Assembly (NCBI GenBank): GCA_963674745.2
Contig: CAXXDV010000001.1
Location: forward strand, 1,664,001-1,728,000
DNA from: Desulfosudaceae bacterium
Lineage (GTDB): Bacteria > Desulfobacterota > Desulfobacteria > Desulfobacterales > Desulfosudaceae
Direction: 5' to 3'
DNA: 64,000 nt
Shown: positions 1-64,000 of the stretch, one piece after another
Numbering within the stretch: the first letter of the stretch is position 1
How the letters are laid out: every line of letters starts with the position of its first letter
Notes under the pieces: model-generated
What the model was told of the DNA's origin: nothing
Seen by the model: the letters and a program-made list of their open reading frames with translations, nothing else
Database searches by the model: none
Position numbers and translations under genes: made by a program

Positions 1-333
1 GTCCCATTCCTCCGGGTACTCATAGGCCCGGATCAGGTAAACATCACGCTTGGGAATGCCCTTGGGCTGGGTTTTGGGGATTTTGATGGATATTTTATGC
101 TTGGTCAAAAAGCCGATATCCATCATAAAGTGATCCAGGCGGCGTAAACCGTCACTGCTAAAAATACCCGACAGGACCGGTGAATCCTTTATTTTTTCAA
201 ACGGTCCGCCAAGATCCCGTAAAAAAAGGCCGACACCAGACCCGTCATGGCCTTCCCGCATGACATCCAGCGCCTCCAGGGCAACCATTGGAGACAGCGG
301 GCTCTCACTGGTGATGGCAAATAAGCGGCACAT
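1..333 (-). CDS. Class II (Ntn) glutamine amidotransferase-domain protein, probably a glutamate synthase amidotransferase-type subunit; partial, runs off the left edge
   Basis: Not in the ORF track. ATG at 333 preceded by GGAG. Translation MCRLFAITSESPLSPMVALEALDVMREGHDGSGVG... has the N-terminal nucleophile Cys2 and an 'EGHDGSG' motif. Directly downstream of glnA. Confidence 0.75.
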   Translation of the reverse strand, partial: MCRLFAITSESPLSPMVALEALDVMREGHDGSGVGLFLRDLGGPFEKIKDSPVLSGIFSSDGLRRLDHFMMDIGFLTKHKISIKIPKTQPKGIPKRDVYLIRAYEYPEEWD

Positions 334-435
334 GGTTTTCTCCCCAGACCAGTTTTATAAACGGTCTTAATCTTTTATTAAGTATCTTAATGTATTGTCT
401 TTTAAGTTTGCTTCAGCGTCCTTGTAAAGCGCATA

Positions 436-475
436 AGGGGCAACGGTTGATCGATGGAACCTAACCGTTGCCCCT
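436..475. terminator. Stem-loop (terminator or REP-like) between glnA and the amidotransferase gene
   Basis: 13-bp inverted repeat AGGGGCAACGGTT ... AACCGTTGCCCCT; no clear U-tract. Confidence 0.4.
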
Positions 476-526
476 ATATACTACCGCAAAAGCTATTGCA
501 ACCGCATTAATAGATGTTAATACGGA

Positions 527-1861
527 TTACAGTTTCGGCAGATATTCCTCGATCTCAAACTGGCTGACGTGGGTCCGATATTTATCCCATTCAACTTTTT
601 TGTTTTCGATAAATTTGTCAAATATGTGGTCGCCCAGAATCCTTTTTACCAGTTCGCTTTTTTCCGTTTCCTGGATAGCGGCATACAGGTTGCCGGGAAG
701 TTCGGTAATCCCTTTTTGTGACCGTTCGGCCGGTGTCATTTCAAAAATATCTTCTTCAATGGGATCGGGCAGTTCATATTTCTTTTCGATACCTTCGAGG
801 CCCGCGCCCAGCATCACGGCAAAGGCCAGGTAGGGGTTGCAGGAAGGATCGGGGGCCCGGAATTCCATTCTGGTAGCCGCTTCTTTTCCGGGTTTGTACA
901 TGGGAACCCGGATCATGGCCGATCGGTTGCGATTGGCCCAGGATACATAAACCGGCGCTTCATAACCGGGTACCAGCCGCTTGTAGGAATTGACCCACTG
1001 GTTGGTGATGGAAATTATTTCCGGCGCGTGCTTCAGGATGCCCGCGATATAGTGTTTGGCTAAATCAGAGAGGTTGAACTCGGCATCCTTGTTATAGAAG
1101 GCGTTTTTGCCGTCTTTGAACAGAGACTGATGAACATGCATGCCGCTTCCGTTTTCGCCGAACAACGGTTTGGGCATAAACGTGGCATAAATGCCGTTCT
1201 TGTTGGCAATCTCTTTTACTACCGTGCGGTAGGTCATGGTAATGTCGGCCATGGTCATACCTTCGGCATAACGAAGGTCGATTTCGTGCTGGCTGGGCGC
1301 GACTTCATGATGGCTGTACTCGACCTGGATGCCCATGGACTGGAGGGCGAAAATGGTCTGGCGCCGTAAATCTCCCGCCATGTCCACCGGACGGGCGTCA
1401 AAATATCCGCCTTTGTCGAGGATCTGGGTGCCGGCGTCATTCGCGAAATAGAAGTATTCCAGCTCAGGGCCGATATAAAATGTGTATCCTTGCTCCGCTA
1501 CCCGGCCAAGCAGTCGTTTGAAGACATAACGCGGATCGCCTTCATAGGGTTCCCCTTGAGGTGTCAATATATCACAGATCATTCGCGCCACCGGACGCTC
1601 ATCCTCACCCCGCCAGGGCACGAACTGAAAAGTGGTGGGGTCGGGCCTGGCAATCATGTCACTTTCATGAATGCGGCAGAAACCCTCGATGGATGATCCG
1701 TCAAAACCCATTCCTTCTACAATACCCTCTTCCAGCTCGTCCGGTGTAATGGCAAAGCTTTTCAACCGTCCCAGTACGTCGGTGAACCAGAACTGAATAA
1801 AGCTGACGTTTTTTTCCTTGACGATTTTTTTGACATCTTCGGCATCCTTGCAAATAACCAT
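527..1861 (-). CDS. glnA: Glutamine synthetase type I, GSI-alpha-like (444 aa)
   Basis: Motifs [83 protein letters not shown]. Confidence 0.96.
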   Translation of the reverse strand: MVICKDAEDVKKIVKEKNVSFIQFWFTDVLGRLKSFAITPDELEEGIVEGMGFDGSSIEGFCRIHESDMIARPDPTTFQFVPWRGEDERPVARMICDILTPQGEPYEGDPRYVFKRLLGRVAEQGYTFYIGPELEYFYFANDAGTQILDKGGYFDARPVDMAGDLRRQTIFALQSMGIQVEYSHHEVAPSQHEIDLRYAEGMTMADITMTYRTVVKEIANKNGIYATFMPKPLFGENGSGMHVHQSLFKDGKNAFYNKDAEFNLSDLAKHYIAGILKHAPEIISITNQWVNSYKRLVPGYEAPVYVSWANRNRSAMIRVPMYKPGKEAATRMEFRAPDPSCNPYLAFAVMLGAGLEGIEKKYELPDPIEEDIFEMTPAERSQKGITELPGNLYAAIQETEKSELVKRILGDHIFDKFIENKKVEWDKYRTHVSQFEIEEYLPKL

Positions 1862-1928
1862 GACGTCCTCCTGCTTTTTGAATGCATACGGCTATTAAAA
1901 AATATAGCTGTTCTTTTTAAGCCTATTG

Positions 1929-1944
1929 AGCAACATGCGTGCCA
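1929..1944 (-). promoter_or_regulatory. sigma54 -24/-12 promoter of glnA (GSI-alpha)
   Basis: Minus strand TGGCAC-GCATG-TTGCT matches the TGGCAC-N5-TTGCW consensus. Confidence 0.9.
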
Positions 1945-2020
1945 GAAAAACAACTATCCATAATTATTAAGTTTTTATTGTTTCCGAAAAAAAGTTGCGA
2001 TCCGGTTGTAAAAAAGAATG

Positions 2021-2061
2021 ACAGTTTTGTATGGTTTTTCAAAAAATAATTACAAATATGT
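2021..2061. promoter_or_regulatory. Pair of ACA-N4-TGT boxes, putative enhancer (UAS)
   Basis: ACAGTTTTGT (2021-2030) and ACAAATATGT (2052-2061), 31 bp apart; the motif recurs at the other sigma54 promoters. Confidence 0.7.
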
Positions 2062-2201
2062 AGTTTTCAGCGGACGCTTTTTATCAATAGCAGTGAAGAT
2101 TTATTTTTTTATCATTATTGTCTGAATAACACAATTTTTTTCTGTCGTTCATTCGAAATAATTCGAGGAAAATGATTTTTCGATAGGGCCGGGCCCCGGA
2201 C

Positions 2202-2242
2202 AAAGAAAAGGCCTGCCGGCGACAATTTGTCGCCGACAGGCC
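2202..2242 (-). terminator. Intrinsic terminator after the first amt gene
   Basis: GGCCTGCCGGCGACAA-T-TTGTCGCCGACAGGCC hairpin followed on the minus strand by TTTTCTTT. Confidence 0.7.
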
Positions 2243-2279
2243 GGGGGGTGGGGGTGGGCAAGTTAGTAAAGCGTCCGGC

Positions 2280-3611
2280 TTACTGCTGGCTGTAGGCCGA
2301 GGTGGCAAAATCCGGATAAGCGTTGTTGCCGTGCTCAATGGAATCCAATCCTTCGGCTTCTTCTTCCGGGGATACCCGCAGGCCGATGACCATATCGATT
2401 ACCTTGAACATGATAAAGGCTGTGACAAATGTCCAGACAAAGCAAACGCCGATACCCAGCAGCTGGACGCCGATGATTTTGCCTGTAGTGCCGCCGATAT
2501 TGAAGATTCCGGCTGCCAGGGTGCCCCAGGCACCGTTGATGCCATGTACTGAAATGGCGCCGACCGGGTCATCTACTTTTATTTTATCAAAGAACAGTAC
2601 GGCAAATACAACCAGCACACCGGCGATGGCACCGATAATAATGGAACTGGTCGGGGAGACATTGGCACAACCGGCCGTAATGGCCACCAAACCGGCCAGG
2701 GCGCCGTTTAGGCTCATGCTGACTTCCGGTTTTCCGAATTTTATCCAGGAAACAATCATGGCGACAACGCAGCCGGTGGCGGCCGCCAGGTTGGTGTTGA
2801 CGAAAATCATGGCAATGCTTTTGTCGGCCGTGGTCGTGGAGCCGGGGTTGAACCCGAACCAGCCCAGCCAGAGGATGAAGACGCCAAGCGCGGCCAGGGG
2901 TATATTGTGACCCAGGATGGGGCGGATTTTTCCGTCACTGGTGTATTTGCCCAAACGGGGGCCGAGGACCAGTGTTCCGGCCAGGGCGGCCCAGCCACCG
3001 ACAGAGTGGACCACGGTGGATCCGGCAAAGTCGATAAACCCGAGGCCTTCCAGCCAGCCGCTGCCGTGAAACAGGCTGCCCCAGGCCCAGGAGCCGAATA
3101 TCGGGTAAATTATGGCGCTGATAAAAACGCTGTAGACCAGATAGCCGATGAATTTAGTCCGTTCAGCCATGGCGCCGGAAACAATGGTGGCGGCTGTGGC
3201 GGCAAAAACCACCTGGAACATCCAGAATGCCAGGACCCAGGGGTCTCCGTCCGGTGAAAAATCGCTTAAAAAGAAGCCGCTGGTGCCGAACCATCCGGTT
3301 TTGGACGCTCCGAACATGAGGCCGAACCCGATTGCCCAGAAAGCCAGGGAGCCCATGGAAAAATCCATCAGGTTTTTCATCATAATGTTGACAGCGTTCT
3401 TGGCGCGCGTGAAGCCGCACTCGACCATGGCGAACCCGGCCTGCATGAAGAAAACCAGGGCGGCGGCCACCAGGGTCCACATGTAGTTGGCATGGGTCTG
3501 AACCAGCGCGATGGCGTCGGCGTTCGTTAGCGGGGTGACTTTTTCGTCTCCCGCCCAGGCGCTGAGGGCGCATAATGAAATAATAATTGTAGCGGATAGT
3601 ATACGTTTCAT
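2280..3611 (-). CDS. amtB: Ammonium transporter (Amt family) 1
   Basis: FFMQAGF, FQVVFAAT..IVSGAMAER, DFAGSTVVH, GWFGFN, DDPVGAISVHG. Start moved to ATG 3611 (AAGGAG RBS, signal peptide MKRILS...). Confidence 0.95.
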   Translation of the reverse strand: MKRILSATIIISLCALSAWAGDEKVTPLTNADAIALVQTHANYMWTLVAAALVFFMQAGFAMVECGFTRAKNAVNIMMKNLMDFSMGSLAFWAIGFGLMFGASKTGWFGTSGFFLSDFSPDGDPWVLAFWMFQVVFAATAATIVSGAMAERTKFIGYLVYSVFISAIIYPIFGSWAWGSLFHGSGWLEGLGFIDFAGSTVVHSVGGWAALAGTLVLGPRLGKYTSDGKIRPILGHNIPLAALGVFILWLGWFGFNPGSTTTADKSIAMIFVNTNLAAATGCVVAMIVSWIKFGKPEVSMSLNGALAGLVAITAGCANVSPTSSIIIGAIAGVLVVFAVLFFDKIKVDDPVGAISVHGINGAWGTLAAGIFNIGGTTGKIIGVQLLGIGVCFVWTFVTAFIMFKVIDMVIGLRVSPEEEAEGLDSIEHGNNAYPDFATSAYSQQ

Positions 3612-3633
3612 GGTGACAAACTCCTTTCTTTTG

Positions 3634-4005
<372 letters not shown>

Positions 4006-4040
4006 TTACACCTTTTGTTAACGTTGTTGTTTTTATAAAA

Positions 4041-4056
4041 AGCAAGGGGTGTGCCA
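4041..4056 (-). promoter_or_regulatory. sigma54 promoter of glnK1-amt1
   Basis: Minus strand TGGCAC-ACCCC-TTGCT. Confidence 0.9.
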
Positions 4057-4146
4057 AGAGTCAAAAAGCAGTTTTGAATTTAAAATAATAAATTAATTTC
4101 AATATGTTAAAAGAAAACGCCTTTCTGAACGAAAAAAATAAATAAT

Positions 4147-4186
4147 ACAATTTTGTTGCTAAGAAATCAAAATATTACATTTATGT
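4147..4186. promoter_or_regulatory. Pair of ACA-N4-TGT boxes (putative UAS)
   Basis: ACAATTTTGT (4147-4156) and ACATTTATGT (4177-4186), 30 bp apart. Confidence 0.7.
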
Positions 4187-4316
4187 ATATAGCGTGGGCG
4201 GGTCAATTATAGAAAAGCCATGACGCATTTTTGCATCCGTCGGATGCGAGGGGGGGGCACAAAAACCAATTTTTTCGGGAGAAGGCCGGGTGTCTGTTCA
4301 GGGGAAATTAAGGATA

Positions 4317-4358
4317 AGAAAAAAGCGGGAGACAATTAATTGTCTCCCGCTTTTTTCT
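4317..4358. terminator. Intrinsic terminator after glnK2 (symmetrical, potentially bidirectional)
   Basis: Perfect palindrome AGAAAAAAGCGGGAGACAATTAATTGTCTCCCGCTTTTTTCT. Confidence 0.85.
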
Positions 4359-4404
4359 GTTGGTGGTGAATTTTACCGGTTTCAAATCAAAGATGCCCTC
4401 AAGG

Positions 4405-4755
<351 letters not shown>

Positions 4756-4758
4756 TTA

Positions 4759-6048
4759 TTAGTCTAATTCAAAAGCTCTTTCACCGTGGAGGGCGCTGTC
4801 AAGTCCCATCATCTCATCGTCCCGGCTAACCCGTAAACCGCCGGTGATCAATCGTGTGATCAGGATGATGATCAGCGTTCCCAGGGCTGAAAACCCGATT
4901 GTGGCCACGATAGAAACGGCCTGTATAACTACCTGGTAAGCGTTTCCATAAAACAGTCCCCTGGTGCCTTCGGCAATAGCCGGGCTGGCGAACAGCCCGG
5001 TAGCAAGGGCGCCCCAGATGCCGCAGATGCCGTGAACACCAAAGGCGTCCAGAGAATCGTCGTAGCCCAGCTTGTGCTTGATAACGGAAACGCTGTAAAA
5101 TCCCAGCAGGCCGGCTACCAGCCCGATGATCAGGGATGCCGGCAGGTTGACAAATCCGGCCGCCGGTGTAATGGCGACCAGGCCGGCCACGACACCGGAA
5201 GCAAGTCCCAGCAGCGTGGGCTTTTTGGAGACAACCCATTCGGCGAACATCCAGGCCATGGCCGCCATGGCGGCGGAGGAGTTGGTGACCAGAAAGGCGG
5301 AGCCGGCCAGCCCGTTGGCTGCCAGGGCGCTGCCGGCATTGAAGCCGAACCAGCCGAACCACAACAATGCCGCGCCCAGGGCGGTCAGAGTGACGCTGGA
5401 GGGAAACATGGCGTCTTTGCCGTAGCCTTCCCGTTTGCCCAGCACCAGGGCCAGTACCAGTCCGGCTATACCGGCATTAATATGGACCACGTTGCCGCCG
5501 GCAAAATCCAGTGCGCCCATTTCCGCCATCCAGCCGCCGCCCCAGACCCAGTGTGCCACCGGAGCGTATACAAAGGTCAGCCAGAGAACGGAAAAAACGA
5601 TCCAGGACGAGAATTTCATACGATCAACAACCGAGCCCAGTACCAGCGCCACGGTAATCGCGGCAAAGGTCAGCTGAAACAATACAAAAACATTGGTTGG
5701 AATAGAACCGAAAAGGCTTTCAGGCGTAATGGATTTTAAAAACAGAAAATCCAATCCGCCGATTAGCCCACCCTTGTCCGGCCCAAAAGCCAGGGTGTAT
5801 CCCCAGCTGACCCACACCAGGCTGCCCAGGCAGTAGGCGGCGAACGTCATGGCATAGGTGTTTAACAGGTTTTTGTGCCTGGACATGCCGCCATAAAAAA
5901 GCGCCAGGCCGGCCGGCGTCATCATCATGACCAGGGCTGTGGCGACAATGATCCAGGCCGTGTCCCCGGTATCCATACCGGTTTCCCCTGCAAAAGCAGG
6001 TGTCAGAGGGATCAGCAGTCCGAACAGTAATAAAAGAATGCGTTTCAT
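4759..6048 (-). CDS. amtB: Ammonium transporter (AmtB-like) 2
   Basis: GLALFYGG, FQLTFA, HWVWGGGW, DFAGGNVVH, WFGWFGFNAGS, DDSLDAFGVHG. Confidence 0.95.
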   Translation of the reverse strand: MKRILLLLFGLLIPLTPAFAGETGMDTGDTAWIIVATALVMMMTPAGLALFYGGMSRHKNLLNTYAMTFAAYCLGSLVWVSWGYTLAFGPDKGGLIGGLDFLFLKSITPESLFGSIPTNVFVLFQLTFAAITVALVLGSVVDRMKFSSWIVFSVLWLTFVYAPVAHWVWGGGWMAEMGALDFAGGNVVHINAGIAGLVLALVLGKREGYGKDAMFPSSVTLTALGAALLWFGWFGFNAGSALAANGLAGSAFLVTNSSAAMAAMAWMFAEWVVSKKPTLLGLASGVVAGLVAITPAAGFVNLPASLIIGLVAGLLGFYSVSVIKHKLGYDDSLDAFGVHGICGIWGALATGLFASPAIAEGTRGLFYGNAYQVVIQAVSIVATIGFSALGTLIIILITRLITGGLRVSRDDEMMGLDSALHGERAFELD

Positions 6049-6104
6049 AATCGTTTCCTTTCTTTATTTTTATTTCAGGTTTGGCGTTTGTTGTATATGT
6101 TCAC

Positions 6105-6120
6105 TGCAAGGGGTGTGCCA
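6105..6120 (-). promoter_or_regulatory. sigma54 promoter of amt2-glnK2
   Basis: Minus strand TGGCAC-ACCCC-TTGCA. Confidence 0.9.
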
Positions 6121-6207
6121 ATGGTTTAGTCGGGGCTCGAAAACGAAAACTAATTGTATTTATTGCGGTTTTCAACTTACAAAAATATTTTCCTAAAAAC
6201 TAAAAGT

Positions 6208-6238
6208 ACAGAATTGTAATATAATAAAACATTAATGT
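6208..6238. promoter_or_regulatory. Pair of ACA-N4-TGT boxes (putative UAS)
   Basis: ACAGAATTGT (6208-6217) and ACATTAATGT (6229-6238), 21 bp apart; a one-mismatch copy lies at 6179-6188. Confidence 0.7.
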
Positions 6239-6300
6239 GATTTTGTCGGTATGGGCGGTGGCTCTTAATGGTCGGGTCAGCGGAAGATTGTGGAGAAAAT

Positions 6301-6345
6301 AAAAAAACGGCCGGACAGAAAACGTCGTTCTGTCCGGCCGTTTTT
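6301..6345. terminator. Intrinsic terminator after glnK3
   Basis: AAAAACGGCCGGACAGAA-loop-TTCTGTCCGGCCGTTTTT. Confidence 0.8.
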
Positions 6346-6467
6346 AAAGTCAAATGACCTTATAGGTAACAACAGTATAGGGGCCCTGTTCCTTTAAAAC
6401 CTTTACCCACAGCACGGCTCCTGTTAACTGCCGGTTTCGTTGCGGGCCATGTCCGGTTGGATGCTGA

Positions 6468-6821
<354 letters not shown>

Positions 6822-8156
6822 TTATTTGACAAAATCAGAATGAATCAGGCCGTATCCGTTCTCTCCATGCAGGGACTGGTCAAGACCATCCACTTCACCC
6901 TGCTCGTCAATTCTGAACCCGACTGTTTTTTCTACCAGAAAATATATTATCAAGGTACCCACCACGGCAAGAAGAATAGTTACACCAATACCCAGCAGTT
7001 GAATCGTTAACTGGTTCCAGACACTCCAGGAGCCGCCGGCCGCGGTCGCGGCGCTTTTCATCCAGCTGTCCCGGATAAAGAAGCTCAGCAGCAATACGCC
7101 GAGGCCGCTGCCGATACCATGAATCCCGAAACAGTCGAGGCTGTCATCGTAGCCCAATTTTGTTTTTGCCACCAGGGCATAGTAACAGGCAACAGCCGAG
7201 CAGGCGCCGAGAATAATGGCGCCGGAAGGCTGCACCACGCCCGCGGCCGGTGTAATAACCACCAGGCCGGCTAAAATACCTGATACAAAACCCAGCGAGG
7301 TCGCCTTCCGGTAAATCAGTGCTTCTATAATCATCCATGTCAAAGCACCGCTGGCTGCGGAGACCTGCGTCATGGTCAGTGCCCGGGCCGTATCCAGTCC
7401 GCTTTGCACGGTTGAACCGGCGTTGAAACCGAACCAGCCCACCCACAGCAGGCCGGCACCCATCATGGTCATGACCATGTTGTTCGGAATCATCGGCGTT
7501 TTCGGATATCCCTTGCGGCTGCCGAGCAGCAGGGCGATGACCAGGGCGCTGATACCGGCTGAAACGTGAATCACCGTGCCGCCGGCCAGGTCGATAACAC
7601 CGGCCGCCCCGGCATTGAACAGCCAGCCGTCGGACGCCCAGACCCAGTGGCAAAGCGGGCAGTATACCAGCAGAAACCAGAGGGTGATAAACAGTGTGTA
7701 GCCACGGAAATAGACCCGCTCGGCCAGCGCGCCGCTGATGAGGGCCGGCGTAATGATGGCGAATTTGCCCTGAAACATGGCCAGCACGTATTCCGGTACG
7801 CCGTTAACAATACTTTCATCAATGCCGTTTAATAAAAGATAGTCCGGGTTCCAGCCGATAAAACCGCCCAGAACACTTTTGCCAAACGTCAAAGAATAGC
7901 CGACCACGACCCATAGTACGCCGATAACAGCCATGGCCACGAAGCTGTGCATCATGGTGCCGAGCACATTTTTTGTTCGAACCAGACCGCCATAAAACAT
8001 GGCCAGTCCCGGTACCATGAGCAGCACCAGAGCGGTTGACGTCAGCATCCAGCAGGTTGTCCCGGTATCAATGTCGCCTTCCGCGGCAAAGACGAACTCA
8101 GGCAATACCAGCACCAAAAAGAATCCCCATACCGGTAGACTCAGCTTAAACTTCAT
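6822..8156 (-). CDS. amtB: Ammonium transporter (AmtB-like) 3
   Basis: PGLAMFYGG, FQGKFAIITPALISGA, DLAGGTVIH, GWFGFNAGS, DDSLDCFGIHG. GAGGAGG RBS. Confidence 0.95.
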   Translation of the reverse strand: MKFKLSLPVWGFFLVLVLPEFVFAAEGDIDTGTTCWMLTSTALVLLMVPGLAMFYGGLVRTKNVLGTMMHSFVAMAVIGVLWVVVGYSLTFGKSVLGGFIGWNPDYLLLNGIDESIVNGVPEYVLAMFQGKFAIITPALISGALAERVYFRGYTLFITLWFLLVYCPLCHWVWASDGWLFNAGAAGVIDLAGGTVIHVSAGISALVIALLLGSRKGYPKTPMIPNNMVMTMMGAGLLWVGWFGFNAGSTVQSGLDTARALTMTQVSAASGALTWMIIEALIYRKATSLGFVSGILAGLVVITPAAGVVQPSGAIILGACSAVACYYALVAKTKLGYDDSLDCFGIHGIGSGLGVLLLSFFIRDSWMKSAATAAGGSWSVWNQLTIQLLGIGVTILLAVVGTLIIYFLVEKTVGFRIDEQGEVDGLDQSLHGENGYGLIHSDFVK

Positions 8157-8252
8157 TTTTTACCTCCTCACCCCAATTTTTAAATTACACGATTATCCTC
8201 CACACCTGTGACCTAAGGGCACCTTTAAATGTCGTGCCGGTGCTGAATCATC

Positions 8253-10910
8253 TCAGTTGTTGTTAACAGGATTTATTTTAGAAAAAAGGTCGTTTAAAAC
8301 ATTTTTGATGGCTTTTTCCAGGGCTTCGATTTGCTCCGGCGCGTCAAGCCGCTGGCCGTCCCTGTCACGCACATAAAAGACGTCAACGACCTGGTCGACT
8401 TTAGTGCCGATTTTGGCAACCCATACATCCAGACCGTATCGGAATAAAGTGTCGGTGATATGGAACAGCAGTCCCGGGCAATCATTGGTGAATACTTCAA
8501 TGATGGTAAAAAATCCGGATGTATCATTGTCAATGACTACACGGTGGGGCCGATTGGCAACACAACCATAGCGTTTCAAGTCGATTTGCTTCTCAGATAA
8601 TGTCTGCGTGAGATCCAGTTCATTGTTCAGAATCGACCGCAGTTGTTCCGCTGTTTTTTTCCAGTACAGATCCTCGTAAATCTGATCCGCTGGCGGCCGG
8701 AGCGTGAAAATGTCCAGCGCGATATCATTTTTCCAGGTGTAAATTTCAGCTTCCAGGATATCAATATTATTGATTGTAAAAGCGCCGGCTATTTTGGAAA
8801 AAAGGCCGGGCTGGTCCTTGGCGCAGATCGTTACCGTACGGGTCTGGGTGTTGCTGCCATGGCTGATTTTCCAGACAAACGGTTGTTCTTTTAATTGTTG
8901 TGCAAGCCTCATATGGTCGATGATGGCCTGTTCTTCCATATAGAGAAAATATCGCGGTGAAAGGACTTTCAGGTGAGCCTCAAGCAGGTCTTTCTCCTGG
9001 CCGGTGCCGGCTGATGCCAGCAGCAGCTGTTTTTTCTGCTCGACCGTTTCAACCGCCTGCTGAGAGGCCAGCTCGCCTTTTTCAAGAATATGAAGCACTT
9101 TAAAAAACAGGTCCCGCAGCAGTTGGGCCGTCCAGTCATTCCAGGCCTTGGGGCCGGTCGCCATGGAGTCGGCCACTGTCAGCAGGTAAAGCATTTTCAG
9201 TCGTTTAATATCCTTGATTTTCCGGGCGCAGAAGATGGCGGTTTCTTCATCGTTGGTATCCCGCCGGGTAGCGATTTTTACCAGAAAAAGATGGTTTTTG
9301 ATGAGAAACTTTACGGTGTCGACCTGTTCCGCGGAATAACCCATATTCTTTAGAATACGGGCGGCCATTCGCGCGCCCCTTTCCGAATGACCGCCGCCGG
9401 ACTTCCCCTTGCCGATATCATGCAGCAGTGTCGCCCAGAGCAGAATCGGTTTCAGTTTGCCGATTTCCCGGAACAGGTCCGCCAGTAAGGGGTTGGGGCC
9501 GGTTTTTCCGGAAAATGTTTTCATTATCCGGACGGTACGGAGGGAGTGCCGGTCAATGGGATAAAGATGGTATCCGTCAAACTGGATGCGGTTTTTGATT
9601 GATTTTACGGCCGGTATAAACCGTTCCAGAAATCCGGTCTGCAGCATTTCATTGAGCACATTAAATGTCGTGGCCGGGGTTTTTAAAATCTGTTCGAAAA
9701 CTTTTACGTTGTCCGGATTTGCCCGGAAATGTTTGTCGATCAGGTATGAAAATTCCTTTATCACCCTTCGGGCTTCCCAGCTTAAAGTCAGCTTCAATTT
9801 TGCGCTTTCATGGAAAATTTTCAGCAGTAAATCCGGCTGTCGTGGAATATACTCCGTGGCAGCAAATCCGATCTGATTGCCCTCAATTTGCAAACCTTTT
9901 ACTTCCGTGGATTTGCGATAGGCAATTTTCAGTAAAGATGGACGGGAAGCGGTCGCATCAGCAAGAAAAACCAGGTTGGTCTGTTTAATATAGGCCATTT
10001 CCGAGTGCAGTTTTCCCAGAAAACGTTCCACTGCCGGTTGTTCGCTGGTATCGCTGAACTTGAGCTGTGAAGCCAGTGTTTGTTGATGCTCAAAATAAAG
10101 CTGGTCAAATTTCCGTCGGGTCAGATGGTGAAGATGATTTCTGACGTTCCAGATAAACGATAACGCCTTGTTCAACTGTTCAAACTCGTCGCAGGACAGA
10201 TAGCCGAGGAATTCCAGGTCGCGGGGCTGAATGATTTTAGACTGAACCCGGGCAATCCATAAAATGGTATGATAATCCCTCAGTCCGCCCTGGCCGTCTT
10301 TGAGGTTCGGTTCCAGGAGATAACTGGAGTCGCCGAACTTGGCATGACGGTCGTGACTGCTCTGGATCAGCGCGTTCACAACTTTACGGGCCCGTCCACC
10401 GGTCAGGTTCTGGTTCAGCCGCTCCCGGAGCTGGGCGTAAAGCATGGACATGCCACATAAAAAACGGGCATCCAGCAGAGCGGTCATGACGTCGATATCA
10501 TCGGCTGCCAGTCGCAAACAATCTTTTATGGATCGGGTGGCGTGACCGACCTCAAACCCCATATCCCATAAAGGATAGAGGATTTCCCGAATCAACTGTT
10601 CCGCCTCTGTTGGGACCGTTTTTTCAAACAGCAGAAGAATATCGATGTCTGAATGAAGGCATTGCTCCTGTCGTCCGTAACCGCCCAGGGCGATCATGGC
10701 ATATGGCTGCTTGTGAAACTGCATTTGCGGACCGATTTGGCTGCTTTCAAAGCTGTCGATAAAATACTGGTCCAGAAGAGCCGTATGTTTGAGCAGAAAA
10801 TCGGATGTCTTCCCCTTGTCAAAAAAACCGGAGAAAAGACGGTTCCTTTCTTCCGCCAGGCGGATAGATGCATCGCTTCTGTTGATGGTGCTTTTAGCGG
10901 GTTCAGTCAT
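8253..10910 (-). CDS. glnD: [Protein-PII] uridylyltransferase / uridylyl-removing enzyme
   Basis: NTase motif ALGGYGR...SDIDIL, LEPNLKDGQGGLRD, HD domain (LLHDIGKG), two C-terminal ACT domains. Start moved to ATG 10910 (885 aa) because the ORF-track extension runs through the promoter and overlaps the divergent gene. Confidence 0.93.
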   Translation of the reverse strand: MTEPAKSTINRSDASIRLAEERNRLFSGFFDKGKTSDFLLKHTALLDQYFIDSFESSQIGPQMQFHKQPYAMIALGGYGRQEQCLHSDIDILLLFEKTVPTEAEQLIREILYPLWDMGFEVGHATRSIKDCLRLAADDIDVMTALLDARFLCGMSMLYAQLRERLNQNLTGGRARKVVNALIQSSHDRHAKFGDSSYLLEPNLKDGQGGLRDYHTILWIARVQSKIIQPRDLEFLGYLSCDEFEQLNKALSFIWNVRNHLHHLTRRKFDQLYFEHQQTLASQLKFSDTSEQPAVERFLGKLHSEMAYIKQTNLVFLADATASRPSLLKIAYRKSTEVKGLQIEGNQIGFAATEYIPRQPDLLLKIFHESAKLKLTLSWEARRVIKEFSYLIDKHFRANPDNVKVFEQILKTPATTFNVLNEMLQTGFLERFIPAVKSIKNRIQFDGYHLYPIDRHSLRTVRIMKTFSGKTGPNPLLADLFREIGKLKPILLWATLLHDIGKGKSGGGHSERGARMAARILKNMGYSAEQVDTVKFLIKNHLFLVKIATRRDTNDEETAIFCARKIKDIKRLKMLYLLTVADSMATGPKAWNDWTAQLLRDLFFKVLHILEKGELASQQAVETVEQKKQLLLASAGTGQEKDLLEAHLKVLSPRYFLYMEEQAIIDHMRLAQQLKEQPFVWKISHGSNTQTRTVTICAKDQPGLFSKIAGAFTINNIDILEAEIYTWKNDIALDIFTLRPPADQIYEDLYWKKTAEQLRSILNNELDLTQTLSEKQIDLKRYGCVANRPHRVVIDNDTSGFFTIIEVFTNDCPGLLFHITDTLFRYGLDVWVAKIGTKVDQVVDVFYVRDRDGQRLDAPEQIEALEKAIKNVLNDLFSKINPVNNN

Positions 10911-10921
10911 ACCGAAACTTT

Positions 10922-10937
10922 TGCAACAGATGTGCCA
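10922..10937 (-). promoter_or_regulatory. sigma54 promoter of glnD-amt3-glnK3
   Basis: Minus strand TGGCAC-ATCTG-TTGCA. Confidence 0.9.
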
Positions 10938-11013
10938 ACGATATAACCATATAAAATTATGAATTAAATTATGGCAATGGGGTCGGGGTCGATGAATTCT
11001 ATGTGAAAAAAAA

Positions 11014-11112
11014 ACAATTTTGTCCTTTTTTAAGAAAACATTCAAGTTTGATTGCATTTTTACGGCAAAACCGCTAAGAATACAAAAATGAATGCTTTTA
11101 TCACAAATTTGT
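11014..11112. promoter_or_regulatory. ACA-N4-TGT boxes between glnD and the activator gene
   Basis: ACAATTTTGT (11014-11023) and perfect palindrome ACAAATTTGT (11103-11112); one-mismatch copies at 11038-11047 and 11082-11091. Confidence 0.65.
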
Positions 11113-11129
11113 AGATTTCGGGAACGGTT

Positions 11130-12659
11130 ATGAAAATGAAAGAAATAGAAAAAATTACCCTTTTCTATGATATCAGCAAGGCGCTCAATGAACATCTGGA
11201 TCTGGAGAAACCGTTATATAGCGTGATGGCTATCCTGGCCGACCAGATGGACATGGTGCACGGCACCATCGCCATTTTGAATCCCTTGCGGGATGAAATC
11301 AGCATGGAAGTGGCTCACGGCATATCCAAAAGCGCCATGCAAAAAGGGAAATATAAATTAGGTGAAGGCATTATCGGCGAGGTCATTCGGACCGGCAAGC
11401 CGGTCGAGGTGGCTAAAATAAGTGAAGAGCCCCGTTTTCTTAATCGTACCCAGGCCCGCCAGGGTAAAGAACAACAGGAAGTTTCGTTTATCTGTGTTCC
11501 CATCAAAAAAGGGCGGCAGGTGATCGGCGCCTTAAGCGTTGATAAGCCATACAACCCCAAATATTCGCTGGCTGAAGGCGTTAAGCTGCTTTCGGTGGTG
11601 GCCACCATGATCGCCCAGCATGTGGTCAACCTGGAAAATATCCGGGCTGAAAAAGAGCGGCTGGAGGATGAAAATAAACGGCTGCGGGATGAACTGGAAC
11701 GCAAATACAGTTTTTCCAGTATTATCGGTAACAGCAATAAAATGCGGGAAGTCTTTCAGATGGTGTCCCGGGTGTGCCGGAGCAATGCCACCGTGATTTT
11801 AAGAGGTGAAAGCGGCACCGGCAAGGAACTGGTGGCCAGCGCGATTCATTATAACAGCGAGCGGGCCGATCGGCCGTTTGTCAAGGTCAACTGTGCCGCC
11901 ATCCCCGAGAATCTGCTGGAAAGCGAGCTGTTCGGTCATGAAAAAGGGGCTTTTACCGGCGCTGTCCGCCAGGTTCAGGGAAAGTTCGAAGTCGCCCATA
12001 AGGGGACGCTGTTTTTAGATGAGATCGGGTCCATGAACCTGGATGCCCAGGCCAAACTGTTGCGGGTGCTTCAGGAAAGGGAGTTCGAGCGGGTGGGCAG
12101 TCATCGGACCATTAAAATCGATGTACGGGTGATCGCGGCCACCAACAAGAACCTGGAGGCGGCGGTCGAGGAAAACACCTTCCGGGCCGACCTGTACTAC
12201 CGGCTGTGTGTCTTTCCCGTCTACCTCCCCCCCCTGCGGGAACGGAAAACCGATATCTCACTGCTTGCCGAGTTTTTTCTGGAGAAATACGCCGGCGAGA
12301 ACAAAAAGAAAATAAAACGATTGTCAACACCAGCCATTGATATGCTCATGAGTTATCACTGGCCCGGCAATGTCCGGGAACTGGAAAACTGTATTGAGCG
12401 GGCGGTATTGATGTGTGACGGCGGGGTAATCCACAGTTACCACCTGCCGCCGACCCTGCAGACCGGCGAACAGTCCAATACCCTGCCTAACCGGACGTTG
12501 GAAGATGCGGTTGCCACGGTGGAACAGGAAATGATTATCGATGCCCTAAAGCATACCCGGGGCAATGCCCTGCGGGCGGCCGAGATGCTGGGCACAACCG
12601 TGCGTAAATTTTCCTACAAAGCCAAAAAATACAGTGTCAATTATAAAAATTACAGGTAG
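11130..12659 (+). CDS. NifA-like sigma54-dependent transcriptional activator (GAF-AAA+-HTH)
   Basis: N-terminal GAF (GEGIIGEV...SFICVPI...IGALSVD), Walker [40 protein letters not shown]-terminal Fis-type HTH; no receiver domain. Start could be 11136. Confidence 0.92.
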
Positions 12660-12691
12660 CCGGGTTGATGAGGGGCAGGATGTTCCATCAA

Positions 12692-14071
12692 TCAGGTTGA
12701 TGTTAACCGTAATCTTGTGGTGTTTGCCTCCTGGCGCCTCCTGGTGTTCACCTTTTCGTTCAGCATCCTGGCGTTGTCCATGAGCACCTGGGCCATTTTC
12801 CCCAGTTCCCGGGCAACCGAGGAGTTGCCTTCGGTGTTTGCGCTGAGCTGCTCCATGCGGGTGTCGATCTCTTGAATTCCCCGGTTCTGTTCATGAGAGG
12901 CGCTGTAGATTTCCTGGACCAGCTCGGCTGTTTTTTTCGCGTTTGGAATGATTTCCATGAAGAGTTCTCCGGAGGCGTCGGCTATTTTAGTGCTTTCCGA
13001 TGCCAGGGCATTGATCTCTTGAGATGCGCTTCGTGTTTTTTCGGCCAGCTGTCGCACCTCGCCGGCCACCACTGCAAACCCCTTGCCGTGCTCCCCGGCA
13101 CGGGCCGCCTCAATAGCGGCATTTAAAGCCAGCAGGTTGGTCTGGTTGGCAATGCCGTCGATGATGCTGATTTTTTTGCTTATGCGGCGCAGCGCTTCCA
13201 TGGTTTCCTGAAAGACGACACCACCTTCATCTGTTCGTTGGGCCGTTTGGTTTGCGATGCGTTCGGTCTGTCGGGCGTTGTCTGCGTTTGTGGATACGGC
13301 TGAGCGGATCTCTTCTATAAACAATGACACCTCTTCCACGCTGGCTGCCTGGCGGGCAGTGCCGTCCCGCAGATCGTTGGCTGTCTTCATGAGCTCCCCG
13401 GCCGACCGGGTCAATCCCTGGGCCACCTGTTCGATGGACTGAAGGATGTCGGTCAGAACATCTTTCTGCCGTCGGTCTTTTTCCGCTTCACGTTTCATAT
13501 TCTTTAAGGAGCTGCTGGAAATGGCGATGATGGCGTTGGAAATAACATAGATGAGCACCAGTGTGATCAGAAAATAGCTGGTGGTCTTGGTAACGTAAAA
13601 AATCAGGTCCGGGTCCAACAGCGGCCTGGTTCTGGAAAAATATACCAGCCACCCGGTGATGAAAAAGCCGGTAATGATGGTCAGTACGGTCCGGGTGGCA
13701 AACAGGGCCGCCATGACAATTACCAGGTAGGTAAAATGCAGAATCCCGGCAAACATATCGATGCTGCCGGGAGCCCGGTGGATGTAGAAAAGAATGAGCA
13801 GTGTCAGGAAAATTACCAGGAAGTGGGCCGCGAAAAAATAATTGCCGGTCCGCATGATGAACAGCACGATACAGAAAGCGCTGATCGCGACGATATAAGC
13901 GATCAGGGACGCCAACGGATCTTGACTAAGGCCCAAGGGCAGTGTGACGGTCGCGATCAGGAAAAACAACACCACAAAGGTTATGGCAACGTACATCAGG
14001 GCCGTTGCTTTTTGTCGCATAAGATAGGATGCGTCGTCATACCTGCTTAAGAAAAAGGTTTTATAATCCAT
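12692..14071 (-). CDS. Methyl-accepting chemotaxis protein with a multi-TM membrane sensor
   Basis: About six hydrophobic helices followed by [35 protein letters not shown]. Confidence 0.92.
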
Positions 14072-14237
14072 TCCAAGCCTCCGCGGTTATTTGCAAATAC
14101 TTAAATGATAGCACATGAAAGGATACCTGCAACAGGAAAGCGGGAATCGGCCCGTCAATATTTTTATCCCGGATCGGGAAGTGATGCGCGGGCCGGGTCA
14201 GACCGTCTATCATCGATGTTGATGCTTTATGGAACCG

Positions 14238-15821
14238 TTATTTAACGGCGGCGATAGCCTCCGCCAAGGGCGCGTACTCTTTACCCAGGGTTTGTAAAAT
14301 TTTCCGGGTTTCGGCCGTTAATCCCGGCCAGGCGGCTTTAATGGTCATCAGGTCGATGTATGGCAGGGCGGCCAGTATTTGACGCTTTTCTATCTTTCCG
14401 ATCAGCCGGTTGAGGGCCTGTGGCTTCATAGCGCCGGCAACATGGGCCATGGCTTCCGGTGAAAGATGGCGGGAAATGCGGATCATTTTTTCATTATCGG
14501 CCTTTTCCATGATGCGGGCGATGGCTTCAGGGGGATAATGGGCGGCCAGGCGGGCGGCCTTCTCCGGATCAAGGCGGTTGAGCATGCTGAGCTGTCGGTC
14601 CACATCCATTCCCCTGCCCACAACAGCGGCCAGTTCATAATCATTGCTGTCGGAAAGCAGGCCCATGAAATCAAGCAGGTAATCATCGGAAAGAGCCATG
14701 GCCGTGTTGACGATTTTTTCTTTGTGCTTCATGTGTCTTGCGATTTCAATCAGGCTGGCCGGGGCATTGATTTTTTCTGCCATCGCTTTAAGCGTTTCAA
14801 CGTCCAGTGCGTCTGAAAATTCGGCAACTACTTGATACTGTTTGTTTTTGATTAAAATATGGCTGACATCCAGTAGCTGTTGTTCCGAAATGCCGGCAAT
14901 GGTTTCATCCATGGTGTCGCCCATAATGCGGGCGATGGTTCCAGGCGGGTAATGGGCAGCCAGGCGGGCGGCTTTTTCCGGTTCAAGGCGGTTGAGCATC
15001 CGGACCTGACGGCTCACTTCCAGTTCCGCCCCTACTGCCGCCGCCAGCTGATAATCATCATCACTGGAAAGCAGGTTCAAAAAACCGAACAGGTAATCAT
15101 CAGAAAGCCCTATGGCGGTTTGAACGGCATTGTCGCGATTTTTCATTTTACGGGCGATGGCAATCAGGGTGGCCGGATCATCGATTTTTTCAGATACGTC
15201 TCTCAGCTTTTCAACGCTCAGGCCATCGGAAAACTTGGCCACCACCCGGTACTCTTCCCTGGAAAACAGGATGCGGGTAATTTCGACCAGATCTTTGTCC
15301 GGCAACCCCTCCACGACAGCGATGACCTTATCCGGATCCTGGTAAACCGCAACATCTGCCAGAAAAGCCGGTTCCAGGTGTTTGGCAATGGCAATCGCTT
15401 TTTTTACGGATACTTTGTCGGAAATCCGGGCCACGGTAGCCGGTTCCAATTTATCTGCAAACTGGGCGCTGATAAAGGCCGGTACAAAACCGGAAACAAT
15501 GGCCATAATGGAGACCGTAACGCCGGCTTCGTCATCCACCCGTTGTTTGATCATTCTGGCCAGTTCCCGCTGTTCGTTCGGGGTCAGCCGGGAGAGAAAC
15601 GCATAGCGCGACCGATCGTTTACCGCCAGGATGCTTTCCAGGTCCGGATCAAAATAAAGCGTGCCCGACTTTTCTTCCGTATTTAATGATTTGTCCGGTG
15701 TGATGCGTTCTGTTCCAACCGAAAAGGCTTCCTGTTCGGTATCGTCGGCATAAGCGGCAGAGATAAAGAAGGAAAGAAAAAGAAGTAAAAAAATACAGAC
15801 AAATTGTGTGTCACGTCGCAT
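14238..15821 (-). CDS. Exported all-helical hypothetical protein with a 138-aa internal duplication
   Basis: Signal peptide (…ISAAYA|DD); LSDDYL…MLNRL(E/D)PEKAARLAAHYPP..IARIM occurs twice, 414 bp apart. Confidence 0.8.
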   Translation of the reverse strand: MRRDTQFVCIFLLLFLSFFISAAYADDTEQEAFSVGTERITPDKSLNTEEKSGTLYFDPDLESILAVNDRSRYAFLSRLTPNEQRELARMIKQRVDDEAGVTVSIMAIVSGFVPAFISAQFADKLEPATVARISDKVSVKKAIAIAKHLEPAFLADVAVYQDPDKVIAVVEGLPDKDLVEITRILFSREEYRVVAKFSDGLSVEKLRDVSEKIDDPATLIAIARKMKNRDNAVQTAIGLSDDYLFGFLNLLSSDDDYQLAAAVGAELEVSRQVRMLNRLEPEKAARLAAHYPPGTIARIMGDTMDETIAGISEQQLLDVSHILIKNKQYQVVAEFSDALDVETLKAMAEKINAPASLIEIARHMKHKEKIVNTAMALSDDYLLDFMGLLSDSNDYELAAVVGRGMDVDRQLSMLNRLDPEKAARLAAHYPPEAIARIMEKADNEKMIRISRHLSPEAMAHVAGAMKPQALNRLIGKIEKRQILAALPYIDLMTIKAAWPGLTAETRKILQTLGKEYAPLAEAIAAVK

Positions 15822-16015
15822 GGGAATCTCCTTTTCTCTTAAAAGTCGGATATGTAAAAAGCTGATACAGCAGCATAAACGATCGTTTTCTTGTTAACGG
15901 GGAGTGGGGCATGATGGCATGTATTAAGAAGGAATGCCGGTTACTTGTCAATGTTTTTGTACAGTTGTTTGAAAAAACAGCGTCGTTTATAATTAATGAA
16001 AAATTTAAAAAAGCC

Positions 16016-16065
16016 TTGCAATTAATTTTTTTGGCTCCATAATTGGTATGATGGTAGTACCAATT
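16016..16065 (+). promoter_or_regulatory. sigma70-type promoter overlapped by a FadR/GntR-type operator
   Basis: TTGCAA-16 bp-CATAAT; inverted repeat AATTGGTA-TGATGGTAG-TACCAATT (16041-16065) containing TGGT-N3-ACCA. Confidence 0.7.
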
Positions 16066-16169
16066 TTAAGCAGGTTTAATTTTAACCGCTATTTCATGAT
16101 AGCGATATCACCCGCGGTTCCGGTGTCAAATAACGCCGGGCAGCGGGATTAAAAAGATAAGGAACTGCA

Positions 16170-16889
16170 ATGACACCCAAACTGATACCGGTTGAAAAAC
16201 GAAAGGCGCCCGAGCAGATAGCGGAAATGTTGATGAAATATATATTGCAGGGTGGTGTTCGGCCCGGTGATAAATTGCCCGCGGAAAGAACCCTGTCGGC
16301 ACAGCTGAATGTTACCCGGGCCACGCTGCGGGAAGCGCTCAAAAAGTTGGAACAATTGAAATTGATAACCATTCACCAGGGCAAAGGCATTATCGTCCAG
16401 GATTTTCATAAAGCCTCCATCGATTTGATTTTTTCGTTAATGGTGATCGACGGTGAGATCGACCTGAACATTCTTGAAAATATCATGGAGGCCAGGAAAC
16501 TTTTCGGCAGCCATGTGGCCAGGCTGGCGGCCAGGCGGGCCGAGGAAAAAGATAAAAGTAAAATGCGGGCGCTGATGAAAAAAATGGAAAAGACAAGTGA
16601 TCCTAAGGCACTGCAGCAACTTGACATGGAGTTTTTTCATCTGCTCGCGGAAGCCAGTAAAAACATGGTTTTTATCCTTTTGATGAATACTATAAAAACC
16701 ATTCATAACAGTTATCTCGATCTTTTTCTGCCGCTTTCCGCGCATTCGAGCACAAATTTGAAGCAGGAAATATTACAAGCCGTTTTAAATGGTGATGAGG
16801 ATAAAGCCGCCAAACGAGCTGGTGAATTCCTTCAGTCCGGCCTGGATTTGCTTGACACACTCAAGTTTGATGAACTGAAAAACGCTTAA
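16170..16889 (+). CDS. GntR-family (FadR subfamily) transcriptional regulator
   Basis: wHTH PGDKLPAERTLSAQLNVTRATLREALKKL…HQGKG; FCD domain LDMEFF..LAEASKN. Confidence 0.93.
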   Translation: MTPKLIPVEKRKAPEQIAEMLMKYILQGGVRPGDKLPAERTLSAQLNVTRATLREALKKLEQLKLITIHQGKGIIVQDFHKASIDLIFSLMVIDGEIDLNILENIMEARKLFGSHVARLAARRAEEKDKSKMRALMKKMEKTSDPKALQQLDMEFFHLLAEASKNMVFILLMNTIKTIHNSYLDLFLPLSAHSSTNLKQEILQAVLNGDEDKAAKRAGEFLQSGLDLLDTLKFDELKNA

Positions 16890-16961
16890 CCCGAGCTTCG
16901 CTGACCGGTTTGTTAATTATTTCGTTATTTGTAAAACAACCAAAGTAAAAGGATTTAAAAA

Positions 16962-19900
16962 ATGCTGGAGATGAACACTCAAACGGCTCAAACAATAAGT
17001 GACTATACTGTTGAAACAGGACCAAAAGACCGGTTAAAGGTTTTAAATATCCAACGTACCTGCGTTTATGACGGCCCCGGAATCCGGACAACCATTTTTT
17101 TTCAGGGTTGTGCCTTGCGATGTTTATGGTGCCAGAATCCGGAATCGCTTTCAATAAATCCTGATAAAGCCCCTGAAAAAAATTACGATACAGCCGAAAT
17201 CATGGAGGTAGTGTTACGGGATAAGGATTACTATGACGCAACCGGCGGCGGCGTCACATTAAGTGGCGGGGATCCGTTATTGCAGGATTCGGACAGTTTG
17301 ATCGAATTGATGACATTGTTGAAAAAAGAGCAGATTCTTGTCGCCGTTGAAACCGCGCTGCATGTCCCTGCCGCAAATATCGAAAAGATTGCCCCTTATG
17401 CCGACCTGTTCCTGGTCGATCTGAAAATTGTCGGAAATGATGATTTGCATAAAAAGTTAACAAAACAGGACAGCCGGCTGATTCACGACAATATTAAGCG
17501 ATTGCTCGACTTGAAAGCCAACGTGAAATTCCGCATGGTCATCGTACCGGGTTATAACGACGGTCAGGACCATATCCGGGCGGCAGCGGATTTCCTTAAG
17601 TCCATCGGGTATGACACCATTGAATTGTTGAAATATCACAATATGTATGAAGATAAGGCCAGGCGTCTGGGTCTGGTGCGCGAAGCCTTGAATATTACGG
17701 CCGAACAGAGCCTGGATGCGGTCAAGTCAGCGGTGGCTTTGTTCACCAGTCTGGGTATCCGGGCCGAATGCCTGGACCTGGCAGATTCACGGCATCAGGC
17801 GACGTTCACCTCGCGCGTGCATGAAATTCAGGATGCCATTCGAACCAGCGATCATCATTTATGCCTTGAAGTATCCCGATTGAAAACCGCATTTTACAAA
17901 AAAAACGGGTTTAAGAAACCGGCCCCCATCCATCGGGCCGAACGACTGTCGCATGTGTTGAACAACAAGCAGGTGATCGTTTATCCCCGGGAACTGCTGG
18001 TCGGCAACTTTACCTCGAAAAGAAAAGGCGGCCAGGTCTGGGAAGAGCATTACGGTATCCTCTTTACCTCGATTATCCACCAGATTCATCGCCAGAAACC
18101 GGTTTCCTTTCAGTGCTCTTTTCGCGACAAGCTGGATTTTTATTTTACAATATTTCCTTTCTGGGCCAAACGGTCCCTGATGGCCAAAGTCAACCGCAAG
18201 TTTTCCGACCTGATGCTGATGGTGGCGCGCTGTTCGGAAATGAATACCGGGTTTAACAACAATATGGCGGCCATCGCGCATTTTATCGTCAATTTCGACC
18301 GTCTCCTGGAACTGGGCACCGACGGCATCATTAAAGAAATTGAAGCCGTGCGCAACGAAAACCCCGATAAGGATCAGGACTTTTATGACGGTGCGATTAT
18401 CGCCTTGCGGGCGGTCGAGGATTTCGCGGCCCGTTATGCCGAGGCCCTTTCCGCTCAAAGCAGAGAAGAGGCGGACCCGGAACGCAGAAAAGAACTCGAA
18501 GAAATGGCCGAAATCTGCCGCTATGTCCCCAAAAATCCGGCCCGCACCTTTCATGAAGCCCTTCAGTCCATGACGTTTCTGCAGATTGCACTGTGCATCG
18601 AGTCCTATGAAAACGCGGTCTCCCATGGCCGCCTGGATCAGATTTTGTATCCCTACTACCAGCAGGACCTGGCCGACGGCCGGATTACCTACGAAAAGGC
18701 CAAAGAACTGCTGGCCCTGTACATTCTCAAAATGGATGAAGCCATCCTGGTTAATGACGGCGACACTTATCTTAGAATCGGCCGGCTGTTTGAAACCATG
18801 TCCACCGATCAGACGGTAACGGCCGGCGGGCTCGGCCGGGACGGCAAGGACGCCACCAACGATCTTACTTATATGCTGCTGGATATCTGTGAACTGCAAC
18901 CCTATGCCGTTAACATGACGGCCCGGATCCACGAGGACAGTCCGCCCGAATACCTGGAGCGGCTGGCGGAAGTATATATTAACGGTGCGCCCATGCCGGC
19001 CCTTTATAATGACGAACTGTATGTCGATACCCTGACAAAGCATTACGACACCACCGTGGAAGAAGCCAGGAACTACTCGATCATCGGCTGCGTGGAACCC
19101 AATGCCTCGGACAACCATTTCGGCAATACCGACTGTGCCAACATGAACCTGGCCCTGCCCTTTCTGCAGGCACTGAAAGGCGAGGAAAACGATTTGTGGA
19201 ATTTCGGGTTCGCCGAGCAGATGGATAGGCTGATCGCCAAGTTCATCGAATACACCTTTCGGGGAAACAACCGTTTTTCCCGGTTTGTCTCTTCAACACA
19301 CGCCAAGGCCCGCATCAACCGGAAAAAGAAACGCGCCCTGTCGTCACTGAATCCTCCGGCTGACATGGAAGATCTGCTGGAGCGCTTTCAGACCCGTTTG
19401 AATCATCTGGCATCGTCCATCCTGGCCGATCATCAGCATATCGAAGCTGTTATCCGCAAAAGTTTTCCCACGCCCCTGACCTCGGCCATGTTTAAAAGCT
19501 GTATCGAAAACGGAAAAGACGCCAACGACGGCGGCACGACGCTTAACAGCAGCGGTATCCAGGGGGTCGGGATTACGGATGTGGCGGATTCGCTTTTTGC
19601 CATTGATGAGGTGGTGTTTAAAAAACGGATGTATACCATTGACGACGTCATTCATGCCATTGAAAATGACTTTGAAGGAGAAAAAAACCGGGAGGTCCGG
19701 GAGGCATTGCTGGCCGTGAGAAAATTCGGCCACGATGATTCTGCGCAGGCCGTCGAGTGGGTCAACAAAACCCTTCAGATTTACATTAACGCATTAAACC
19801 AGGTGCCCGGCTGCCCGCGCAACGGCATTTACACCGCCGGCTACTATGCCCTGAACGTTAACGATGTTTACGGCGCCAAAACACCGGCCCTGCCTTCAGG

Positions 19901-20291
19901 CAGAAAAAGAGGCGTTTCGCTTGCAAACAGCATCACGCCGCATTATGGTATGGAATCAACGGATCTGCTGTCGTCCCTGAATTCCGTTGCCGGCGTGGAT
20001 TTTGTAAAATACGCGCCCAATGGCACGTCGACAACGTTTACGATTGATTCGGCACTGTTCCAGGGCCATGCCGGTGTTAAAAATTTGGCCGGCATATTCA
20101 GCACGTATTTCCGGAAAGGCGGGATGCAGTTTCAACCCAACGTGATCGACAAAAAGATTTTGCTGGAAGCCTATGAGAACCCGGAAAAACACAAGTACCT
20201 TCTGGTTCGCGTGGCCGGTTACTGCGCTTATTTTAATGACCTTTCCGACGAGTTGAAGCAGATTATTATCAACAGGACCTGCTACTCATAA
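16962..20291 (+). CDS. Fused glycyl-radical activating enzyme (radical SAM) and glycyl radical enzyme
   Basis: N-terminal YDGPGIRTTIFFQGCALRCLWCQNPE (Cys50/54/57) and GGVTLSGGDP. From about residue 280 a GRE barrel: ELLVGNFT, GRLDQILYPYY, IGCVEP (Cys710), C-terminal VRVAGY (Gly1086). One uninterrupted 1109-aa frame. Confidence 0.93.
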   Translation: MLEMNTQTAQTISDYTVETGPKDRLKVLNIQRTCVYDGPGIRTTIFFQGCALRCLWCQNPESLSINPDKAPEKNYDTAEIMEVVLRDKDYYDATGGGVTLSGGDPLLQDSDSLIELMTLLKKEQILVAVETALHVPAANIEKIAPYADLFLVDLKIVGNDDLHKKLTKQDSRLIHDNIKRLLDLKANVKFRMVIVPGYNDGQDHIRAAADFLKSIGYDTIELLKYHNMYEDKARRLGLVREALNITAEQSLDAVKSAVALFTSLGIRAECLDLADSRHQATFTSRVHEIQDAIRTSDHHLCLEVSRLKTAFYKKNGFKKPAPIHRAERLSHVLNNKQVIVYPRELLVGNFTSKRKGGQVWEEHYGILFTSIIHQIHRQKPVSFQCSFRDKLDFYFTIFPFWAKRSLMAKVNRKFSDLMLMVARCSEMNTGFNNNMAAIAHFIVNFDRLLELGTDGIIKEIEAVRNENPDKDQDFYDGAIIALRAVEDFAARYAEALSAQSREEADPERRKELEEMAEICRYVPKNPARTFHEALQSMTFLQIALCIESYENAVSHGRLDQILYPYYQQDLADGRITYEKAKELLALYILKMDEAILVNDGDTYLRIGRLFETMSTDQTVTAGGLGRDGKDATNDLTYMLLDICELQPYAVNMTARIHEDSPPEYLERLAEVYINGAPMPALYNDELYVDTLTKHYDTTVEEARNYSIIGCVEPNASDNHFGNTDCANMNLALPFLQALKGEENDLWNFGFAEQMDRLIAKFIEYTFRGNNRFSRFVSSTHAKARINRKKKRALSSLNPPADMEDLLERFQTRLNHLASSILADHQHIEAVIRKSFPTPLTSAMFKSCIENGKDANDGGTTLNSSGIQGVGITDVADSLFAIDEVVFKKRMYTIDDVIHAIENDFEGEKNREVREALLAVRKFGHDDSAQAVEWVNKTLQIYINALNQVPGCPRNGIYTAGYYALNVNDVYGAKTPALPSGRKRGVSLANSITPHYGMESTDLLSSLNSVAGVDFVKYAPNGTSTTFTIDSALFQGHAGVKNLAGIFSTYFRKGGMQFQPNVIDKKILLEAYENPEKHKYLLVRVAGYCAYFNDLSDELKQIIINRTCYS

Positions 20292-20302
20292 CAGCATCAA
20301 AA

Positions 20303-21004
20303 ATGAATAACGTGAATTTTCCCGGATTCGGGCCGGTTCCCACGCGGGCGCAATTCTGTCTGGCCGTGCTTGTCCGGGGAGGGGAATTCCGCAGCGCGGA
20401 TTTTGTCATCCCCATCCCGGACGGTGGTTTTTCAATCAGCGGCGGTGTCGCGGACAACCTGTTCGTCGCGCCCGAAGATGACAGCCACGGCATTTACGGC
20501 CATCCCCTGACCGTTCCGGGCGGCGTCACCGGTGTCGGTAAATTGTCCCGCGCCCTGGGGAACATGGGCACCGTCACGGCCCGGGTTCAGGCCGTAAAAC
20601 CCATGATCATTCATGATCTGCTGGCCTTTGATCTCACCCTTTTTTTACGTATTCAGGTTCGAAATACCTTTGTCGGCGGAGAATGCTTTATCGGTACGCC
20701 TGAAGAGCCCCTCTCGATTGGGGTTTACCGGGCTGATTGGGACCGGTATGTCCCCAAATTGAGTCGGGACGGCCTGCCGGATCATGTGATGGCCATTGGC
20801 AATATCCATCTGGCCGCTTCCAAATTCAAGGTGCCCGCCGCCACCGGTGCCGGGCCCAAGGGGGCCTTTAACACCCTTGTCAATTCCCGGGCCGGCCTGC
20901 CCAACAAAGGATCGACAACTTCCCTCAGGATCCAGGTCGAGGCTTTTCTGGCGCACAACCCGGATTACAGGGGAAAACCGTCGCCCGCGGCCGAAGACGG
21001 CTGA
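20303..21004 (+). CDS. Hypothetical beta-rich protein, probably co-transcribed with the fused GRE
   Basis: Starts 11 bp after the GRE stop; Gly/Pro/Val-rich (LTVPGGVTG, CFIGTPEEP, VPAATG, NSRAGLP). No clear RBS. Confidence 0.7.
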   Translation: MNNVNFPGFGPVPTRAQFCLAVLVRGGEFRSADFVIPIPDGGFSISGGVADNLFVAPEDDSHGIYGHPLTVPGGVTGVGKLSRALGNMGTVTARVQAVKPMIIHDLLAFDLTLFLRIQVRNTFVGGECFIGTPEEPLSIGVYRADWDRYVPKLSRDGLPDHVMAIGNIHLAASKFKVPAATGAGPKGAFNTLVNSRAGLPNKGSTTSLRIQVEAFLAHNPDYRGKPSPAAEDG

Positions 21005-21197
21005 CAAAAAATAATCATTAAGATTTTTTTGATTCAAACGCTCCCAGAATTTTTACTGGGTTTGGTCTAGGGGACATGTTTTTTTATACGTTTTATGGCG
21101 GATAAAAGATTATTTCAGGGATGGGATAATGTTTCGAAGACCGGCTAAAGGCGCTTTCCTGTAGAGTGCTTTTTTCCGGCAGCATCACCCCGGACAA

Positions 21198-22169
21198 TTA
21201 TTTGTCACCGGTTTTTTCGATTCCCGGACTTTCTGTTCCCCGTGTATCCAGAAGCATTTTTATATCACTGATTTTATTTCTAGCGGCAATATAGCCTTCT
21301 TCGATAGCGTGTTCTACTTGATCATAGTCGAGCATTTTCAGGTCACCCAGGCGGGGTTCAATAAGAATGTCAGCCGGGTTGACGGCGAAATTGACCCGGG
21401 TGATTCTGTCCTGCATGATTTCTATGGCGGCGTGGATCACCTGGCGTGTACCGGGTGTTGATTGTCTGCTCTTTTTCTGGCTTTCCAGCCGCTCCCGGAT
21501 CATTTTTTCCGCAGCCTCATAGCGTGTGGCCAGGGTTTTTAGAAATTCGTTACGAGGTCGAGGCGGTTTTATTTCAACAGCGGTCTTGGCCGGTCGATGG
21601 CGCTTTCGGGAGACCAGTCCGGAATTTAAGTTGACGGCGATCACAATGTCAGCGCCCATGGCCCGAGCCACACCGACAGGTACCGGGTCAACCAGGCCGC
21701 CGTCAAGGAGCCATCCGCCCTTGTGGTTTACCGGTGCAAAAAGGCCGGGATAAGACATGGACGCCCGCAGTGCCTTGAGCAAATCCCCGGAATCAAGAAC
21801 CACCTGTCCGCCGGAGTACATGTCCGTGGCCGTGACCTTCAGGGGGAGATCCAGTTCGGAAAAATTCTTTTTATCGCTGTGCATGCAAAAGAGTTCCCGA
21901 AGCTTTTTGTCGCCATCGATCAGCCCCGAACGTAACAGCGTCAGGTCTGAAAAGGAAAACATGCTTTCGCCGTCCATATGGATGACATATTCTTTTAATC
22001 GTTCCAGGCCGCCGCTGGCAAAAACCGCCCCCACAAAAGCGCCGACACTGCATCCGGCTACGCAGTGAATGGGTATGTCCGCCTCCTGCAGGGCCTCAAT
22101 GGCCCCGATATGCGCCCAGCCGCGGGATGAACCGCTTCCCAGGACAAGCCCTGTTGTGGTTTTATTCAT
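21198..22169 (-). CDS. Patatin-like phospholipase (RssA/NTE family)
   Basis: LVLGSGSSRGWAHIG oxyanion motif, GCSVG (GxSxG), LDGG. Confidence 0.92.
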   Translation of the reverse strand: MNKTTTGLVLGSGSSRGWAHIGAIEALQEADIPIHCVAGCSVGAFVGAVFASGGLERLKEYVIHMDGESMFSFSDLTLLRSGLIDGDKKLRELFCMHSDKKNFSELDLPLKVTATDMYSGGQVVLDSGDLLKALRASMSYPGLFAPVNHKGGWLLDGGLVDPVPVGVARAMGADIVIAVNLNSGLVSRKRHRPAKTAVEIKPPRPRNEFLKTLATRYEAAEKMIRERLESQKKSRQSTPGTRQVIHAAIEIMQDRITRVNFAVNPADILIEPRLGDLKMLDYDQVEHAIEEGYIAARNKISDIKMLLDTRGTESPGIEKTGDK

Positions 22170-22236
22170 AGTTGTTTCTCCTGATCAATTGGAAAGACGG
22201 CGTTTATGTTTGTTTTGAATATCATTATAACACCGC

Positions 22237-24615
22237 TTATTCTTTTTTTTCCGTCAGGCCCCCTATAGCCATCAGGTTCTCCCGGAAGACGTCAAAAATG
22301 TTGTTCATTCCTCCGGCCGCCGCAAAGCGTAGAACGCCGTTTGTGTCGACAACGTATGTGCTGGGCAGTTTTCGTGTAGAAAAGACACCCATGGAAATCT
22401 GATCCCTGTCGATATGGATCGGCCCCTTAAAAGGCAGGTTGTCAGCCAGTGCTTTTGATGAATCTTTGTCCCTGTCAACGATGAACACCATAAACTCAAA
22501 ACCCCGGTCCCCGAATTCTTCCTTCAGCTGTTGCAGGCTTTGCAGTTCAAAATCCACCACAAGGTTATTTGACTTGCACAGGGTAATTACGGTTATGTTC
22601 CTGGAGATGCTTTGCCTGGTAATTTCCTGTCCATTCTGGTCGGTGAATGAAAAATTCATTACAGGCATCCCCACCGTGCCGCCAAGCGGGATGTTCTCAA
22701 CTTCCTCCGGAGAAACCCGCGGGGCCTGTACCGGCCCGTCAGAACAGCATCGAAAGCCGGTTACTTCATTTCTGACACCCGGCCCGAGGCCGTCTACGGC
22801 GAAACGACAGGAAGATTTCGGCCCCAGATAAAAATGCCCGCCAAGAAGAACAGGTGTCCCCTTTGCGGATACCGCCCATTCCGATAAATTCCCCGTAAGG
22901 TCGTAAACACCCTGGGCGGAAACACAACCCGGGTAAGCGCCTGTAACATCGATACTACCTTCTTCCTTTGACTCCGAATCATGACATCGACCGCCCATGT
23001 AATACGGTCCATAAGGAAACATCCAGCCTTCTATATCATCGTCGGTAAAATTTCCGTTTCCGTTATTATCCACGGCCGGGACTCCCGTACAGGCCGTCAC
23101 CCACTCCTCTTCGCTACAAAGTCGCTTGCCGGCTTTTTGACAGGCTTTTTGGGCCATTTTCCAGGAGGCATAAGCTGGCATGACATCCGGCAGGCTGACC
23201 GCGCGGCCCTGCCTGTCAATAGCCGCTTCGAAGGTGTCGATACGGAAGGGCTTTTCTGCCGTTCTCAATGGTATGTCGGCCGGCGTATGTTCGGTCGGGA
23301 CCACCGGGACCGTCATGGCAGCGCTTGTATCCGAAGCCCGGGCGAGGGCTTTTTGAATATAATATTCAAGGATCTCCACCCCCACGTTTCCGGAAATAAG
23401 ATACCCGTTAATATATGTTCTTGGTGTGCCGTTAATCTGTACCCGGTAGCCATCCAGGACGTCTGCGGCGATTTTTTTATCCGGCCTGTCGCTGTTCAGG
23501 CAGGCATTAAACTGTTCCCGGTCCAGGCCCAGGACGTCTACCATACTCGCCAGGTCCTTATCGCTGTGTCTGGAGGAAGACCCGCTAAAAAGATAATTGT
23601 GCGCTTCCCAGAATTTGCCCTGTTCCGAAGCGCAGACGGCCGCCTTGGAAGCCTTGCAGGCATTGGGGTGTGTTGTCCTGAACCGCGGATTGCATTCCTG
23701 GTCAAGTGGGAAGTGCTTGAAAACCCATCGGATGCGGCCTTCATATTTTTTTTCAAGAGGAGCGATTTCCCGGAAAAGCGACCTACAGTGGCTGCAATTA
23801 AAATCAGCAAATTGAACAATGGTTACAGGCGCATTCTCCGGGCCTTTTACATGATCTTTATCCGTTATGGAAAAATTCATGAAAGACATGCCATGGCCGG
23901 TTTTAACGGGAACGATGTCCGTTTCGGCCGTGGCTGTCTTTGTTTCTTTTGGCGCGATCTTCGTTTCCCGGGGCCCCTCGTGCTTTGGTGACGAAGGTCG
24001 TTTCGTCTGCGCCTCGGTTTTTTTTATATATTCTGCGATCATCCCGGATTTTATCCCGGCATAAAGTGTGTATACACCGCTGAACGAAACCCAGAAAGAA
24101 ACGATTATGGCTGTCAGCACCGGCCACGACCTAAAAATCCCGAGATATGTCGCCGGTTTTGAAACGGAACGCAAGGGCCGGGGCAGAGACAGGAACGCCG
24201 TGATGGTTACGGAAAAATTGACGACGTACATCAGTATGCAATAGGTACAGACCGCCTTGATCACAACAATCGAAATATATGCCAGGTAGACCGAATAAGC
24301 ACATGTTGCCAGGCCGATGCAGAAAAGGGCGGACAGGGCCTTCTCCCGTTGCCTGCTGACCGCCGCAGCCAGAACAGCCAGAAATATCATCGAGACATAG
24401 GTGGCAATTCCGAAAAGTGTTATCGGTATGCCCATTAATTCAGACTGATCGGATGTCTGAACCATGTCACAGTTGACCTGCGCACTGTAATTGCATCCGC
24501 TGATATAGTCCGGATGATATTGAAGCTGAAGCTTAACCATGGTGAGGTACCAGGCTGCTCCGATTCCTGCGACAAGCAAAACAATGACAATGCTGAGTGA
24601 TCGTATCTTCTTCAA
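22237..24615 (-). CDS. Multidomain membrane redox protein: VKOR + DsbA-like + FGE-sulfatase-like + degenerate TlpA/redoxin domain
   Basis: VKOR (loop Cys pair, SELMGIP, CTYC); DsbA (FADFNCSHC, INGTP); FGE/SUMF1-like (GKRLCSEEEWVTAC, GVYDLTGNLSEW, GFRCC); C-terminal thioredoxin-like fold without CxxC. TTG start. Confidence 0.85.
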   Translation of the reverse strand: MKKIRSLSIVIVLLVAGIGAAWYLTMVKLQLQYHPDYISGCNYSAQVNCDMVQTSDQSELMGIPITLFGIATYVSMIFLAVLAAAVSRQREKALSALFCIGLATCAYSVYLAYISIVVIKAVCTYCILMYVVNFSVTITAFLSLPRPLRSVSKPATYLGIFRSWPVLTAIIVSFWVSFSGVYTLYAGIKSGMIAEYIKKTEAQTKRPSSPKHEGPRETKIAPKETKTATAETDIVPVKTGHGMSFMNFSITDKDHVKGPENAPVTIVQFADFNCSHCRSLFREIAPLEKKYEGRIRWVFKHFPLDQECNPRFRTTHPNACKASKAAVCASEQGKFWEAHNYLFSGSSSRHSDKDLASMVDVLGLDREQFNACLNSDRPDKKIAADVLDGYRVQINGTPRTYINGYLISGNVGVEILEYYIQKALARASDTSAAMTVPVVPTEHTPADIPLRTAEKPFRIDTFEAAIDRQGRAVSLPDVMPAYASWKMAQKACQKAGKRLCSEEEWVTACTGVPAVDNNGNGNFTDDDIEGWMFPYGPYYMGGRCHDSESKEEGSIDVTGAYPGCVSAQGVYDLTGNLSEWAVSAKGTPVLLGGHFYLGPKSSCRFAVDGLGPGVRNEVTGFRCCSDGPVQAPRVSPEEVENIPLGGTVGMPVMNFSFTDQNGQEITRQSISRNITVITLCKSNNLVVDFELQSLQQLKEEFGDRGFEFMVFIVDRDKDSSKALADNLPFKGPIHIDRDQISMGVFSTRKLPSTYVVDTNGVLRFAAAGGMNNIFDVFRENLMAIGGLTEKKE

Positions 24616-24678
24616 CTTTGAAATTAACCTTATCTTTTTTTATTCCGGAATAAGTCGTTTTGTCCGGTACTATATCAT

Positions 24679-25506
24679 TTAAAGCTTTTCACCACATCCC
24701 CGGCAGAACCCGGCATCAACCGGATGTCCTGTCAGGCCGCAGGCGGCGCACGAACGTGCTTCCGCGTCACTGTTGGCGGTGCGGGAAAGCTCGACCGTGA
24801 CAATCCCGGTCGGTACCGCGATAATGCCGTAACCCACAATCATTAAGAATGATGCCAGCGCTTTACCCAGGGGCGTCTGCGGGGATATGTCACCGTAACC
24901 GACGGTGGTCAGGGTCACAATGGCCCAGTATATACTGGTGGGAATATCGTTAAACCCGCTTTTTTCGCCTTCCAGAACATACATGACGGATCCGCAGATA
25001 ACGACAATGATCAGCACTGTAAAAATAAAGACGCCGATTTTTCGCCCGCTGGACCGCAAGGCGCCGATCAGCAGCCGGGCTTCCCGGGTATAAATGGTCA
25101 GCTTGAATACCCGGAAAACGCGCAGCAGGCGGAGTGTGCGGATGGTCAGCAGGGACTGGCTGCCGGGAATAAAGATGCTCAAATAGGTCGGCAGGATGGC
25201 CAGCAGATCAACCAGGCCGAAAAAACTGGTGGCATAAACCAGCGGTCGCCTGACGCTGACCAGTCGCAGGATGTATTCAATGGTGAACAGAACCGTAAAA
25301 AACCATTCAGCACCGTAAAGCAGTTCCCCGTAAACGGCGCGGACGGGCTGAACGCTTTCCAGGATGACGCAGGCCACGCTGATCACAATACTGCCGATCA
25401 GGATAACATCAAAGGTTTTGCCGGCCGGCGTGTCCGTGCCGAAAATGACTTCGTAAAGGTTTTCCCGCCAGGGCTGCTTAACCGGTCTGCGTGGCTTGTC
25501 AACCAT
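24679..25506 (-). CDS. Voltage-gated-type potassium channel (ion transporter)
   Basis: S4 RTLRLLRVFRVFK; pore YWAIVTLTTVGYGD. Confidence 0.93.
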   Translation of the reverse strand: MVDKPRRPVKQPWRENLYEVIFGTDTPAGKTFDVILIGSIVISVACVILESVQPVRAVYGELLYGAEWFFTVLFTIEYILRLVSVRRPLVYATSFFGLVDLLAILPTYLSIFIPGSQSLLTIRTLRLLRVFRVFKLTIYTREARLLIGALRSSGRKIGVFIFTVLIIVVICGSVMYVLEGEKSGFNDIPTSIYWAIVTLTTVGYGDISPQTPLGKALASFLMIVGYGIIAVPTGIVTVELSRTANSDAEARSCAACGLTGHPVDAGFCRGCGEKL

Positions 25507-25774
25507 TCTTCATTGCTCCTGACACGCTTTGAATTGTGTCGCGATCTGGTCGTATATACTCATTTATCGTTATTTTTCGAAATTTTTTCATGATCAGGCA
25601 ATAATGTCAAAGAATCAGGGCAAAATACCGATATTTTTCGGAGCGAAAAGCGCCCGTAAAAAATACTTGCTTTTTTTTCAAATTTCGAGATAAAATACTC
25701 TGTGCTTTCTGTTTTATGTTGTTAATTGGAGTTCCAGCAAATGCCGGCTGGACACATCAGTAAGAGGAGGGGGG

Positions 25775-26347
25775 ATGTCGTCCAAGAAATCATCACAGGA
25801 AGATTTTATTGATTTTTCAGACCTTGGTCTTGAATTGGACCAAGAGGTTGAAGATGTCGAAGAAGACCTGCTTGAAATCCAGGCTTTCCAGGCGGCCTCT
25901 GCCGATAGCGCCGAAGATCCCTTTATTATTTCCCCCAAGCCTCGCAATGAGCGGCGCAACTGGAAGCGATTTGCCATAGACGGCGCCTTTGCCATGGTCG
26001 TAAAGCCGCCCAAGCTCTCTTTTTTAAAACCCGTATATATCAAGCTCGGGCCGGTCAAGGATATCGGCATGAAAGGCCTGGCCATCCATTATGTGGAAAA
26101 AAGAATCGATGAGGAACCCAAATTTAAAAAAGCCCCTTATCTCTCTATTGTGCAAGCCGGAGGCCAGGTTATTGTTGATAAAATCCCTTTTACAATCGTG
26201 AACACCTTCAAGGTGGCCGATCTTCCGGGAGACAAGGAAATCTGGAACCTCTGTGTTTCGTTTAAAAAACTGCTTCCCATGCAGCGGGTTCAGATCGAAA
26301 AGTTTATCGAAAGGTATGGCGACGAGGTTAAAGCCAAATTGCCCTGA
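25775..26347 (+). CDS. PilZ-domain protein with an acidic N-terminus
   Basis: ERRNWKRF (RxxxR) followed by DIGMKGL (D/NxSxxG-like); GGAGG RBS. Confidence 0.7.
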   Translation: MSSKKSSQEDFIDFSDLGLELDQEVEDVEEDLLEIQAFQAASADSAEDPFIISPKPRNERRNWKRFAIDGAFAMVVKPPKLSFLKPVYIKLGPVKDIGMKGLAIHYVEKRIDEEPKFKKAPYLSIVQAGGQVIVDKIPFTIVNTFKVADLPGDKEIWNLCVSFKKLLPMQRVQIEKFIERYGDEVKAKLP

Positions 26348-26426
26348 AAAAGCATCCGCATTTGATCCATCCCGTTAAACCGGTTTGCCCGCAGCTTTTT
26401 GCCATCATTAAAAATTGATAGTATAC

Positions 26427-26675
26427 CTCGTCACCCCGGGCACCGGAGACTGTGTCGCAATTCAAAACAAGCCGGAAAAAGAGTGTTTTCCGGAATGGTT
26501 TTACCATTAAAATTCAAAGAAAGTTCGTTATACGACAAATTAGGAAGTCGCTTTTTTTGAATAAACAATTGTGACACAGTCTCACCGACCCGGGGTCCAG
26601 AAAAAATGAATCATATCAATTTTATACTGGATTCCGGCTCACGCTCCGCTTCGCTCCACTGGCCGGAATGACGAG
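26427..26675. repeat. REP/REPIN-like inverted palindrome pair, interrupted by a MITE
   Basis: CTCGTCACCCCGGG…CCCGGGGTCCAG facing CTGGATTCCGGC…GCCGGAATGACGAG. Confidence 0.7.
26446..26583. mobile_element. 138-bp MITE (non-autonomous IS derivative)
   Basis: 17-bp terminal inverted repeats GAGACTGTGTCGCAATT / AATTGTGACACAGTCTC (one mismatch); flanking 4-bp direct repeat ACCG (26442-26445, 26584-26587); AT-rich non-coding interior. Confidence 0.8.
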
Positions 26676-26752
26676 TTTTTGTAGTACAGGCTGTGAAGCT
26701 TTCCGCCACATACTGTTCGACCGAAGGTAAATTTTTCGATCTGGATGTGTCC

Positions 26753-27985
26753 TTAATAAAAAAACAGATAAGACATGGTAATGGCGGCAATGATACCGGC
26801 ACAATCCGCAATCAGGCCGCAGGTAACGGCATAACGGGTATTTTTGATGCCTACCGAACCGAAATATACAGCGATGATGTAAAAGGTTGTGTCGGTTGCC
26901 CCCTGAACGGTTGAGGCCACCCGGCCCACAAAAGAGTCGGCCCCGTAAGTGGTCATGGCCTCGACCATCATGCCGCGGGCGCCGCTGCCGCTCAAGGGCT
27001 TCATCATGGCGGTCGGCAGGGCGCCGGCAAAATCAGTGTTCAGGTGCAATAAACCCAGCAGGCGGCTGATGCCGTTCACCAAAAAGTCCATGGCGCCCGA
27101 AGCGCGAAACACACCGATGGCCACCAGGATGGCGATCAGGTAAGGAATGATGGTGACGGCTGTTTTGAACCCGTCTTTGGCACCTTCGATAAACGCCTCG
27201 TAAACATTGACCCTGCGGCAGGCTGCCAGCGTGATAAAACTGATGATAATGGAAAGCAGGATGAAGTTGCTGGCAACCGAACTGTATAACTGGATCTGTT
27301 CCTGGGTCAGGGTGCTCAGATAGGCAATCAGGAGCAGGATAACGGCTGTTATGCCGAACAGATAAGCGAAAATGACACGGTCAAACAGATTGATGCGCTG
27401 ATAGATGGATACGCTGATAACACCGGCCAGGGTCGAGAAAAAGGTCGCCAGCAGAATGGGAATAAAAATATCGGACGGATCGGCCGCACCCAGCTGCGCC
27501 CGGTAAACCATAATGCTGATGGGAATCAGGGTCAGGCCGCTGGTATTAAGCACCAGAAACATGATCATGGCATTGGTGGCCGTGTCTTTTTCCGGGTTGT
27601 CCTCTTGAAGTTCCTTCATGGCTTTCAGGCCGACAGGTGTGGCGGCATTGTCCAGCCCCAGCATGTTGGCGGCCACATTCATCATCATGGCGCCGATGGC
27701 CGGGTGGTCCTTGCGTAACTCGGGGAAAAGTTTATGGAAAAACGGTCCAATAACCCGGCTCATGAGTTTGATTACCCCGCCTTTTTCGCCCACTTTCATG
27801 ATGCCCAGCCAGAGCGTCAAGACCCCGGTCAGGCCCAGTGATATTTCAAAACCGGTTTTGGCCATGTCAAAGGAGGCGTTTACCAGGTGGGAGAATACAT
27901 CGTAATCACCACCGACAAAAAATTGCATAATAGATGCAATAAATGCCGTGAAAAAAAAGGCGATAAAGATATAGTTTAATGCCAT
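26753..27985 (-). CDS. SpmA/SpmB-fused nucleoside-recognition (GATE) domain membrane protein
   Basis: LWLGIMKVGEKGG, ANMLGLDNAATPVGLKAM, KPLSGSGARG, TTFYIIAVYFG. Start moved to ATG 27985, which overlaps the upstream stop (TAATG). Confidence 0.88.
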   Translation of the reverse strand: MALNYIFIAFFFTAFIASIMQFFVGGDYDVFSHLVNASFDMAKTGFEISLGLTGVLTLWLGIMKVGEKGGVIKLMSRVIGPFFHKLFPELRKDHPAIGAMMMNVAANMLGLDNAATPVGLKAMKELQEDNPEKDTATNAMIMFLVLNTSGLTLIPISIMVYRAQLGAADPSDIFIPILLATFFSTLAGVISVSIYQRINLFDRVIFAYLFGITAVILLLIAYLSTLTQEQIQLYSSVASNFILLSIIISFITLAACRRVNVYEAFIEGAKDGFKTAVTIIPYLIAILVAIGVFRASGAMDFLVNGISRLLGLLHLNTDFAGALPTAMMKPLSGSGARGMMVEAMTTYGADSFVGRVASTVQGATDTTFYIIAVYFGSVGIKNTRYAVTCGLIADCAGIIAAITMSYLFFY

Positions 27986-28848
27986 TACGGCTTTTTCCCC
28001 ATTCCCAGCTTGTCCGCCAGATAAAAGACGACCCAGGCCCCGCACAGATCACAATCCGCGTCATTGCCGTAACAGCAGAAGGGGGTTACAAAATGATCGC
28101 CTTCCAGGTAGAGTGGCAAAACAAACTGTTTGGCCGGACAATTGTCGGTAATGGCCTTGGCATTTTCAGACCGGGTCAACGCCAGTGTCCGGTCGGAGTT
28201 CCATATAAATTCAGGGTATTTATTCTTTAACCGGATGGCTTCGGAAACGGCTTTGTCCCTGCGCTCCAGCGACCCCCAGGTAAGATCTGAATGGTCTTCC
28301 CTGTTGGGGACATAAAAAGAAAAGGTCATGCCTTCAAGTCGTGTTGGCAACAACAGCTCGACCAACTCTTCAAGGTAATCCTCGTTTGCCCTGGTGACCA
28401 CGCACTGGCACATGATCGTTGACCCGAAATTTTCCGGCACCCGGGAAAGTGTGCGCATGATTTTGTCAAAAGTCCCCTTTCCCCGGATGTCGTCGTTAAT
28501 TTCAGGCGGACCGTCAATGGAAATGACATAGATACAGCCGGGAAAATCGATCAGGTCAAGGGTGCCGTTGGTGGTGATGTGGTTTTTATTAAAGAATTTA
28601 ACGCCCTCCCGAAGCACATCCGGGCGCAGCAGTGGCTCGCCACCCATCCAGAGCATGGTGTGAATATAATGTTTCTGCTGCAGGGCCTTGAGGGTTTCCA
28701 GCATGGTGGCCGTGTCCATTTCGTTTTTCTGATCGTTGGGGTTTCCGTCTCGAAAAACAAAACAGTGCCGGCAGCGCAACGTGCATTTGTTGGTGATATT
28801 GACCATTGCCGCCGGAAAGAACTGTTGTGCGGAATCTTGCGTATCCAT
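27985..28848 (-). CDS. Radical SAM protein with a C-terminal Cys cluster (twitch/SPASM-like)
   Basis: CTLRCRHC, GGEPLL, TNGT, SIDG; C-terminal C…CC…CDLC. Confidence 0.88.
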   Translation of the reverse strand: MDTQDSAQQFFPAAMVNITNKCTLRCRHCFVFRDGNPNDQKNEMDTATMLETLKALQQKHYIHTMLWMGGEPLLRPDVLREGVKFFNKNHITTNGTLDLIDFPGCIYVISIDGPPEINDDIRGKGTFDKIMRTLSRVPENFGSTIMCQCVVTRANEDYLEELVELLLPTRLEGMTFSFYVPNREDHSDLTWGSLERRDKAVSEAIRLKNKYPEFIWNSDRTLALTRSENAKAITDNCPAKQFVLPLYLEGDHFVTPFCCYGNDADCDLCGAWVVFYLADKLGMGKKP

Positions 28849-28863
28849 TGCCGACTCCCTTAT

Positions 28864-29790
28864 CTATCCTTTGAAGGTGCTGCTGCCATAATCCCCATAC
28901 GGCTCGTCCCTTTCCCGTACCGCCTGTTTAAAACCGGCTTCGACCGACCGCTGCTGGAAAGCGTATCCTTCTTTGGTATGTCGGGCGATCCCGTCAAACA
29001 CGGTACCCAGGATCTGGGTCGGGCCCAGTCCGGCTGCCTGAACGGTCTGGTTGATCAGCAGTTTCATCATCATCAGCTGATTGACAGGCATGCGGGCGAT
29101 CCGTTTCAGCAGCGTTTCAAATCGCTCATCAAGCTTGTCCGCGGGTGCGGATTCAATGGCCAGTCCCCATTCAACCGCTTCTTTGCCGTTCAGGCAGTCA
29201 CCGGTAAACAACAGACGCTTGGCTTTTTCAATTCCGATACGAAATGCCCAGATACTGGTTGTGGGTGACCCCCAGACCCGGGCGGGCGGGTAACCGATTT
29301 TGGCCTTTTCTTCAATAACCAGCAGGTCCGAGCACAGCGCCATGTCCGTTCCACCGGCCACACAGAACCCGTGGACCTTACAGACCACGGGTTTATTGGC
29401 GTTAAACAGGCTCATGAATCCTTTGACGTTGCGGCTCATCATCTGGTAGTCCACCATGGGATCCCATGTCTCGGCCGGTATGTGGTTGGTAAACATCGTC
29501 AGCGGATCCAGGGCCGAACCTTTGGGTGCATCCCACTGCAGCACATCGGTTTCATCCTGGTCGATAGCGCCTTCGGCAAAGGCCATCAGATCATAGCCGC
29601 CGCAAAACCCTTTCCCGCTTCCGGACAGGGCCATGACATGCACCGCCGGATCAAGGTCCGCCTGTTCAACGCACCAGGTCAGTTCCCGTGGGGTTTCCAG
29701 GGTAATGGCGTTGCCCCGGTCAGGCCTGTTAAAGGTAATCCAGGCAACCCTGTCCTTTACCTCGTAAGTCATGGTTTTTAACGTTTTCAT
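28864..29790 (-). CDS. Crotonase / enoyl-CoA hydratase family protein
   Basis: ITFNRPDRGNAI, FCGGYDL, KPVVCKVHGFCVAGGTDMALCSD. Confidence 0.92.
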   Translation of the reverse strand: MKTLKTMTYEVKDRVAWITFNRPDRGNAITLETPRELTWCVEQADLDPAVHVMALSGSGKGFCGGYDLMAFAEGAIDQDETDVLQWDAPKGSALDPLTMFTNHIPAETWDPMVDYQMMSRNVKGFMSLFNANKPVVCKVHGFCVAGGTDMALCSDLLVIEEKAKIGYPPARVWGSPTTSIWAFRIGIEKAKRLLFTGDCLNGKEAVEWGLAIESAPADKLDERFETLLKRIARMPVNQLMMMKLLINQTVQAAGLGPTQILGTVFDGIARHTKEGYAFQQRSVEAGFKQAVRERDEPYGDYGSSTFKG

Positions 29791-29810
29791 TATTCCCTTT
29801 CGAATGTTGA

Positions 29811-31067
29811 TTACACCGTCGCCCGGGCCCGCTGGGCGTCGATACTTTCCAGCAGGGCTTCCAGCCGGACATACACATTCTCCTGGCTGAATTTTCTTAC
29901 ATCAGCATGGTCCACATCGATCATGACGGCCGGAATGCCGAACTCTTCCTTGACGCGCCGTTCCTCGTCCATCTGCATGATGGAAAACACCTTGCAGCTG
30001 CGGTTGCTGGCAAAAACCACGCCGTCGATACCGAGTTGTTCAATAACCGGCTTCATGGCTTTTAATCGCAGGTCCATGCCCATGGGACAGACCGAGTGGT
30101 TCTGCACCCGGGCCATGTACCAGAGGGGATCGAGGCTTTCGTCATACTGGACCAGGTCAAAGCTGCCTTCCACAGAGCCGATACAGGAGGTGTACGGCGC
30201 GGCCACGATGTTGGCACCCATTTCGGCCAGGCGGTTTGACATTTTCCGTAACTGATGCCAGGGGGCGATGTTGTCCCACATCAACCGGTATTTTTCGTTC
30301 GGCACCGGAAAAATTCCCTGCCGGACGTTTTCTTCCGTCTCGTCGGCCAGGATTTTATAATGGTCGGCGAATTCTTTTGTCCCCCGGGCGACGAGGAACG
30401 GCGCCATCTGGACAAACGAATCAAACACGGTGATCCCGGACGGCCGATGGGCGGCACAGGCCATAAAACGCTTCCAGTCCGAAACCGCGGCCGCGGTATA
30501 AATCGCCGCTTCATGAAACTTGTCCGGATTAAAGGTCTCTCCGGACAGGTCCTCGACCATCTTAATCAGGTCTTTGAACTGGGTCAGTATATATTCCCGG
30601 TCTTTTTCCTGTTGCGGTCCATAGCAGAAGGGAACGTCGAGAATAAAATGGGGAATGTTCAGCTCGCGATGGTGGACATCAAACCATTTTGTCAGCAGGG
30701 AGCAGTTATTGGTATCGGAAACCAGCAGGTGTGGTTTGGGCAGCCCCATGGTAGGCGATGTCGCGCCGTTGTCGGCCATGCAGCCGATATCGATGCGGGC
30801 ATAGGAGCAAAGGTCCATGGAATAGCCCAGGGATTCGGCACGGAGGCACTGGTCCGCACCCACCCCTTTGGCGGCACAAAGCGCGGCATGACTTTCCGGC
30901 AGGCAGAAAACCACGTTGTCAAAACCCTGGAAAATTTCGGCCGGGACAATGATCGCCCCCCAGACCACAAATGCATCGTTGGCCGCCCGGGAATGCATGC
31001 CCATGTAAGCGTTGGTCAGCAGTTCCGTCAGGTTTCGGCCGGCTTGTGTCTTTTCGTTGATTTCCAT
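29811..31067 (-). CDS. 2-hydroxyacyl-CoA dehydratase-family subunit (HgdA/FldB-like)
   Basis: PESHAA, GYSMDLCSYAR, NNC, LDVP, IDGVVFASNRSCK; three candidate Fe-S Cys retained. Confidence 0.88.
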   Translation of the reverse strand: MEINEKTQAGRNLTELLTNAYMGMHSRAANDAFVVWGAIIVPAEIFQGFDNVVFCLPESHAALCAAKGVGADQCLRAESLGYSMDLCSYARIDIGCMADNGATSPTMGLPKPHLLVSDTNNCSLLTKWFDVHHRELNIPHFILDVPFCYGPQQEKDREYILTQFKDLIKMVEDLSGETFNPDKFHEAAIYTAAAVSDWKRFMACAAHRPSGITVFDSFVQMAPFLVARGTKEFADHYKILADETEENVRQGIFPVPNEKYRLMWDNIAPWHQLRKMSNRLAEMGANIVAAPYTSCIGSVEGSFDLVQYDESLDPLWYMARVQNHSVCPMGMDLRLKAMKPVIEQLGIDGVVFASNRSCKVFSIMQMDEERRVKEEFGIPAVMIDVDHADVRKFSQENVYVRLEALLESIDAQRARATV

Positions 31068-31080
31068 GTCGGGCCCTCTT

Positions 31081-32193
31081 TTATTTTTCGATCAGTTCCC
31101 TGAATGCTTCCAGGCGTGTGCGAAAGGTCTCGGCGCCGATATTGTCGTCCATGGATATTTCAAGGGACAAGACCGGTACCCCCTGGTCCTTGAGATTTTT
31201 TTCAAGGCTGGGAAGTTCAAAATATTCATATTCACAGAACTTTTCACCGACAAACACAAAACCCCGGGCGGAGTTTTCCAGAACCCGCCGGACGACCGCC
31301 TCCAGTCGGCTGTCGGAAGAATACAGCAGGGTGGTGCAGGGAAAATGTTCCCTGTAAAAGCGGACATAAAAGTCCAGGACGTCGTCCCATGTGTCCGGGG
31401 TGCGGGCGTAGGAACGGTGCATGAAAGCGATATCATTACCGGCCACGATCAGTCCGGCCTGGTCCATTATGTCACATATTTCCGTTGGCGGCGGCAGAAT
31501 ACCGCTGACCAGTACCCGGGCGGAATCATCTCCGGACAAGGGTTTTTCAGGGAGCCTGGAAAGCACTGCTTCCAGAAGGGCGATTTGTTTGTTGACTTCC
31601 ATAAAATTGGCATTGGTAAGCACCCGGCAAAAGTCGGCAAAAGGCAGCCTGCCCCGGGATACCGCATTTTCCAGCTGTCGGCAGAGTTCCCGCATGCGGT
31701 CATACAGTCCCACACTGTCGGCAAAGCGCTCCTCGGAAAATTTAACCCCGTAAAAATCCTCGAGGTTATTGATAAGGCGTTCAAATTCTTTTTTAAGATA
31801 ATCAGAAGCATCCGCTTGTTCCGGAGATGTCATGGGCAAATGAAAGCTGAAATGCGGGTGCAGCATGCCGCCGTTTGTCACCACCCCTTCGCGCAGAATT
31901 TCAGGCAGGTTGCGCAGGGTGTCACCGGCGTTATAGAACAGCAGCCCGTCTAAGAGTTCTTCCCATTCACTGATGACAAACTGGGTCAACCGGCGGGCGA
32001 CCGAACAGGCGTAGCTCTGGATATGCCGGTCGGCATCGTTGACATGGGGTACGACCTCGGCCAGCCCCCACAGAACAAACGGGGTCATTCCCAGGCTGTG
32101 CAGCAGTTCCAGCGGAGGGTAAAGCGGCATGCACCCGATAACGGGTCGGGAGCCGTTTTTCAGTCGGGTCAGTGCTTGCAGAGGTGTTTCCAT
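31081..32193 (-). CDS. 2-hydroxyacyl-CoA dehydratase-family subunit (HgdB/FldC-like)
   Basis: YPPLELLHSLG, IQSYACS, EKFCEY, TRLEAFRE. Confidence 0.85.
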   Translation of the reverse strand: METPLQALTRLKNGSRPVIGCMPLYPPLELLHSLGMTPFVLWGLAEVVPHVNDADRHIQSYACSVARRLTQFVISEWEELLDGLLFYNAGDTLRNLPEILREGVVTNGGMLHPHFSFHLPMTSPEQADASDYLKKEFERLINNLEDFYGVKFSEERFADSVGLYDRMRELCRQLENAVSRGRLPFADFCRVLTNANFMEVNKQIALLEAVLSRLPEKPLSGDDSARVLVSGILPPPTEICDIMDQAGLIVAGNDIAFMHRSYARTPDTWDDVLDFYVRFYREHFPCTTLLYSSDSRLEAVVRRVLENSARGFVFVGEKFCEYEYFELPSLEKNLKDQGVPVLSLEISMDDNIGAETFRTRLEAFRELIEK

Positions 32194-32270
32194 AAATCGC
32201 GGTTCCTTTCAAGTTCCATTGACAGACAGAATCCAGATTGCCAAACAATCTTTCAGCCGTTCATCCTGTA

Positions 32271-33896
32271 TCATGCGGCGGTTTCCGCCTCGGCCAATGC
32301 CAGATCCTGATAAGCATGGAAAAACCGGTCACAGAAATCGTCCCACTGTTCACAGGCGCGGATCGTCTTTTCATCCATATCAAAAAAATGCGGGATGTTC
32401 ATCAGTTCTACCAGTATACGGGTATATCCGTCAATAATTGCCGTATCCGTGCCCTTTAATATACGACCGACAAATTCTTCCGGCGGATACCACTGCCTTA
32501 CTTTCTGAAAGTCCAGAAAGAGCTGGGTCAGCAGAACGTTTCGCGGGCCTTCCCATAATTCATTGACCATGCCGTCCCGGAACATGCGGGGAAAGCTGGA
32601 AAAATCCTCCATGACACCGTGTCCGCCGAAGGAGCTGATGCCCAGCCGTGAAAGTTCGATGGCATCCCGGGCCACGGTAATTTTCTGCAGCAGAATCAGC
32701 TGCCGGACGTCAAAACGATGTTTGCGCATTTCCAGGGGCTCGTCGGTTTTCGAGCTGACCGACAGGCCGCCTGAATCCAGTCCCACGGAAAGGCCGCCGG
32801 GAAGTTCGATAAACGCCTTGTAGACCTTGAAATTACCGGCTATGGTTCGTTTGACAAAATGGGCGTTTTTTAAATACTGACCGGCCATCATGGGGAAATC
32901 CTTAAGTTTGAAGCCAAAGGCAGAGCGGAATTCCCCGTATTTTTCAACTTCCCGCAGACCTTTGGACATACCGCCGGCGGATCCAATGGACAGGGCCAGG
33001 CGGGAGCAGGTCAGCACAATGCCGACCACGTTGGCCACCCCCCGGTTAAGCGGGCCGAGGGGATAGGCCAGGGCGCCGTTGTAGGTCATTTCGGCCGTGG
33101 GCAGTTCGACCGTGCCCATTTTCCATTTCAGGCGGTCGATGGTGTAGCCGTTGCGAATCTCTTTTGTTTTATTCCCCTCAAGCCAGCTAGGTACGACAAA
33201 CAGGGCCACGGTCTCCGCCCCACGGGGCTTGGCGGTTACCACGGAATAATCGGCATGGGCCGCGGAACAGAAAAACTTGGTACCGTACAAACGCCATTGA
33301 CCGTCCTCTTGTACCGCTTCCAGGAGGTTGGCGGGTACGTCCGAACCGCCCTGAATTTCGGAGACAAACTGGGCGCCGATGGCAAAATCACCGTTCCGGC
33401 CGTCTCTGACATGTTCCAGAATGGCGATGGTTTCCGGGGTGTCGGCGTATTTTTCCAGCAGTTCCGCCAGTCCCCAGGTGCAGATCAGCGGACATGCCAG
33501 TCCGGCTTCGGAGTTCTGGCTTAACAGGTAGAGTTTGACAAACCGGTCCCAGTCGGAGGTGGTTTTCGCAAACCAGGCCTCTCCAAAGACCTCTTTTTCC
33601 ATTACTTCCAGGGCGAAAGGGCGCACAATACGATCAATCCGGTTTTTGTGACCGTCATGATGCATCATGTATGGCCGGTTGTCGGGGGTGACAATTCGTT
33701 CGGTCAGGTCCCGCCAGCGGAAAGACGCTTTTTCGGAAAATTCCCGGGCCCGCAAGATGACTGAATCGGCTTCATCACCGGCATACAGCCGGATCATTTT
33801 CTGCAAAAACGGATCTGCTTCAAAATAATCGACATTTTGGCGCCATTCCAGATATGGGTTGAAGGTGTAAGGGTTGTTTCGGTCCGGATAAGACAT
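32271..33896 (-). CDS. Acyl-CoA dehydrogenase family protein (AidB-like)
   Basis: ACPLICT, AQFVSEIQGGSDV, LYGTKFFCS, RLKWKMGTVELPTAE, FGGHGVMEDF, ELWEGPRNV. Confidence 0.9.
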   Translation of the reverse strand: MSYPDRNNPYTFNPYLEWRQNVDYFEADPFLQKMIRLYAGDEADSVILRAREFSEKASFRWRDLTERIVTPDNRPYMMHHDGHKNRIDRIVRPFALEVMEKEVFGEAWFAKTTSDWDRFVKLYLLSQNSEAGLACPLICTWGLAELLEKYADTPETIAILEHVRDGRNGDFAIGAQFVSEIQGGSDVPANLLEAVQEDGQWRLYGTKFFCSAAHADYSVVTAKPRGAETVALFVVPSWLEGNKTKEIRNGYTIDRLKWKMGTVELPTAEMTYNGALAYPLGPLNRGVANVVGIVLTCSRLALSIGSAGGMSKGLREVEKYGEFRSAFGFKLKDFPMMAGQYLKNAHFVKRTIAGNFKVYKAFIELPGGLSVGLDSGGLSVSSKTDEPLEMRKHRFDVRQLILLQKITVARDAIELSRLGISSFGGHGVMEDFSSFPRMFRDGMVNELWEGPRNVLLTQLFLDFQKVRQWYPPEEFVGRILKGTDTAIIDGYTRILVELMNIPHFFDMDEKTIRACEQWDDFCDRFFHAYQDLALAEAETAA

Positions 33897-33941
33897 GGGG
33901 GCCTCCTTCTGGTTAAATAAACCGGTTTGCGGTTATGAAAC

Positions 33942-34018
33942 AAAATCCACAACCGGTAAAAAATATACAGCCCGCCGGGCCGGGGTGTCAAGAAAAAAAT
34001 CCACAACCGGTAAAAAAT
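33942..34018. promoter_or_regulatory. Two identical 23-bp operator-like direct repeats in the divergent acyl-CoA dehydrogenase / TetR promoter region
   Basis: AAAATCCACAACCGGTAAAAAAT at 33942-33964 and 33996-34018, flanking a minus-strand TTGACA (33991-33986) and overlapping a TATATT -10 (33967-33962). Confidence 0.75.
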
Positions 34019-34056
34019 GTTTGTTCCCCCCGGTTTTTAATGGTAATCTTCAAAAT

Positions 34057-35418
34057 ATGGCAGATGAAAAAGTTTCCAAAGGAGAAGAAACCCGGGCTCG
34101 CATCCTGGCCGCGGCCCGTGATGTTTTTACGACGAATTCGTTTCAGGCCGCCAGCATCAGGGCCATTGCCAATAAAGCCGGCGTGCGGCATCCGCTGGTG
34201 GTGCATTACTTCAAGTCCAAAACCGCGTTGTTCGAAGCCGTATCCTCACAAATCCAGCAGGACCTGCTGGAAAGCCATGCCGGTTTTTACCATCACCTGA
34301 CGGCGTTGGCGCCGGACCGGCGCCTGGATGTTTACCTGGAAGGTGTCATTCGTCAGGGGTTACGGGAGACCGATGCCTATCGTATGATTCTGCTCAACAC
34401 CATGGAAATGATTGTCCCCCATAAACCCCTGCCCGGTCTTGACCGGATGGCCGGGATTTATCAAAGAACCTGTTCGCTGGTCGGCGATTATGTCCTTCAA
34501 GGGGCTTCCGGGGACCACATCGACATGTTCATGACCGTTTTTACCATGACCGCGGCCCACTTTTTCGGCGGCCGGGCCTTTCATCAAAAGGTACTGGGGC
34601 TGGTTTCGGACGCGGCATATGAGCGCTGGGTCGGCGCCACCTTCAGGCAGATTTTCAGGCCGGTGCTGGAGGCATTGTCCGGGGACAGGGCATTGTCGAT
34701 GGATAAATACATGTCACGATGGCAGGAAACACATGGCTCCGGCAACAGGGGTTTTCCAGGCGGCCGATCGGGCATCAAATCTGAAGAAAACAAATCCCTG
34801 CTCCGGGGCGACATCACCCGGCAGCGCATTATCGAGGCCGCCTGCCAGGTTTTTGCCGTCTATCCCTACGACCGGGCCACCATCCGCATGATCGGCGAGG
34901 CCGCAGGATTTGATTTTTCCCGAATCCACCACATGTTTCCCACCAAGGCGGAATTATTTGAAGCCGTGATCCATGCGAATTTTAAAGCATTCATGAACGT
35001 TGTCTCCGACTGGCAGGAGGGTACGGCCGGAATGACGCCTGAGGAGGTGTTTGTTCACTACCTTCAAAAAGGGTTGTTTTATTGTTTTGAGAATCGCGAA
35101 ACCCTGGGCATGCTGGTGGTCAATATCGCTCATTATGAGAACTACCGGGACGTTTCGGGTTTTCCGTTTATGGCCCGGGTCCATTCCAATATGCTGGAGA
35201 TGGTGAAGCAGAGTGCGCCGGCCGGCGTGCCTTATGAAAAGGTGAGCAGCTGGCTGTACACGATTGTCATGATGGGCTATACCTTTGCCGGTGCGCCCGG
35301 ATATCCGGCCCGGATGATGGGCTTGGAACCAGATTCAGACGCCTACCGGCGACGGGTGTTTGAAACGCTGTTGTATGTTTTTATGCCGGCATTATTGAAA
35401 AACGTGGAACGGTTGTAA
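34057..35418 (+). CDS. Tandem (double) TetR-family regulator
   Basis: Two TetR HTH units: TRARILAAA…SIRAIANKAGV…VHYFKSKTALF and TRQRIIEAA…TIRMIGEAAG…HHMFPTKAELF. Start moved to ATG 34057. Confidence 0.9.
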   Translation: MADEKVSKGEETRARILAAARDVFTTNSFQAASIRAIANKAGVRHPLVVHYFKSKTALFEAVSSQIQQDLLESHAGFYHHLTALAPDRRLDVYLEGVIRQGLRETDAYRMILLNTMEMIVPHKPLPGLDRMAGIYQRTCSLVGDYVLQGASGDHIDMFMTVFTMTAAHFFGGRAFHQKVLGLVSDAAYERWVGATFRQIFRPVLEALSGDRALSMDKYMSRWQETHGSGNRGFPGGRSGIKSEENKSLLRGDITRQRIIEAACQVFAVYPYDRATIRMIGEAAGFDFSRIHHMFPTKAELFEAVIHANFKAFMNVVSDWQEGTAGMTPEEVFVHYLQKGLFYCFENRETLGMLVVNIAHYENYRDVSGFPFMARVHSNMLEMVKQSAPAGVPYEKVSSWLYTIVMMGYTFAGAPGYPARMMGLEPDSDAYRRRVFETLLYVFMPALLKNVERL

Positions 35419-35466
35419 AATGCAGCAGAGCCTGGCTGCTTCGACCAAGCGCAGGTCGTGACTCGC

Positions 35467-35576
35467 GTAGGGGCACCCCCCTGTGGGTGCCCTTTTATCG
35501 GGCGGCCACAGGGGGCCGCCCCTACAACATTGGCGAATGGTCGTGAACGCACGTAGGGGCACGGCGTGCCTGCCCT
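35467..35576. repeat. GTAG-type REP doublet plus a third REP-like unit
   Basis: GTAGGGGCACCCCCCTGTGGGTGCCC…GGGCGGCCACAGGGGGCCGCCCCTAC, then GTAGGGGCACGGCGTGCCTGCCCT overlapping the yedF stop. Confidence 0.75.
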
Positions 35577-36180
35577 AAAGGGTGATAACCTTGTCGGCCA
35601 GCTGCATGGCCGTAACAATATCCAGCATGTTGGTGGTCTGGCCCACCTGTTTTTTGTCCAGAAGGTCAAAATGGTCCAGGCAGGTGCCGCAGACCAGGAT
35701 GGTCAGGCCGTTTTTTTCGTAACCTTTTAAGTCGTCGAGTACGGCCGAGCCTTCAATGGCCATCTTGACACCGTTGTTGACCAGTACCAGGCGCCAGAGG
35801 TCATCGCCCATTTCCTTTAAGGTGCGGATATAGTTCACCATCAGTTTCAGCCCCAGGGCGTCGTCACCAAACCCCAGGCGATCGGTGGCGCACATGACCA
35901 TGATGCGGGTCTGCTCCTCCGGTGATTCAGTCGATCCGGCGGATGGTCCGGGGGCGGGGGCTGCCGCTGCGTCACGTGAAGCGGTGAGGAGAAAATCGTC
36001 TCCCTGCTCCTGAACATTGATGGTAAATCCCTGTGACTCCAGAAAGCGGAGCACGTTCTGCAGGGAGGCCTTGTTATCCACCAGAACATTAACGGCATTG
36101 AGCGGTTCTGATTCAATGGCGGCCTTGGTCTGCAAAACCGGGGCGGGGCAGGAAAGCCCCCGGGCATCAATCTGCTTCAT
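35575..36180 (-). CDS. yedF: Sulfurtransferase-like selenium metabolism protein (TusA-like + DsrE-like)
   Basis: IDARGLSCPAPVL (TusA CPxP), GDDALGLKLM, NNGVK, CGTCLDHF, TNMLDIV. Confidence 0.88.
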   Translation of the reverse strand: MKQIDARGLSCPAPVLQTKAAIESEPLNAVNVLVDNKASLQNVLRFLESQGFTINVQEQGDDFLLTASRDAAAAPAPGPSAGSTESPEEQTRIMVMCATDRLGFGDDALGLKLMVNYIRTLKEMGDDLWRLVLVNNGVKMAIEGSAVLDDLKGYEKNGLTILVCGTCLDHFDLLDKKQVGQTTNMLDIVTAMQLADKVITL

Positions 36181-36193
36181 CTGATCATCTCCT

Positions 36194-36817
36194 TCAATGA
36201 TTTAATGCCGGGGCATACACATCATGCCGGTCGGGAATTTCAGGCCGGCATCGTCCGTCGCGAATGGCGTCAATCAAGTCCTGCCGGTTGTGAATCGGTG
36301 TTTCAAAACGGGTTACCACACGGCCGACCTCAGCCGGCGAGTGGGCGTCGCTGCCGCCGGTTTCAACAAGATGATACCGGTTCCGCCACTGGCTGGCCTG
36401 AAGATTTTCAATGACGGTATTACGGCCGTTGACGCTTTCCATGGCCGGGCATAGGCCAGCCGCAATCGGGTGTTCGGAAACCGGACGTATTTTTCGAAAG
36501 GGGTGTGCGGCCACGGCCACGCCGCCGGTGTTCCGGACATGGATCAGCAGGTCATCGGCGGCCATGTTTTTGGGGAGTTCTTCATACGGGCCGAAAATCA
36601 GAAAATCACCGTCGGCCGTGGTATATTCCATACCAAAAATAACCGTCAGGCCGTTTTCCTGGCGGCCCTCTGTCAGGTGGTGGCGGATGTTCATGGTCTG
36701 GTGATCGGTGACACAAATGCCATCGATACCGGCCAGCGCAGCGCTTTCCAGCAGTGTGTCAGTGCCCAGCACGCTGCACGGAGACAGGTTTGTGTGTATG
36801 TGAATATCAAACAACAT
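36194..36817 (-). CDS. PHP-domain metal-dependent phosphoesterase
   Basis: DIHIHT, VTDH, GMEY, AHPFR, GGSDAH. Confidence 0.9.
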   Translation of the reverse strand: MLFDIHIHTNLSPCSVLGTDTLLESAALAGIDGICVTDHQTMNIRHHLTEGRQENGLTVIFGMEYTTADGDFLIFGPYEELPKNMAADDLLIHVRNTGGVAVAAHPFRKIRPVSEHPIAAGLCPAMESVNGRNTVIENLQASQWRNRYHLVETGGSDAHSPAEVGRVVTRFETPIHNRQDLIDAIRDGRCRPEIPDRHDVYAPALNH

Positions 36818-36933
36818 AATTAAATAATGATATCGGAAGGGTGAAAAATCAAATTGATTGTTTCAATGCGCAGTGGCGTTTGTATAGAAAAAGCCGATGA
36901 ATTCGGGAAAAGGCCGGAATCGGTGCCCCCGGT

Positions 36934-38160
36934 TTATCTCCGCCGCTTCAGGTCCTGCTTTTCAGCGGCACTGAAGATGCCCGGCAGTTGCCGGATACCT
37001 TCCACAACCATGCTGTTGATGTTGAAAAAGGTGATGCCGCGATTGCTCCCCAGGTGTTCGGTGATGGCGGACATGGGCCATTTGGCCATGCGTACATAGA
37101 TATGGCTGCTGTTAACGTCCCGGGCCAGGATCATGGCGGCGGTAATGTTGCCGATATCATCATCCGTACACAGAAAAAAGGCTTTTTCAGGGCTGTCCGT
37201 CAGGTGCAGGGTCTGGATGCAGGCCTGAGAAAAAGTCACCCGGTCGGCCAGATCCAGGTCGGCCGCCAGGGAAGCGACTTCTTCGGTCAGGTCCCGGGTG
37301 TCGATAATTTCAAAGCTTCGTGCTTTCGGGTTACGCATATCCCGGGACAGGACGTCAAGCAGGTCGCGGCCGAACTTGCCGAAACCGAGAATGGTAATAT
37401 GTTTGATATCCCGGCGAGTGTCCCGGTTAAAATGCCGGGCAATCATGTTGGTGGCGGCAATGCGGTAGGTATCAAAATAACGAATGCCCAGCACCCCTTC
37501 GGTACGAAAGATCCGGCGCGCGGTTTCAGCCAGTTTTTCATTGGCGATATGTGCCCAGAGGAGGCGTATCCGGCCCTCGGGTGCCCGCATCCAGTCATAG
37601 GCACCGACAACCCCTTCGAGGTTGGCCAGGTCGTCACCCGACGCGAAAATCATGGCCCGGCAACGCGCCGCGCCTGCCTTTTCGAGCACCAGCCGGGAAT
37701 GAAAACTCCCCTGGATCATGGAAACATGGTGCTCGGCGCACCAGTCATCAAAGCATTCCGGATCTCCCCAGTCAATTCCGACCACCCTTACCCCGGCCTG
37801 CTTGAGGGTTTCGGCCAGCAGTTTACCGGTCCGGCCGACGCCGCAGATCAACACATGCCCCTTCAGCCAGCGCGTGGCCAGCAGCGGAGAATGCTTTAAA
37901 AAATAGGAGATGGCCGTGCCCGCGGCCGACAGGGCAATTGCCGGTGCGAAAAAATAAATAAAAATCAAAGGCGGATGGGATGGAAAGGCCGGCAGATCAT
38001 GTTCCAGAATAAACAGGCGGATGGTAAAATAAAGCGCCCCCCAGAAGTCCAGTCCCGGGCTCGCTTTTGGAAAGTAAATGATCCCGATGACCATTACCAA
38101 GGTGATACTCAGCGTCCAGGCCATGATCTTAAGGGACAGTTTGCGGTTGGTGTTTTTCAT
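36934..38160 (-). CDS. Two-TM protein with tandem TrkA-N/RCK (Rossmann) domains
   Basis: Two TM helices around a pore-helix-like FWGALYFTIRLF; HVLICGVGRTG and ILGFGKFG Rossmann motifs. Confidence 0.8.
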   Translation of the reverse strand: MKNTNRKLSLKIMAWTLSITLVMVIGIIYFPKASPGLDFWGALYFTIRLFILEHDLPAFPSHPPLIFIYFFAPAIALSAAGTAISYFLKHSPLLATRWLKGHVLICGVGRTGKLLAETLKQAGVRVVGIDWGDPECFDDWCAEHHVSMIQGSFHSRLVLEKAGAARCRAMIFASGDDLANLEGVVGAYDWMRAPEGRIRLLWAHIANEKLAETARRIFRTEGVLGIRYFDTYRIAATNMIARHFNRDTRRDIKHITILGFGKFGRDLLDVLSRDMRNPKARSFEIIDTRDLTEEVASLAADLDLADRVTFSQACIQTLHLTDSPEKAFFLCTDDDIGNITAAMILARDVNSSHIYVRMAKWPMSAITEHLGSNRGITFFNINSMVVEGIRQLPGIFSAAEKQDLKRRR

Positions 38161-38280
38161 ACCGGCGTCCGAATATGTAAAAGATTATTCAGGGTATGAT
38201 ATCTTTTTCCATGCGATTGATAAATGCAATAATGAACAGGAAAAATAAAATATTCATCAGGAAAAGGTTCTTCCGCAATG

Positions 38281-38994
38281 TCAAGATTGCCGAAGCCTGC
38301 CTTGTGAATCCAGCGCTGCATGCATTCTGCTCCGACTTTTCGCTTCAGCTTCTGGAACAGGGGCTCGTTTTTCATCACTATCTACTGGAATTAGAATCTC
38401 ATTGCGTCGCAGGAACCATGGCGTGAAAGGCGGGTTGTAACGCGCCCAGACCGGTTCGCCCAGAATTCTGAATCCGTTTTCTGCAATCCAGGCCTCAAGT
38501 TCCTTCAGGTATCGAAGGTAGCGCTTCTCACTCCATGTACCGGAATACCGTACGCAGGCCATCCGGCGTGCTTTTATCCGGCGCAACTTGACATCCGGGT
38601 TATTCGGGACCGGTAAGGTCTCCAGTGTATATGACATGGGCATCATGAATGAAACCAGCCACCCTCCGGCCGTGGGTTTCTGTCCGACAGGTGCTGTCAT
38701 GGCGATCTTTTCTGATGACGGTTTCTGGGTTACCGGCGACGTCATCGATATGCTTTGCCGTGATTGATTCTCACCGGATATGTAATTAAACAACCGTTTG
38801 AAAGCCTTGTCTCCGGCATCCTCAAGAGGGCCCCCGACTTCGGTCTCCGCTATAATATAAGGTGGATAATCGCGGAGTTCAAAATTATTTGTCTGTCTCA
38901 GGAGTTTGTATCTGGCCTCCTCGACTGAGGTGGCACACCCTGCCGCAAAACCCGTCAGCAGGATTAAAACAATGATTGATTTTATGTGCTGCAT
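38281..38994 (-). CDS. SOUL heme-binding family lipoprotein
   Basis: Lipobox-like FAAGC, FELRDYP, AFKRLFNYISGEN, IAMTAPV, ARYNPPFTPWFLRRNEILIPV. Confidence 0.9.
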   Translation of the reverse strand: MQHIKSIIVLILLTGFAAGCATSVEEARYKLLRQTNNFELRDYPPYIIAETEVGGPLEDAGDKAFKRLFNYISGENQSRQSISMTSPVTQKPSSEKIAMTAPVGQKPTAGGWLVSFMMPMSYTLETLPVPNNPDVKLRRIKARRMACVRYSGTWSEKRYLRYLKELEAWIAENGFRILGEPVWARYNPPFTPWFLRRNEILIPVDSDEKRAPVPEAEAKSRSRMHAALDSQGRLRQS

Positions 38995-39022
38995 TACAGT
39001 TACCCCCCTTGATCGTTTTGCC

Positions 39023-39083
39023 GATTAACGCTGCTTATCAGCGGCGCGGGTTGCCGGCGTCAGCTGAAACGCTTTTGTTCGCC
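39023..39083 (-). mobile_element. attC-like integron cassette recombination site
   Basis: Minus strand GGCGAAC-AAAAGCG-TTTCAGCTGACGCCGG-CAA-CCCGCGCCGCTGAT-AAGCAGC-GTTAATC: AAC…GTT R boxes, imperfect L boxes with extra bases, 61 bp, right after the hydrolase stop. Confidence 0.7.
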
Positions 39084-39097
39084 CGATATCGTTTCGA

Positions 39098-40423
39098 TCA
39101 CTGTTTCATAAGATATTCGGCTACGGCCTGATAGGCCGGCAGCGAGGTCGGGTCGATCTTAGCATTCTTTGCCACGGGAAAAGAGGAAAAGCGTACGATT
39201 ACCATCTCTGCGGCCGGGTCTATATATATCGTCTGCCCGTGTACCCCCCGGGCGGCAAAAGCCCCGTGCTTATTATGAAAAACCCACCACATACTGCGAT
39301 AGCTGCCGCCGGCGAGGGTTTTGTAACCCGCCCTGGCAAAAGCAGCCCTGTCGCCTCCGGCCCGGATCTTGTCGGTAACCGCTTTCTGGAACAACCGTTG
39401 TCCATTGATCTCGCCGCCGTCAAGCATCAACAGGCCGATGCGTCCCAAATCCCGCAAACCGGCGCTGAGCCCCCCGCCCGCGAATGGCGTACCCTTGGCG
39501 TCCACCGTCATATACCCGTCCTGTTCCGCACCCATCCTGCTCCAGATGCGCTCTGACAGCAGTTGTGCCAGGTCCTTGCCGGTTGCCCGCGAGACAATCC
39601 ATCCCAGGGCATCCGTATTGACGGTTTTGTAGCCAAAAGTGTCGCCATGAGCACCCTTTTGTTTGACGGTTTGGAGATATTCGAAATAGCCATTGGGGCC
39701 TATGTAGCCCCCGGGTTTGGGTAAAGGGCTTGCCGCTTTTGAATATACCCAGATGTCGGCTTCGGGGTCGGCGTAGTCCTCGCTGTAATCAAGAGCGGTG
39801 GTCATGTCCATGATCTGGCGCACGGTGGCACTCCCGAACGCGCTTTCCTTGAGCTCGGGAACCAGGGTTTCAACCCTGGCCGTTTCATCAAGCCGGCCCT
39901 CTGCCACGAGAATCTCGGCCAGGAGCCCTGTCAGGGACTTGGTCATGGACATGGCCGCATGCTTACCCGCCTCGTTCAAAGCGCCGAAGTATCGCTCATA
40001 AACGACGTTACCCTTGTGAATGATGAGAATCCCGTCCGTGTAGTTCGCCGATAGCGATTCCTTCCAGGTCATCGGATCTTTGCCGCCGATGGGCGTAAAG
40101 GTCAGCTCATCGATTCCCTGTTTTAAGGCGTACTTCAGCGGTACCGGTGCGCCGATGCCCCGGCTGACTTGTTTTGTGGGCATGAGTTCACGGATGTGGC
40201 ATACGGTCCAGCGCAGTTTCGGAAAGCTGAAGAAGTCGGATTCCGGCTGCATGATCAGCTTTTCGGCCGGCGGCGGAAAACCCTTCATCCAACCCAGTAC
40301 GGCCGGGTCGGACGCTTCTGCGCTCAGCGGATTGACGGTTTGCGCATAGGCACCGCCCGATATGGCCAGCAGGACAATCCCTCCGATGAGTCCCAGCAAA
40401 GACGTTCGATTAAGAAGCAACAT
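39098..40423 (-). CDS. Exported serine hydrolase, beta-lactamase superfamily (6-aminohexanoate-dimer hydrolase NylB-like)
   Basis: Signal peptide; SMTKS (SxxK), FGYKTVNT, LRDLGRIG, ARGVHGQTIYIDP. Confidence 0.88.
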   Translation of the reverse strand: MLLLNRTSLLGLIGGIVLLAISGGAYAQTVNPLSAEASDPAVLGWMKGFPPPAEKLIMQPESDFFSFPKLRWTVCHIRELMPTKQVSRGIGAPVPLKYALKQGIDELTFTPIGGKDPMTWKESLSANYTDGILIIHKGNVVYERYFGALNEAGKHAAMSMTKSLTGLLAEILVAEGRLDETARVETLVPELKESAFGSATVRQIMDMTTALDYSEDYADPEADIWVYSKAASPLPKPGGYIGPNGYFEYLQTVKQKGAHGDTFGYKTVNTDALGWIVSRATGKDLAQLLSERIWSRMGAEQDGYMTVDAKGTPFAGGGLSAGLRDLGRIGLLMLDGGEINGQRLFQKAVTDKIRAGGDRAAFARAGYKTLAGGSYRSMWWVFHNKHGAFAARGVHGQTIYIDPAAEMVIVRFSSFPVAKNAKIDPTSLPAYQAVAEYLMKQ

Positions 40424-40447
40424 GTTCTTTCCTTCATGTTTACCGTG

Positions 40448-40543
40448 GGTTAACGGCGTCTGAAGTCAATGGCAGCCAGGGCTTCCACCGACTTTTCTGG
40501 ACCCGAATGCCCTGGCTGTCCACTTGAGCTTCGTCAGTTCTTA
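40448..40543 (-). mobile_element. attC-like site (degenerate)
   Basis: Minus strand TAAGAAC-TGA…TCAAGTGGACAGCCAGGGC…GCCCTGGCTGCCATTGA…GTTAACC; the upstream gene's stop lies inside the site. Confidence 0.55.
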
Positions 40544-41115
40544 ATTATTTCAATATCAGGTAAATTGTCAGCCACTTCCTGAAATGAGTTTGATGATTCC
40601 AGAACTTCCTTGATTTCAGGTAGTGGGTCTGACCATATTTCTTGTAAATCTGCCTCACCCTCATTAACGATTTGGAAAGCAAGTTTTTCTACGGGAGGTA
40701 TGAATTCTGTAAAGATATCTTCTTTATTCCCTCTTGCATCAATGCGATACCATCCAATATCTGGTAAATATACAGCATTGAGGCCATGTAAGCAGAATGG
40801 CGGCTTATCATTTTCAACGGTAAGCCGCTGATAACAGAGTCCTGTCGGGATTCTGTTTGCTCTGAGCAAAGCGGCCAATAGATGACTTTTGGCATAGCAA
40901 AATCCTGTTTTGTGTTCGAGTACATCTGAAGCTTTGCATGTAACAGGATTGAGTTGGTAATCGTTGCTATGCTTTATTTCATCACGGACATATATAAAAC
41001 ATTTTTTTGCGATTTCCACTGAACGATCAATGCCTTGAGCAAGAGCCTTTGCTTTCGTCAAGACTTTGGGATTATCCCAGTCAATGATTGCACTTGATAT
41101 CAAATATTTGTTCAT
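40534..41115 (-). CDS. Transglutaminase-like (Cys-His-Asp) protein
   Basis: GFCYAKSHLLAALLRA, LHGLNA, WYRIDARG; visibly more AT-rich than neighbouring genes. Confidence 0.88.
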   Translation of the reverse strand: MNKYLISSAIIDWDNPKVLTKAKALAQGIDRSVEIAKKCFIYVRDEIKHSNDYQLNPVTCKASDVLEHKTGFCYAKSHLLAALLRANRIPTGLCYQRLTVENDKPPFCLHGLNAVYLPDIGWYRIDARGNKEDIFTEFIPPVEKLAFQIVNEGEADLQEIWSDPLPEIKEVLESSNSFQEVADNLPDIEIIKN

Positions 41116-41268
41116 AAGTTCATTTTAGCATGGGCGCTGACTTTATTATTGTGATTTTCGTTTTTCGTGTGGAAAAGTATTCTTTTAGCAGTTAAATCAA
41201 TATAAAAACTTATGTCAATAAATTAAAATTCAATAAAACAAATCCGTTGATCTATAATTTATGAACTT

Positions 41269-41341
41269 TTATAACGGTTGAGATTAAACGCCGGGGGCAC
41301 AGACCCGGAGTCGTGATCATGGTTTGAATAATCTGATAATA
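41269..41341 (-). mobile_element. Possible decayed attC site
   Basis: Minus strand TATTATC-AGATTA-TTCAAAC…GTTTAA-TCTCAACC-GTTATAA; L boxes with an extra C are present, but the AAC triplet reads ATC. Confidence 0.3.
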
Positions 41342-41516
41342 TGGCTGCCGGTTAATACAGAACAGAAATTTTGGTCGGCTGAAATTTGGCGGTATTTAGA
41401 TAAGAAAAAAGATATCGATGCCCAGGGCCATGAAGTTTTTTATGTTTGTGTTGTGGTATGGTAATATTAAATAAGCACTTTTACTCACTGTTTTGGAATT
41501 AATCTTGGAAGTCGGT

Positions 41517-42827
41517 ATGGCCCGAAAATGTATTCTGATACTACTGGATGGTCTGGGTGACCGGTCCTATCGGCGTCTGGGCGGCCGGACCCCGCTTCAG
41601 GCCGCCGATACCCCGAACCTGGATCGTCTGGCGGCAGCCGGTGCCAACGGGTTGTATCATGCCGGCACGATCGGCCAGGCCCTGCCCAGTGAAAACGCGC
41701 ATTTTTCCATGTTCGGCTATGACATGGCCGATTTCCCGGGCCGGGGCGTTCTCGAGGCTTTAGGCGCGGGCCTGGAATGCCCGCCGGAGGCGGTGTTTCT
41801 GCTGTCCCATTTTGTCAGCCTTAAACAGGTCGGGCAAACCCTGGTGCTGGAGCAGAACAAACCCGAAATGACCGCAAAAGAGATTGCGGCACTGACCGAC
41901 TGTATCCGGACTTTTGAACATCCTGACGGCACGGTGACGTTTCATCCCATGAACGGTATCCGGGGCATTCTCCGTTTGGACGGCCGGGTGTCGCCGCAGA
42001 TAACGGATTCTGATCCGTTTGCCGACGGCAAGCCCCTGGTGTCGGTGCTTCCCTGGCGGACAGCGGCCGACCGGGAGGCGGCAGAAAATGCTGCCCGAAT
42101 TCTGCGCGCTTATCTTATCCGGGCGTATGAAAAACTGGCGCGTCATGAGGTGAACAAAAAGCGGCGGCCGGCCGGCCAAATGCCCGTAAACGGGCTGGTG
42201 ACCCAGCGGGCCGGGCAGTTGAAGACAGTTGTTCCGTTCCGGAAAAAATACGGCCTGCGAGGGTTGATCATGGCTTCCGGCCCGGTTTACTGGGGCCTGG
42301 GAAGCTATCTTGAAATGGCGGTTAAAAAAGTAAAGGACAGCCGTGACCCGGGGGCGGATCTGGCCGAACGGCTGAATACGGCCCGCGCAGAATCAGCAGA
42401 ATATGATTTTGTCCATGTGCATACCAAGGCGCCGGATGAAGCTGCCCACACCAAGGACCCCGTCCGGAAAAAAGATGTTATCGAGTCCCTGGATGCCGGA
42501 CTGGGTCTGTCCCTGGAACCGTTTTTAAACGACCCCGACCTGCTGACAGTGGTCACGGCCGATCACTCCACGCCCAGTGCCGGGCCACTGGTCCACTCCG
42601 GAGAAAGCGTGCCCCTGGCCATGGTCGGGCCGGGTATCCGGCAGGACGGCGTGAAACGTTTTGACGAGGTCAGCGCGGCGCCGGGGGCGCTGGGCATGAT
42701 CCGGGGAAGGGAGCTCATGCTGCTGATTTTAAACCACCTGGACCGGGCCAAGCTGGCCGGCATAATGGATACGCCCGAAGACCAGCCGTACTGGCCGGGT
42801 GATTATGAACCTTTTACAATCGATTGA
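41517..42827 (+). CDS. 2,3-bisphosphoglycerate-independent phosphoglycerate mutase, ApgM-like (alkaline phosphatase superfamily)
   Basis: LDGLGDR, TPLQAADTPNLD, PSENAH, GRGVLEALG, HTKAPDEAAH, TADHSTP, HSGESVP. Start taken as ATG 41517. Confidence 0.85.
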   Translation: MARKCILILLDGLGDRSYRRLGGRTPLQAADTPNLDRLAAAGANGLYHAGTIGQALPSENAHFSMFGYDMADFPGRGVLEALGAGLECPPEAVFLLSHFVSLKQVGQTLVLEQNKPEMTAKEIAALTDCIRTFEHPDGTVTFHPMNGIRGILRLDGRVSPQITDSDPFADGKPLVSVLPWRTAADREAAENAARILRAYLIRAYEKLARHEVNKKRRPAGQMPVNGLVTQRAGQLKTVVPFRKKYGLRGLIMASGPVYWGLGSYLEMAVKKVKDSRDPGADLAERLNTARAESAEYDFVHVHTKAPDEAAHTKDPVRKKDVIESLDAGLGLSLEPFLNDPDLLTVVTADHSTPSAGPLVHSGESVPLAMVGPGIRQDGVKRFDEVSAAPGALGMIRGRELMLLILNHLDRAKLAGIMDTPEDQPYWPGDYEPFTID

Positions 42828-42849
42828 TAACGGAATATTTTGATCTGCC

Positions 42850-43458
42850 ATGTCAGACCATAAAAACATAGACCCGGTCGAGGTGGGCGTCATTCACGGC
42901 CGATTTCAGATATTGCACAATGACCATCTCAAATATCTTCTGGCCGGCAAAGACTGCTGCCGCAGGCTGGTGGTGGGGATCACCAACCCCGATCCCCGCT
43001 TGACCGCAAAAGAAGCCAGCGCTCCGGAAAGGGATAACCCCCTGGCCAACCCCCTGACCTATTATGAAAGGCAGTGCCTGGTCACGGACGTGCTTCAGGC
43101 GCAGGGCCTGTCAGCCGCCGATTTTTCGGTGGTTCCGTTTCCGATTAATTTTCCCGAGTTGTACCGGTATTATCTTCCCCTGGAGGCCCTGTTTTTTCTG
43201 ACCATTTATGATGACTGGGGCAGGACCAAGCGCGACTATTTCAACTCCCTGGGTCTGCAAACCCGTGTGTTATGGGAGGTGCCGCCCGAGCAGAAAGGCA
43301 TCAGTGCTGCTGATGTGCGCCGGCGGTTGATGACCGGGCAGGCCTGGGAACACCTGGTGCCCCCGGTCGTGGCGGAGCGTCTTAAAGAGTGGCATGTTGC
43401 CGGGCGCCTGGCGGCATTGAACCGCCAGGCAACAGCACAAAACCGCCCAAAACGTTAG
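42850..43458 (+). CDS. Nicotinamide/nicotinate-nucleotide adenylyltransferase-like (cytidyltransferase family)
   Basis: HGRFQILHNDH (HxGH variant), VGITNPD, NPLTYYER, ISAADVR. Confidence 0.82.
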   Translation: MSDHKNIDPVEVGVIHGRFQILHNDHLKYLLAGKDCCRRLVVGITNPDPRLTAKEASAPERDNPLANPLTYYERQCLVTDVLQAQGLSAADFSVVPFPINFPELYRYYLPLEALFFLTIYDDWGRTKRDYFNSLGLQTRVLWEVPPEQKGISAADVRRRLMTGQAWEHLVPPVVAERLKEWHVAGRLAALNRQATAQNRPKR

Positions 43459-43539
43459 GCCTGTTGACATATAGACCCGATTTTGTTATATATAATACAA
43501 CATAAACGTTCTCCCCCGGCCGATAATTAGATTGCGAAC

Positions 43540-46500
43540 ATGATGGTGGATCCTGACAGCCTGAAAAAAGACGGTTTTGATCTCTACAAAAAAGGCGACC
43601 ATGAGGCGGCCCTCCGGCAGTTCAACGCTTCCCTCAATATGCAGCGGCATAATCCAGAAGCCTGGTATGGAAGGGCCAACTGCCTGATTCGGCTGGGGCG
43701 TCTCAACGACGCGCTTAACAGTTATGACCGTGCCGTTGATGGTGCCCCGTTTTATGCCAAAGCCTGGTTCGGCCGGGCCGTTGCCCTGCAGAAACTGGGT
43801 TTCCAGGACCAGGCCTTTATCTCTCTTAAGACATGCGTCGTCTATGCCCTGGACGGCGATACAGCTCAGAAAAAAAAGGCGGCCGAAGCGGTTGAGAAAT
43901 ATATCAAAAAAGGGCTCGAGCCCGTTCCGGACAGTGCCTTTGTGCTCATCGTACAGGGGTATAACCTGGCGGCGGATCATCAGGATTTTGTTCAATCCAT
44001 CGAATGTTTCGACAAAGCCATTCAGCTGAGCCCCGCTGTTTCCAAAGCCTGGCAGTTCAAGGCCATGAGCCTGAGCGCCCTGGGCCGTCTGGATGAAGCC
44101 ATTGCCGCTTATGAACAGGCGGTGGAAATCGAAGAACATAACGCGATCTACTGGTACAACAAAGCGGTCCTGCACAAAAATGCCGGACAGGCGGACAATG
44201 CTTGTCAGGATTTCATAAAAGCCATCGCGCTTTGCCCCGATTACCTCGAGGCCCTGAGCAACCTGGGTAATCTGCTGGGCATCATCAATCGGCCCGAAGA
44301 ATCTCTCAAATATCTCAAGCAGGCGGTGGAGATTTCGCCCGATGCTGAAAACCCCTGGTTTAACAAGGCCATGACCGAAGACCAGCTGGGCCTGACAGCC
44401 GAGGCGGTTTATTCCTATCAGCAGTTTCTGGATCTGGCGTCACCTGCCAATGCCAAACAGATCGAGCATGCCCGGGCCCGTATCCAGGCCCTGTCCGGCG
44501 ATTTTCAGAAATCCGCCGTAGTTACGGAGCAGGCGCCTTCAGGAAAACCGACCCCCCCGCCGCTGCCACAGGAAACAGACGCAGCGGCTGATCCGGAGGC
44601 GTCCGCTTTCTGGAACAGCAAAGGCATTGAATACTTTGAGCAGAACAACTTGAATGAGGCCATCGCCTGTTTTGACCGGGCCATAGACCTCAATCCCGCT
44701 TCGTTCCGTCCCCTGATGAACAAGTCCATTGCTTTAAGTGACCTGGGCCGTCATGAAGAGGAGCTGGCCTGCCTTGAAAAAGCGGTCAAGCTGGCCCCCG
44801 AAGAATTTGCCATCTGGCTTAACCTGAGCTCGGCACTGACCAATCTCGACCGTCTGGAAGAAGCCCTGGAAGCTGTTACCAGAGCACTGGCACTCAATCC
44901 GGACGACGGCCTGTCCTGGTATAACAAGGGTAAGATCCTGGTTGACCTGGATCGGCTGGAGGAAGCCCTGACCTGTTATGACCGGGCCCTGAAAATCGAC
45001 CCCCGGGACACCCATGCCCTGAACAACAAGGGCACCTGCCTGCTCCGCCTGGGCGACTACTACAATGCCAATGCCTGTTTCGAACAGGTAACGTCCATCA
45101 AGCCCGATCATATCTTTGCCTGGAACAACCAGGGAGAGGCCTTGAACAAGCTCAAGCGGTTTGACATGGCCATCAGGTGCTTTGAAAAGGCGCTGTCCTT
45201 AAGGGATTATGCCTCGCCCTGGTGCGGCAAGGGCGAGAGCCTTTTGAGCCTGGGCAAGCCGGAAGAAGCCCTGGCGGCGTTTACCAAAGCCCTTGACCAT
45301 CATTACATTTACACGGATGCCTGGCTGGGCAAAGCCCGGTGTGAAGAGCAGCTGGGCCTGGAAAGTGACCGGATCAACTCATTGAAGCGCTATATCGGAT
45401 TTGCGGCCGCGAAAAAAAGCGGTTTTGACGGGACCCAGGAGGACCTCGACAGGGCACGGCAGACCCTGCTCGACCTGGGGTTGCCGGAAGCGGAGCTGGA
45501 CGCGGAACTGGCCGACATCCGCGCCGTGGCCTTGACGCCGCCCAGAAAGCCCAAATTACGAGGCGGTTCCGGGGATTTTATCGGGCAGAAATATGAAGTC
45601 TACCGGGTCCTGGGCAAAGGCGGTTTCGGCGTGGTGTATCATGTTTTCAACCACGATACCGGACAGGTTCTGGCCTTAAAGACCTTCCGCGACGAGTATA
45701 TGAAGGATGAAAAAACCCGGGATCTGTTTAAAAAGGAGGCCCAGATCCTGGTGGATATGGATTCGCATCCCTTTCTCGTGGAAGATTATTTTGTGGATGA
45801 AGTTGCCGGCCGGATTTATATCGCCATGGAATACGTGGCCCCTGATGAAGACGGATTGAATACCCTGGAGGATTATCTGCGGCGTAAACCGCCCGACCTG
45901 GCCCTTTCCCTGCGCTGGGCCGTCCAGTTCTGCCTGGGCATGGAATTTACCGCTTCCCAGGGCATGAAGTGCCACCGGGACATCAAACCGCCCAACATCA
46001 TGATTACCCCGCAGAAAGACGTCAAGATATCGGACTTCGGCCTGGCCGGCATCGTGTCCGCCATTTTCCCGGCACCGGGCGGTGACGCAGGCCAGGTGCA
46101 GTCAGGCGCGGCCGTCCAGACCATGATGGGCGACAGTTTCGGCACGCCCACCCACATGCCGCCCGAGCAGTTTACCAACGCCGCCGCCTGTGATGAACGA
46201 AGCGATATTTATTCCTTCGGTATTGTGCTGTACCAGATGGCCTCGGGCGGTTCGTTGCCGTTTATGGCGCCTTACCCCAAAGACAACTCGCCCGCGGAAA
46301 TGAACCGGTTCTGGAAACAGATGCAGGAACTGCACGCGCTTTCTGCGCCGCCGCAACTGGATTCCCCGCTTTTACCCGTTATCCGGCGCTGTGTTGAAAA
46401 AGAGCCGGACAAGCGTTATCAATCCTTTGCCGATTTGCGGGCCGAGCTCGAACCCCTGCTGATGGAGCTGACCGGCGAAACCGTCATCCCGCCGGAACCG

Positions 46501-47388
46501 GCCGAGATGAATGCCGCGGCCTGGCTCAACAAGGGACTGAGCCTGAAAAACCTGGGGCAGCTTGATGAGGCCATTGCCTGTTATGACAGGGCCATTGAAA
46601 TGAATCCGCCCGCCCGCTCCATCTCCCTGGCCTGGAACAACAAGGGAAACTGCTTTCTCAATCGGGGCCGGAGCCAGGAGGCCCTGCAGTGTTTTGAGAC
46701 CGCCCTGCAGCACAATTCCATGAATGAAAAAGCCTGGTGCAACAAGGGGTTTGCCCTTCACAACCTGGGCCGGTTCAGCGAGGCCCTGGAGTGTTATGAC
46801 AAGGCCCTGAAAGCCGAGCCCGCCTACGCCATTGCCTGGGCCAACAAGTCAAACACCTATTTGAGCATGGGTGATTATGAAAAAGCCATCATCTGCGCCG
46901 ATGAAGCCATCAAGTTTGATAAAGGCAATGACGCCGCCTGGAACAACAAGGGCGCGGCCTACTTCGCCTCCGGTTATCTGCCCGAGGCCCTGACCTGTTA
47001 CCAGAACGCCCTGGCCGTCAATCCCAACGAGATGACCACCCATTACAACATGGGCCTGGTTTTTAATAACATGAAAAAATACAAGGAAGCGATTGAATGT
47101 TATGACCGGGTTCTGGCCATAAGGCCGAACTACGCGCATGCCTGGTGCAACAAGGGCAATACCCTGATGATTTTAAAAGAGTATGAACAGGCCATGGCCT
47201 GCCTGGACCGGGCCCGGCAGGCCGATCCCAAATATACTACGCCGCTTTATTACAAGGCCTATGTCATGCTGAATATGAAAAACAATAAGGAAGCCAAAAA
47301 GTACTTTGAGGCGTTTTTAAAGGTCACGCCGCCGAACAGCCCGGGCAGCGCGGTCGCGGATGCCAGGCAATGGCTGGCAAAATTATAA
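43540..47388 (+). CDS. TPR-repeat Hanks-type Ser/Thr protein kinase (TPR-kinase-TPR)
   Basis: LGKGGFGVV, ALK, HRDIKPPN, DFG, GTPTHMPPEQ, SDIYSFG; many 34-aa W(N/Y/C)NKG TPR units on both sides. Confidence 0.93.
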   Translation: MMVDPDSLKKDGFDLYKKGDHEAALRQFNASLNMQRHNPEAWYGRANCLIRLGRLNDALNSYDRAVDGAPFYAKAWFGRAVALQKLGFQDQAFISLKTCVVYALDGDTAQKKKAAEAVEKYIKKGLEPVPDSAFVLIVQGYNLAADHQDFVQSIECFDKAIQLSPAVSKAWQFKAMSLSALGRLDEAIAAYEQAVEIEEHNAIYWYNKAVLHKNAGQADNACQDFIKAIALCPDYLEALSNLGNLLGIINRPEESLKYLKQAVEISPDAENPWFNKAMTEDQLGLTAEAVYSYQQFLDLASPANAKQIEHARARIQALSGDFQKSAVVTEQAPSGKPTPPPLPQETDAAADPEASAFWNSKGIEYFEQNNLNEAIACFDRAIDLNPASFRPLMNKSIALSDLGRHEEELACLEKAVKLAPEEFAIWLNLSSALTNLDRLEEALEAVTRALALNPDDGLSWYNKGKILVDLDRLEEALTCYDRALKIDPRDTHALNNKGTCLLRLGDYYNANACFEQVTSIKPDHIFAWNNQGEALNKLKRFDMAIRCFEKALSLRDYASPWCGKGESLLSLGKPEEALAAFTKALDHHYIYTDAWLGKARCEEQLGLESDRINSLKRYIGFAAAKKSGFDGTQEDLDRARQTLLDLGLPEAELDAELADIRAVALTPPRKPKLRGGSGDFIGQKYEVYRVLGKGGFGVVYHVFNHDTGQVLALKTFRDEYMKDEKTRDLFKKEAQILVDMDSHPFLVEDYFVDEVAGRIYIAMEYVAPDEDGLNTLEDYLRRKPPDLALSLRWAVQFCLGMEFTASQGMKCHRDIKPPNIMITPQKDVKISDFGLAGIVSAIFPAPGGDAGQVQSGAAVQTMMGDSFGTPTHMPPEQFTNAAACDERSDIYSFGIVLYQMASGGSLPFMAPYPKDNSPAEMNRFWKQMQELHALSAPPQLDSPLLPVIRRCVEKEPDKRYQSFADLRAELEPLLMELTGETVIPPEPAEMNAAAWLNKGLSLKNLGQLDEAIACYDRAIEMNPPARSISLAWNNKGNCFLNRGRSQEALQCFETALQHNSMNEKAWCNKGFALHNLGRFSEALECYDKALKAEPAYAIAWANKSNTYLSMGDYEKAIICADEAIKFDKGNDAAWNNKGAAYFASGYLPEALTCYQNALAVNPNEMTTHYNMGLVFNNMKKYKEAIECYDRVLAIRPNYAHAWCNKGNTLMILKEYEQAMACLDRARQADPKYTTPLYYKAYVMLNMKNNKEAKKYFEAFLKVTPPNSPGSAVADARQWLAKL

Positions 47389-47423
47389 CGGCCCCCAAAA
47401 AATACAAATTTGTAGGTTGTTTT

Positions 47424-50330
47424 TCAGGCGACAAGATATTTATCCCGGATTTTTAAAACAGCCGACCGGTGATCCGTATATTCGGCAGCAGGTACCATGG
47501 GCGGTTTTTCCTGCAAGTTTAATTTGTGGACTTGTGCCCGGAGGGCGACATAGGCTGCTTTGAGCTGTCCGGCTGATGACGCGTCAATGATGTAATTTGC
47601 CGCCATGGTTTCAAGAATCCGGATGTTATCGGTCCACCGGGTCACTTCCGGATGTTCATGGGCGTTGGCAAGCACCAGGTACTGGACCAGAAATTCAATA
47701 TCAATGATCCCGCCTTCGTCCTGCTTGAGATGAAAAAGGGTTTTGTCCGTGTTACCGTGCTCGGTTCTTATTTTTTCCCTCATGGATGTGATTTCTTCTA
47801 AAAGTACCGCCCGGTCTCTTTTTTTGCACAGGATGGCTTTGCGGATGCCTTCAAACCGGGCAAAAAGGTTCCGGTCTCCGCATAGCGGTCTGGCCCGCAC
47901 CAGCGCCTGGTGTTCCCATGTCCAGGCATCGTTTTCGTAATAGTCACCAAGTGATGTGATATGGCTGACAATCATGCCGGCATCCCCGCTGGGCCGAAGC
48001 CGCATATCCACTTCGTACAGACGGCCGGCAGTGGTCCGGGTGGTCAAAAAATGAATGATTTTCTGGCCAAGCCGGAAGTAAAAGAACGAATTTTCAGTGG
48101 ACTCGTCTCCACCGGTGGTATTGCCGTTTTCTCCGGCATGAATAAACACCAGGTCCAGGTCGCTGCCGTAACCGAATTCAATCCCGCCCAGTTTGCCGAA
48201 TCCGAGAACGGCAAAACCGGTATACGCGGCTTCGCCGTTGCTGATGCCTGACGGGAAACCGTATTTTTGCGTCATCTCCTGCCAGGTGGTGTGATAAACG
48301 TTTTCGATAATCACTTCCGCGATGTCCGTAAGGTAGTCGCTGACCTTCATCAGCGGAAAGGCGCCGCTGATGTCGGCCACGGCAACACGGAGGGTGTTGA
48401 TCTGCTTGAAAACACACATTTCCACGATCATGTCTTCAAGATCGGCGATGGATATTTTCCGCAGCCGCAGTTTCAGCTCTTCTGCGATCCGGTCTTTTCC
48501 CGGTGGACCAGAATTCATCCGGTTGTCTAAAAGCTCATCTAAAAGAACCGGATGCCGGGTTAAATAGGAGATGATCCAGGGACTTTCACTGGTCAGCTTT
48601 ATCAGGTGGTCGATGACCGAAGGGTTTTCATTTAGAAGGGCGATGTAGCAGGTGCGCTTTTCAATCGTAAGGACAAGGTCGATCAATTTGCCGATCAACC
48701 GGACCGGGTCTTTCCGGGACAAGAGCTTTTTTAAAATGATCGGGATGAGCTTGTTGACTCTTTCAATGCCGTCGCGGCTCATCGTTCGGGTATGAGAGTG
48801 GTTTTTCAAATCGTCGAGTAACCGGTAAATCGGCAGGGGCGGATCAAATCCGGCCTGGCCAAGGTCCTCGACGGCCTGCTCCTTGTCGTCAAGCGTTTCC
48901 CAGGCGTGTTTCAGCAGCAGGTCCACATCGTCAGCCGGCACGGCGTCATCTGCGGCACCGAGGATCTGCGTAAAATGGTGATGGACCCGTGCCATGTGTT
49001 TTTCCAGCAGGGCCTGAAAGTCCTCCCAGCCGGTAAACCCCATGGCGGCGGCCAGCCGGGCTTTGCCCGGGTCGTCTTCGGGAAGGGTGTGGGTCTGCGC
49101 GTCCGCATACTCCTGGAGCCGGTGTTCGGTATACCGGAGAAAGGTATAAGCGTCCGTCAATTCCCGGCTGACCGCCTGAGGAATGTGGCCGCCGTCGACA
49201 AGCAGGTCCAGTATGGTAAGAAGTTTTCTGTTCCTCAGGACCGGTTCCACGCCGCCCCGGATCAGTTGAAAAATCTGCCCGAAAAATTCGATCTCCCTTA
49301 TGCCGCCGGCCCCGATTTTAATATTGTTCTTTAGCCCTTTGCGTTTGATCTCCGTGACGATACTCTGCTTCATCTCTCTTAATGAATCGAAACTGGCGTA
49401 ATCAAGGTATTTGCGGAAGACAAAGGCATGCAGGATTTCCTCAAGGCGGATAATGTCGTTTCTGTTTCCGGTTATGGCGCGGGCTTTGATATAGGCATAC
49501 CGCTCCCATTCTCTTCCCTGGGCCACCAGGTAGTCTTCCATGGCATCGATGCTCATCACGACCGGTCCGGAATCGCCATATGGCCGCAGTCTGAGGTCGA
49601 CCCGGAAAACAAAGCCTTCAGCTGTGGCCTGGTCCAGTATCTTTGTCAACCGTCTGGCCAGCCGGGTGAAAAATTCTTCATTGGTGACGGTTTTTTGCGG
49701 GGGTAATTCAATGCCCCTGTCCGCATCCGGCCGCGTCCGGCCGGCATCGGGATAGACCAATATCAGGTCGATATCGGATGAGAAATTAAGCTCATGGGCG
49801 CCCAGCTTGCCCATGCCCAGGGTGATCAGTTGCGCTTTTGTCCCATCGGCGGAAAACGGGGCACCGAAATCATTCTCAAGAAAAGCATATAGCCGGCAAA
49901 TCGTGGTCTGTATGCAGGCGTCGGCGAATAGAGAAAGGTCTTTTAAGGTTTCGGAAAGATCGGCCTGTCTGCACAGGTCGCGCCAGGCGATTCGGACCAT
50001 TTCCCGCCGGCGGAACCTTCGCAGGATGCTCCCGATTTCGTCATCGCCTTGCGCCGGCTCGAGTGCTTTTTCAATGCGGTTGAAGTATTCCTGTTCATGA
50101 TAAACGCGGGATACGTCACCGCTTTCAAAAAGGTCGGCCAGGATTTCCGGATGGTTCATCAGGGTCCGGTGGACAAACTCGCTGAAGGTAAGAACCGTTC
50201 TGATTTGATGGGCCTGGTTTTCATCCGGCCTGAAAAAGAGCCCTTTTTCAGCGAGTTTTTCCAGAAGGACGTCTGTTTTTTTTCGGGAATCGGATGTCAG
50301 CTCTTCGGTAAACGGTAATTTTGATGTCAT
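47424..50330 (-). CDS. glnE: Glutamine synthetase adenylyltransferase / adenylyl-removing enzyme
   Basis: Two NTase halves: GMGKLGAHELNFSSDIDL…RVDLRLRPYG and GFGKLGGIEFGYGSDLDL…EVDMRLRPSG; downstream of glnA. Confidence 0.96.
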   Translation of the reverse strand: MTSKLPFTEELTSDSRKKTDVLLEKLAEKGLFFRPDENQAHQIRTVLTFSEFVHRTLMNHPEILADLFESGDVSRVYHEQEYFNRIEKALEPAQGDDEIGSILRRFRRREMVRIAWRDLCRQADLSETLKDLSLFADACIQTTICRLYAFLENDFGAPFSADGTKAQLITLGMGKLGAHELNFSSDIDLILVYPDAGRTRPDADRGIELPPQKTVTNEEFFTRLARRLTKILDQATAEGFVFRVDLRLRPYGDSGPVVMSIDAMEDYLVAQGREWERYAYIKARAITGNRNDIIRLEEILHAFVFRKYLDYASFDSLREMKQSIVTEIKRKGLKNNIKIGAGGIREIEFFGQIFQLIRGGVEPVLRNRKLLTILDLLVDGGHIPQAVSRELTDAYTFLRYTEHRLQEYADAQTHTLPEDDPGKARLAAAMGFTGWEDFQALLEKHMARVHHHFTQILGAADDAVPADDVDLLLKHAWETLDDKEQAVEDLGQAGFDPPLPIYRLLDDLKNHSHTRTMSRDGIERVNKLIPIILKKLLSRKDPVRLIGKLIDLVLTIEKRTCYIALLNENPSVIDHLIKLTSESPWIISYLTRHPVLLDELLDNRMNSGPPGKDRIAEELKLRLRKISIADLEDMIVEMCVFKQINTLRVAVADISGAFPLMKVSDYLTDIAEVIIENVYHTTWQEMTQKYGFPSGISNGEAAYTGFAVLGFGKLGGIEFGYGSDLDLVFIHAGENGNTTGGDESTENSFFYFRLGQKIIHFLTTRTTAGRLYEVDMRLRPSGDAGMIVSHITSLGDYYENDAWTWEHQALVRARPLCGDRNLFARFEGIRKAILCKKRDRAVLLEEITSMREKIRTEHGNTDKTLFHLKQDEGGIIDIEFLVQYLVLANAHEHPEVTRWTDNIRILETMAANYIIDASSAGQLKAAYVALRAQVHKLNLQEKPPMVPAAEYTDHRSAVLKIRDKYLVA

Positions 50331-50462
50331 GGATGGCTATGATCTGAATAGTGTGTGTTTTTTAAAAAACCATATCAAAACTGGTATGGACTGTCGATAT
50401 TGTTTTTGGCCTTTCTATATTTCTATTAAACCTGATCTCCAAAAATGACCGGTTAGACGCTG

Positions 50463-50494
50463 ATCACATAATCACTTAACCACATAATCACTTC
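50463..50494. repeat. Short octamer tandem repeat (4 units)
   Basis: ATCACATA ATCACTTA ACCACATA ATCACTTC. Confidence 0.6.
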
Positions 50495-50567
50495 AGCTTC
50501 ATACAGATTGCGTCCCGCGCCTTGCAGAAGGGGCCAGGGCCTGAATTGTCCGTGGGCATCCTCTTAT

Positions 50568-50616
50568 AAAAAAAGGCCGAAGGCTTGCGGTTTATTCAAC
50601 CGCGACACCTCCGGCC
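50568..50616 (-). terminator. Probable intrinsic terminator after glnA (GSI-beta)
   Basis: GGCCGAAGG…GCGGTT/AACCGC…CCTCCGGCC stem, followed on the minus strand by a T7 run. Confidence 0.6.
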
Positions 50617-50642
50617 CTTCCGGAAAACAGCGACGTTATTGG

Positions 50643-52055
50643 TTATATGTCATAGTACAGATAGAACTCATGGGGGTGCGGACGAAGTTTAATGGGATTG
50701 ACTTCGTTTTCCATCTTATACTCGATCCAGGTTTCGATGACGTCTTTGGTAAACACGTCGCCCTTGGTCAGGAACTCGTGGTCACTTTTAAGCGCTTCTA
50801 AGGCTTCATCAAGAGAGCCCGGCGCGGATTCGATGTTGGCCAGTTCTTCTTTGGGCAGATCATAAATGTTCTTATCAAGCGGATCGCCCGGATCAATTTT
50901 GTTTTCAATGCCGTCAATGGCTGCCATAAGGACAGCGGAAAAGGCCATGTAGCCGTTACAGGACGGATCAGGGGTACGGAATTCGATCCGTTTGGCCTTG
51001 GGCGATCCGGAATACATGGGGATACGCACGGCCGCGCTTCTGTTCCGGCTGGAATAGGCCAGGTTGACAGGGGCTTCAAATCCCGGAACAAGTCTTTTGT
51101 AAGAGTTGGTGGTGGGGTTGGTAATCGCGCACAGGGCCTTGCAGTGTTTTAAAATACCGCCGATGGCATACAGGGCTTCCTGGGAAACGCCGGCGTATTT
51201 GTCGCCTGCGAACAGGGGGTTGCCGTCTTTCCAGATACTCAGATGGGTATGCATGCCGGTACCGTTATCCTGGAACAGGGGTTTTGGCATAAAGGTCACG
51301 GTATGGCCGTATTTATAAGCCACGTTCTTCAAGACATACTTGAACCATACCAGCTGATCGCCCATCTGAAGAAGCGGTTTGAAGCGCATGTCGATTTCTG
51401 CCTGGCCGGCGGTGGCCACTTCGTGGTGCTGGCATTCGACGTCAATGCCCAGGTCCTCAAGGGTCAGCATCATTTCGGTTCTTAAATCCTGAAATTTGTC
51501 AAGCGGCGGAGTCGGGAAATAACCTTCTTTATGCCTGGGTTTGTAGCCCTGGTTGGGGCCTTCTTCACGGCCGGTATTCCAGGTGCCCTCGACCGAGTCG
51601 ATCTCATAGTATGCCATATTGCTGGCGGAATCGTATTTGACATCATCAAAAATAAAGAACTCCGCTTCAGGGCCGATGAAGGCGGTGTCGCCGATACCGG
51701 TGCTTTTCAGAAAAGCCTCGGCTTTCATGGCGATGTTTCTGGGGTCACGGGAGTAAGACGCACGGGTAATCGGGTCGGCAATGTTGCCGATGAGCACCAG
51801 TGTGGGTTCTTCGAAAAAGGGGTCCATCTTGGCGGTGGTGGCATCCGGGATGACCAGCATGTCGCTTTCGTTGATGGGCTGCCAGCCACGGATACTTGAA
51901 CCGTCAAAACCGAATCCATCTTCAAAGCTGGATTCCTCAAGTTCGCCGATGGGAACGGTAAAATGCTGCCAGATTCCCGGGAAATCCATAAAGCGGATAT
52001 CCACAACCCTTACCTTGCTCTCTTTGGCCATGTTTAAGACTTCTTTTGGTGTCAT
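50643..52055 (-). CDS. glnA: Glutamine synthetase type I, GSI-beta (470 aa)
   Basis: [19 protein letters not shown]-beta insertion ([22 protein letters not shown]), HHEVATAGQ, adenylylation motif [17 protein letters not shown]. Confidence 0.97.
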
Positions 52056-52169
52056 GATCTGTTCTCCTTAAATGGTTTTTTACAATCCGTCTTCATATTT
52101 TTTTATGCGCCGGCCTTCTTGCCGGTATAACATTGCATGCAGGCATCTGAGGACCGATGCTATTACTAA

Positions 52170-52185
52170 AGCAATAGCTGTGCCA
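52170..52185 (-). promoter_or_regulatory. sigma54 promoter of glnA (GSI-beta)
   Basis: Minus strand TGGCAC-AGCTA-TTGCT. Confidence 0.9.
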
Positions 52186-52264
52186 GACAGCATTTTTTTC
52201 ATATCTAACTGATATATTGTGTAAAAATGATTTTTTTATGAATTTTGAAAAACGTTTCTGGGTT

Positions 52265-52305
52265 ACAGATTTGTAGTTTTCAAACGAAAAAGCTTACATA
52301 TTTGT
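52265..52305. promoter_or_regulatory. Pair of ACA-N4-TGT boxes (putative UAS)
   Basis: ACAGATTTGT (52265-52274) and ACATATTTGT (52296-52305), 31 bp apart. Confidence 0.7.
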
Positions 52306-52475
52306 TATTATGGCATTTCCCTTTTAACGTTTTTGTAACAGGCGGCAGCCGAAAAAAGATTGATTCACAACTCCGGTATTGCTATCATTATCATATATAA
52401 AAACAAATTGTTACCATTTTCATTGATTTCCATTCAATATGGTTATTTTTTAAAAATTAGAATTTTGGTGAATTA

Positions 52476-54839
52476 ATGAAACCACTCTCTTCTGCGCTTA
52501 ATATGGTCTGGAACATCGCCGTGCACGAGGCGGCGGCGGTCAGGTCCCAATACATCGAAAAAGAACATGTCTTTATCGGGGCTTTCAGCCTGGACAAGGT
52601 CGTTGTTCTGCCGCCTGACCAGCTCCGGATCAACCCTGCGGACATGGCTGATATCAAAACCGAACATGACCGGCTGGCTGCCGTGCTGAAAGGACTAAAG
52701 GCGGTCATGCCCGTTGTCCGTCACGCGGTGCGGTCCGCGCTGGCTCCCGGTAACTACAGCCATACCCCGGGCGGTGTCATCCACAGAAGCCCGGCCTGCA
52801 AGGAAATGTTCAAATCCGCGGCGACCATGTCCACTTCGGCCAGGATCACCGTGACAGATATTTTGGCCGCCATTCTCGAAGCCCCGGGCGACACCATCAG
52901 CGCCGCGCTCGAGAAAACGGGCCTGACCCCGGCGGCCCTCAAGCAGTCCCTCTACCCGGCCAATGTAAACGCCGCTGCGCCGCCCTTCGTTCCCGGTAAA
53001 AAAGAACCGAAGCCGGCCACGCCCACCCTGGACACTTACGGCCGGGACCTGACCCATGAAGCCGCCCAGGGCAACCTGGGGCCGTTTGTGGGCCGCCGGG
53101 ATGAGCTGCTGCAGATCATCCAGACCCTGGCCCGGTCCAAGAAGAACAATCCCGTTATCGTCGGGGAGGCCGGGGTCGGCAAGACGGCGGTGGTGGAAGC
53201 CCTGGCCGTCAGAGGGGTTGCCGGCAAGGACGCGCATGTGCTGGGCGGCAAGCGGATCATCGAACTGAACCTGGGCGCGCTTCAGGGCGGCACAAAATAC
53301 CGCGGCGACTTTGAAGAACGGCTGGACAATATCATGAAAGAGGTCCGGGAAAACAAAAACATCATCGTCTTTATTGATGAAATTCATAACCTCATGGGCG
53401 CGGGCAGTTCCGGCAATAATATGGACGCGGCCAATATCTTAAAGCCCGCCCTGGCCCGTGGCGATTTCAATTGTATCGGCGCCACCACCATCGATGAATA
53501 CAGGAAACATATTGAAAAAGACCCTGCTCTGGCCAGACGGTTTGAAATGATCATGATCAGCGAGCCGGAGCGGGACGAGGCCGTCCAGATACTTAAAGGC
53601 ATCCGACCCCGGTGGGAAAAGCACTACCAGGTCAGCATAACCGATGCCGCCATCGAGGCGGCCGTGGACCTTTCCCTGCGTTTTGTTTCCGACCGCCGCC
53701 TGCCGGACAAGGCCATCGACCTGGTCGACCGGGCCGGCGCCCGGGCCAGGGTGCCCATGCTGAGCATGGTGGCCGGGGCGCCGGTTCCGGATGCCGAACC
53801 CGCTTCCGGCGGCACGATTACCGAACAGGCCATCGCCCGGGTGCTTTCCGAAAAAACCGGCATCCCCTTTGAGATTATCGCCGGCCATGGCGGGGATAAT
53901 GCCGGGGCCCGGATCCTGGAACTGGAACCTTACTTAAAACAGCATATAATCGATCAGGACCGGGCCGTTGATGTGATTACCCGGCGTTTGAAGATCGCCT
54001 TTTCCGGCCTTTCCGGCGGCAGCGGCCCCTTGGGCGTGTTCATGTTTCTGGGCCCCACCGGCGTGGGCAAAACCGAAATGGCCAAAGCCCTGGCTGCTTT
54101 TTTGTTCGGCGGCCCGGACATGATGATCCGGCTGGACATGTCCGAATTCATGGAAGAGCATTCCGTGTCAAAATTGATCGGTTCGCCGCCCGGCTATGTC
54201 GGCCATGAAGATGAAGGCCAGCTGACCGGCAAACTGCGGACGACCCCGTATGCCGTTGTTCTGCTGGACGAGGTGGAAAAGGCCCATTCCCGGGTGTTTG
54301 ACATTTTCCTCCAGGTGTTTGATGACGGCCGCCTGACCGATGCCAACGGCCGGACAGTCAAGGCCGATAATGCCATTTTCATCATGACCTCCAACCTGGG
54401 CACCAAGGCCGACAATGAAAGAAACCTGGGGTTCGTGGGCAACAATGATCGGGATGAATCCAACGGCCGGCCGGACATCAGCGCCCTGACCGGGTTTTTT
54501 CGCAAGGAGTTTCTCAACCGGATCGATGAAATTATTGTCTTCGACCACCTTTCCTACGCGGGCGTCAAAAAGATCGCCGTCCTGATGTGCGAAGACCTGC
54601 TGTCGACCTTAAAAGAAAAATACGGTGTCATCCTGGACCTGGCCGACAGCGCCCCGGATCTGCTGGTGTCAAAAGGGTTCAGCACCGAATTCGGGGCCCG
54701 GGAATTAAAACGGACCATCGACCGGCTGCTCCAGGTGCCGTTGAGCACCCTGGTGCTGGAAGGGAAATTCATGACCTGCAAACAGTGGCAGGTCACGGCC
54801 GAAAACGGTGAACTGGTTATCATGCCCGCGGTTGAATAA
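52476..54839 (+). CDS. ClpA/ClpC-like double AAA+ ATPase (Clp protease ATP-binding subunit)
   Basis: [71 protein letters not shown]…LGF. Confidence 0.92.
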
Positions 54840-54862
54840 TATTATTGGGTGCCACGGGCAAA

Positions 54863-54919
54863 TGAAGGGGCGACCGGCGGTCGCCCATGTGCAAGGGCGA
54901 CCAGCCGGTCGCCCCTTCA
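54863..54919. repeat. REP-like doublet with GAAG/CTTC ends
   Basis: TGAAGGGGCGACCGGCGGTCGCCC…GGGCGACCAGCCGGTCGCCCCTTCA. Confidence 0.7.
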
Positions 54920-54997
54920 GGGCGTGGTGGGATGACAGATTATGTAAGGCTGTGAAGCCCTCCGCTACAAAAACAAAAACGCTGTGTTCAAAAACAA

Positions 54998-56332
54998 ATG
55001 AAAAGTGTTCTGGTTGACGATATCTTTCACCTGCTGCAGACCGCGGGTGATTTTCAGATCGGCCTGGTCGTGCGCCCGGCCGCCCCCCTGGACGCGGACA
55101 GGCTGGGCCGGGCCCTGTCGCAGATAATGGCCGCCCTGCCGGTGCTGGGATGCGCTTACGTACCCGGCTGGCGGCGGGGGCACTGGGAAGAAATCGACCA
55201 TGCCGACAGGCAGGCCTTGACGGTTGCGCCTGCCGGCACCATAGACGACCAGATCAATGCTTTTTTCACCTGCCCCGTTGATCCTTATGCCGGTCCCCAG
55301 GTAAAAGCCCTGCTGCTTGAAGGCCGGCAAAATGTCCTGTGCCTGAACATATCGCATTTTGTGGCGGACGCGGCCGGGGTCAGGGAACTGGCCTACATGC
55401 TCTGCCGGGCATACAGCACGCCGGATTTGCAAAAATCGGGTAAACACGACCGCGGCCTGGACGTTCTGTTCAAACATTTTTCATGCCGGCGGAAACTGGG
55501 CGTCCTGGGCAGGACGATCCGGGACGTGGCCTCCCAGCCCGGGTTTCCGCCGTCAGCCACCCTGCCGGGTGTTCGCACAAAACAGTTTGACCGTCAATAT
55601 GTGATCCAACACATGGCGCCGGATGTTGTCCGTCATTTAAAAGACCTGGCCGCCGCATACCGGGCCACGCCCAATGACGTGCTCATGGCCGCTTTTCTGC
55701 GGGCCATGATGCCCCTGGTGCCGTCCGGGACCAGAACGGCCTGGCGGCTGGTGGTGACCGCGGACCTGCGGCGGCACCTGCCACCCGAAAAACAATCCGG
55801 TCAGATCCGCAACCTGTCCGGCTGGGTTTTTACGGCTTTCGGTCGGAAATTGGGGCAGAATCTGGAAGAAACCTGCGGCCGGGTGTCGGCGCAAATGAAC
55901 CGCCTCAAGGACGGCTGCCTGGGCCTGGGCATGATTCCCCTGACATGGCTGGCTGTCCGAAGTCTGCCGCTGGCCGTTGCCAGGGCGGCCGTCAAAAAGC
56001 TGTCACCGGCAGTATTAAGGCATTTGGCCCCGGCCCCGTCACTCACCAACATGGGCCGGATCGACCATCAGTCCCTGGTGTTTGACGGCCAGCCCGTTGA
56101 ACATGCCTATCTGCTGGCCCCCATCGTCTTTGCCCCCATCCTGGGCGTGGGCGTCAGCGCCTTTGAAGAAACCATGACCATCAGCGCCGGTTTTAACGTG
56201 CCGGGGTTTGATCCGGCCGACATTACCGCCCTTCTGGACGGCATGGCCACCGAAATCCAGGCGGCCCTCCCCTCGTCATCCCGGGCAGTGGATCCAGGCG
56301 GAATCCTGGATCGATTCCAGGACAGGCTCTGA
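54998..56332 (+). CDS. CoA-dependent acyltransferase, stand-alone condensation-domain/CAT-like fold
   Basis: SHFVADAAG (HxxxD), ATPNDVLMAA, ADLRRHL, LTNMGRI. Confidence 0.8.
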   Translation: MKSVLVDDIFHLLQTAGDFQIGLVVRPAAPLDADRLGRALSQIMAALPVLGCAYVPGWRRGHWEEIDHADRQALTVAPAGTIDDQINAFFTCPVDPYAGPQVKALLLEGRQNVLCLNISHFVADAAGVRELAYMLCRAYSTPDLQKSGKHDRGLDVLFKHFSCRRKLGVLGRTIRDVASQPGFPPSATLPGVRTKQFDRQYVIQHMAPDVVRHLKDLAAAYRATPNDVLMAAFLRAMMPLVPSGTRTAWRLVVTADLRRHLPPEKQSGQIRNLSGWVFTAFGRKLGQNLEETCGRVSAQMNRLKDGCLGLGMIPLTWLAVRSLPLAVARAAVKKLSPAVLRHLAPAPSLTNMGRIDHQSLVFDGQPVEHAYLLAPIVFAPILGVGVSAFEETMTISAGFNVPGFDPADITALLDGMATEIQAALPSSSRAVDPGGILDRFQDRL

Positions 56333-56343
56333 CCCGGGGTTAA

Positions 56344-56376
56344 GTATAAAATTGATTTTATACATTAACATTGACA
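56344..56376 (+). promoter_or_regulatory. 20-bp palindrome next to a -35 hexamer upstream of the B12 radical-SAM genes
   Basis: GTATAAAAT-TG-ATTTTATAC (56344-56363), then TTGACA (56371-56376). Confidence 0.5.
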
Positions 56377-56560
56377 CACAAGCCCGGCCTTGTTAGAGAT
56401 GATGAGTATAAAAGCAGGTTCTTTTCCTTTTCTTTTTAGGCGCCAAACCGCCGCTATGCGGTTAATCAACAGATCTTTTGAGTTTTTAACAAACCATCTG
56501 TCAAGGAGGATGAGCTCGTGAACAGTGTCCGCACTGTTAAGAGGCCATCAAGGAGGATTT

Positions 56561-57871
56561 ATGAAAAAATTATTGTTAGTGCTTCCCCAGCACCAAAAAG
56601 GGTACTGGGGGCATATTTCCAAATCCGGCAAAGCCGGTATGGCCCGGCTCAGCCTGCCGGTCGTCGCTTCTCTGACACCTCCCGGCTGGGACGTCCGTAT
56701 TCATGACGCCCGTATCCACCCCGTCGATTTCAAAGAAAAGGCAGATCTGGTCGGCATTACCGCCTTTACCGCCGAAGCGCCCAGCGCTTATGGCATCGCC
56801 GACGGATTCCGGGAGCAGGGCCTTCCGGTGGTGATGGGCGGGTTTCACGCCTCGGCCATGCCCGATGAAGCGTTACGGCATGTCGACAGCGTGGTGGTCG
56901 GAGAGGCCGAAACCGTCTGGGCACAACTGCTGGAAGATCTGGAGAACCAGAATCTGCAGCCCATTTACAAAGCTGAGCAGTTGATGGATATGCGGGACAT
57001 GGCTGTTCCCCATCGTCATCTTCTGAACCGGAATACTTACTCCACGGGATTCAATACAATCCAGGCGACCCGCGGCTGCCCTTACAATTGTGAGTACTGC
57101 GCGGTCAGCGCTTTTTTCGGTAAAAAATACCGGATCCGTCCGGTCGACCAGGTCATTGATGAAATTCGACAGTTTGATACCCGGGATTTTTTCTTTGTGG
57201 ATGACAATATTACCGGTCGGAAAGCATACGCCAAAGAGCTTTTCCGGGCCTTGATGCCGTTAAACCTTGCCTGGGGCGGGCAGACGGACATCAATATCGC
57301 CGATGACGAGGAACTTCTGGGATTGTACGCAAAAAGCGGGGGGCAATACGCGTTTATCGGATTTGAGTCCCTGTCTGAAGCGAATCTGGAACGGATGAAC
57401 AAATCATGGAACTCTCCGGATCGATATCGCAAGGCAATCAAACGTATCCGCAAGGCCGGGGTGAGTATCCTGGGGAGCTTTATTTTCGGGCTGGACGATG
57501 ATGATCCGGGCGTGTTTGAGCGGACAGTCGATTTTATCAAGACCAGCGGCATGGACGCCGCCCAGTTTCATATTCTGACACCGCTGCCGGGCACCCGTTT
57601 GTATCGGGACATGGACACTGCCGGCCGCATCGTCGACCGGGACTGGAGCAATTATCATACCGGCCAGGTGGTCTTCGAACCCAAAGGGATGACGGCGGAG
57701 GAGCTTCAGAATGGCTACTGGTGGGCTTTTCGCCAGGTTTACGGGAAGACCCGTACCCTTAAGCGGTCCTTAAGCGGCATCAGGGGGTTGAAATACCGGG
57801 TGGCCCTGAACCTGGGTTATCGTAAAAAAACGCTGTCCATGCCGGCCGGGGCATTGAATCCGGCGGCCTGA
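56561..57871 (+). CDS. B12-binding-domain radical SAM protein
   Basis: DLVGIT, VMGGFHAS, VVGEAE, TRGCPYNCEYC, FVDDNI, IGFES, LTPLPGT. Start ATG 56561 after AGGAGG. Confidence 0.92.
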   Translation: MKKLLLVLPQHQKGYWGHISKSGKAGMARLSLPVVASLTPPGWDVRIHDARIHPVDFKEKADLVGITAFTAEAPSAYGIADGFREQGLPVVMGGFHASAMPDEALRHVDSVVVGEAETVWAQLLEDLENQNLQPIYKAEQLMDMRDMAVPHRHLLNRNTYSTGFNTIQATRGCPYNCEYCAVSAFFGKKYRIRPVDQVIDEIRQFDTRDFFFVDDNITGRKAYAKELFRALMPLNLAWGGQTDINIADDEELLGLYAKSGGQYAFIGFESLSEANLERMNKSWNSPDRYRKAIKRIRKAGVSILGSFIFGLDDDDPGVFERTVDFIKTSGMDAAQFHILTPLPGTRLYRDMDTAGRIVDRDWSNYHTGQVVFEPKGMTAEELQNGYWWAFRQVYGKTRTLKRSLSGIRGLKYRVALNLGYRKKTLSMPAGALNPAA

Positions 57872-58058
57872 AACGCCTTGACCCCTTGAATCCTTGCACC
57901 CTGTGGCCCGACTGAATTGAAGCAGAGCCCGAATCTTTTCAGGCCTTATGCGATAAGTGAAAAACCTTGCATTTCAAATTTGTACAGTGGTATAATTCTC
58001 ATTATTTCCGGAAAGTCTCGCGAAAAGCTCATAACGTCCACAAAAAACGGGGGCCGTC

Positions 58059-59747
58059 ATGTCAGCACAAGCCATCAGAAAAATTCATTTCGTGGAGTTC
58101 AATGCCAAGATCAACACCCTGATGCACGCGCCGGTTTTTCCCAAATACGGCACGCCCCTGCTGGCCACCATCATGAAGGAGAAAGGCTATGACGTAAAAA
58201 TGTACCTGGACGGTGTCAGCCGCATGAACTTTGAAGAACTGGTCGACTGCGACTGCCTGTGCCTGCCCCTGGTTATCCCGGCTTACAACAAGGTCAAGGC
58301 CTTTGTACGCCGGGTCAAACAGGAACGGCCCGATCTGCCGGTAATCATCGGCGGCCCCACCGCCATCATGTATCCCGAACGGGTGGTGAATCTGTGTGAT
58401 TATACCGTGCGCTGCGAGGGGGACGAAGTCCTGCCCGAACTGATCGACACCCTTGGCACCGGCGGTGATGTCAGTCAGGTCAGGGGCATTTCTTTTAAAC
58501 AGAACGGCGAGGTGATCAAAACGCCCGACCGGCTGCCCCCGCAGATTCCCAAAACCATACCCGACTATTCCCTGATCCAGGGTATCCGGCGCCTGACCTA
58601 TGGCCCGGGCCGGCTGAACAACCTGGTCAACACCCTGCAGACCTCCCGGGGATGCACTTTCCGGTGCGCCTTCTGCCCCACGCCCCACCTGTTCGGCTAC
58701 ACCTTCCGCAACCGGGACATCGACAGCATCATCGCCGATATCAAGCACAAACAGCAATACAATGACTGGTTCCTGGTGGTGGACAACAGTTTCTTCGGCA
58801 ACCGCCAGAAGGCCCGGGAACTGCTCCACCGGTTGATCGAAGAAGACCTGGGCGCGGAACTGACGGTTTTCGAGCGCCACGAAATCGGGTTTGACAATGA
58901 AATGCTCGACCTCATGAAACGGGCCGGCGTCCGCTGCCTGATCGTGGGCGTGGAGTCCCTGGTCGACGAAAATTTAAAAGCATTCAACAAAAAGCAGACC
59001 ACCCTCAAGGCCATGCAGTCGATTAATAACATTAAAAAACACGGCATTCATGTCATCGGCACCTTTGCCTTCGGATTTGTCGGCGACACAAAGGAAAAAG
59101 CCGGGGAACTGGCCGCGTTCATCAAAAAAACCGGCCTGAGCCTGAACGTGTTTATCCTGCACGATGTGCACATGGAAGAAAGCGATGAACTGATCATCCC
59201 CTTGAACCGGCGCTTTATGACCTACTACCAGCAGACCGATCCGGACAATACCGATTACCTGGATTACGCCACCGGCAGTTTTCTGACCTATTTTCCCGAG
59301 CAGATGAAACCCAGCACCCTTCAAAAATGCATCGTGGATATCTATAAACAGACTTACACCCATCGCTATATCTTAAGCTTTCTGTTTCGCAAAAACGTGT
59401 TTGAATCCCTGATGGGGATTGTCCACGGCTACGGCATCCGCCGCATGAATAAAAGCATCGAACGGATCTGCAATGATTATTATTATGACTACCTCAAACA
59501 GGTCGAAGAGGGCCTGTACGATGAAAACGAGCAACTGCAGGCGGACAAACTCCAGGCCTTAAAAACCATTCCCATGCCGAAACCCGTGGAAGAAAAGGTG
59601 GACATGTTCTCCTACCAGCCCCTGATCATGCTGGTCATCGGCCCGGCGTTTTTCCGCTACCTCCTCCAGAAACTCCGCCGCCGGTTCCGCCGCAAGGCCG
59701 CGCCCCCAAAGCTGAGCCCGGTGGCCGGACCAGAAACACACGTATAG
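58059..59747 (+). CDS. B12-binding-domain radical SAM protein 2
   Basis: IIGGPTA, RCEGDE, TSRGCTFRCAFC, VVDNSF, VGVES; hydrophobic then basic C-terminal tail. Confidence 0.88.
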   Translation: MSAQAIRKIHFVEFNAKINTLMHAPVFPKYGTPLLATIMKEKGYDVKMYLDGVSRMNFEELVDCDCLCLPLVIPAYNKVKAFVRRVKQERPDLPVIIGGPTAIMYPERVVNLCDYTVRCEGDEVLPELIDTLGTGGDVSQVRGISFKQNGEVIKTPDRLPPQIPKTIPDYSLIQGIRRLTYGPGRLNNLVNTLQTSRGCTFRCAFCPTPHLFGYTFRNRDIDSIIADIKHKQQYNDWFLVVDNSFFGNRQKARELLHRLIEEDLGAELTVFERHEIGFDNEMLDLMKRAGVRCLIVGVESLVDENLKAFNKKQTTLKAMQSINNIKKHGIHVIGTFAFGFVGDTKEKAGELAAFIKKTGLSLNVFILHDVHMEESDELIIPLNRRFMTYYQQTDPDNTDYLDYATGSFLTYFPEQMKPSTLQKCIVDIYKQTYTHRYILSFLFRKNVFESLMGIVHGYGIRRMNKSIERICNDYYYDYLKQVEEGLYDENEQLQADKLQALKTIPMPKPVEEKVDMFSYQPLIMLVIGPAFFRYLLQKLRRRFRRKAAPPKLSPVAGPETHV

Positions 59748-59756
59748 GTACCTGCC

Positions 59757-60416
59757 ATGTGCGGCCGCTTTGCCATGCCCATACCCGTATCGAAAATCGC
59801 CGCCGCCTTTTACGTGGACCATAACTACTGCCGGGCGAAACCCGGCTATAACATCGCCCCCGGCCAGAACATCGCCGCCGTCATCCAGGATGCCAGCCGC
59901 AAACTGGTCAGCTTTAAATGGGGCCTGGTGCCGTCCTGGGCCAAAGACCCGGCCATGGGCTATAAAATGATCAACGCCCGGGCCGAAACCGTCCACGAAA
60001 AACCCAGTTTCAAAAAGCCCTTTCAACAACACCGCTGCCTCATCATCGCCGCCGGATTCTACGAGTGGCAGAAAACCAACAACGACAAACGCCCCTTTTA
60101 CATCAAACCCAAAACAACAGAGCTGTTCTGCTTTGCCGGCCTCTACGACATCTGGCACGCCCCGGACAACACCCGCCTGGACACCTGCACCATCATCACC
60201 ACCACCGCCAACGCCGCCCTCCAACCCATCCACCACCGCATGCCCGTCATCATTCCCGAAGACCACCACGCTCTCTGGCTGGACACCACTGTCCCGGCAG
60301 CCCGCCTCCTGCCCCTGCTCAAACCATTCCCGGACAACGACCTGGAAATCTACCAGGTCTCAAACAAGGTCAATTCGCCCAGGAATGATTCTCCGGAGTG
60401 TATTGAGCGGGTTTGA
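59757..60416 (+). CDS. SOS response-associated peptidase (SRAP; YedK/HMCES family)
   Basis: MCGRF, YNIAPGQ, WGLVPSW, INARAET, GFYEW, IHHRMPVI. Confidence 0.94.
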   Translation: MCGRFAMPIPVSKIAAAFYVDHNYCRAKPGYNIAPGQNIAAVIQDASRKLVSFKWGLVPSWAKDPAMGYKMINARAETVHEKPSFKKPFQQHRCLIIAAGFYEWQKTNNDKRPFYIKPKTTELFCFAGLYDIWHAPDNTRLDTCTIITTTANAALQPIHHRMPVIIPEDHHALWLDTTVPAARLLPLLKPFPDNDLEIYQVSNKVNSPRNDSPECIERV

Positions 60417-60521
60417 TATAAAATTCTTCGCTTGACATTCGGATTATGGTTGATTATTTAAATTTTTAGTTTCAGGAGGAAAACGAATTCCACAGGAAAA
60501 AGACCCACGGAGGGGGGAATC

Positions 60522-63500
60522 ATGTTTACACGTTTAATATCTGCCTTATTCGCAATCTTTCTTATCGTTTGTCCGCTTTTTGCTCATGCAGCAGAAAACA
60601 CCTTGCTTGATAAAACCATTTCCATCGGCTGGTGGCACAATGCCACTGCCTATTATAAGTTTTCAGCAAATGGCCTGTCAGAAGCTGCCCTGACAATTAC
60701 CAACATCACGCCGGAACAATACTACCGGGGTTGGATGGCTATAAACGGTAAATGGTATCAGCTGGATAATGAAGCGTCATTTTCCTGCGACATTACGCTT
60801 AAAGAGAGCAATAGAATATTTGTCGCGTTTTTTGGCGCTCCGGATACACGGCTTAACTTGAAAGTCGCACCGCCAGGCCCGCCTGCACCCGAAGTGATCG
60901 CTTTTACAGCGTTGCCTGAGACAATTGCTCAAGGTGAAGTGTCCACTTTAAGCTGGGAAACCGAAAATGCGGAATTGGTAACCATTGAACCGGATATCGG
61001 TCCTGTTGACGTCAATGGAATACATCAAGTCGTGCCCGGGGATACCACCACCTATACAATTGTTGCCACCGGTCCCGGTGGTACAGCCACTGGACGTGCT
61101 ACTGTCAACGTAATATGGCCTGCCCCTGAGGTCAGTATTACTGCGGAGCCGGATTCGATTTCTTATGGAAACAGCGCCACACTTTCCTGGGCCTCAACAA
61201 ATGCCGAAACATTGATTATTGACAATGGCGTAGGTGATGTGACCACTTCCGGGAGCCTGGAAGTCTCTCCTGAACAGCCTACCACCTTTACTATTACCGC
61301 AAACGGTCCGGGCGGAACCGCAACCGCTGATGCTTCTGTATCAGTGACTTATGTTACACCGGAAGTCTCCTTTAGCGCGACCCCGGCCGCCATCAGGGCC
61401 GGTGGACGGATTCTTCTGGAATGGACAACCACGGGTGCGACAACCTGTAGCATTGAACCGGATATCGGCAATGTGGCTTTAAACGGGGCAAAGTGGGTTT
61501 ATCCCACCCAAAGTACCACTTACACAATTACTGCCGGCACGCCTGATCCAAATGCTGTGGCAACAGCCGCTGTGTCTGTAATTGTCAACCAGCCGCCCCG
61601 TGTCAACCTGAGCATTTCTGATGAGGTCATCAATTATGGCGATACCGTTACATTAACCTGGAGCGCAGCCCCCGCACAAAAAGTGATTTTTAATCATGGC
61701 ATCGGCCAGGTGGCCCCCAGCGGCAGTATGCTTCTGACACCTGAGTATACGACCACCCATACCATGACGGCGGTTAACACAACCGATGATGACATCACTT
61801 CCGTAAATCATACCATATCGGTCAAAGTGCTTGGCAACCCACCCGACTCTCAGCCCGAAGGAACCTTCGGCGCCCAATATAATGATCTGATACCTGAAGA
61901 CGCCAGTCTTGAATACTATGACCCGGAACGTTTTGTGGTTGTTACCGGCCTCGTAAACGACATTAATGGAAATCCTCTCCCGGACGTCACCGCTTCGATT
62001 ATTGATCACCCGGAATATGGCACGGCTAAAACCGACGAAACCGGCCGGTATGCCATCCCGGCCGAAGGCGGTTGCCTTGTAAAATTGTGTTTGGATAAAA
62101 CAGGTTATTTGAAGTCGCACAGAAAAAAAGAAGCAAGCGTCCTGGATGTGATCGTTATGGATACCGTTACACTTTTATCCCGCGATCCGGCTGCAACGGT
62201 TATAAACTTTGACGGTAATCCGGAGACCGTCATGACACATCAAAGCACTGAAGTCAGCGACGAATTCGGAACCAGAAAATGCACCATGGTTTTTACCGGC
62301 GACAATCAGGCATATTCCCTTGACGAGTATGGTAATGTTCTGACCCAGCTTTCGTCTATTACCACCAGGGCTACCGAATATGAGATACCCGCGTCAATGC
62401 CGGCCATCCTGCCACCGACCTCCGCATATACGTATTGTGTTGAGCTGGAGGCAAATGGCTTTGAGCGAATTAAATTTGACAAGCCGGCCATCTGTTTTGT
62501 GGATAACTTTTTGAACTTTGATGTGGGGACCATTGTACCGGTTGGGTATTATGATTTTTACAGAACGACGTGGGTCGCGTCTGAAAACGGTCAGACTGTG
62601 ATGTTGCTCGATACGGACAGCGACGGCAATATTGATGCGCTTGACGCAGACGGTGACAATTTGCCGGATGATATTGATAATGACGGTTTAACAGCAGATG
62701 AAGTCGCGGGGCTGGACACAGACACCTGTCTGCCGGGTGCGACTTACTGGCGATTCAGCATAGATCATTTCAGTACAGTGGATTGTAATTTTCCTTATGG
62801 CCCTCCGGAGGATGCAACTATTCCGGGTGAACTCTTATTGCTCCAGATAGACAATTTAGAAGAGCTTCCGAAAGCCTGCCCCACACCGAGTGGCTCTTAT
62901 GTAAACGATAGAAGCCGGATCATGCAGGAAGATATTCCCATTCAAGGTACCGGCATGACCCTTCACTATGCTTCTAACAGGGTAATTGATTACAAGACAG
63001 TGATTGATGTCCCGGCCAGCGGAGATTCAGTGCCGGCTTCATTAAAAGAGATTATCGTAAAGTGTGAAATTGCCGGACATGTATGGAAAAAAACATTAGC
63101 AGCCTGGCCGGACCAGAAGGCAACGTTTATTTGGAATGGTCTGGACTTCCTGGGAAGACCCGTAAAAACGGCTGTCGAAGCACATTTCAGAATTGGATAC
63201 GTGTATGATGGTGTGTATTATGAGACAGAGGAGAATAAAGCCTTTGCCTTTGCCCAGGCAGGCGACCTGCCTACTTTTATTGAAACAAGAGAAGAGCTTG
63301 TCTATTGGACAGAGAGAAAAATAAGAATTTATCGTCAGCAGGCGATAAGCACGGATGAACTGGCATCCGGCTGGACAATTTCATCCCATCATCACCAGAA
63401 CCTGTCAGATCTTTCAACTCTTCATAAGGGAGACGGAAGTAAAATCAAAAACAATATTGATATGATAACTACTGTAGCGGGGAAAGGTGGGCCTACATAT

Positions 63501-64000
63501 AAAGGCGACGGTGGCCCGGCGACAGAAGCATATCTCTACGGGCCGGAAGACATCGCCATAGACAGTCAGGGCAATCTTTATATCGCAGACACGCATAGCA
63601 ACTGCATACGCAAAGTAGATATAAATGGTATCATTACGACCTTTGCTGGAGAAGGTGGTGCGATACACAATGGCTTGAGCGGGGACGGCGGACCGGCGAC
63701 AGAAGCCCGGCTTTATGAGCCAAAAGGCGTAGCAGTTGACGACCAGGGCAATCTGTATATCGCGGATACCCGGAATAACCGTGTACGCAGGGTGGATGCC
63801 AACGGTATTATAACGACTGTAGCGGGAAAAAGCCTTTTTAAAGAAACAGGCGACTACAGCGGTGATGGCGGCCCGGCAATAGCGGCTGAGCTTCATTGGC
63901 CCATGGGGCTTGCCCTTGATCATGAAGGTAATCTTTTTATTGCTGACCGCTATAATCATTGCGTAAGGAAAGTGGATACCAGTGGTATCATCTCCACCGT
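60522..64000 (+). CDS. Exported teneurin-like protein (Ig-like repeats, carboxypeptidase-regulatory-like/FN-plug region, NHL repeats); partial, runs off the right edge
   Basis: Not in the ORF track because it has no stop in the window. GGAGG RBS, ATG 60522, signal peptide MFTRLISALFAIFLIVCPLFAHA; four ~80-aa Ig-like repeats (TLSW…TTTYTI.A.GPGGTAT); QEDIPIQGTGMTLHYASNR, FIWNGLDFLGRPV, GWTISSHH…LHKGDG; then GDGGPA…GNLYIAD NHL repeats. Same frame at both ends, at least 1159 codons. Confidence 0.88.
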   Translation, partial: MFTRLISALFAIFLIVCPLFAHAAENTLLDKTISIGWWHNATAYYKFSANGLSEAALTITNITPEQYYRGWMAINGKWYQLDNEASFSCDITLKESNRIFVAFFGAPDTRLNLKVAPPGPPAPEVIAFTALPETIAQGEVSTLSWETENAELVTIEPDIGPVDVNGIHQVVPGDTTTYTIVATGPGGTATGRATVNVIWPAPEVSITAEPDSISYGNSATLSWASTNAETLIIDNGVGDVTTSGSLEVSPEQPTTFTITANGPGGTATADASVSVTYVTPEVSFSATPAAIRAGGRILLEWTTTGATTCSIEPDIGNVALNGAKWVYPTQSTTYTITAGTPDPNAVATAAVSVIVNQPPRVNLSISDEVINYGDTVTLTWSAAPAQKVIFNHGIGQVAPSGSMLLTPEYTTTHTMTAVNTTDDDITSVNHTISVKVLGNPPDSQPEGTFGAQYNDLIPEDASLEYYDPERFVVVTGLVNDINGNPLPDVTASIIDHPEYGTAKTDETGRYAIPAEGGCLVKLCLDKTGYLKSHRKKEASVLDVIVMDTVTLLSRDPAATVINFDGNPETVMTHQSTEVSDEFGTRKCTMVFTGDNQAYSLDEYGNVLTQLSSITTRATEYEIPASMPAILPPTSAYTYCVELEANGFERIKFDKPAICFVDNFLNFDVGTIVPVGYYDFYRTTWVASENGQTVMLLDTDSDGNIDALDADGDNLPDDIDNDGLTADEVAGLDTDTCLPGATYWRFSIDHFSTVDCNFPYGPPEDATIPGELLLLQIDNLEELPKACPTPSGSYVNDRSRIMQEDIPIQGTGMTLHYASNRVIDYKTVIDVPASGDSVPASLKEIIVKCEIAGHVWKKTLAAWPDQKATFIWNGLDFLGRPVKTAVEAHFRIGYVYDGVYYETEENKAFAFAQAGDLPTFIETREELVYWTERKIRIYRQQAISTDELASGWTISSHHHQNLSDLSTLHKGDGSKIKNNIDMITTVAGKGGPTYKGDGGPATEAYLYGPEDIAIDSQGNLYIADTHSNCIRKVDINGIITTFAGEGGAIHNGLSGDGGPATEARLYEPKGVAVDDQGNLYIADTRNNRVRRVDANGIITTVAGKSLFKETGDYSGDGGPAIAAELHWPMGLALDHEGNLFIADRYNHCVRKVDTSGIIST

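Follow-up and report, generated by a model that had tools for sequence, protein, structure and literature searches.

A glycyl radical enzyme encoded in one chain with its own predicted activase in a Desulfosudaceae genome and its relatives

Layout of the fused gene and its surroundings

The window analysed here, i.e., a 64,000-nucleotide stretch of a Desulfosudaceae genome (contig CAXXDV010000001.1), carries on its + strand a gene of 1109 codons plus stop in one open frame (positions 16962..20291), preceded by an RBS-like AGGA (16950..16953, +) located 8 nt 5′ of the ATG that may serve translation initiation. An earlier note made from the sequence alone had read this uninterrupted 1109-aa frame as a glycyl radical enzyme (GRE) joined to its radical-SAM activase and had proposed a search for Radical_SAM, PFL-like and Gly_radical together. 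GREs are sensitive to oxygen, and their activases are normally separate proteins. Pfam indeed places all three on the same chain, with four domain matches in total, i.e., Radical_SAM (residues 45–202, 63 bits), Fer4_12 (37–125), PFL-like (PF02901; 284–741 and a second stretch, 470 bits) and Gly_radical (PF01228; 988–1092, 76 bits).

The activase (radical-SAM) domain spans residues ~25–269 (17034..17768, +), as delimited by Pfam, NCBIfam, alignment with PflA and an AlphaFold2 (AF2) model, and is of PflA size without a ferredoxin-like insert. It contains the CX3CX2C cluster motif C50-C54-C57 (17109..17132, +), and the motifs D37-G-P-G-I-R42 and GGVTLSGG (G96 to G103) are likewise found at the residues claimed earlier. 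A short conserved linker of 14 residues follows (residues 270–283, DLADSRHQATFTSR; 17769..17810, +), modelled by AF2 as coil (pLDDT of 74 for the 271–280 block). The remainder of the chain is a PFL2-type GRE domain (residues 284–1109; 17811..20288, +) according to Pfam, NCBIfam and Foldseek, with a Cys loop G709-C710-V711-E712-P713 that combines the thiyl Cys with an eliminase-type Glu (19086..19100, +), a family-specific insertion with two predicted helices (residues ~742–800; 19185..19361, +) and a glycyl radical loop R1083-V-A-G1086-Y1087 (20208..20222, +) that agrees with the R-V-x-G-[FWY] motif of GREs. Both GRE motifs thus contain the Cys710 and Gly1086 that the note had assigned to them.

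A GntR-family regulator with an FCD ligand domain (239 aa; 16170..16889, +; Pfam GntR, FCD and FadR_C) is encoded 72 nt upstream. Its best NCBIfam resemblances (LldR, NanR, PdhR, FadR and GlcC) all remain below cut-off. Of the 52 relatives' loci, only 15 have a homologous FCD-type GntR regulator directly upstream, this being the sole recurrent neighbour; it is the probable regulator of the fused gene. Clustering of 719 ORFs from 53 loci, with Pfam on 193 flanking ORFs, yielded no conserved enzyme partner. Of the 52 loci, 7 place aldehyde or alcohol redox enzymes next to the gene (aldehyde:ferredoxin oxidoreductase, Fe- and Zn-alcohol dehydrogenases, a GMC oxidoreductase and an OYE-type flavoenzyme), which would fit an aldehyde product. 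The doubtful 233-aa ORF read 12 nt downstream (20303..21004, +) was rejected as a partner and probably lies outside the system, as it has no Pfam family, no relative in the other loci and a low protein-atlas recognition value.

Integrity and conservation of the fusion

A fused gene could be mimicked by adjacent activase and enzyme genes if an error in sequencing or assembly had joined them, and the earlier note had accordingly named a stop or frameshift in the reads at this position as evidence against a fusion. Neither was encountered: two separate contig assemblies (runs X1 and X2, which represent one sample that is possibly the source of the Desulfosudaceae genome) span positions 16900–18400 and agree with the window with 0 differences and 0 gaps, while runs X3 and X4 contained short pieces only, none of them bridging 17716–17919. 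Moreover, the junction is read through in one frame in 61 of the 62 relatives' loci that cover it, and of the 53 completely matched loci, which include the window, 50 have an uninterrupted ORF. The three broken loci owe this to one additional base in L016, a deletion in L061 and a duplicated overlap in L063. Since the L016 frameshift sits exactly between codons 277 and 278, single-base differences do arise at the junction, but residues A280, F282, R285 and V286 in and next to the linker do not vary among 60 aligned sequences, and each of the 120 listed homologues spans the full length. Together with the two agreeing assemblies and the readthrough in relatives, this leaves the merging of two genes with a negligible probability, and we regard it as refuted for practical purposes.

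The same architecture (Radical_SAM, PFL-like and Gly_radical) was recovered in every one of these 120 homologues (67–88% identical, 1058–1139 aa), which are the best 120 of 1022 matches from 7998 scored candidates. Full-length relatives of the kind the note had proposed to look for therefore exist, and close homologues do not occur as separate genes, with no clean split into two genes among the 53 loci examined in full. Short database matches to the activase part were rejected as split relatives because their ends vary widely in position, between 123 and 612, which marks them as fragments. Likewise, P0308 was rejected as a stand-alone activase, as it is truncated or frameshifted and its reading frame in L072 stays open as far as the contig end, and locus L101 was rejected as it holds an ordinary PflB/PflA pair.

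The fused family occurs in many uncultured anaerobes. Across the 60 aligned sequences, which cover at least six phyla at 61–88% identity, the invariant positions comprise DGPG-R, CX3CX2C, SGG, D153/K155, H440, GCVEP, D724, Y962 and R-x-A-G-Y. Invariance over such a range points to strong purifying selection on the activase domain and on the fusion. As judged from sequence, the activase–GRE fusion is genuine, conserved and motif-complete in both halves. No description of such a fusion family was found in the literature searched, so that the note's caution that it knew of no characterised example stands.

An insert-free activase domain and the enzyme it probably serves

The activase part scores above the cut-off of the PFLE_PFLC model TIGR02494 (208.6 vs. 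174.35 bits), although in two pieces (model positions 1–41 and 102–282) that leave ~42–101 unmatched. This gap and the lack of a Fer4 Pfam match bear out the earlier observation that the ferredoxin-like insert, which carries auxiliary [4Fe-4S] clusters after CX3CX2C, is absent from the fused activase. Fer4 matches place the insert in the distant fusions P0123 and P0126 and in the host genome's own stand-alone activase, which is of the ferredoxin-insert type. The SAM motif G102-G103-D104 is present, with D104 read in the window only and the other activase motifs invariant in 60 of 60 sequences. AF2 models the domain as a beta/alpha fold with pLDDT mostly 80–94.

Loss of an insert carried by related PFL2-type activases, together with a score below the cut-off of the PflA equivalog TIGR02493 (152.5 vs. 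231.75 bits), could mean that the domain is a degenerate, non-catalytic relic with a structural or regulatory role, such that a separate activase would be needed. The fused activase is, however, colinear with the active and equally insert-free PflA of E. coli (3c8f/3cb8; residues 34–237 vs. 13–213 of 245, with one 4-residue gap), with which it has in common the motifs and the single-cluster architecture, even if the match amounts to 96 bits only. Given also the invariance of all catalytic motifs in the 60 sequences and the strong purifying selection across at least six phyla at 61–88% identity, we deem a relic very improbable. E. coli PflA is a free protein acting on a separate PflB, whereas here the activase is tethered; PflB moreover carries a Cys-Cys pair vs. 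Cys-Val-Glu in the fused enzyme.

A catalytically competent domain might also, or mainly, serve other GREs in trans, with the fusion providing co-regulation only. The host genome encodes four stand-alone activases above cut-off and ~10 GRE genes, so that an outside activase could serve the fused enzyme, or the fused domain could serve other enzymes; indeed, by their coordinates the four stand-alone activases adjoin four GRE genes, which leaves five enzymes without an adjacent activase, and G082 also has an enzyme gene without one. On the other hand, the conserved linker of only 14 residues ties the domain to its own enzyme, and the gene moves between phyla alone, without other enzymes. Furthermore, in the small genomes G402 and G404 the sole other GRE has its own adjacent activase and the fused enzyme has only its own domain, giving two enzymes and two activases with no orphan enzyme to serve. 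All nine genomes checked besides that of the window carry further GREs and activases, and only in G402 and G404 is the count a clean two to two. A general or shared activase consequently appears unlikely, and activation of the fused enzyme by its own domain, either in cis or across the dimer, is the reading we infer. A permanent 1:1 tether is in itself unexpected for activases, which are generally taken to act catalytically.

The enzyme half, its relatives and a proposed mechanism

The AF2 model of the fused chain (mean pLDDT 85.8, pTM 0.86) predicts that both domains fold, as the note had suggested checking, and the enzyme part, with its PFL-like ten-stranded barrel domain, matches known GRE structures, i.e., 1r8w and 2f3o, each with a target-normalised TM of 0.93. 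Its score of 507.5 bits, lowered by the family-specific insertion and general divergence, lies below the curated cut-off of 678.2 for TIGR01774 (PFL2/glycerol-dehydratase type), and all substrate-specific equivalogs (HypD, CutC, HpsG/HpfG, PflD, PflB, and the indoleacetate and 4-hydroxyphenylacetate decarboxylases) remain below cut-off as well, the best being HpfG (384 bits vs. 1000). The nearest unfused enzymes are only 35–38% identical. Located after the Cys loop, the insertion interrupts every PFL-like match and is modelled as a helical hairpin of ~45 residues (helices 750–765 and 771–793). It is absent from all relatives compared outside the family, i.e., P0123, P0124, P0126, P0128 and four further unfused enzymes. 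Two family-specific traits thus emerge from these comparisons: the loss of the activase's ferredoxin-like insert and the gain of the enzyme's hairpin.

Among solved structures, the best sequence match is A. fulgidus PFL2/PflD (2f3o; 350 bits, ~30% identity), for which we know of no substrate. It has in common with the fused family the GCVE motif and Y-E-(N/Q)-A-(V/I)-S, where glycerol dehydratase has H281/S282, but it has a separately encoded activase, lacks the insertion (~41 residues in this comparison) after the Cys loop, and carries N at the position of D616. The same fold (target-normalised TM 0.91–0.93) at 26–28% identity is found in the B12-independent glycerol dehydratase of C. butyricum (1r8w/1r9d) and in 1,2-propanediol dehydratases (5i2a/5i2g and 9rco), whose activases are separate proteins with ferredoxin-like inserts. 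Alignment with 1r8w indicates that the catalytic set is kept, with Cys433/Glu435, His164, Asp447, Tyr640 and Asn156 of glycerol dehydratase (numbering checked by counting in the alignment) corresponding to C710/E712, H440, D724, Y962 and N432. The pocket residues H281, S282 and Y339 are, in contrast, replaced by N551, A552 and D616, all three invariant in the family. Given these changes, the reaction type can only be conjectured from the Cys/Glu/His set that is retained. With a distinctive invariant pocket, the enzyme half forms a deep and so far uncharacterised clade and therefore probably catalyses a reaction yet to be assigned.

More distant fusions with the same order of activase and enzyme were encountered in P0123 (1095 aa) and P0126/P0389 (1136 aa, from the eukaryote Anaeramoeba flamelloides), for which no publication was found in the literature searched. 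These are 36–40% identical to the family and differ by an activase with the ferredoxin-like insert, longer linkers and the lack of the helical insertion, and the Anaeramoeba protein additionally has altered Cys- and Gly-loop motifs. In the enzyme tree, the three fused types and the unfused P0128 group in one 14-row clade (SH-like support 98). In the tree of activases, every fused domain belongs to a group of 29 rows (support 93) in which 14 stand-alone activases are interspersed. These trees may be accounted for by a single ancient fusion as well as by repeated fusion of cognate genes that were neighbours.

Taken as a whole, we consider it likely that the locus encodes a single-chain GRE with its own minimal activase, capable of self-activation and of an elimination-type reaction. 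The N-terminal domain, a minimal PflA-like activase predicted to bind a single [4Fe-4S] cluster through C50/C54/C57 and to lack auxiliary clusters, is tethered by the conserved 14-residue linker to a PFL2-type GRE. Its reduced cluster would cleave SAM to a 5′-deoxyadenosyl radical, which would take a hydrogen from G1086, either within its own chain or in the dimer partner. The resulting glycyl radical would then generate a thiyl radical at C710 which, with E712 and H440, may drive a dehydratase or lyase reaction of the 1,2-elimination type on a small polar molecule outside the known substrates. Where present upstream, as in the window, the FCD-type GntR regulator probably regulates the gene with a small organic acid as its signal.

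A further-reaching and distinctly tentative proposal is that the enzyme is obligately self-sufficient, with the activase docked permanently, the hairpin (~742–800) serving as its platform, the radical being re-installed whenever it is lost, and the N551/A552/D616 pocket accommodating a substrate new to the class. If true, this would constitute the first natural stoichiometric activase–enzyme complex for the structural study of activation. To our knowledge, the way in which an activase gains access to the buried glycine of a GRE has not been captured in a structure of the full complex, the only related structure being PflA bound to a peptide, and no entry returned by a PDB search was named as an activase–enzyme complex. 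The conserved natural 1:1 fusion with its short, rigid-looking linker offers a construct that could be used directly for cryo-EM, EPR and kinetic studies of activation, and the fused gene a one-gene part for heterologous expression. For the family itself, the cost of spending one activase per enzyme poses a puzzle, the answer to which may bear on radical repair under oxygen exposure.

A single chain carrying activase and enzyme

The longest ORF of the region (16962-20291, + strand) proceeds through 1109 codons without a stop, in agreement with the single uninterrupted frame described in an earlier note, and a Pfam scan located Radical_SAM (residues 45-202), Fer4_12 (i.e., the single-cluster N-terminal motif region; residues 37-125), PFL-like (residues 284-741 and a second stretch) and Gly_radical (residues 988-1092) all on one chain. 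The motifs named in that note were each found at the residue indicated there. Among NCBIfam models, the activase family TIGR02494 scored above its cut-off (208.6 vs. 174.35 bits) and the PFL2/glycerol-dehydratase subfamily TIGR01774 below (507.5 vs. 678.2 bits), while all substrate-specific equivalogs stayed far under cut-off for the fused protein. The TIGR02494 match consisted of two pieces, with a gap corresponding to the ferredoxin-like insert (model positions about 42-101) that had already been claimed to be absent. Since this insert is missing and the activase part is colinear with E. coli PflA (residues 34-237 aligning to 13-213 of the 245 in PflA, interrupted by just one gap of 4 residues), it is a minimal, single-cluster activase.

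The earlier note had proposed a stop or frameshift at the junction as an argument against the fusion. No such break was observed, as the contig assemblies of two runs (both from one sample, possibly the source of this genome) cross the junction and cover 16900-18400 with zero differences and zero gaps. Moreover, a word-indexed homologue search (1022 hits, 7998 candidates scored) revealed the identical architecture in all of the best 120 of 1022 homologues (1058-1139 aa; 67-88% identical), each carrying Radical_SAM, PFL-like and Gly_radical. Scanning one genome per prokaryotic species yielded 161 related stretches and 63 loci, distributed (by record title) over Thermodesulfobacteriota (18), Spirochaetota (15), Myxococcota (13), Bacillota (7), Bdellovibrionota (2), Pseudomonadota (1), unplaced bacteria (6) and an Asgard archaeon (1).

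ORFs were called in the window and in the 52 completely matched loci (n = 53), and 50 of these have an uninterrupted frame, including L054, whose intact frame was masked by a spurious overlapping ORF and confirmed by hand. No clean two-gene split was found; the earlier note had named close homologues that are always split as a refutation. The three broken loci displayed an additional single base precisely at the border of codons 277 and 278 (L016, on a 1.07-Mb MAG contig), a loss of residues 310-396 (L061) or a duplicated overlap of residues 160-177 (L063), and none of them showed a stop and restart at the domain border. The 11 loci kept outside ORF calling (8 truncated at a contig end, the other 3 located on short contigs) were aligned by tblastn only, and all yielded a single-frame match over the part present, spanning the junction in 10 cases. 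L016 is the sole relative broken at the domain junction (8771-8773), and its extra base, if real rather than a long-read error, would be a natural and very recent split of the fusion.

Short proteins matching residues 1-280 with at least 45% identity had ends scattered over query positions 123 to 612 and often unrelated tails, and appear to be fragments and frameshift products; cluster P0281 comprises 11 members of 49-330 aa. The most promising stand-alone candidate, the database protein P0308 (264 aa, 48% identical), was rejected as a stand-alone activase, since on contig L072 its frame runs beyond residue 264 to the contig end. The next relative in the scan that found L072 (i.e., L073) is a gap-free, 1110-aa family member that is 65% identical to the window protein. 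Fusion is hence concluded to be the native state of the family.

Conservation, predicted structure and active site

When 60 full-length members sharing 61-88% identity with the window protein were aligned, column identity averaged 71%; D37, G38, P39, G40, R42, C50, C54, C57, G102, G103, D153 and K155 were invariant in the activase, and H440, N551, A552, D616, Q617, D724 and Y962 in the enzyme, together with the loops G709-C710-V711-E712-P713 and R1083, A1085, G1086, Y1087. The AlphaFold2 model built from this alignment (mean pLDDT of 85.8, pTM of 0.86) dropped below a pLDDT of 50 only at residues 1-21 and 67-70, and rendered residues 270-283 as coil, consistent with the short linker claimed earlier. 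This linker is also conserved, with invariant A280, F282, R285 and V286, and is not a low-complexity spacer.

Foldseek assigned the enzyme part a target-normalised TM of 0.93 to both glycerol dehydratase and A. fulgidus PFL2, and of 0.91 to 1,2-propanediol dehydratase. All matches to other glycyl radical enzymes stop at about residue 741 and restart at about residue 800, and the stretch in between is modelled as a hairpin of two helices (750-765 and 771-793). In a local alignment, these extra ~45 residues were present in all three family members included and absent in the relatives P0123, P0124, P0126 and P0128 and in four further unfused enzymes. The family combines gain of the hairpin with loss of the ferredoxin insert.

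The enzyme was aligned to glycerol dehydratase 1r8w, and the mapping was checked by counting the 1r8w residue numbers (Cys433, Glu435, His164, etc.) along the alignment. Cys433/Glu435 (C710/E712), His164 (H440), Asp447 (D724), Tyr640 (Y962) and Asn156 (N432) are kept, whereas His281, Ser282 and Tyr339 are changed to N551, A552 and D616, respectively. The family shares a Y-E-(N/Q)-A-(V/I)-S motif with A. fulgidus PFL2, and its pocket signature is unlike that of its nearest fused and unfused neighbours. This catalytic set is compatible with a 1,2-elimination (by a dehydratase or lyase); more speculatively, the acidic side chains of D616 and D724, which flank E712, might accommodate a substrate that is cationic or polyhydroxylated.

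Relatives and distribution

An exhaustive HMMER search of 1.84 billion cluster representatives gathered the whole family in a single 50%-identity cluster (P0043), followed by P0123 (1095 aa, 40%) and P0126 (1136 aa, 36%) as next full-length matches, the closest unfused enzymes (P0128 and P0129) being 35-38% identical. Activase and enzyme are likewise fused in P0123, in P0126 and in the fragment P0133, with the Fer4 insert retained in their activase. P0124 is a partial protein from a Waddliaceae MAG, and P0128 a complete unfused enzyme from a deltaproteobacterial MAG. P0126 and P0389 (two records of the 1136-aa fusion) are attributed by their source to Anaeramoeba flamelloides, an anaerobic eukaryote; their loops are changed (G-S-C-E-L vs. 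G-C-V-E-P, and P-L-S-G-N vs. R-V-A-G-Y), and this fusion may be inactive or divergent.

In a FastTree phylogeny of 137 enzyme domains, the family (10 rows) formed a 14-row clade with P0124, P0126, P0123 and P0128 (SH-like support of 98). An IQ-TREE analysis of 71 activase sequences grouped the family domain with P0308, P0304 and P0307 (support of 97), and placed every fused activase inside one 29-row group (support of 93) alongside 14 stand-alone activases. These trees are compatible both with one old fusion event, after which the family lost the ferredoxin insert and acquired the hairpin, and with several separate events that each joined adjacent cognate genes.

In a sample of 400 further genomes from across the phylum of the window, the gene was present in four, belonging to two genera, and absent from all 13 of the same order. 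This patchy distribution, together with an identity of 61-70% across phyla and domains, suggests spread by horizontal transfer. The Asgard genome (Sigynarchaeota; G405) holding locus L071 carries two fused activase-enzyme genes, on contigs C205 (that of L071) and C265, whose frames stay open for 1129 and 1117 aa.

Gene context and probable self-activation

Among 719 ORFs from 53 loci, the sole recurrent neighbour was a same-strand GntR/FCD regulator immediately upstream of the fused gene (a 17-member cluster, Pfam-confirmed in 15 relatives and the window), with TetR (5) or AraC (2) regulators in its place at other loci. The window regulator best resembled LldR, NanR, PdhR, FadR and GlcC, all below cut-off; these regulators sense small carboxylates. 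Aldehyde/alcohol redox enzymes adjoin the fused gene in 7 loci, i.e., aldehyde:ferredoxin oxidoreductase (L019, L041), Fe-alcohol dehydrogenase (L043, L048), Zn-alcohol dehydrogenase (L061), GMC oxidoreductase (L050) and an OYE-type flavoenzyme (L064), and phosphoesterases do so in 9 (Metallophos in 7, GDPD in 2). Both kinds of neighbour can serve only as hints of function.

The window itself encodes a patatin-like phospholipase (21198-22169, - strand), two Clostridia loci have GDPD and MFS_2 transporters near the fused gene, seven loci have the Metallophos phosphoesterases, one locus has PEMT, and another START and an FGGY kinase. The resulting loose phospho-ester/lipid head-group theme (window, L056, L066, L020-L022, L037, L039, L044, L045, L059 and L027) involves differing lineages and may be chance. 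The ~900 nt between the fused and patatin genes contain doubtful ORFs only (20303-21004, + strand, and 20645-21037, - strand), the former (233 aa) matching no Pfam family, lacking any relative across the 63 related loci and scoring low for recognition in the protein atlas. Further on (22237-24615, - strand) lies an unusual redox fusion, a 792-aa protein joining VKOR, DsbA/thioredoxin, FGE-sulfatase-like and AhpC/TSA parts.

Self-activation is inferred to be probable from the complete motifs, the tether and the gene counts of G402 and G404, both small genomes in which the fused gene is accompanied by exactly one other glycyl radical enzyme that has its own adjacent activase. Counting against its exclusivity, the genome of the window (G000) is unusually rich in glycyl radical enzyme (PFL-like) genes, with about 10, but just 4 of its stand-alone activases (TIGR02494 type) score above cut-off, leaving by coordinates 5 enzymes without an adjacent activase, and all nine other genomes checked hold further glycyl radical enzymes and activases. 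Three G000 paralogues bear N-terminal extensions of ~190-230 residues without a Pfam family: L003 (1084-4032, - strand; 982 aa, with an adjacent ferredoxin-type activase), L004 (802-3891, + strand; 1029 aa) and L005 (1084-4047, - strand; 987 aa, next to an acyl-CoA dehydrogenase fragment). Comparable long forms occur among database representatives (e.g., P0191, P0194, P0209 and P0228).

A full-text literature search, with coverage outside subscription journals, returned no description of a natural activase-enzyme fusion. Among the papers matched, a PFL-EutD fusion is engineered (PMC9850924), a DyP-PFL fusion has a separate activase (PMC5041501), and "fused" refers to unrelated matters in PMC3543383 and PMC13416013. 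The fused gene is thus genuine and conserved, a variant in architecture of a system well known as two proteins, and the enzyme attached to the activase belongs to an uncharacterised clade.
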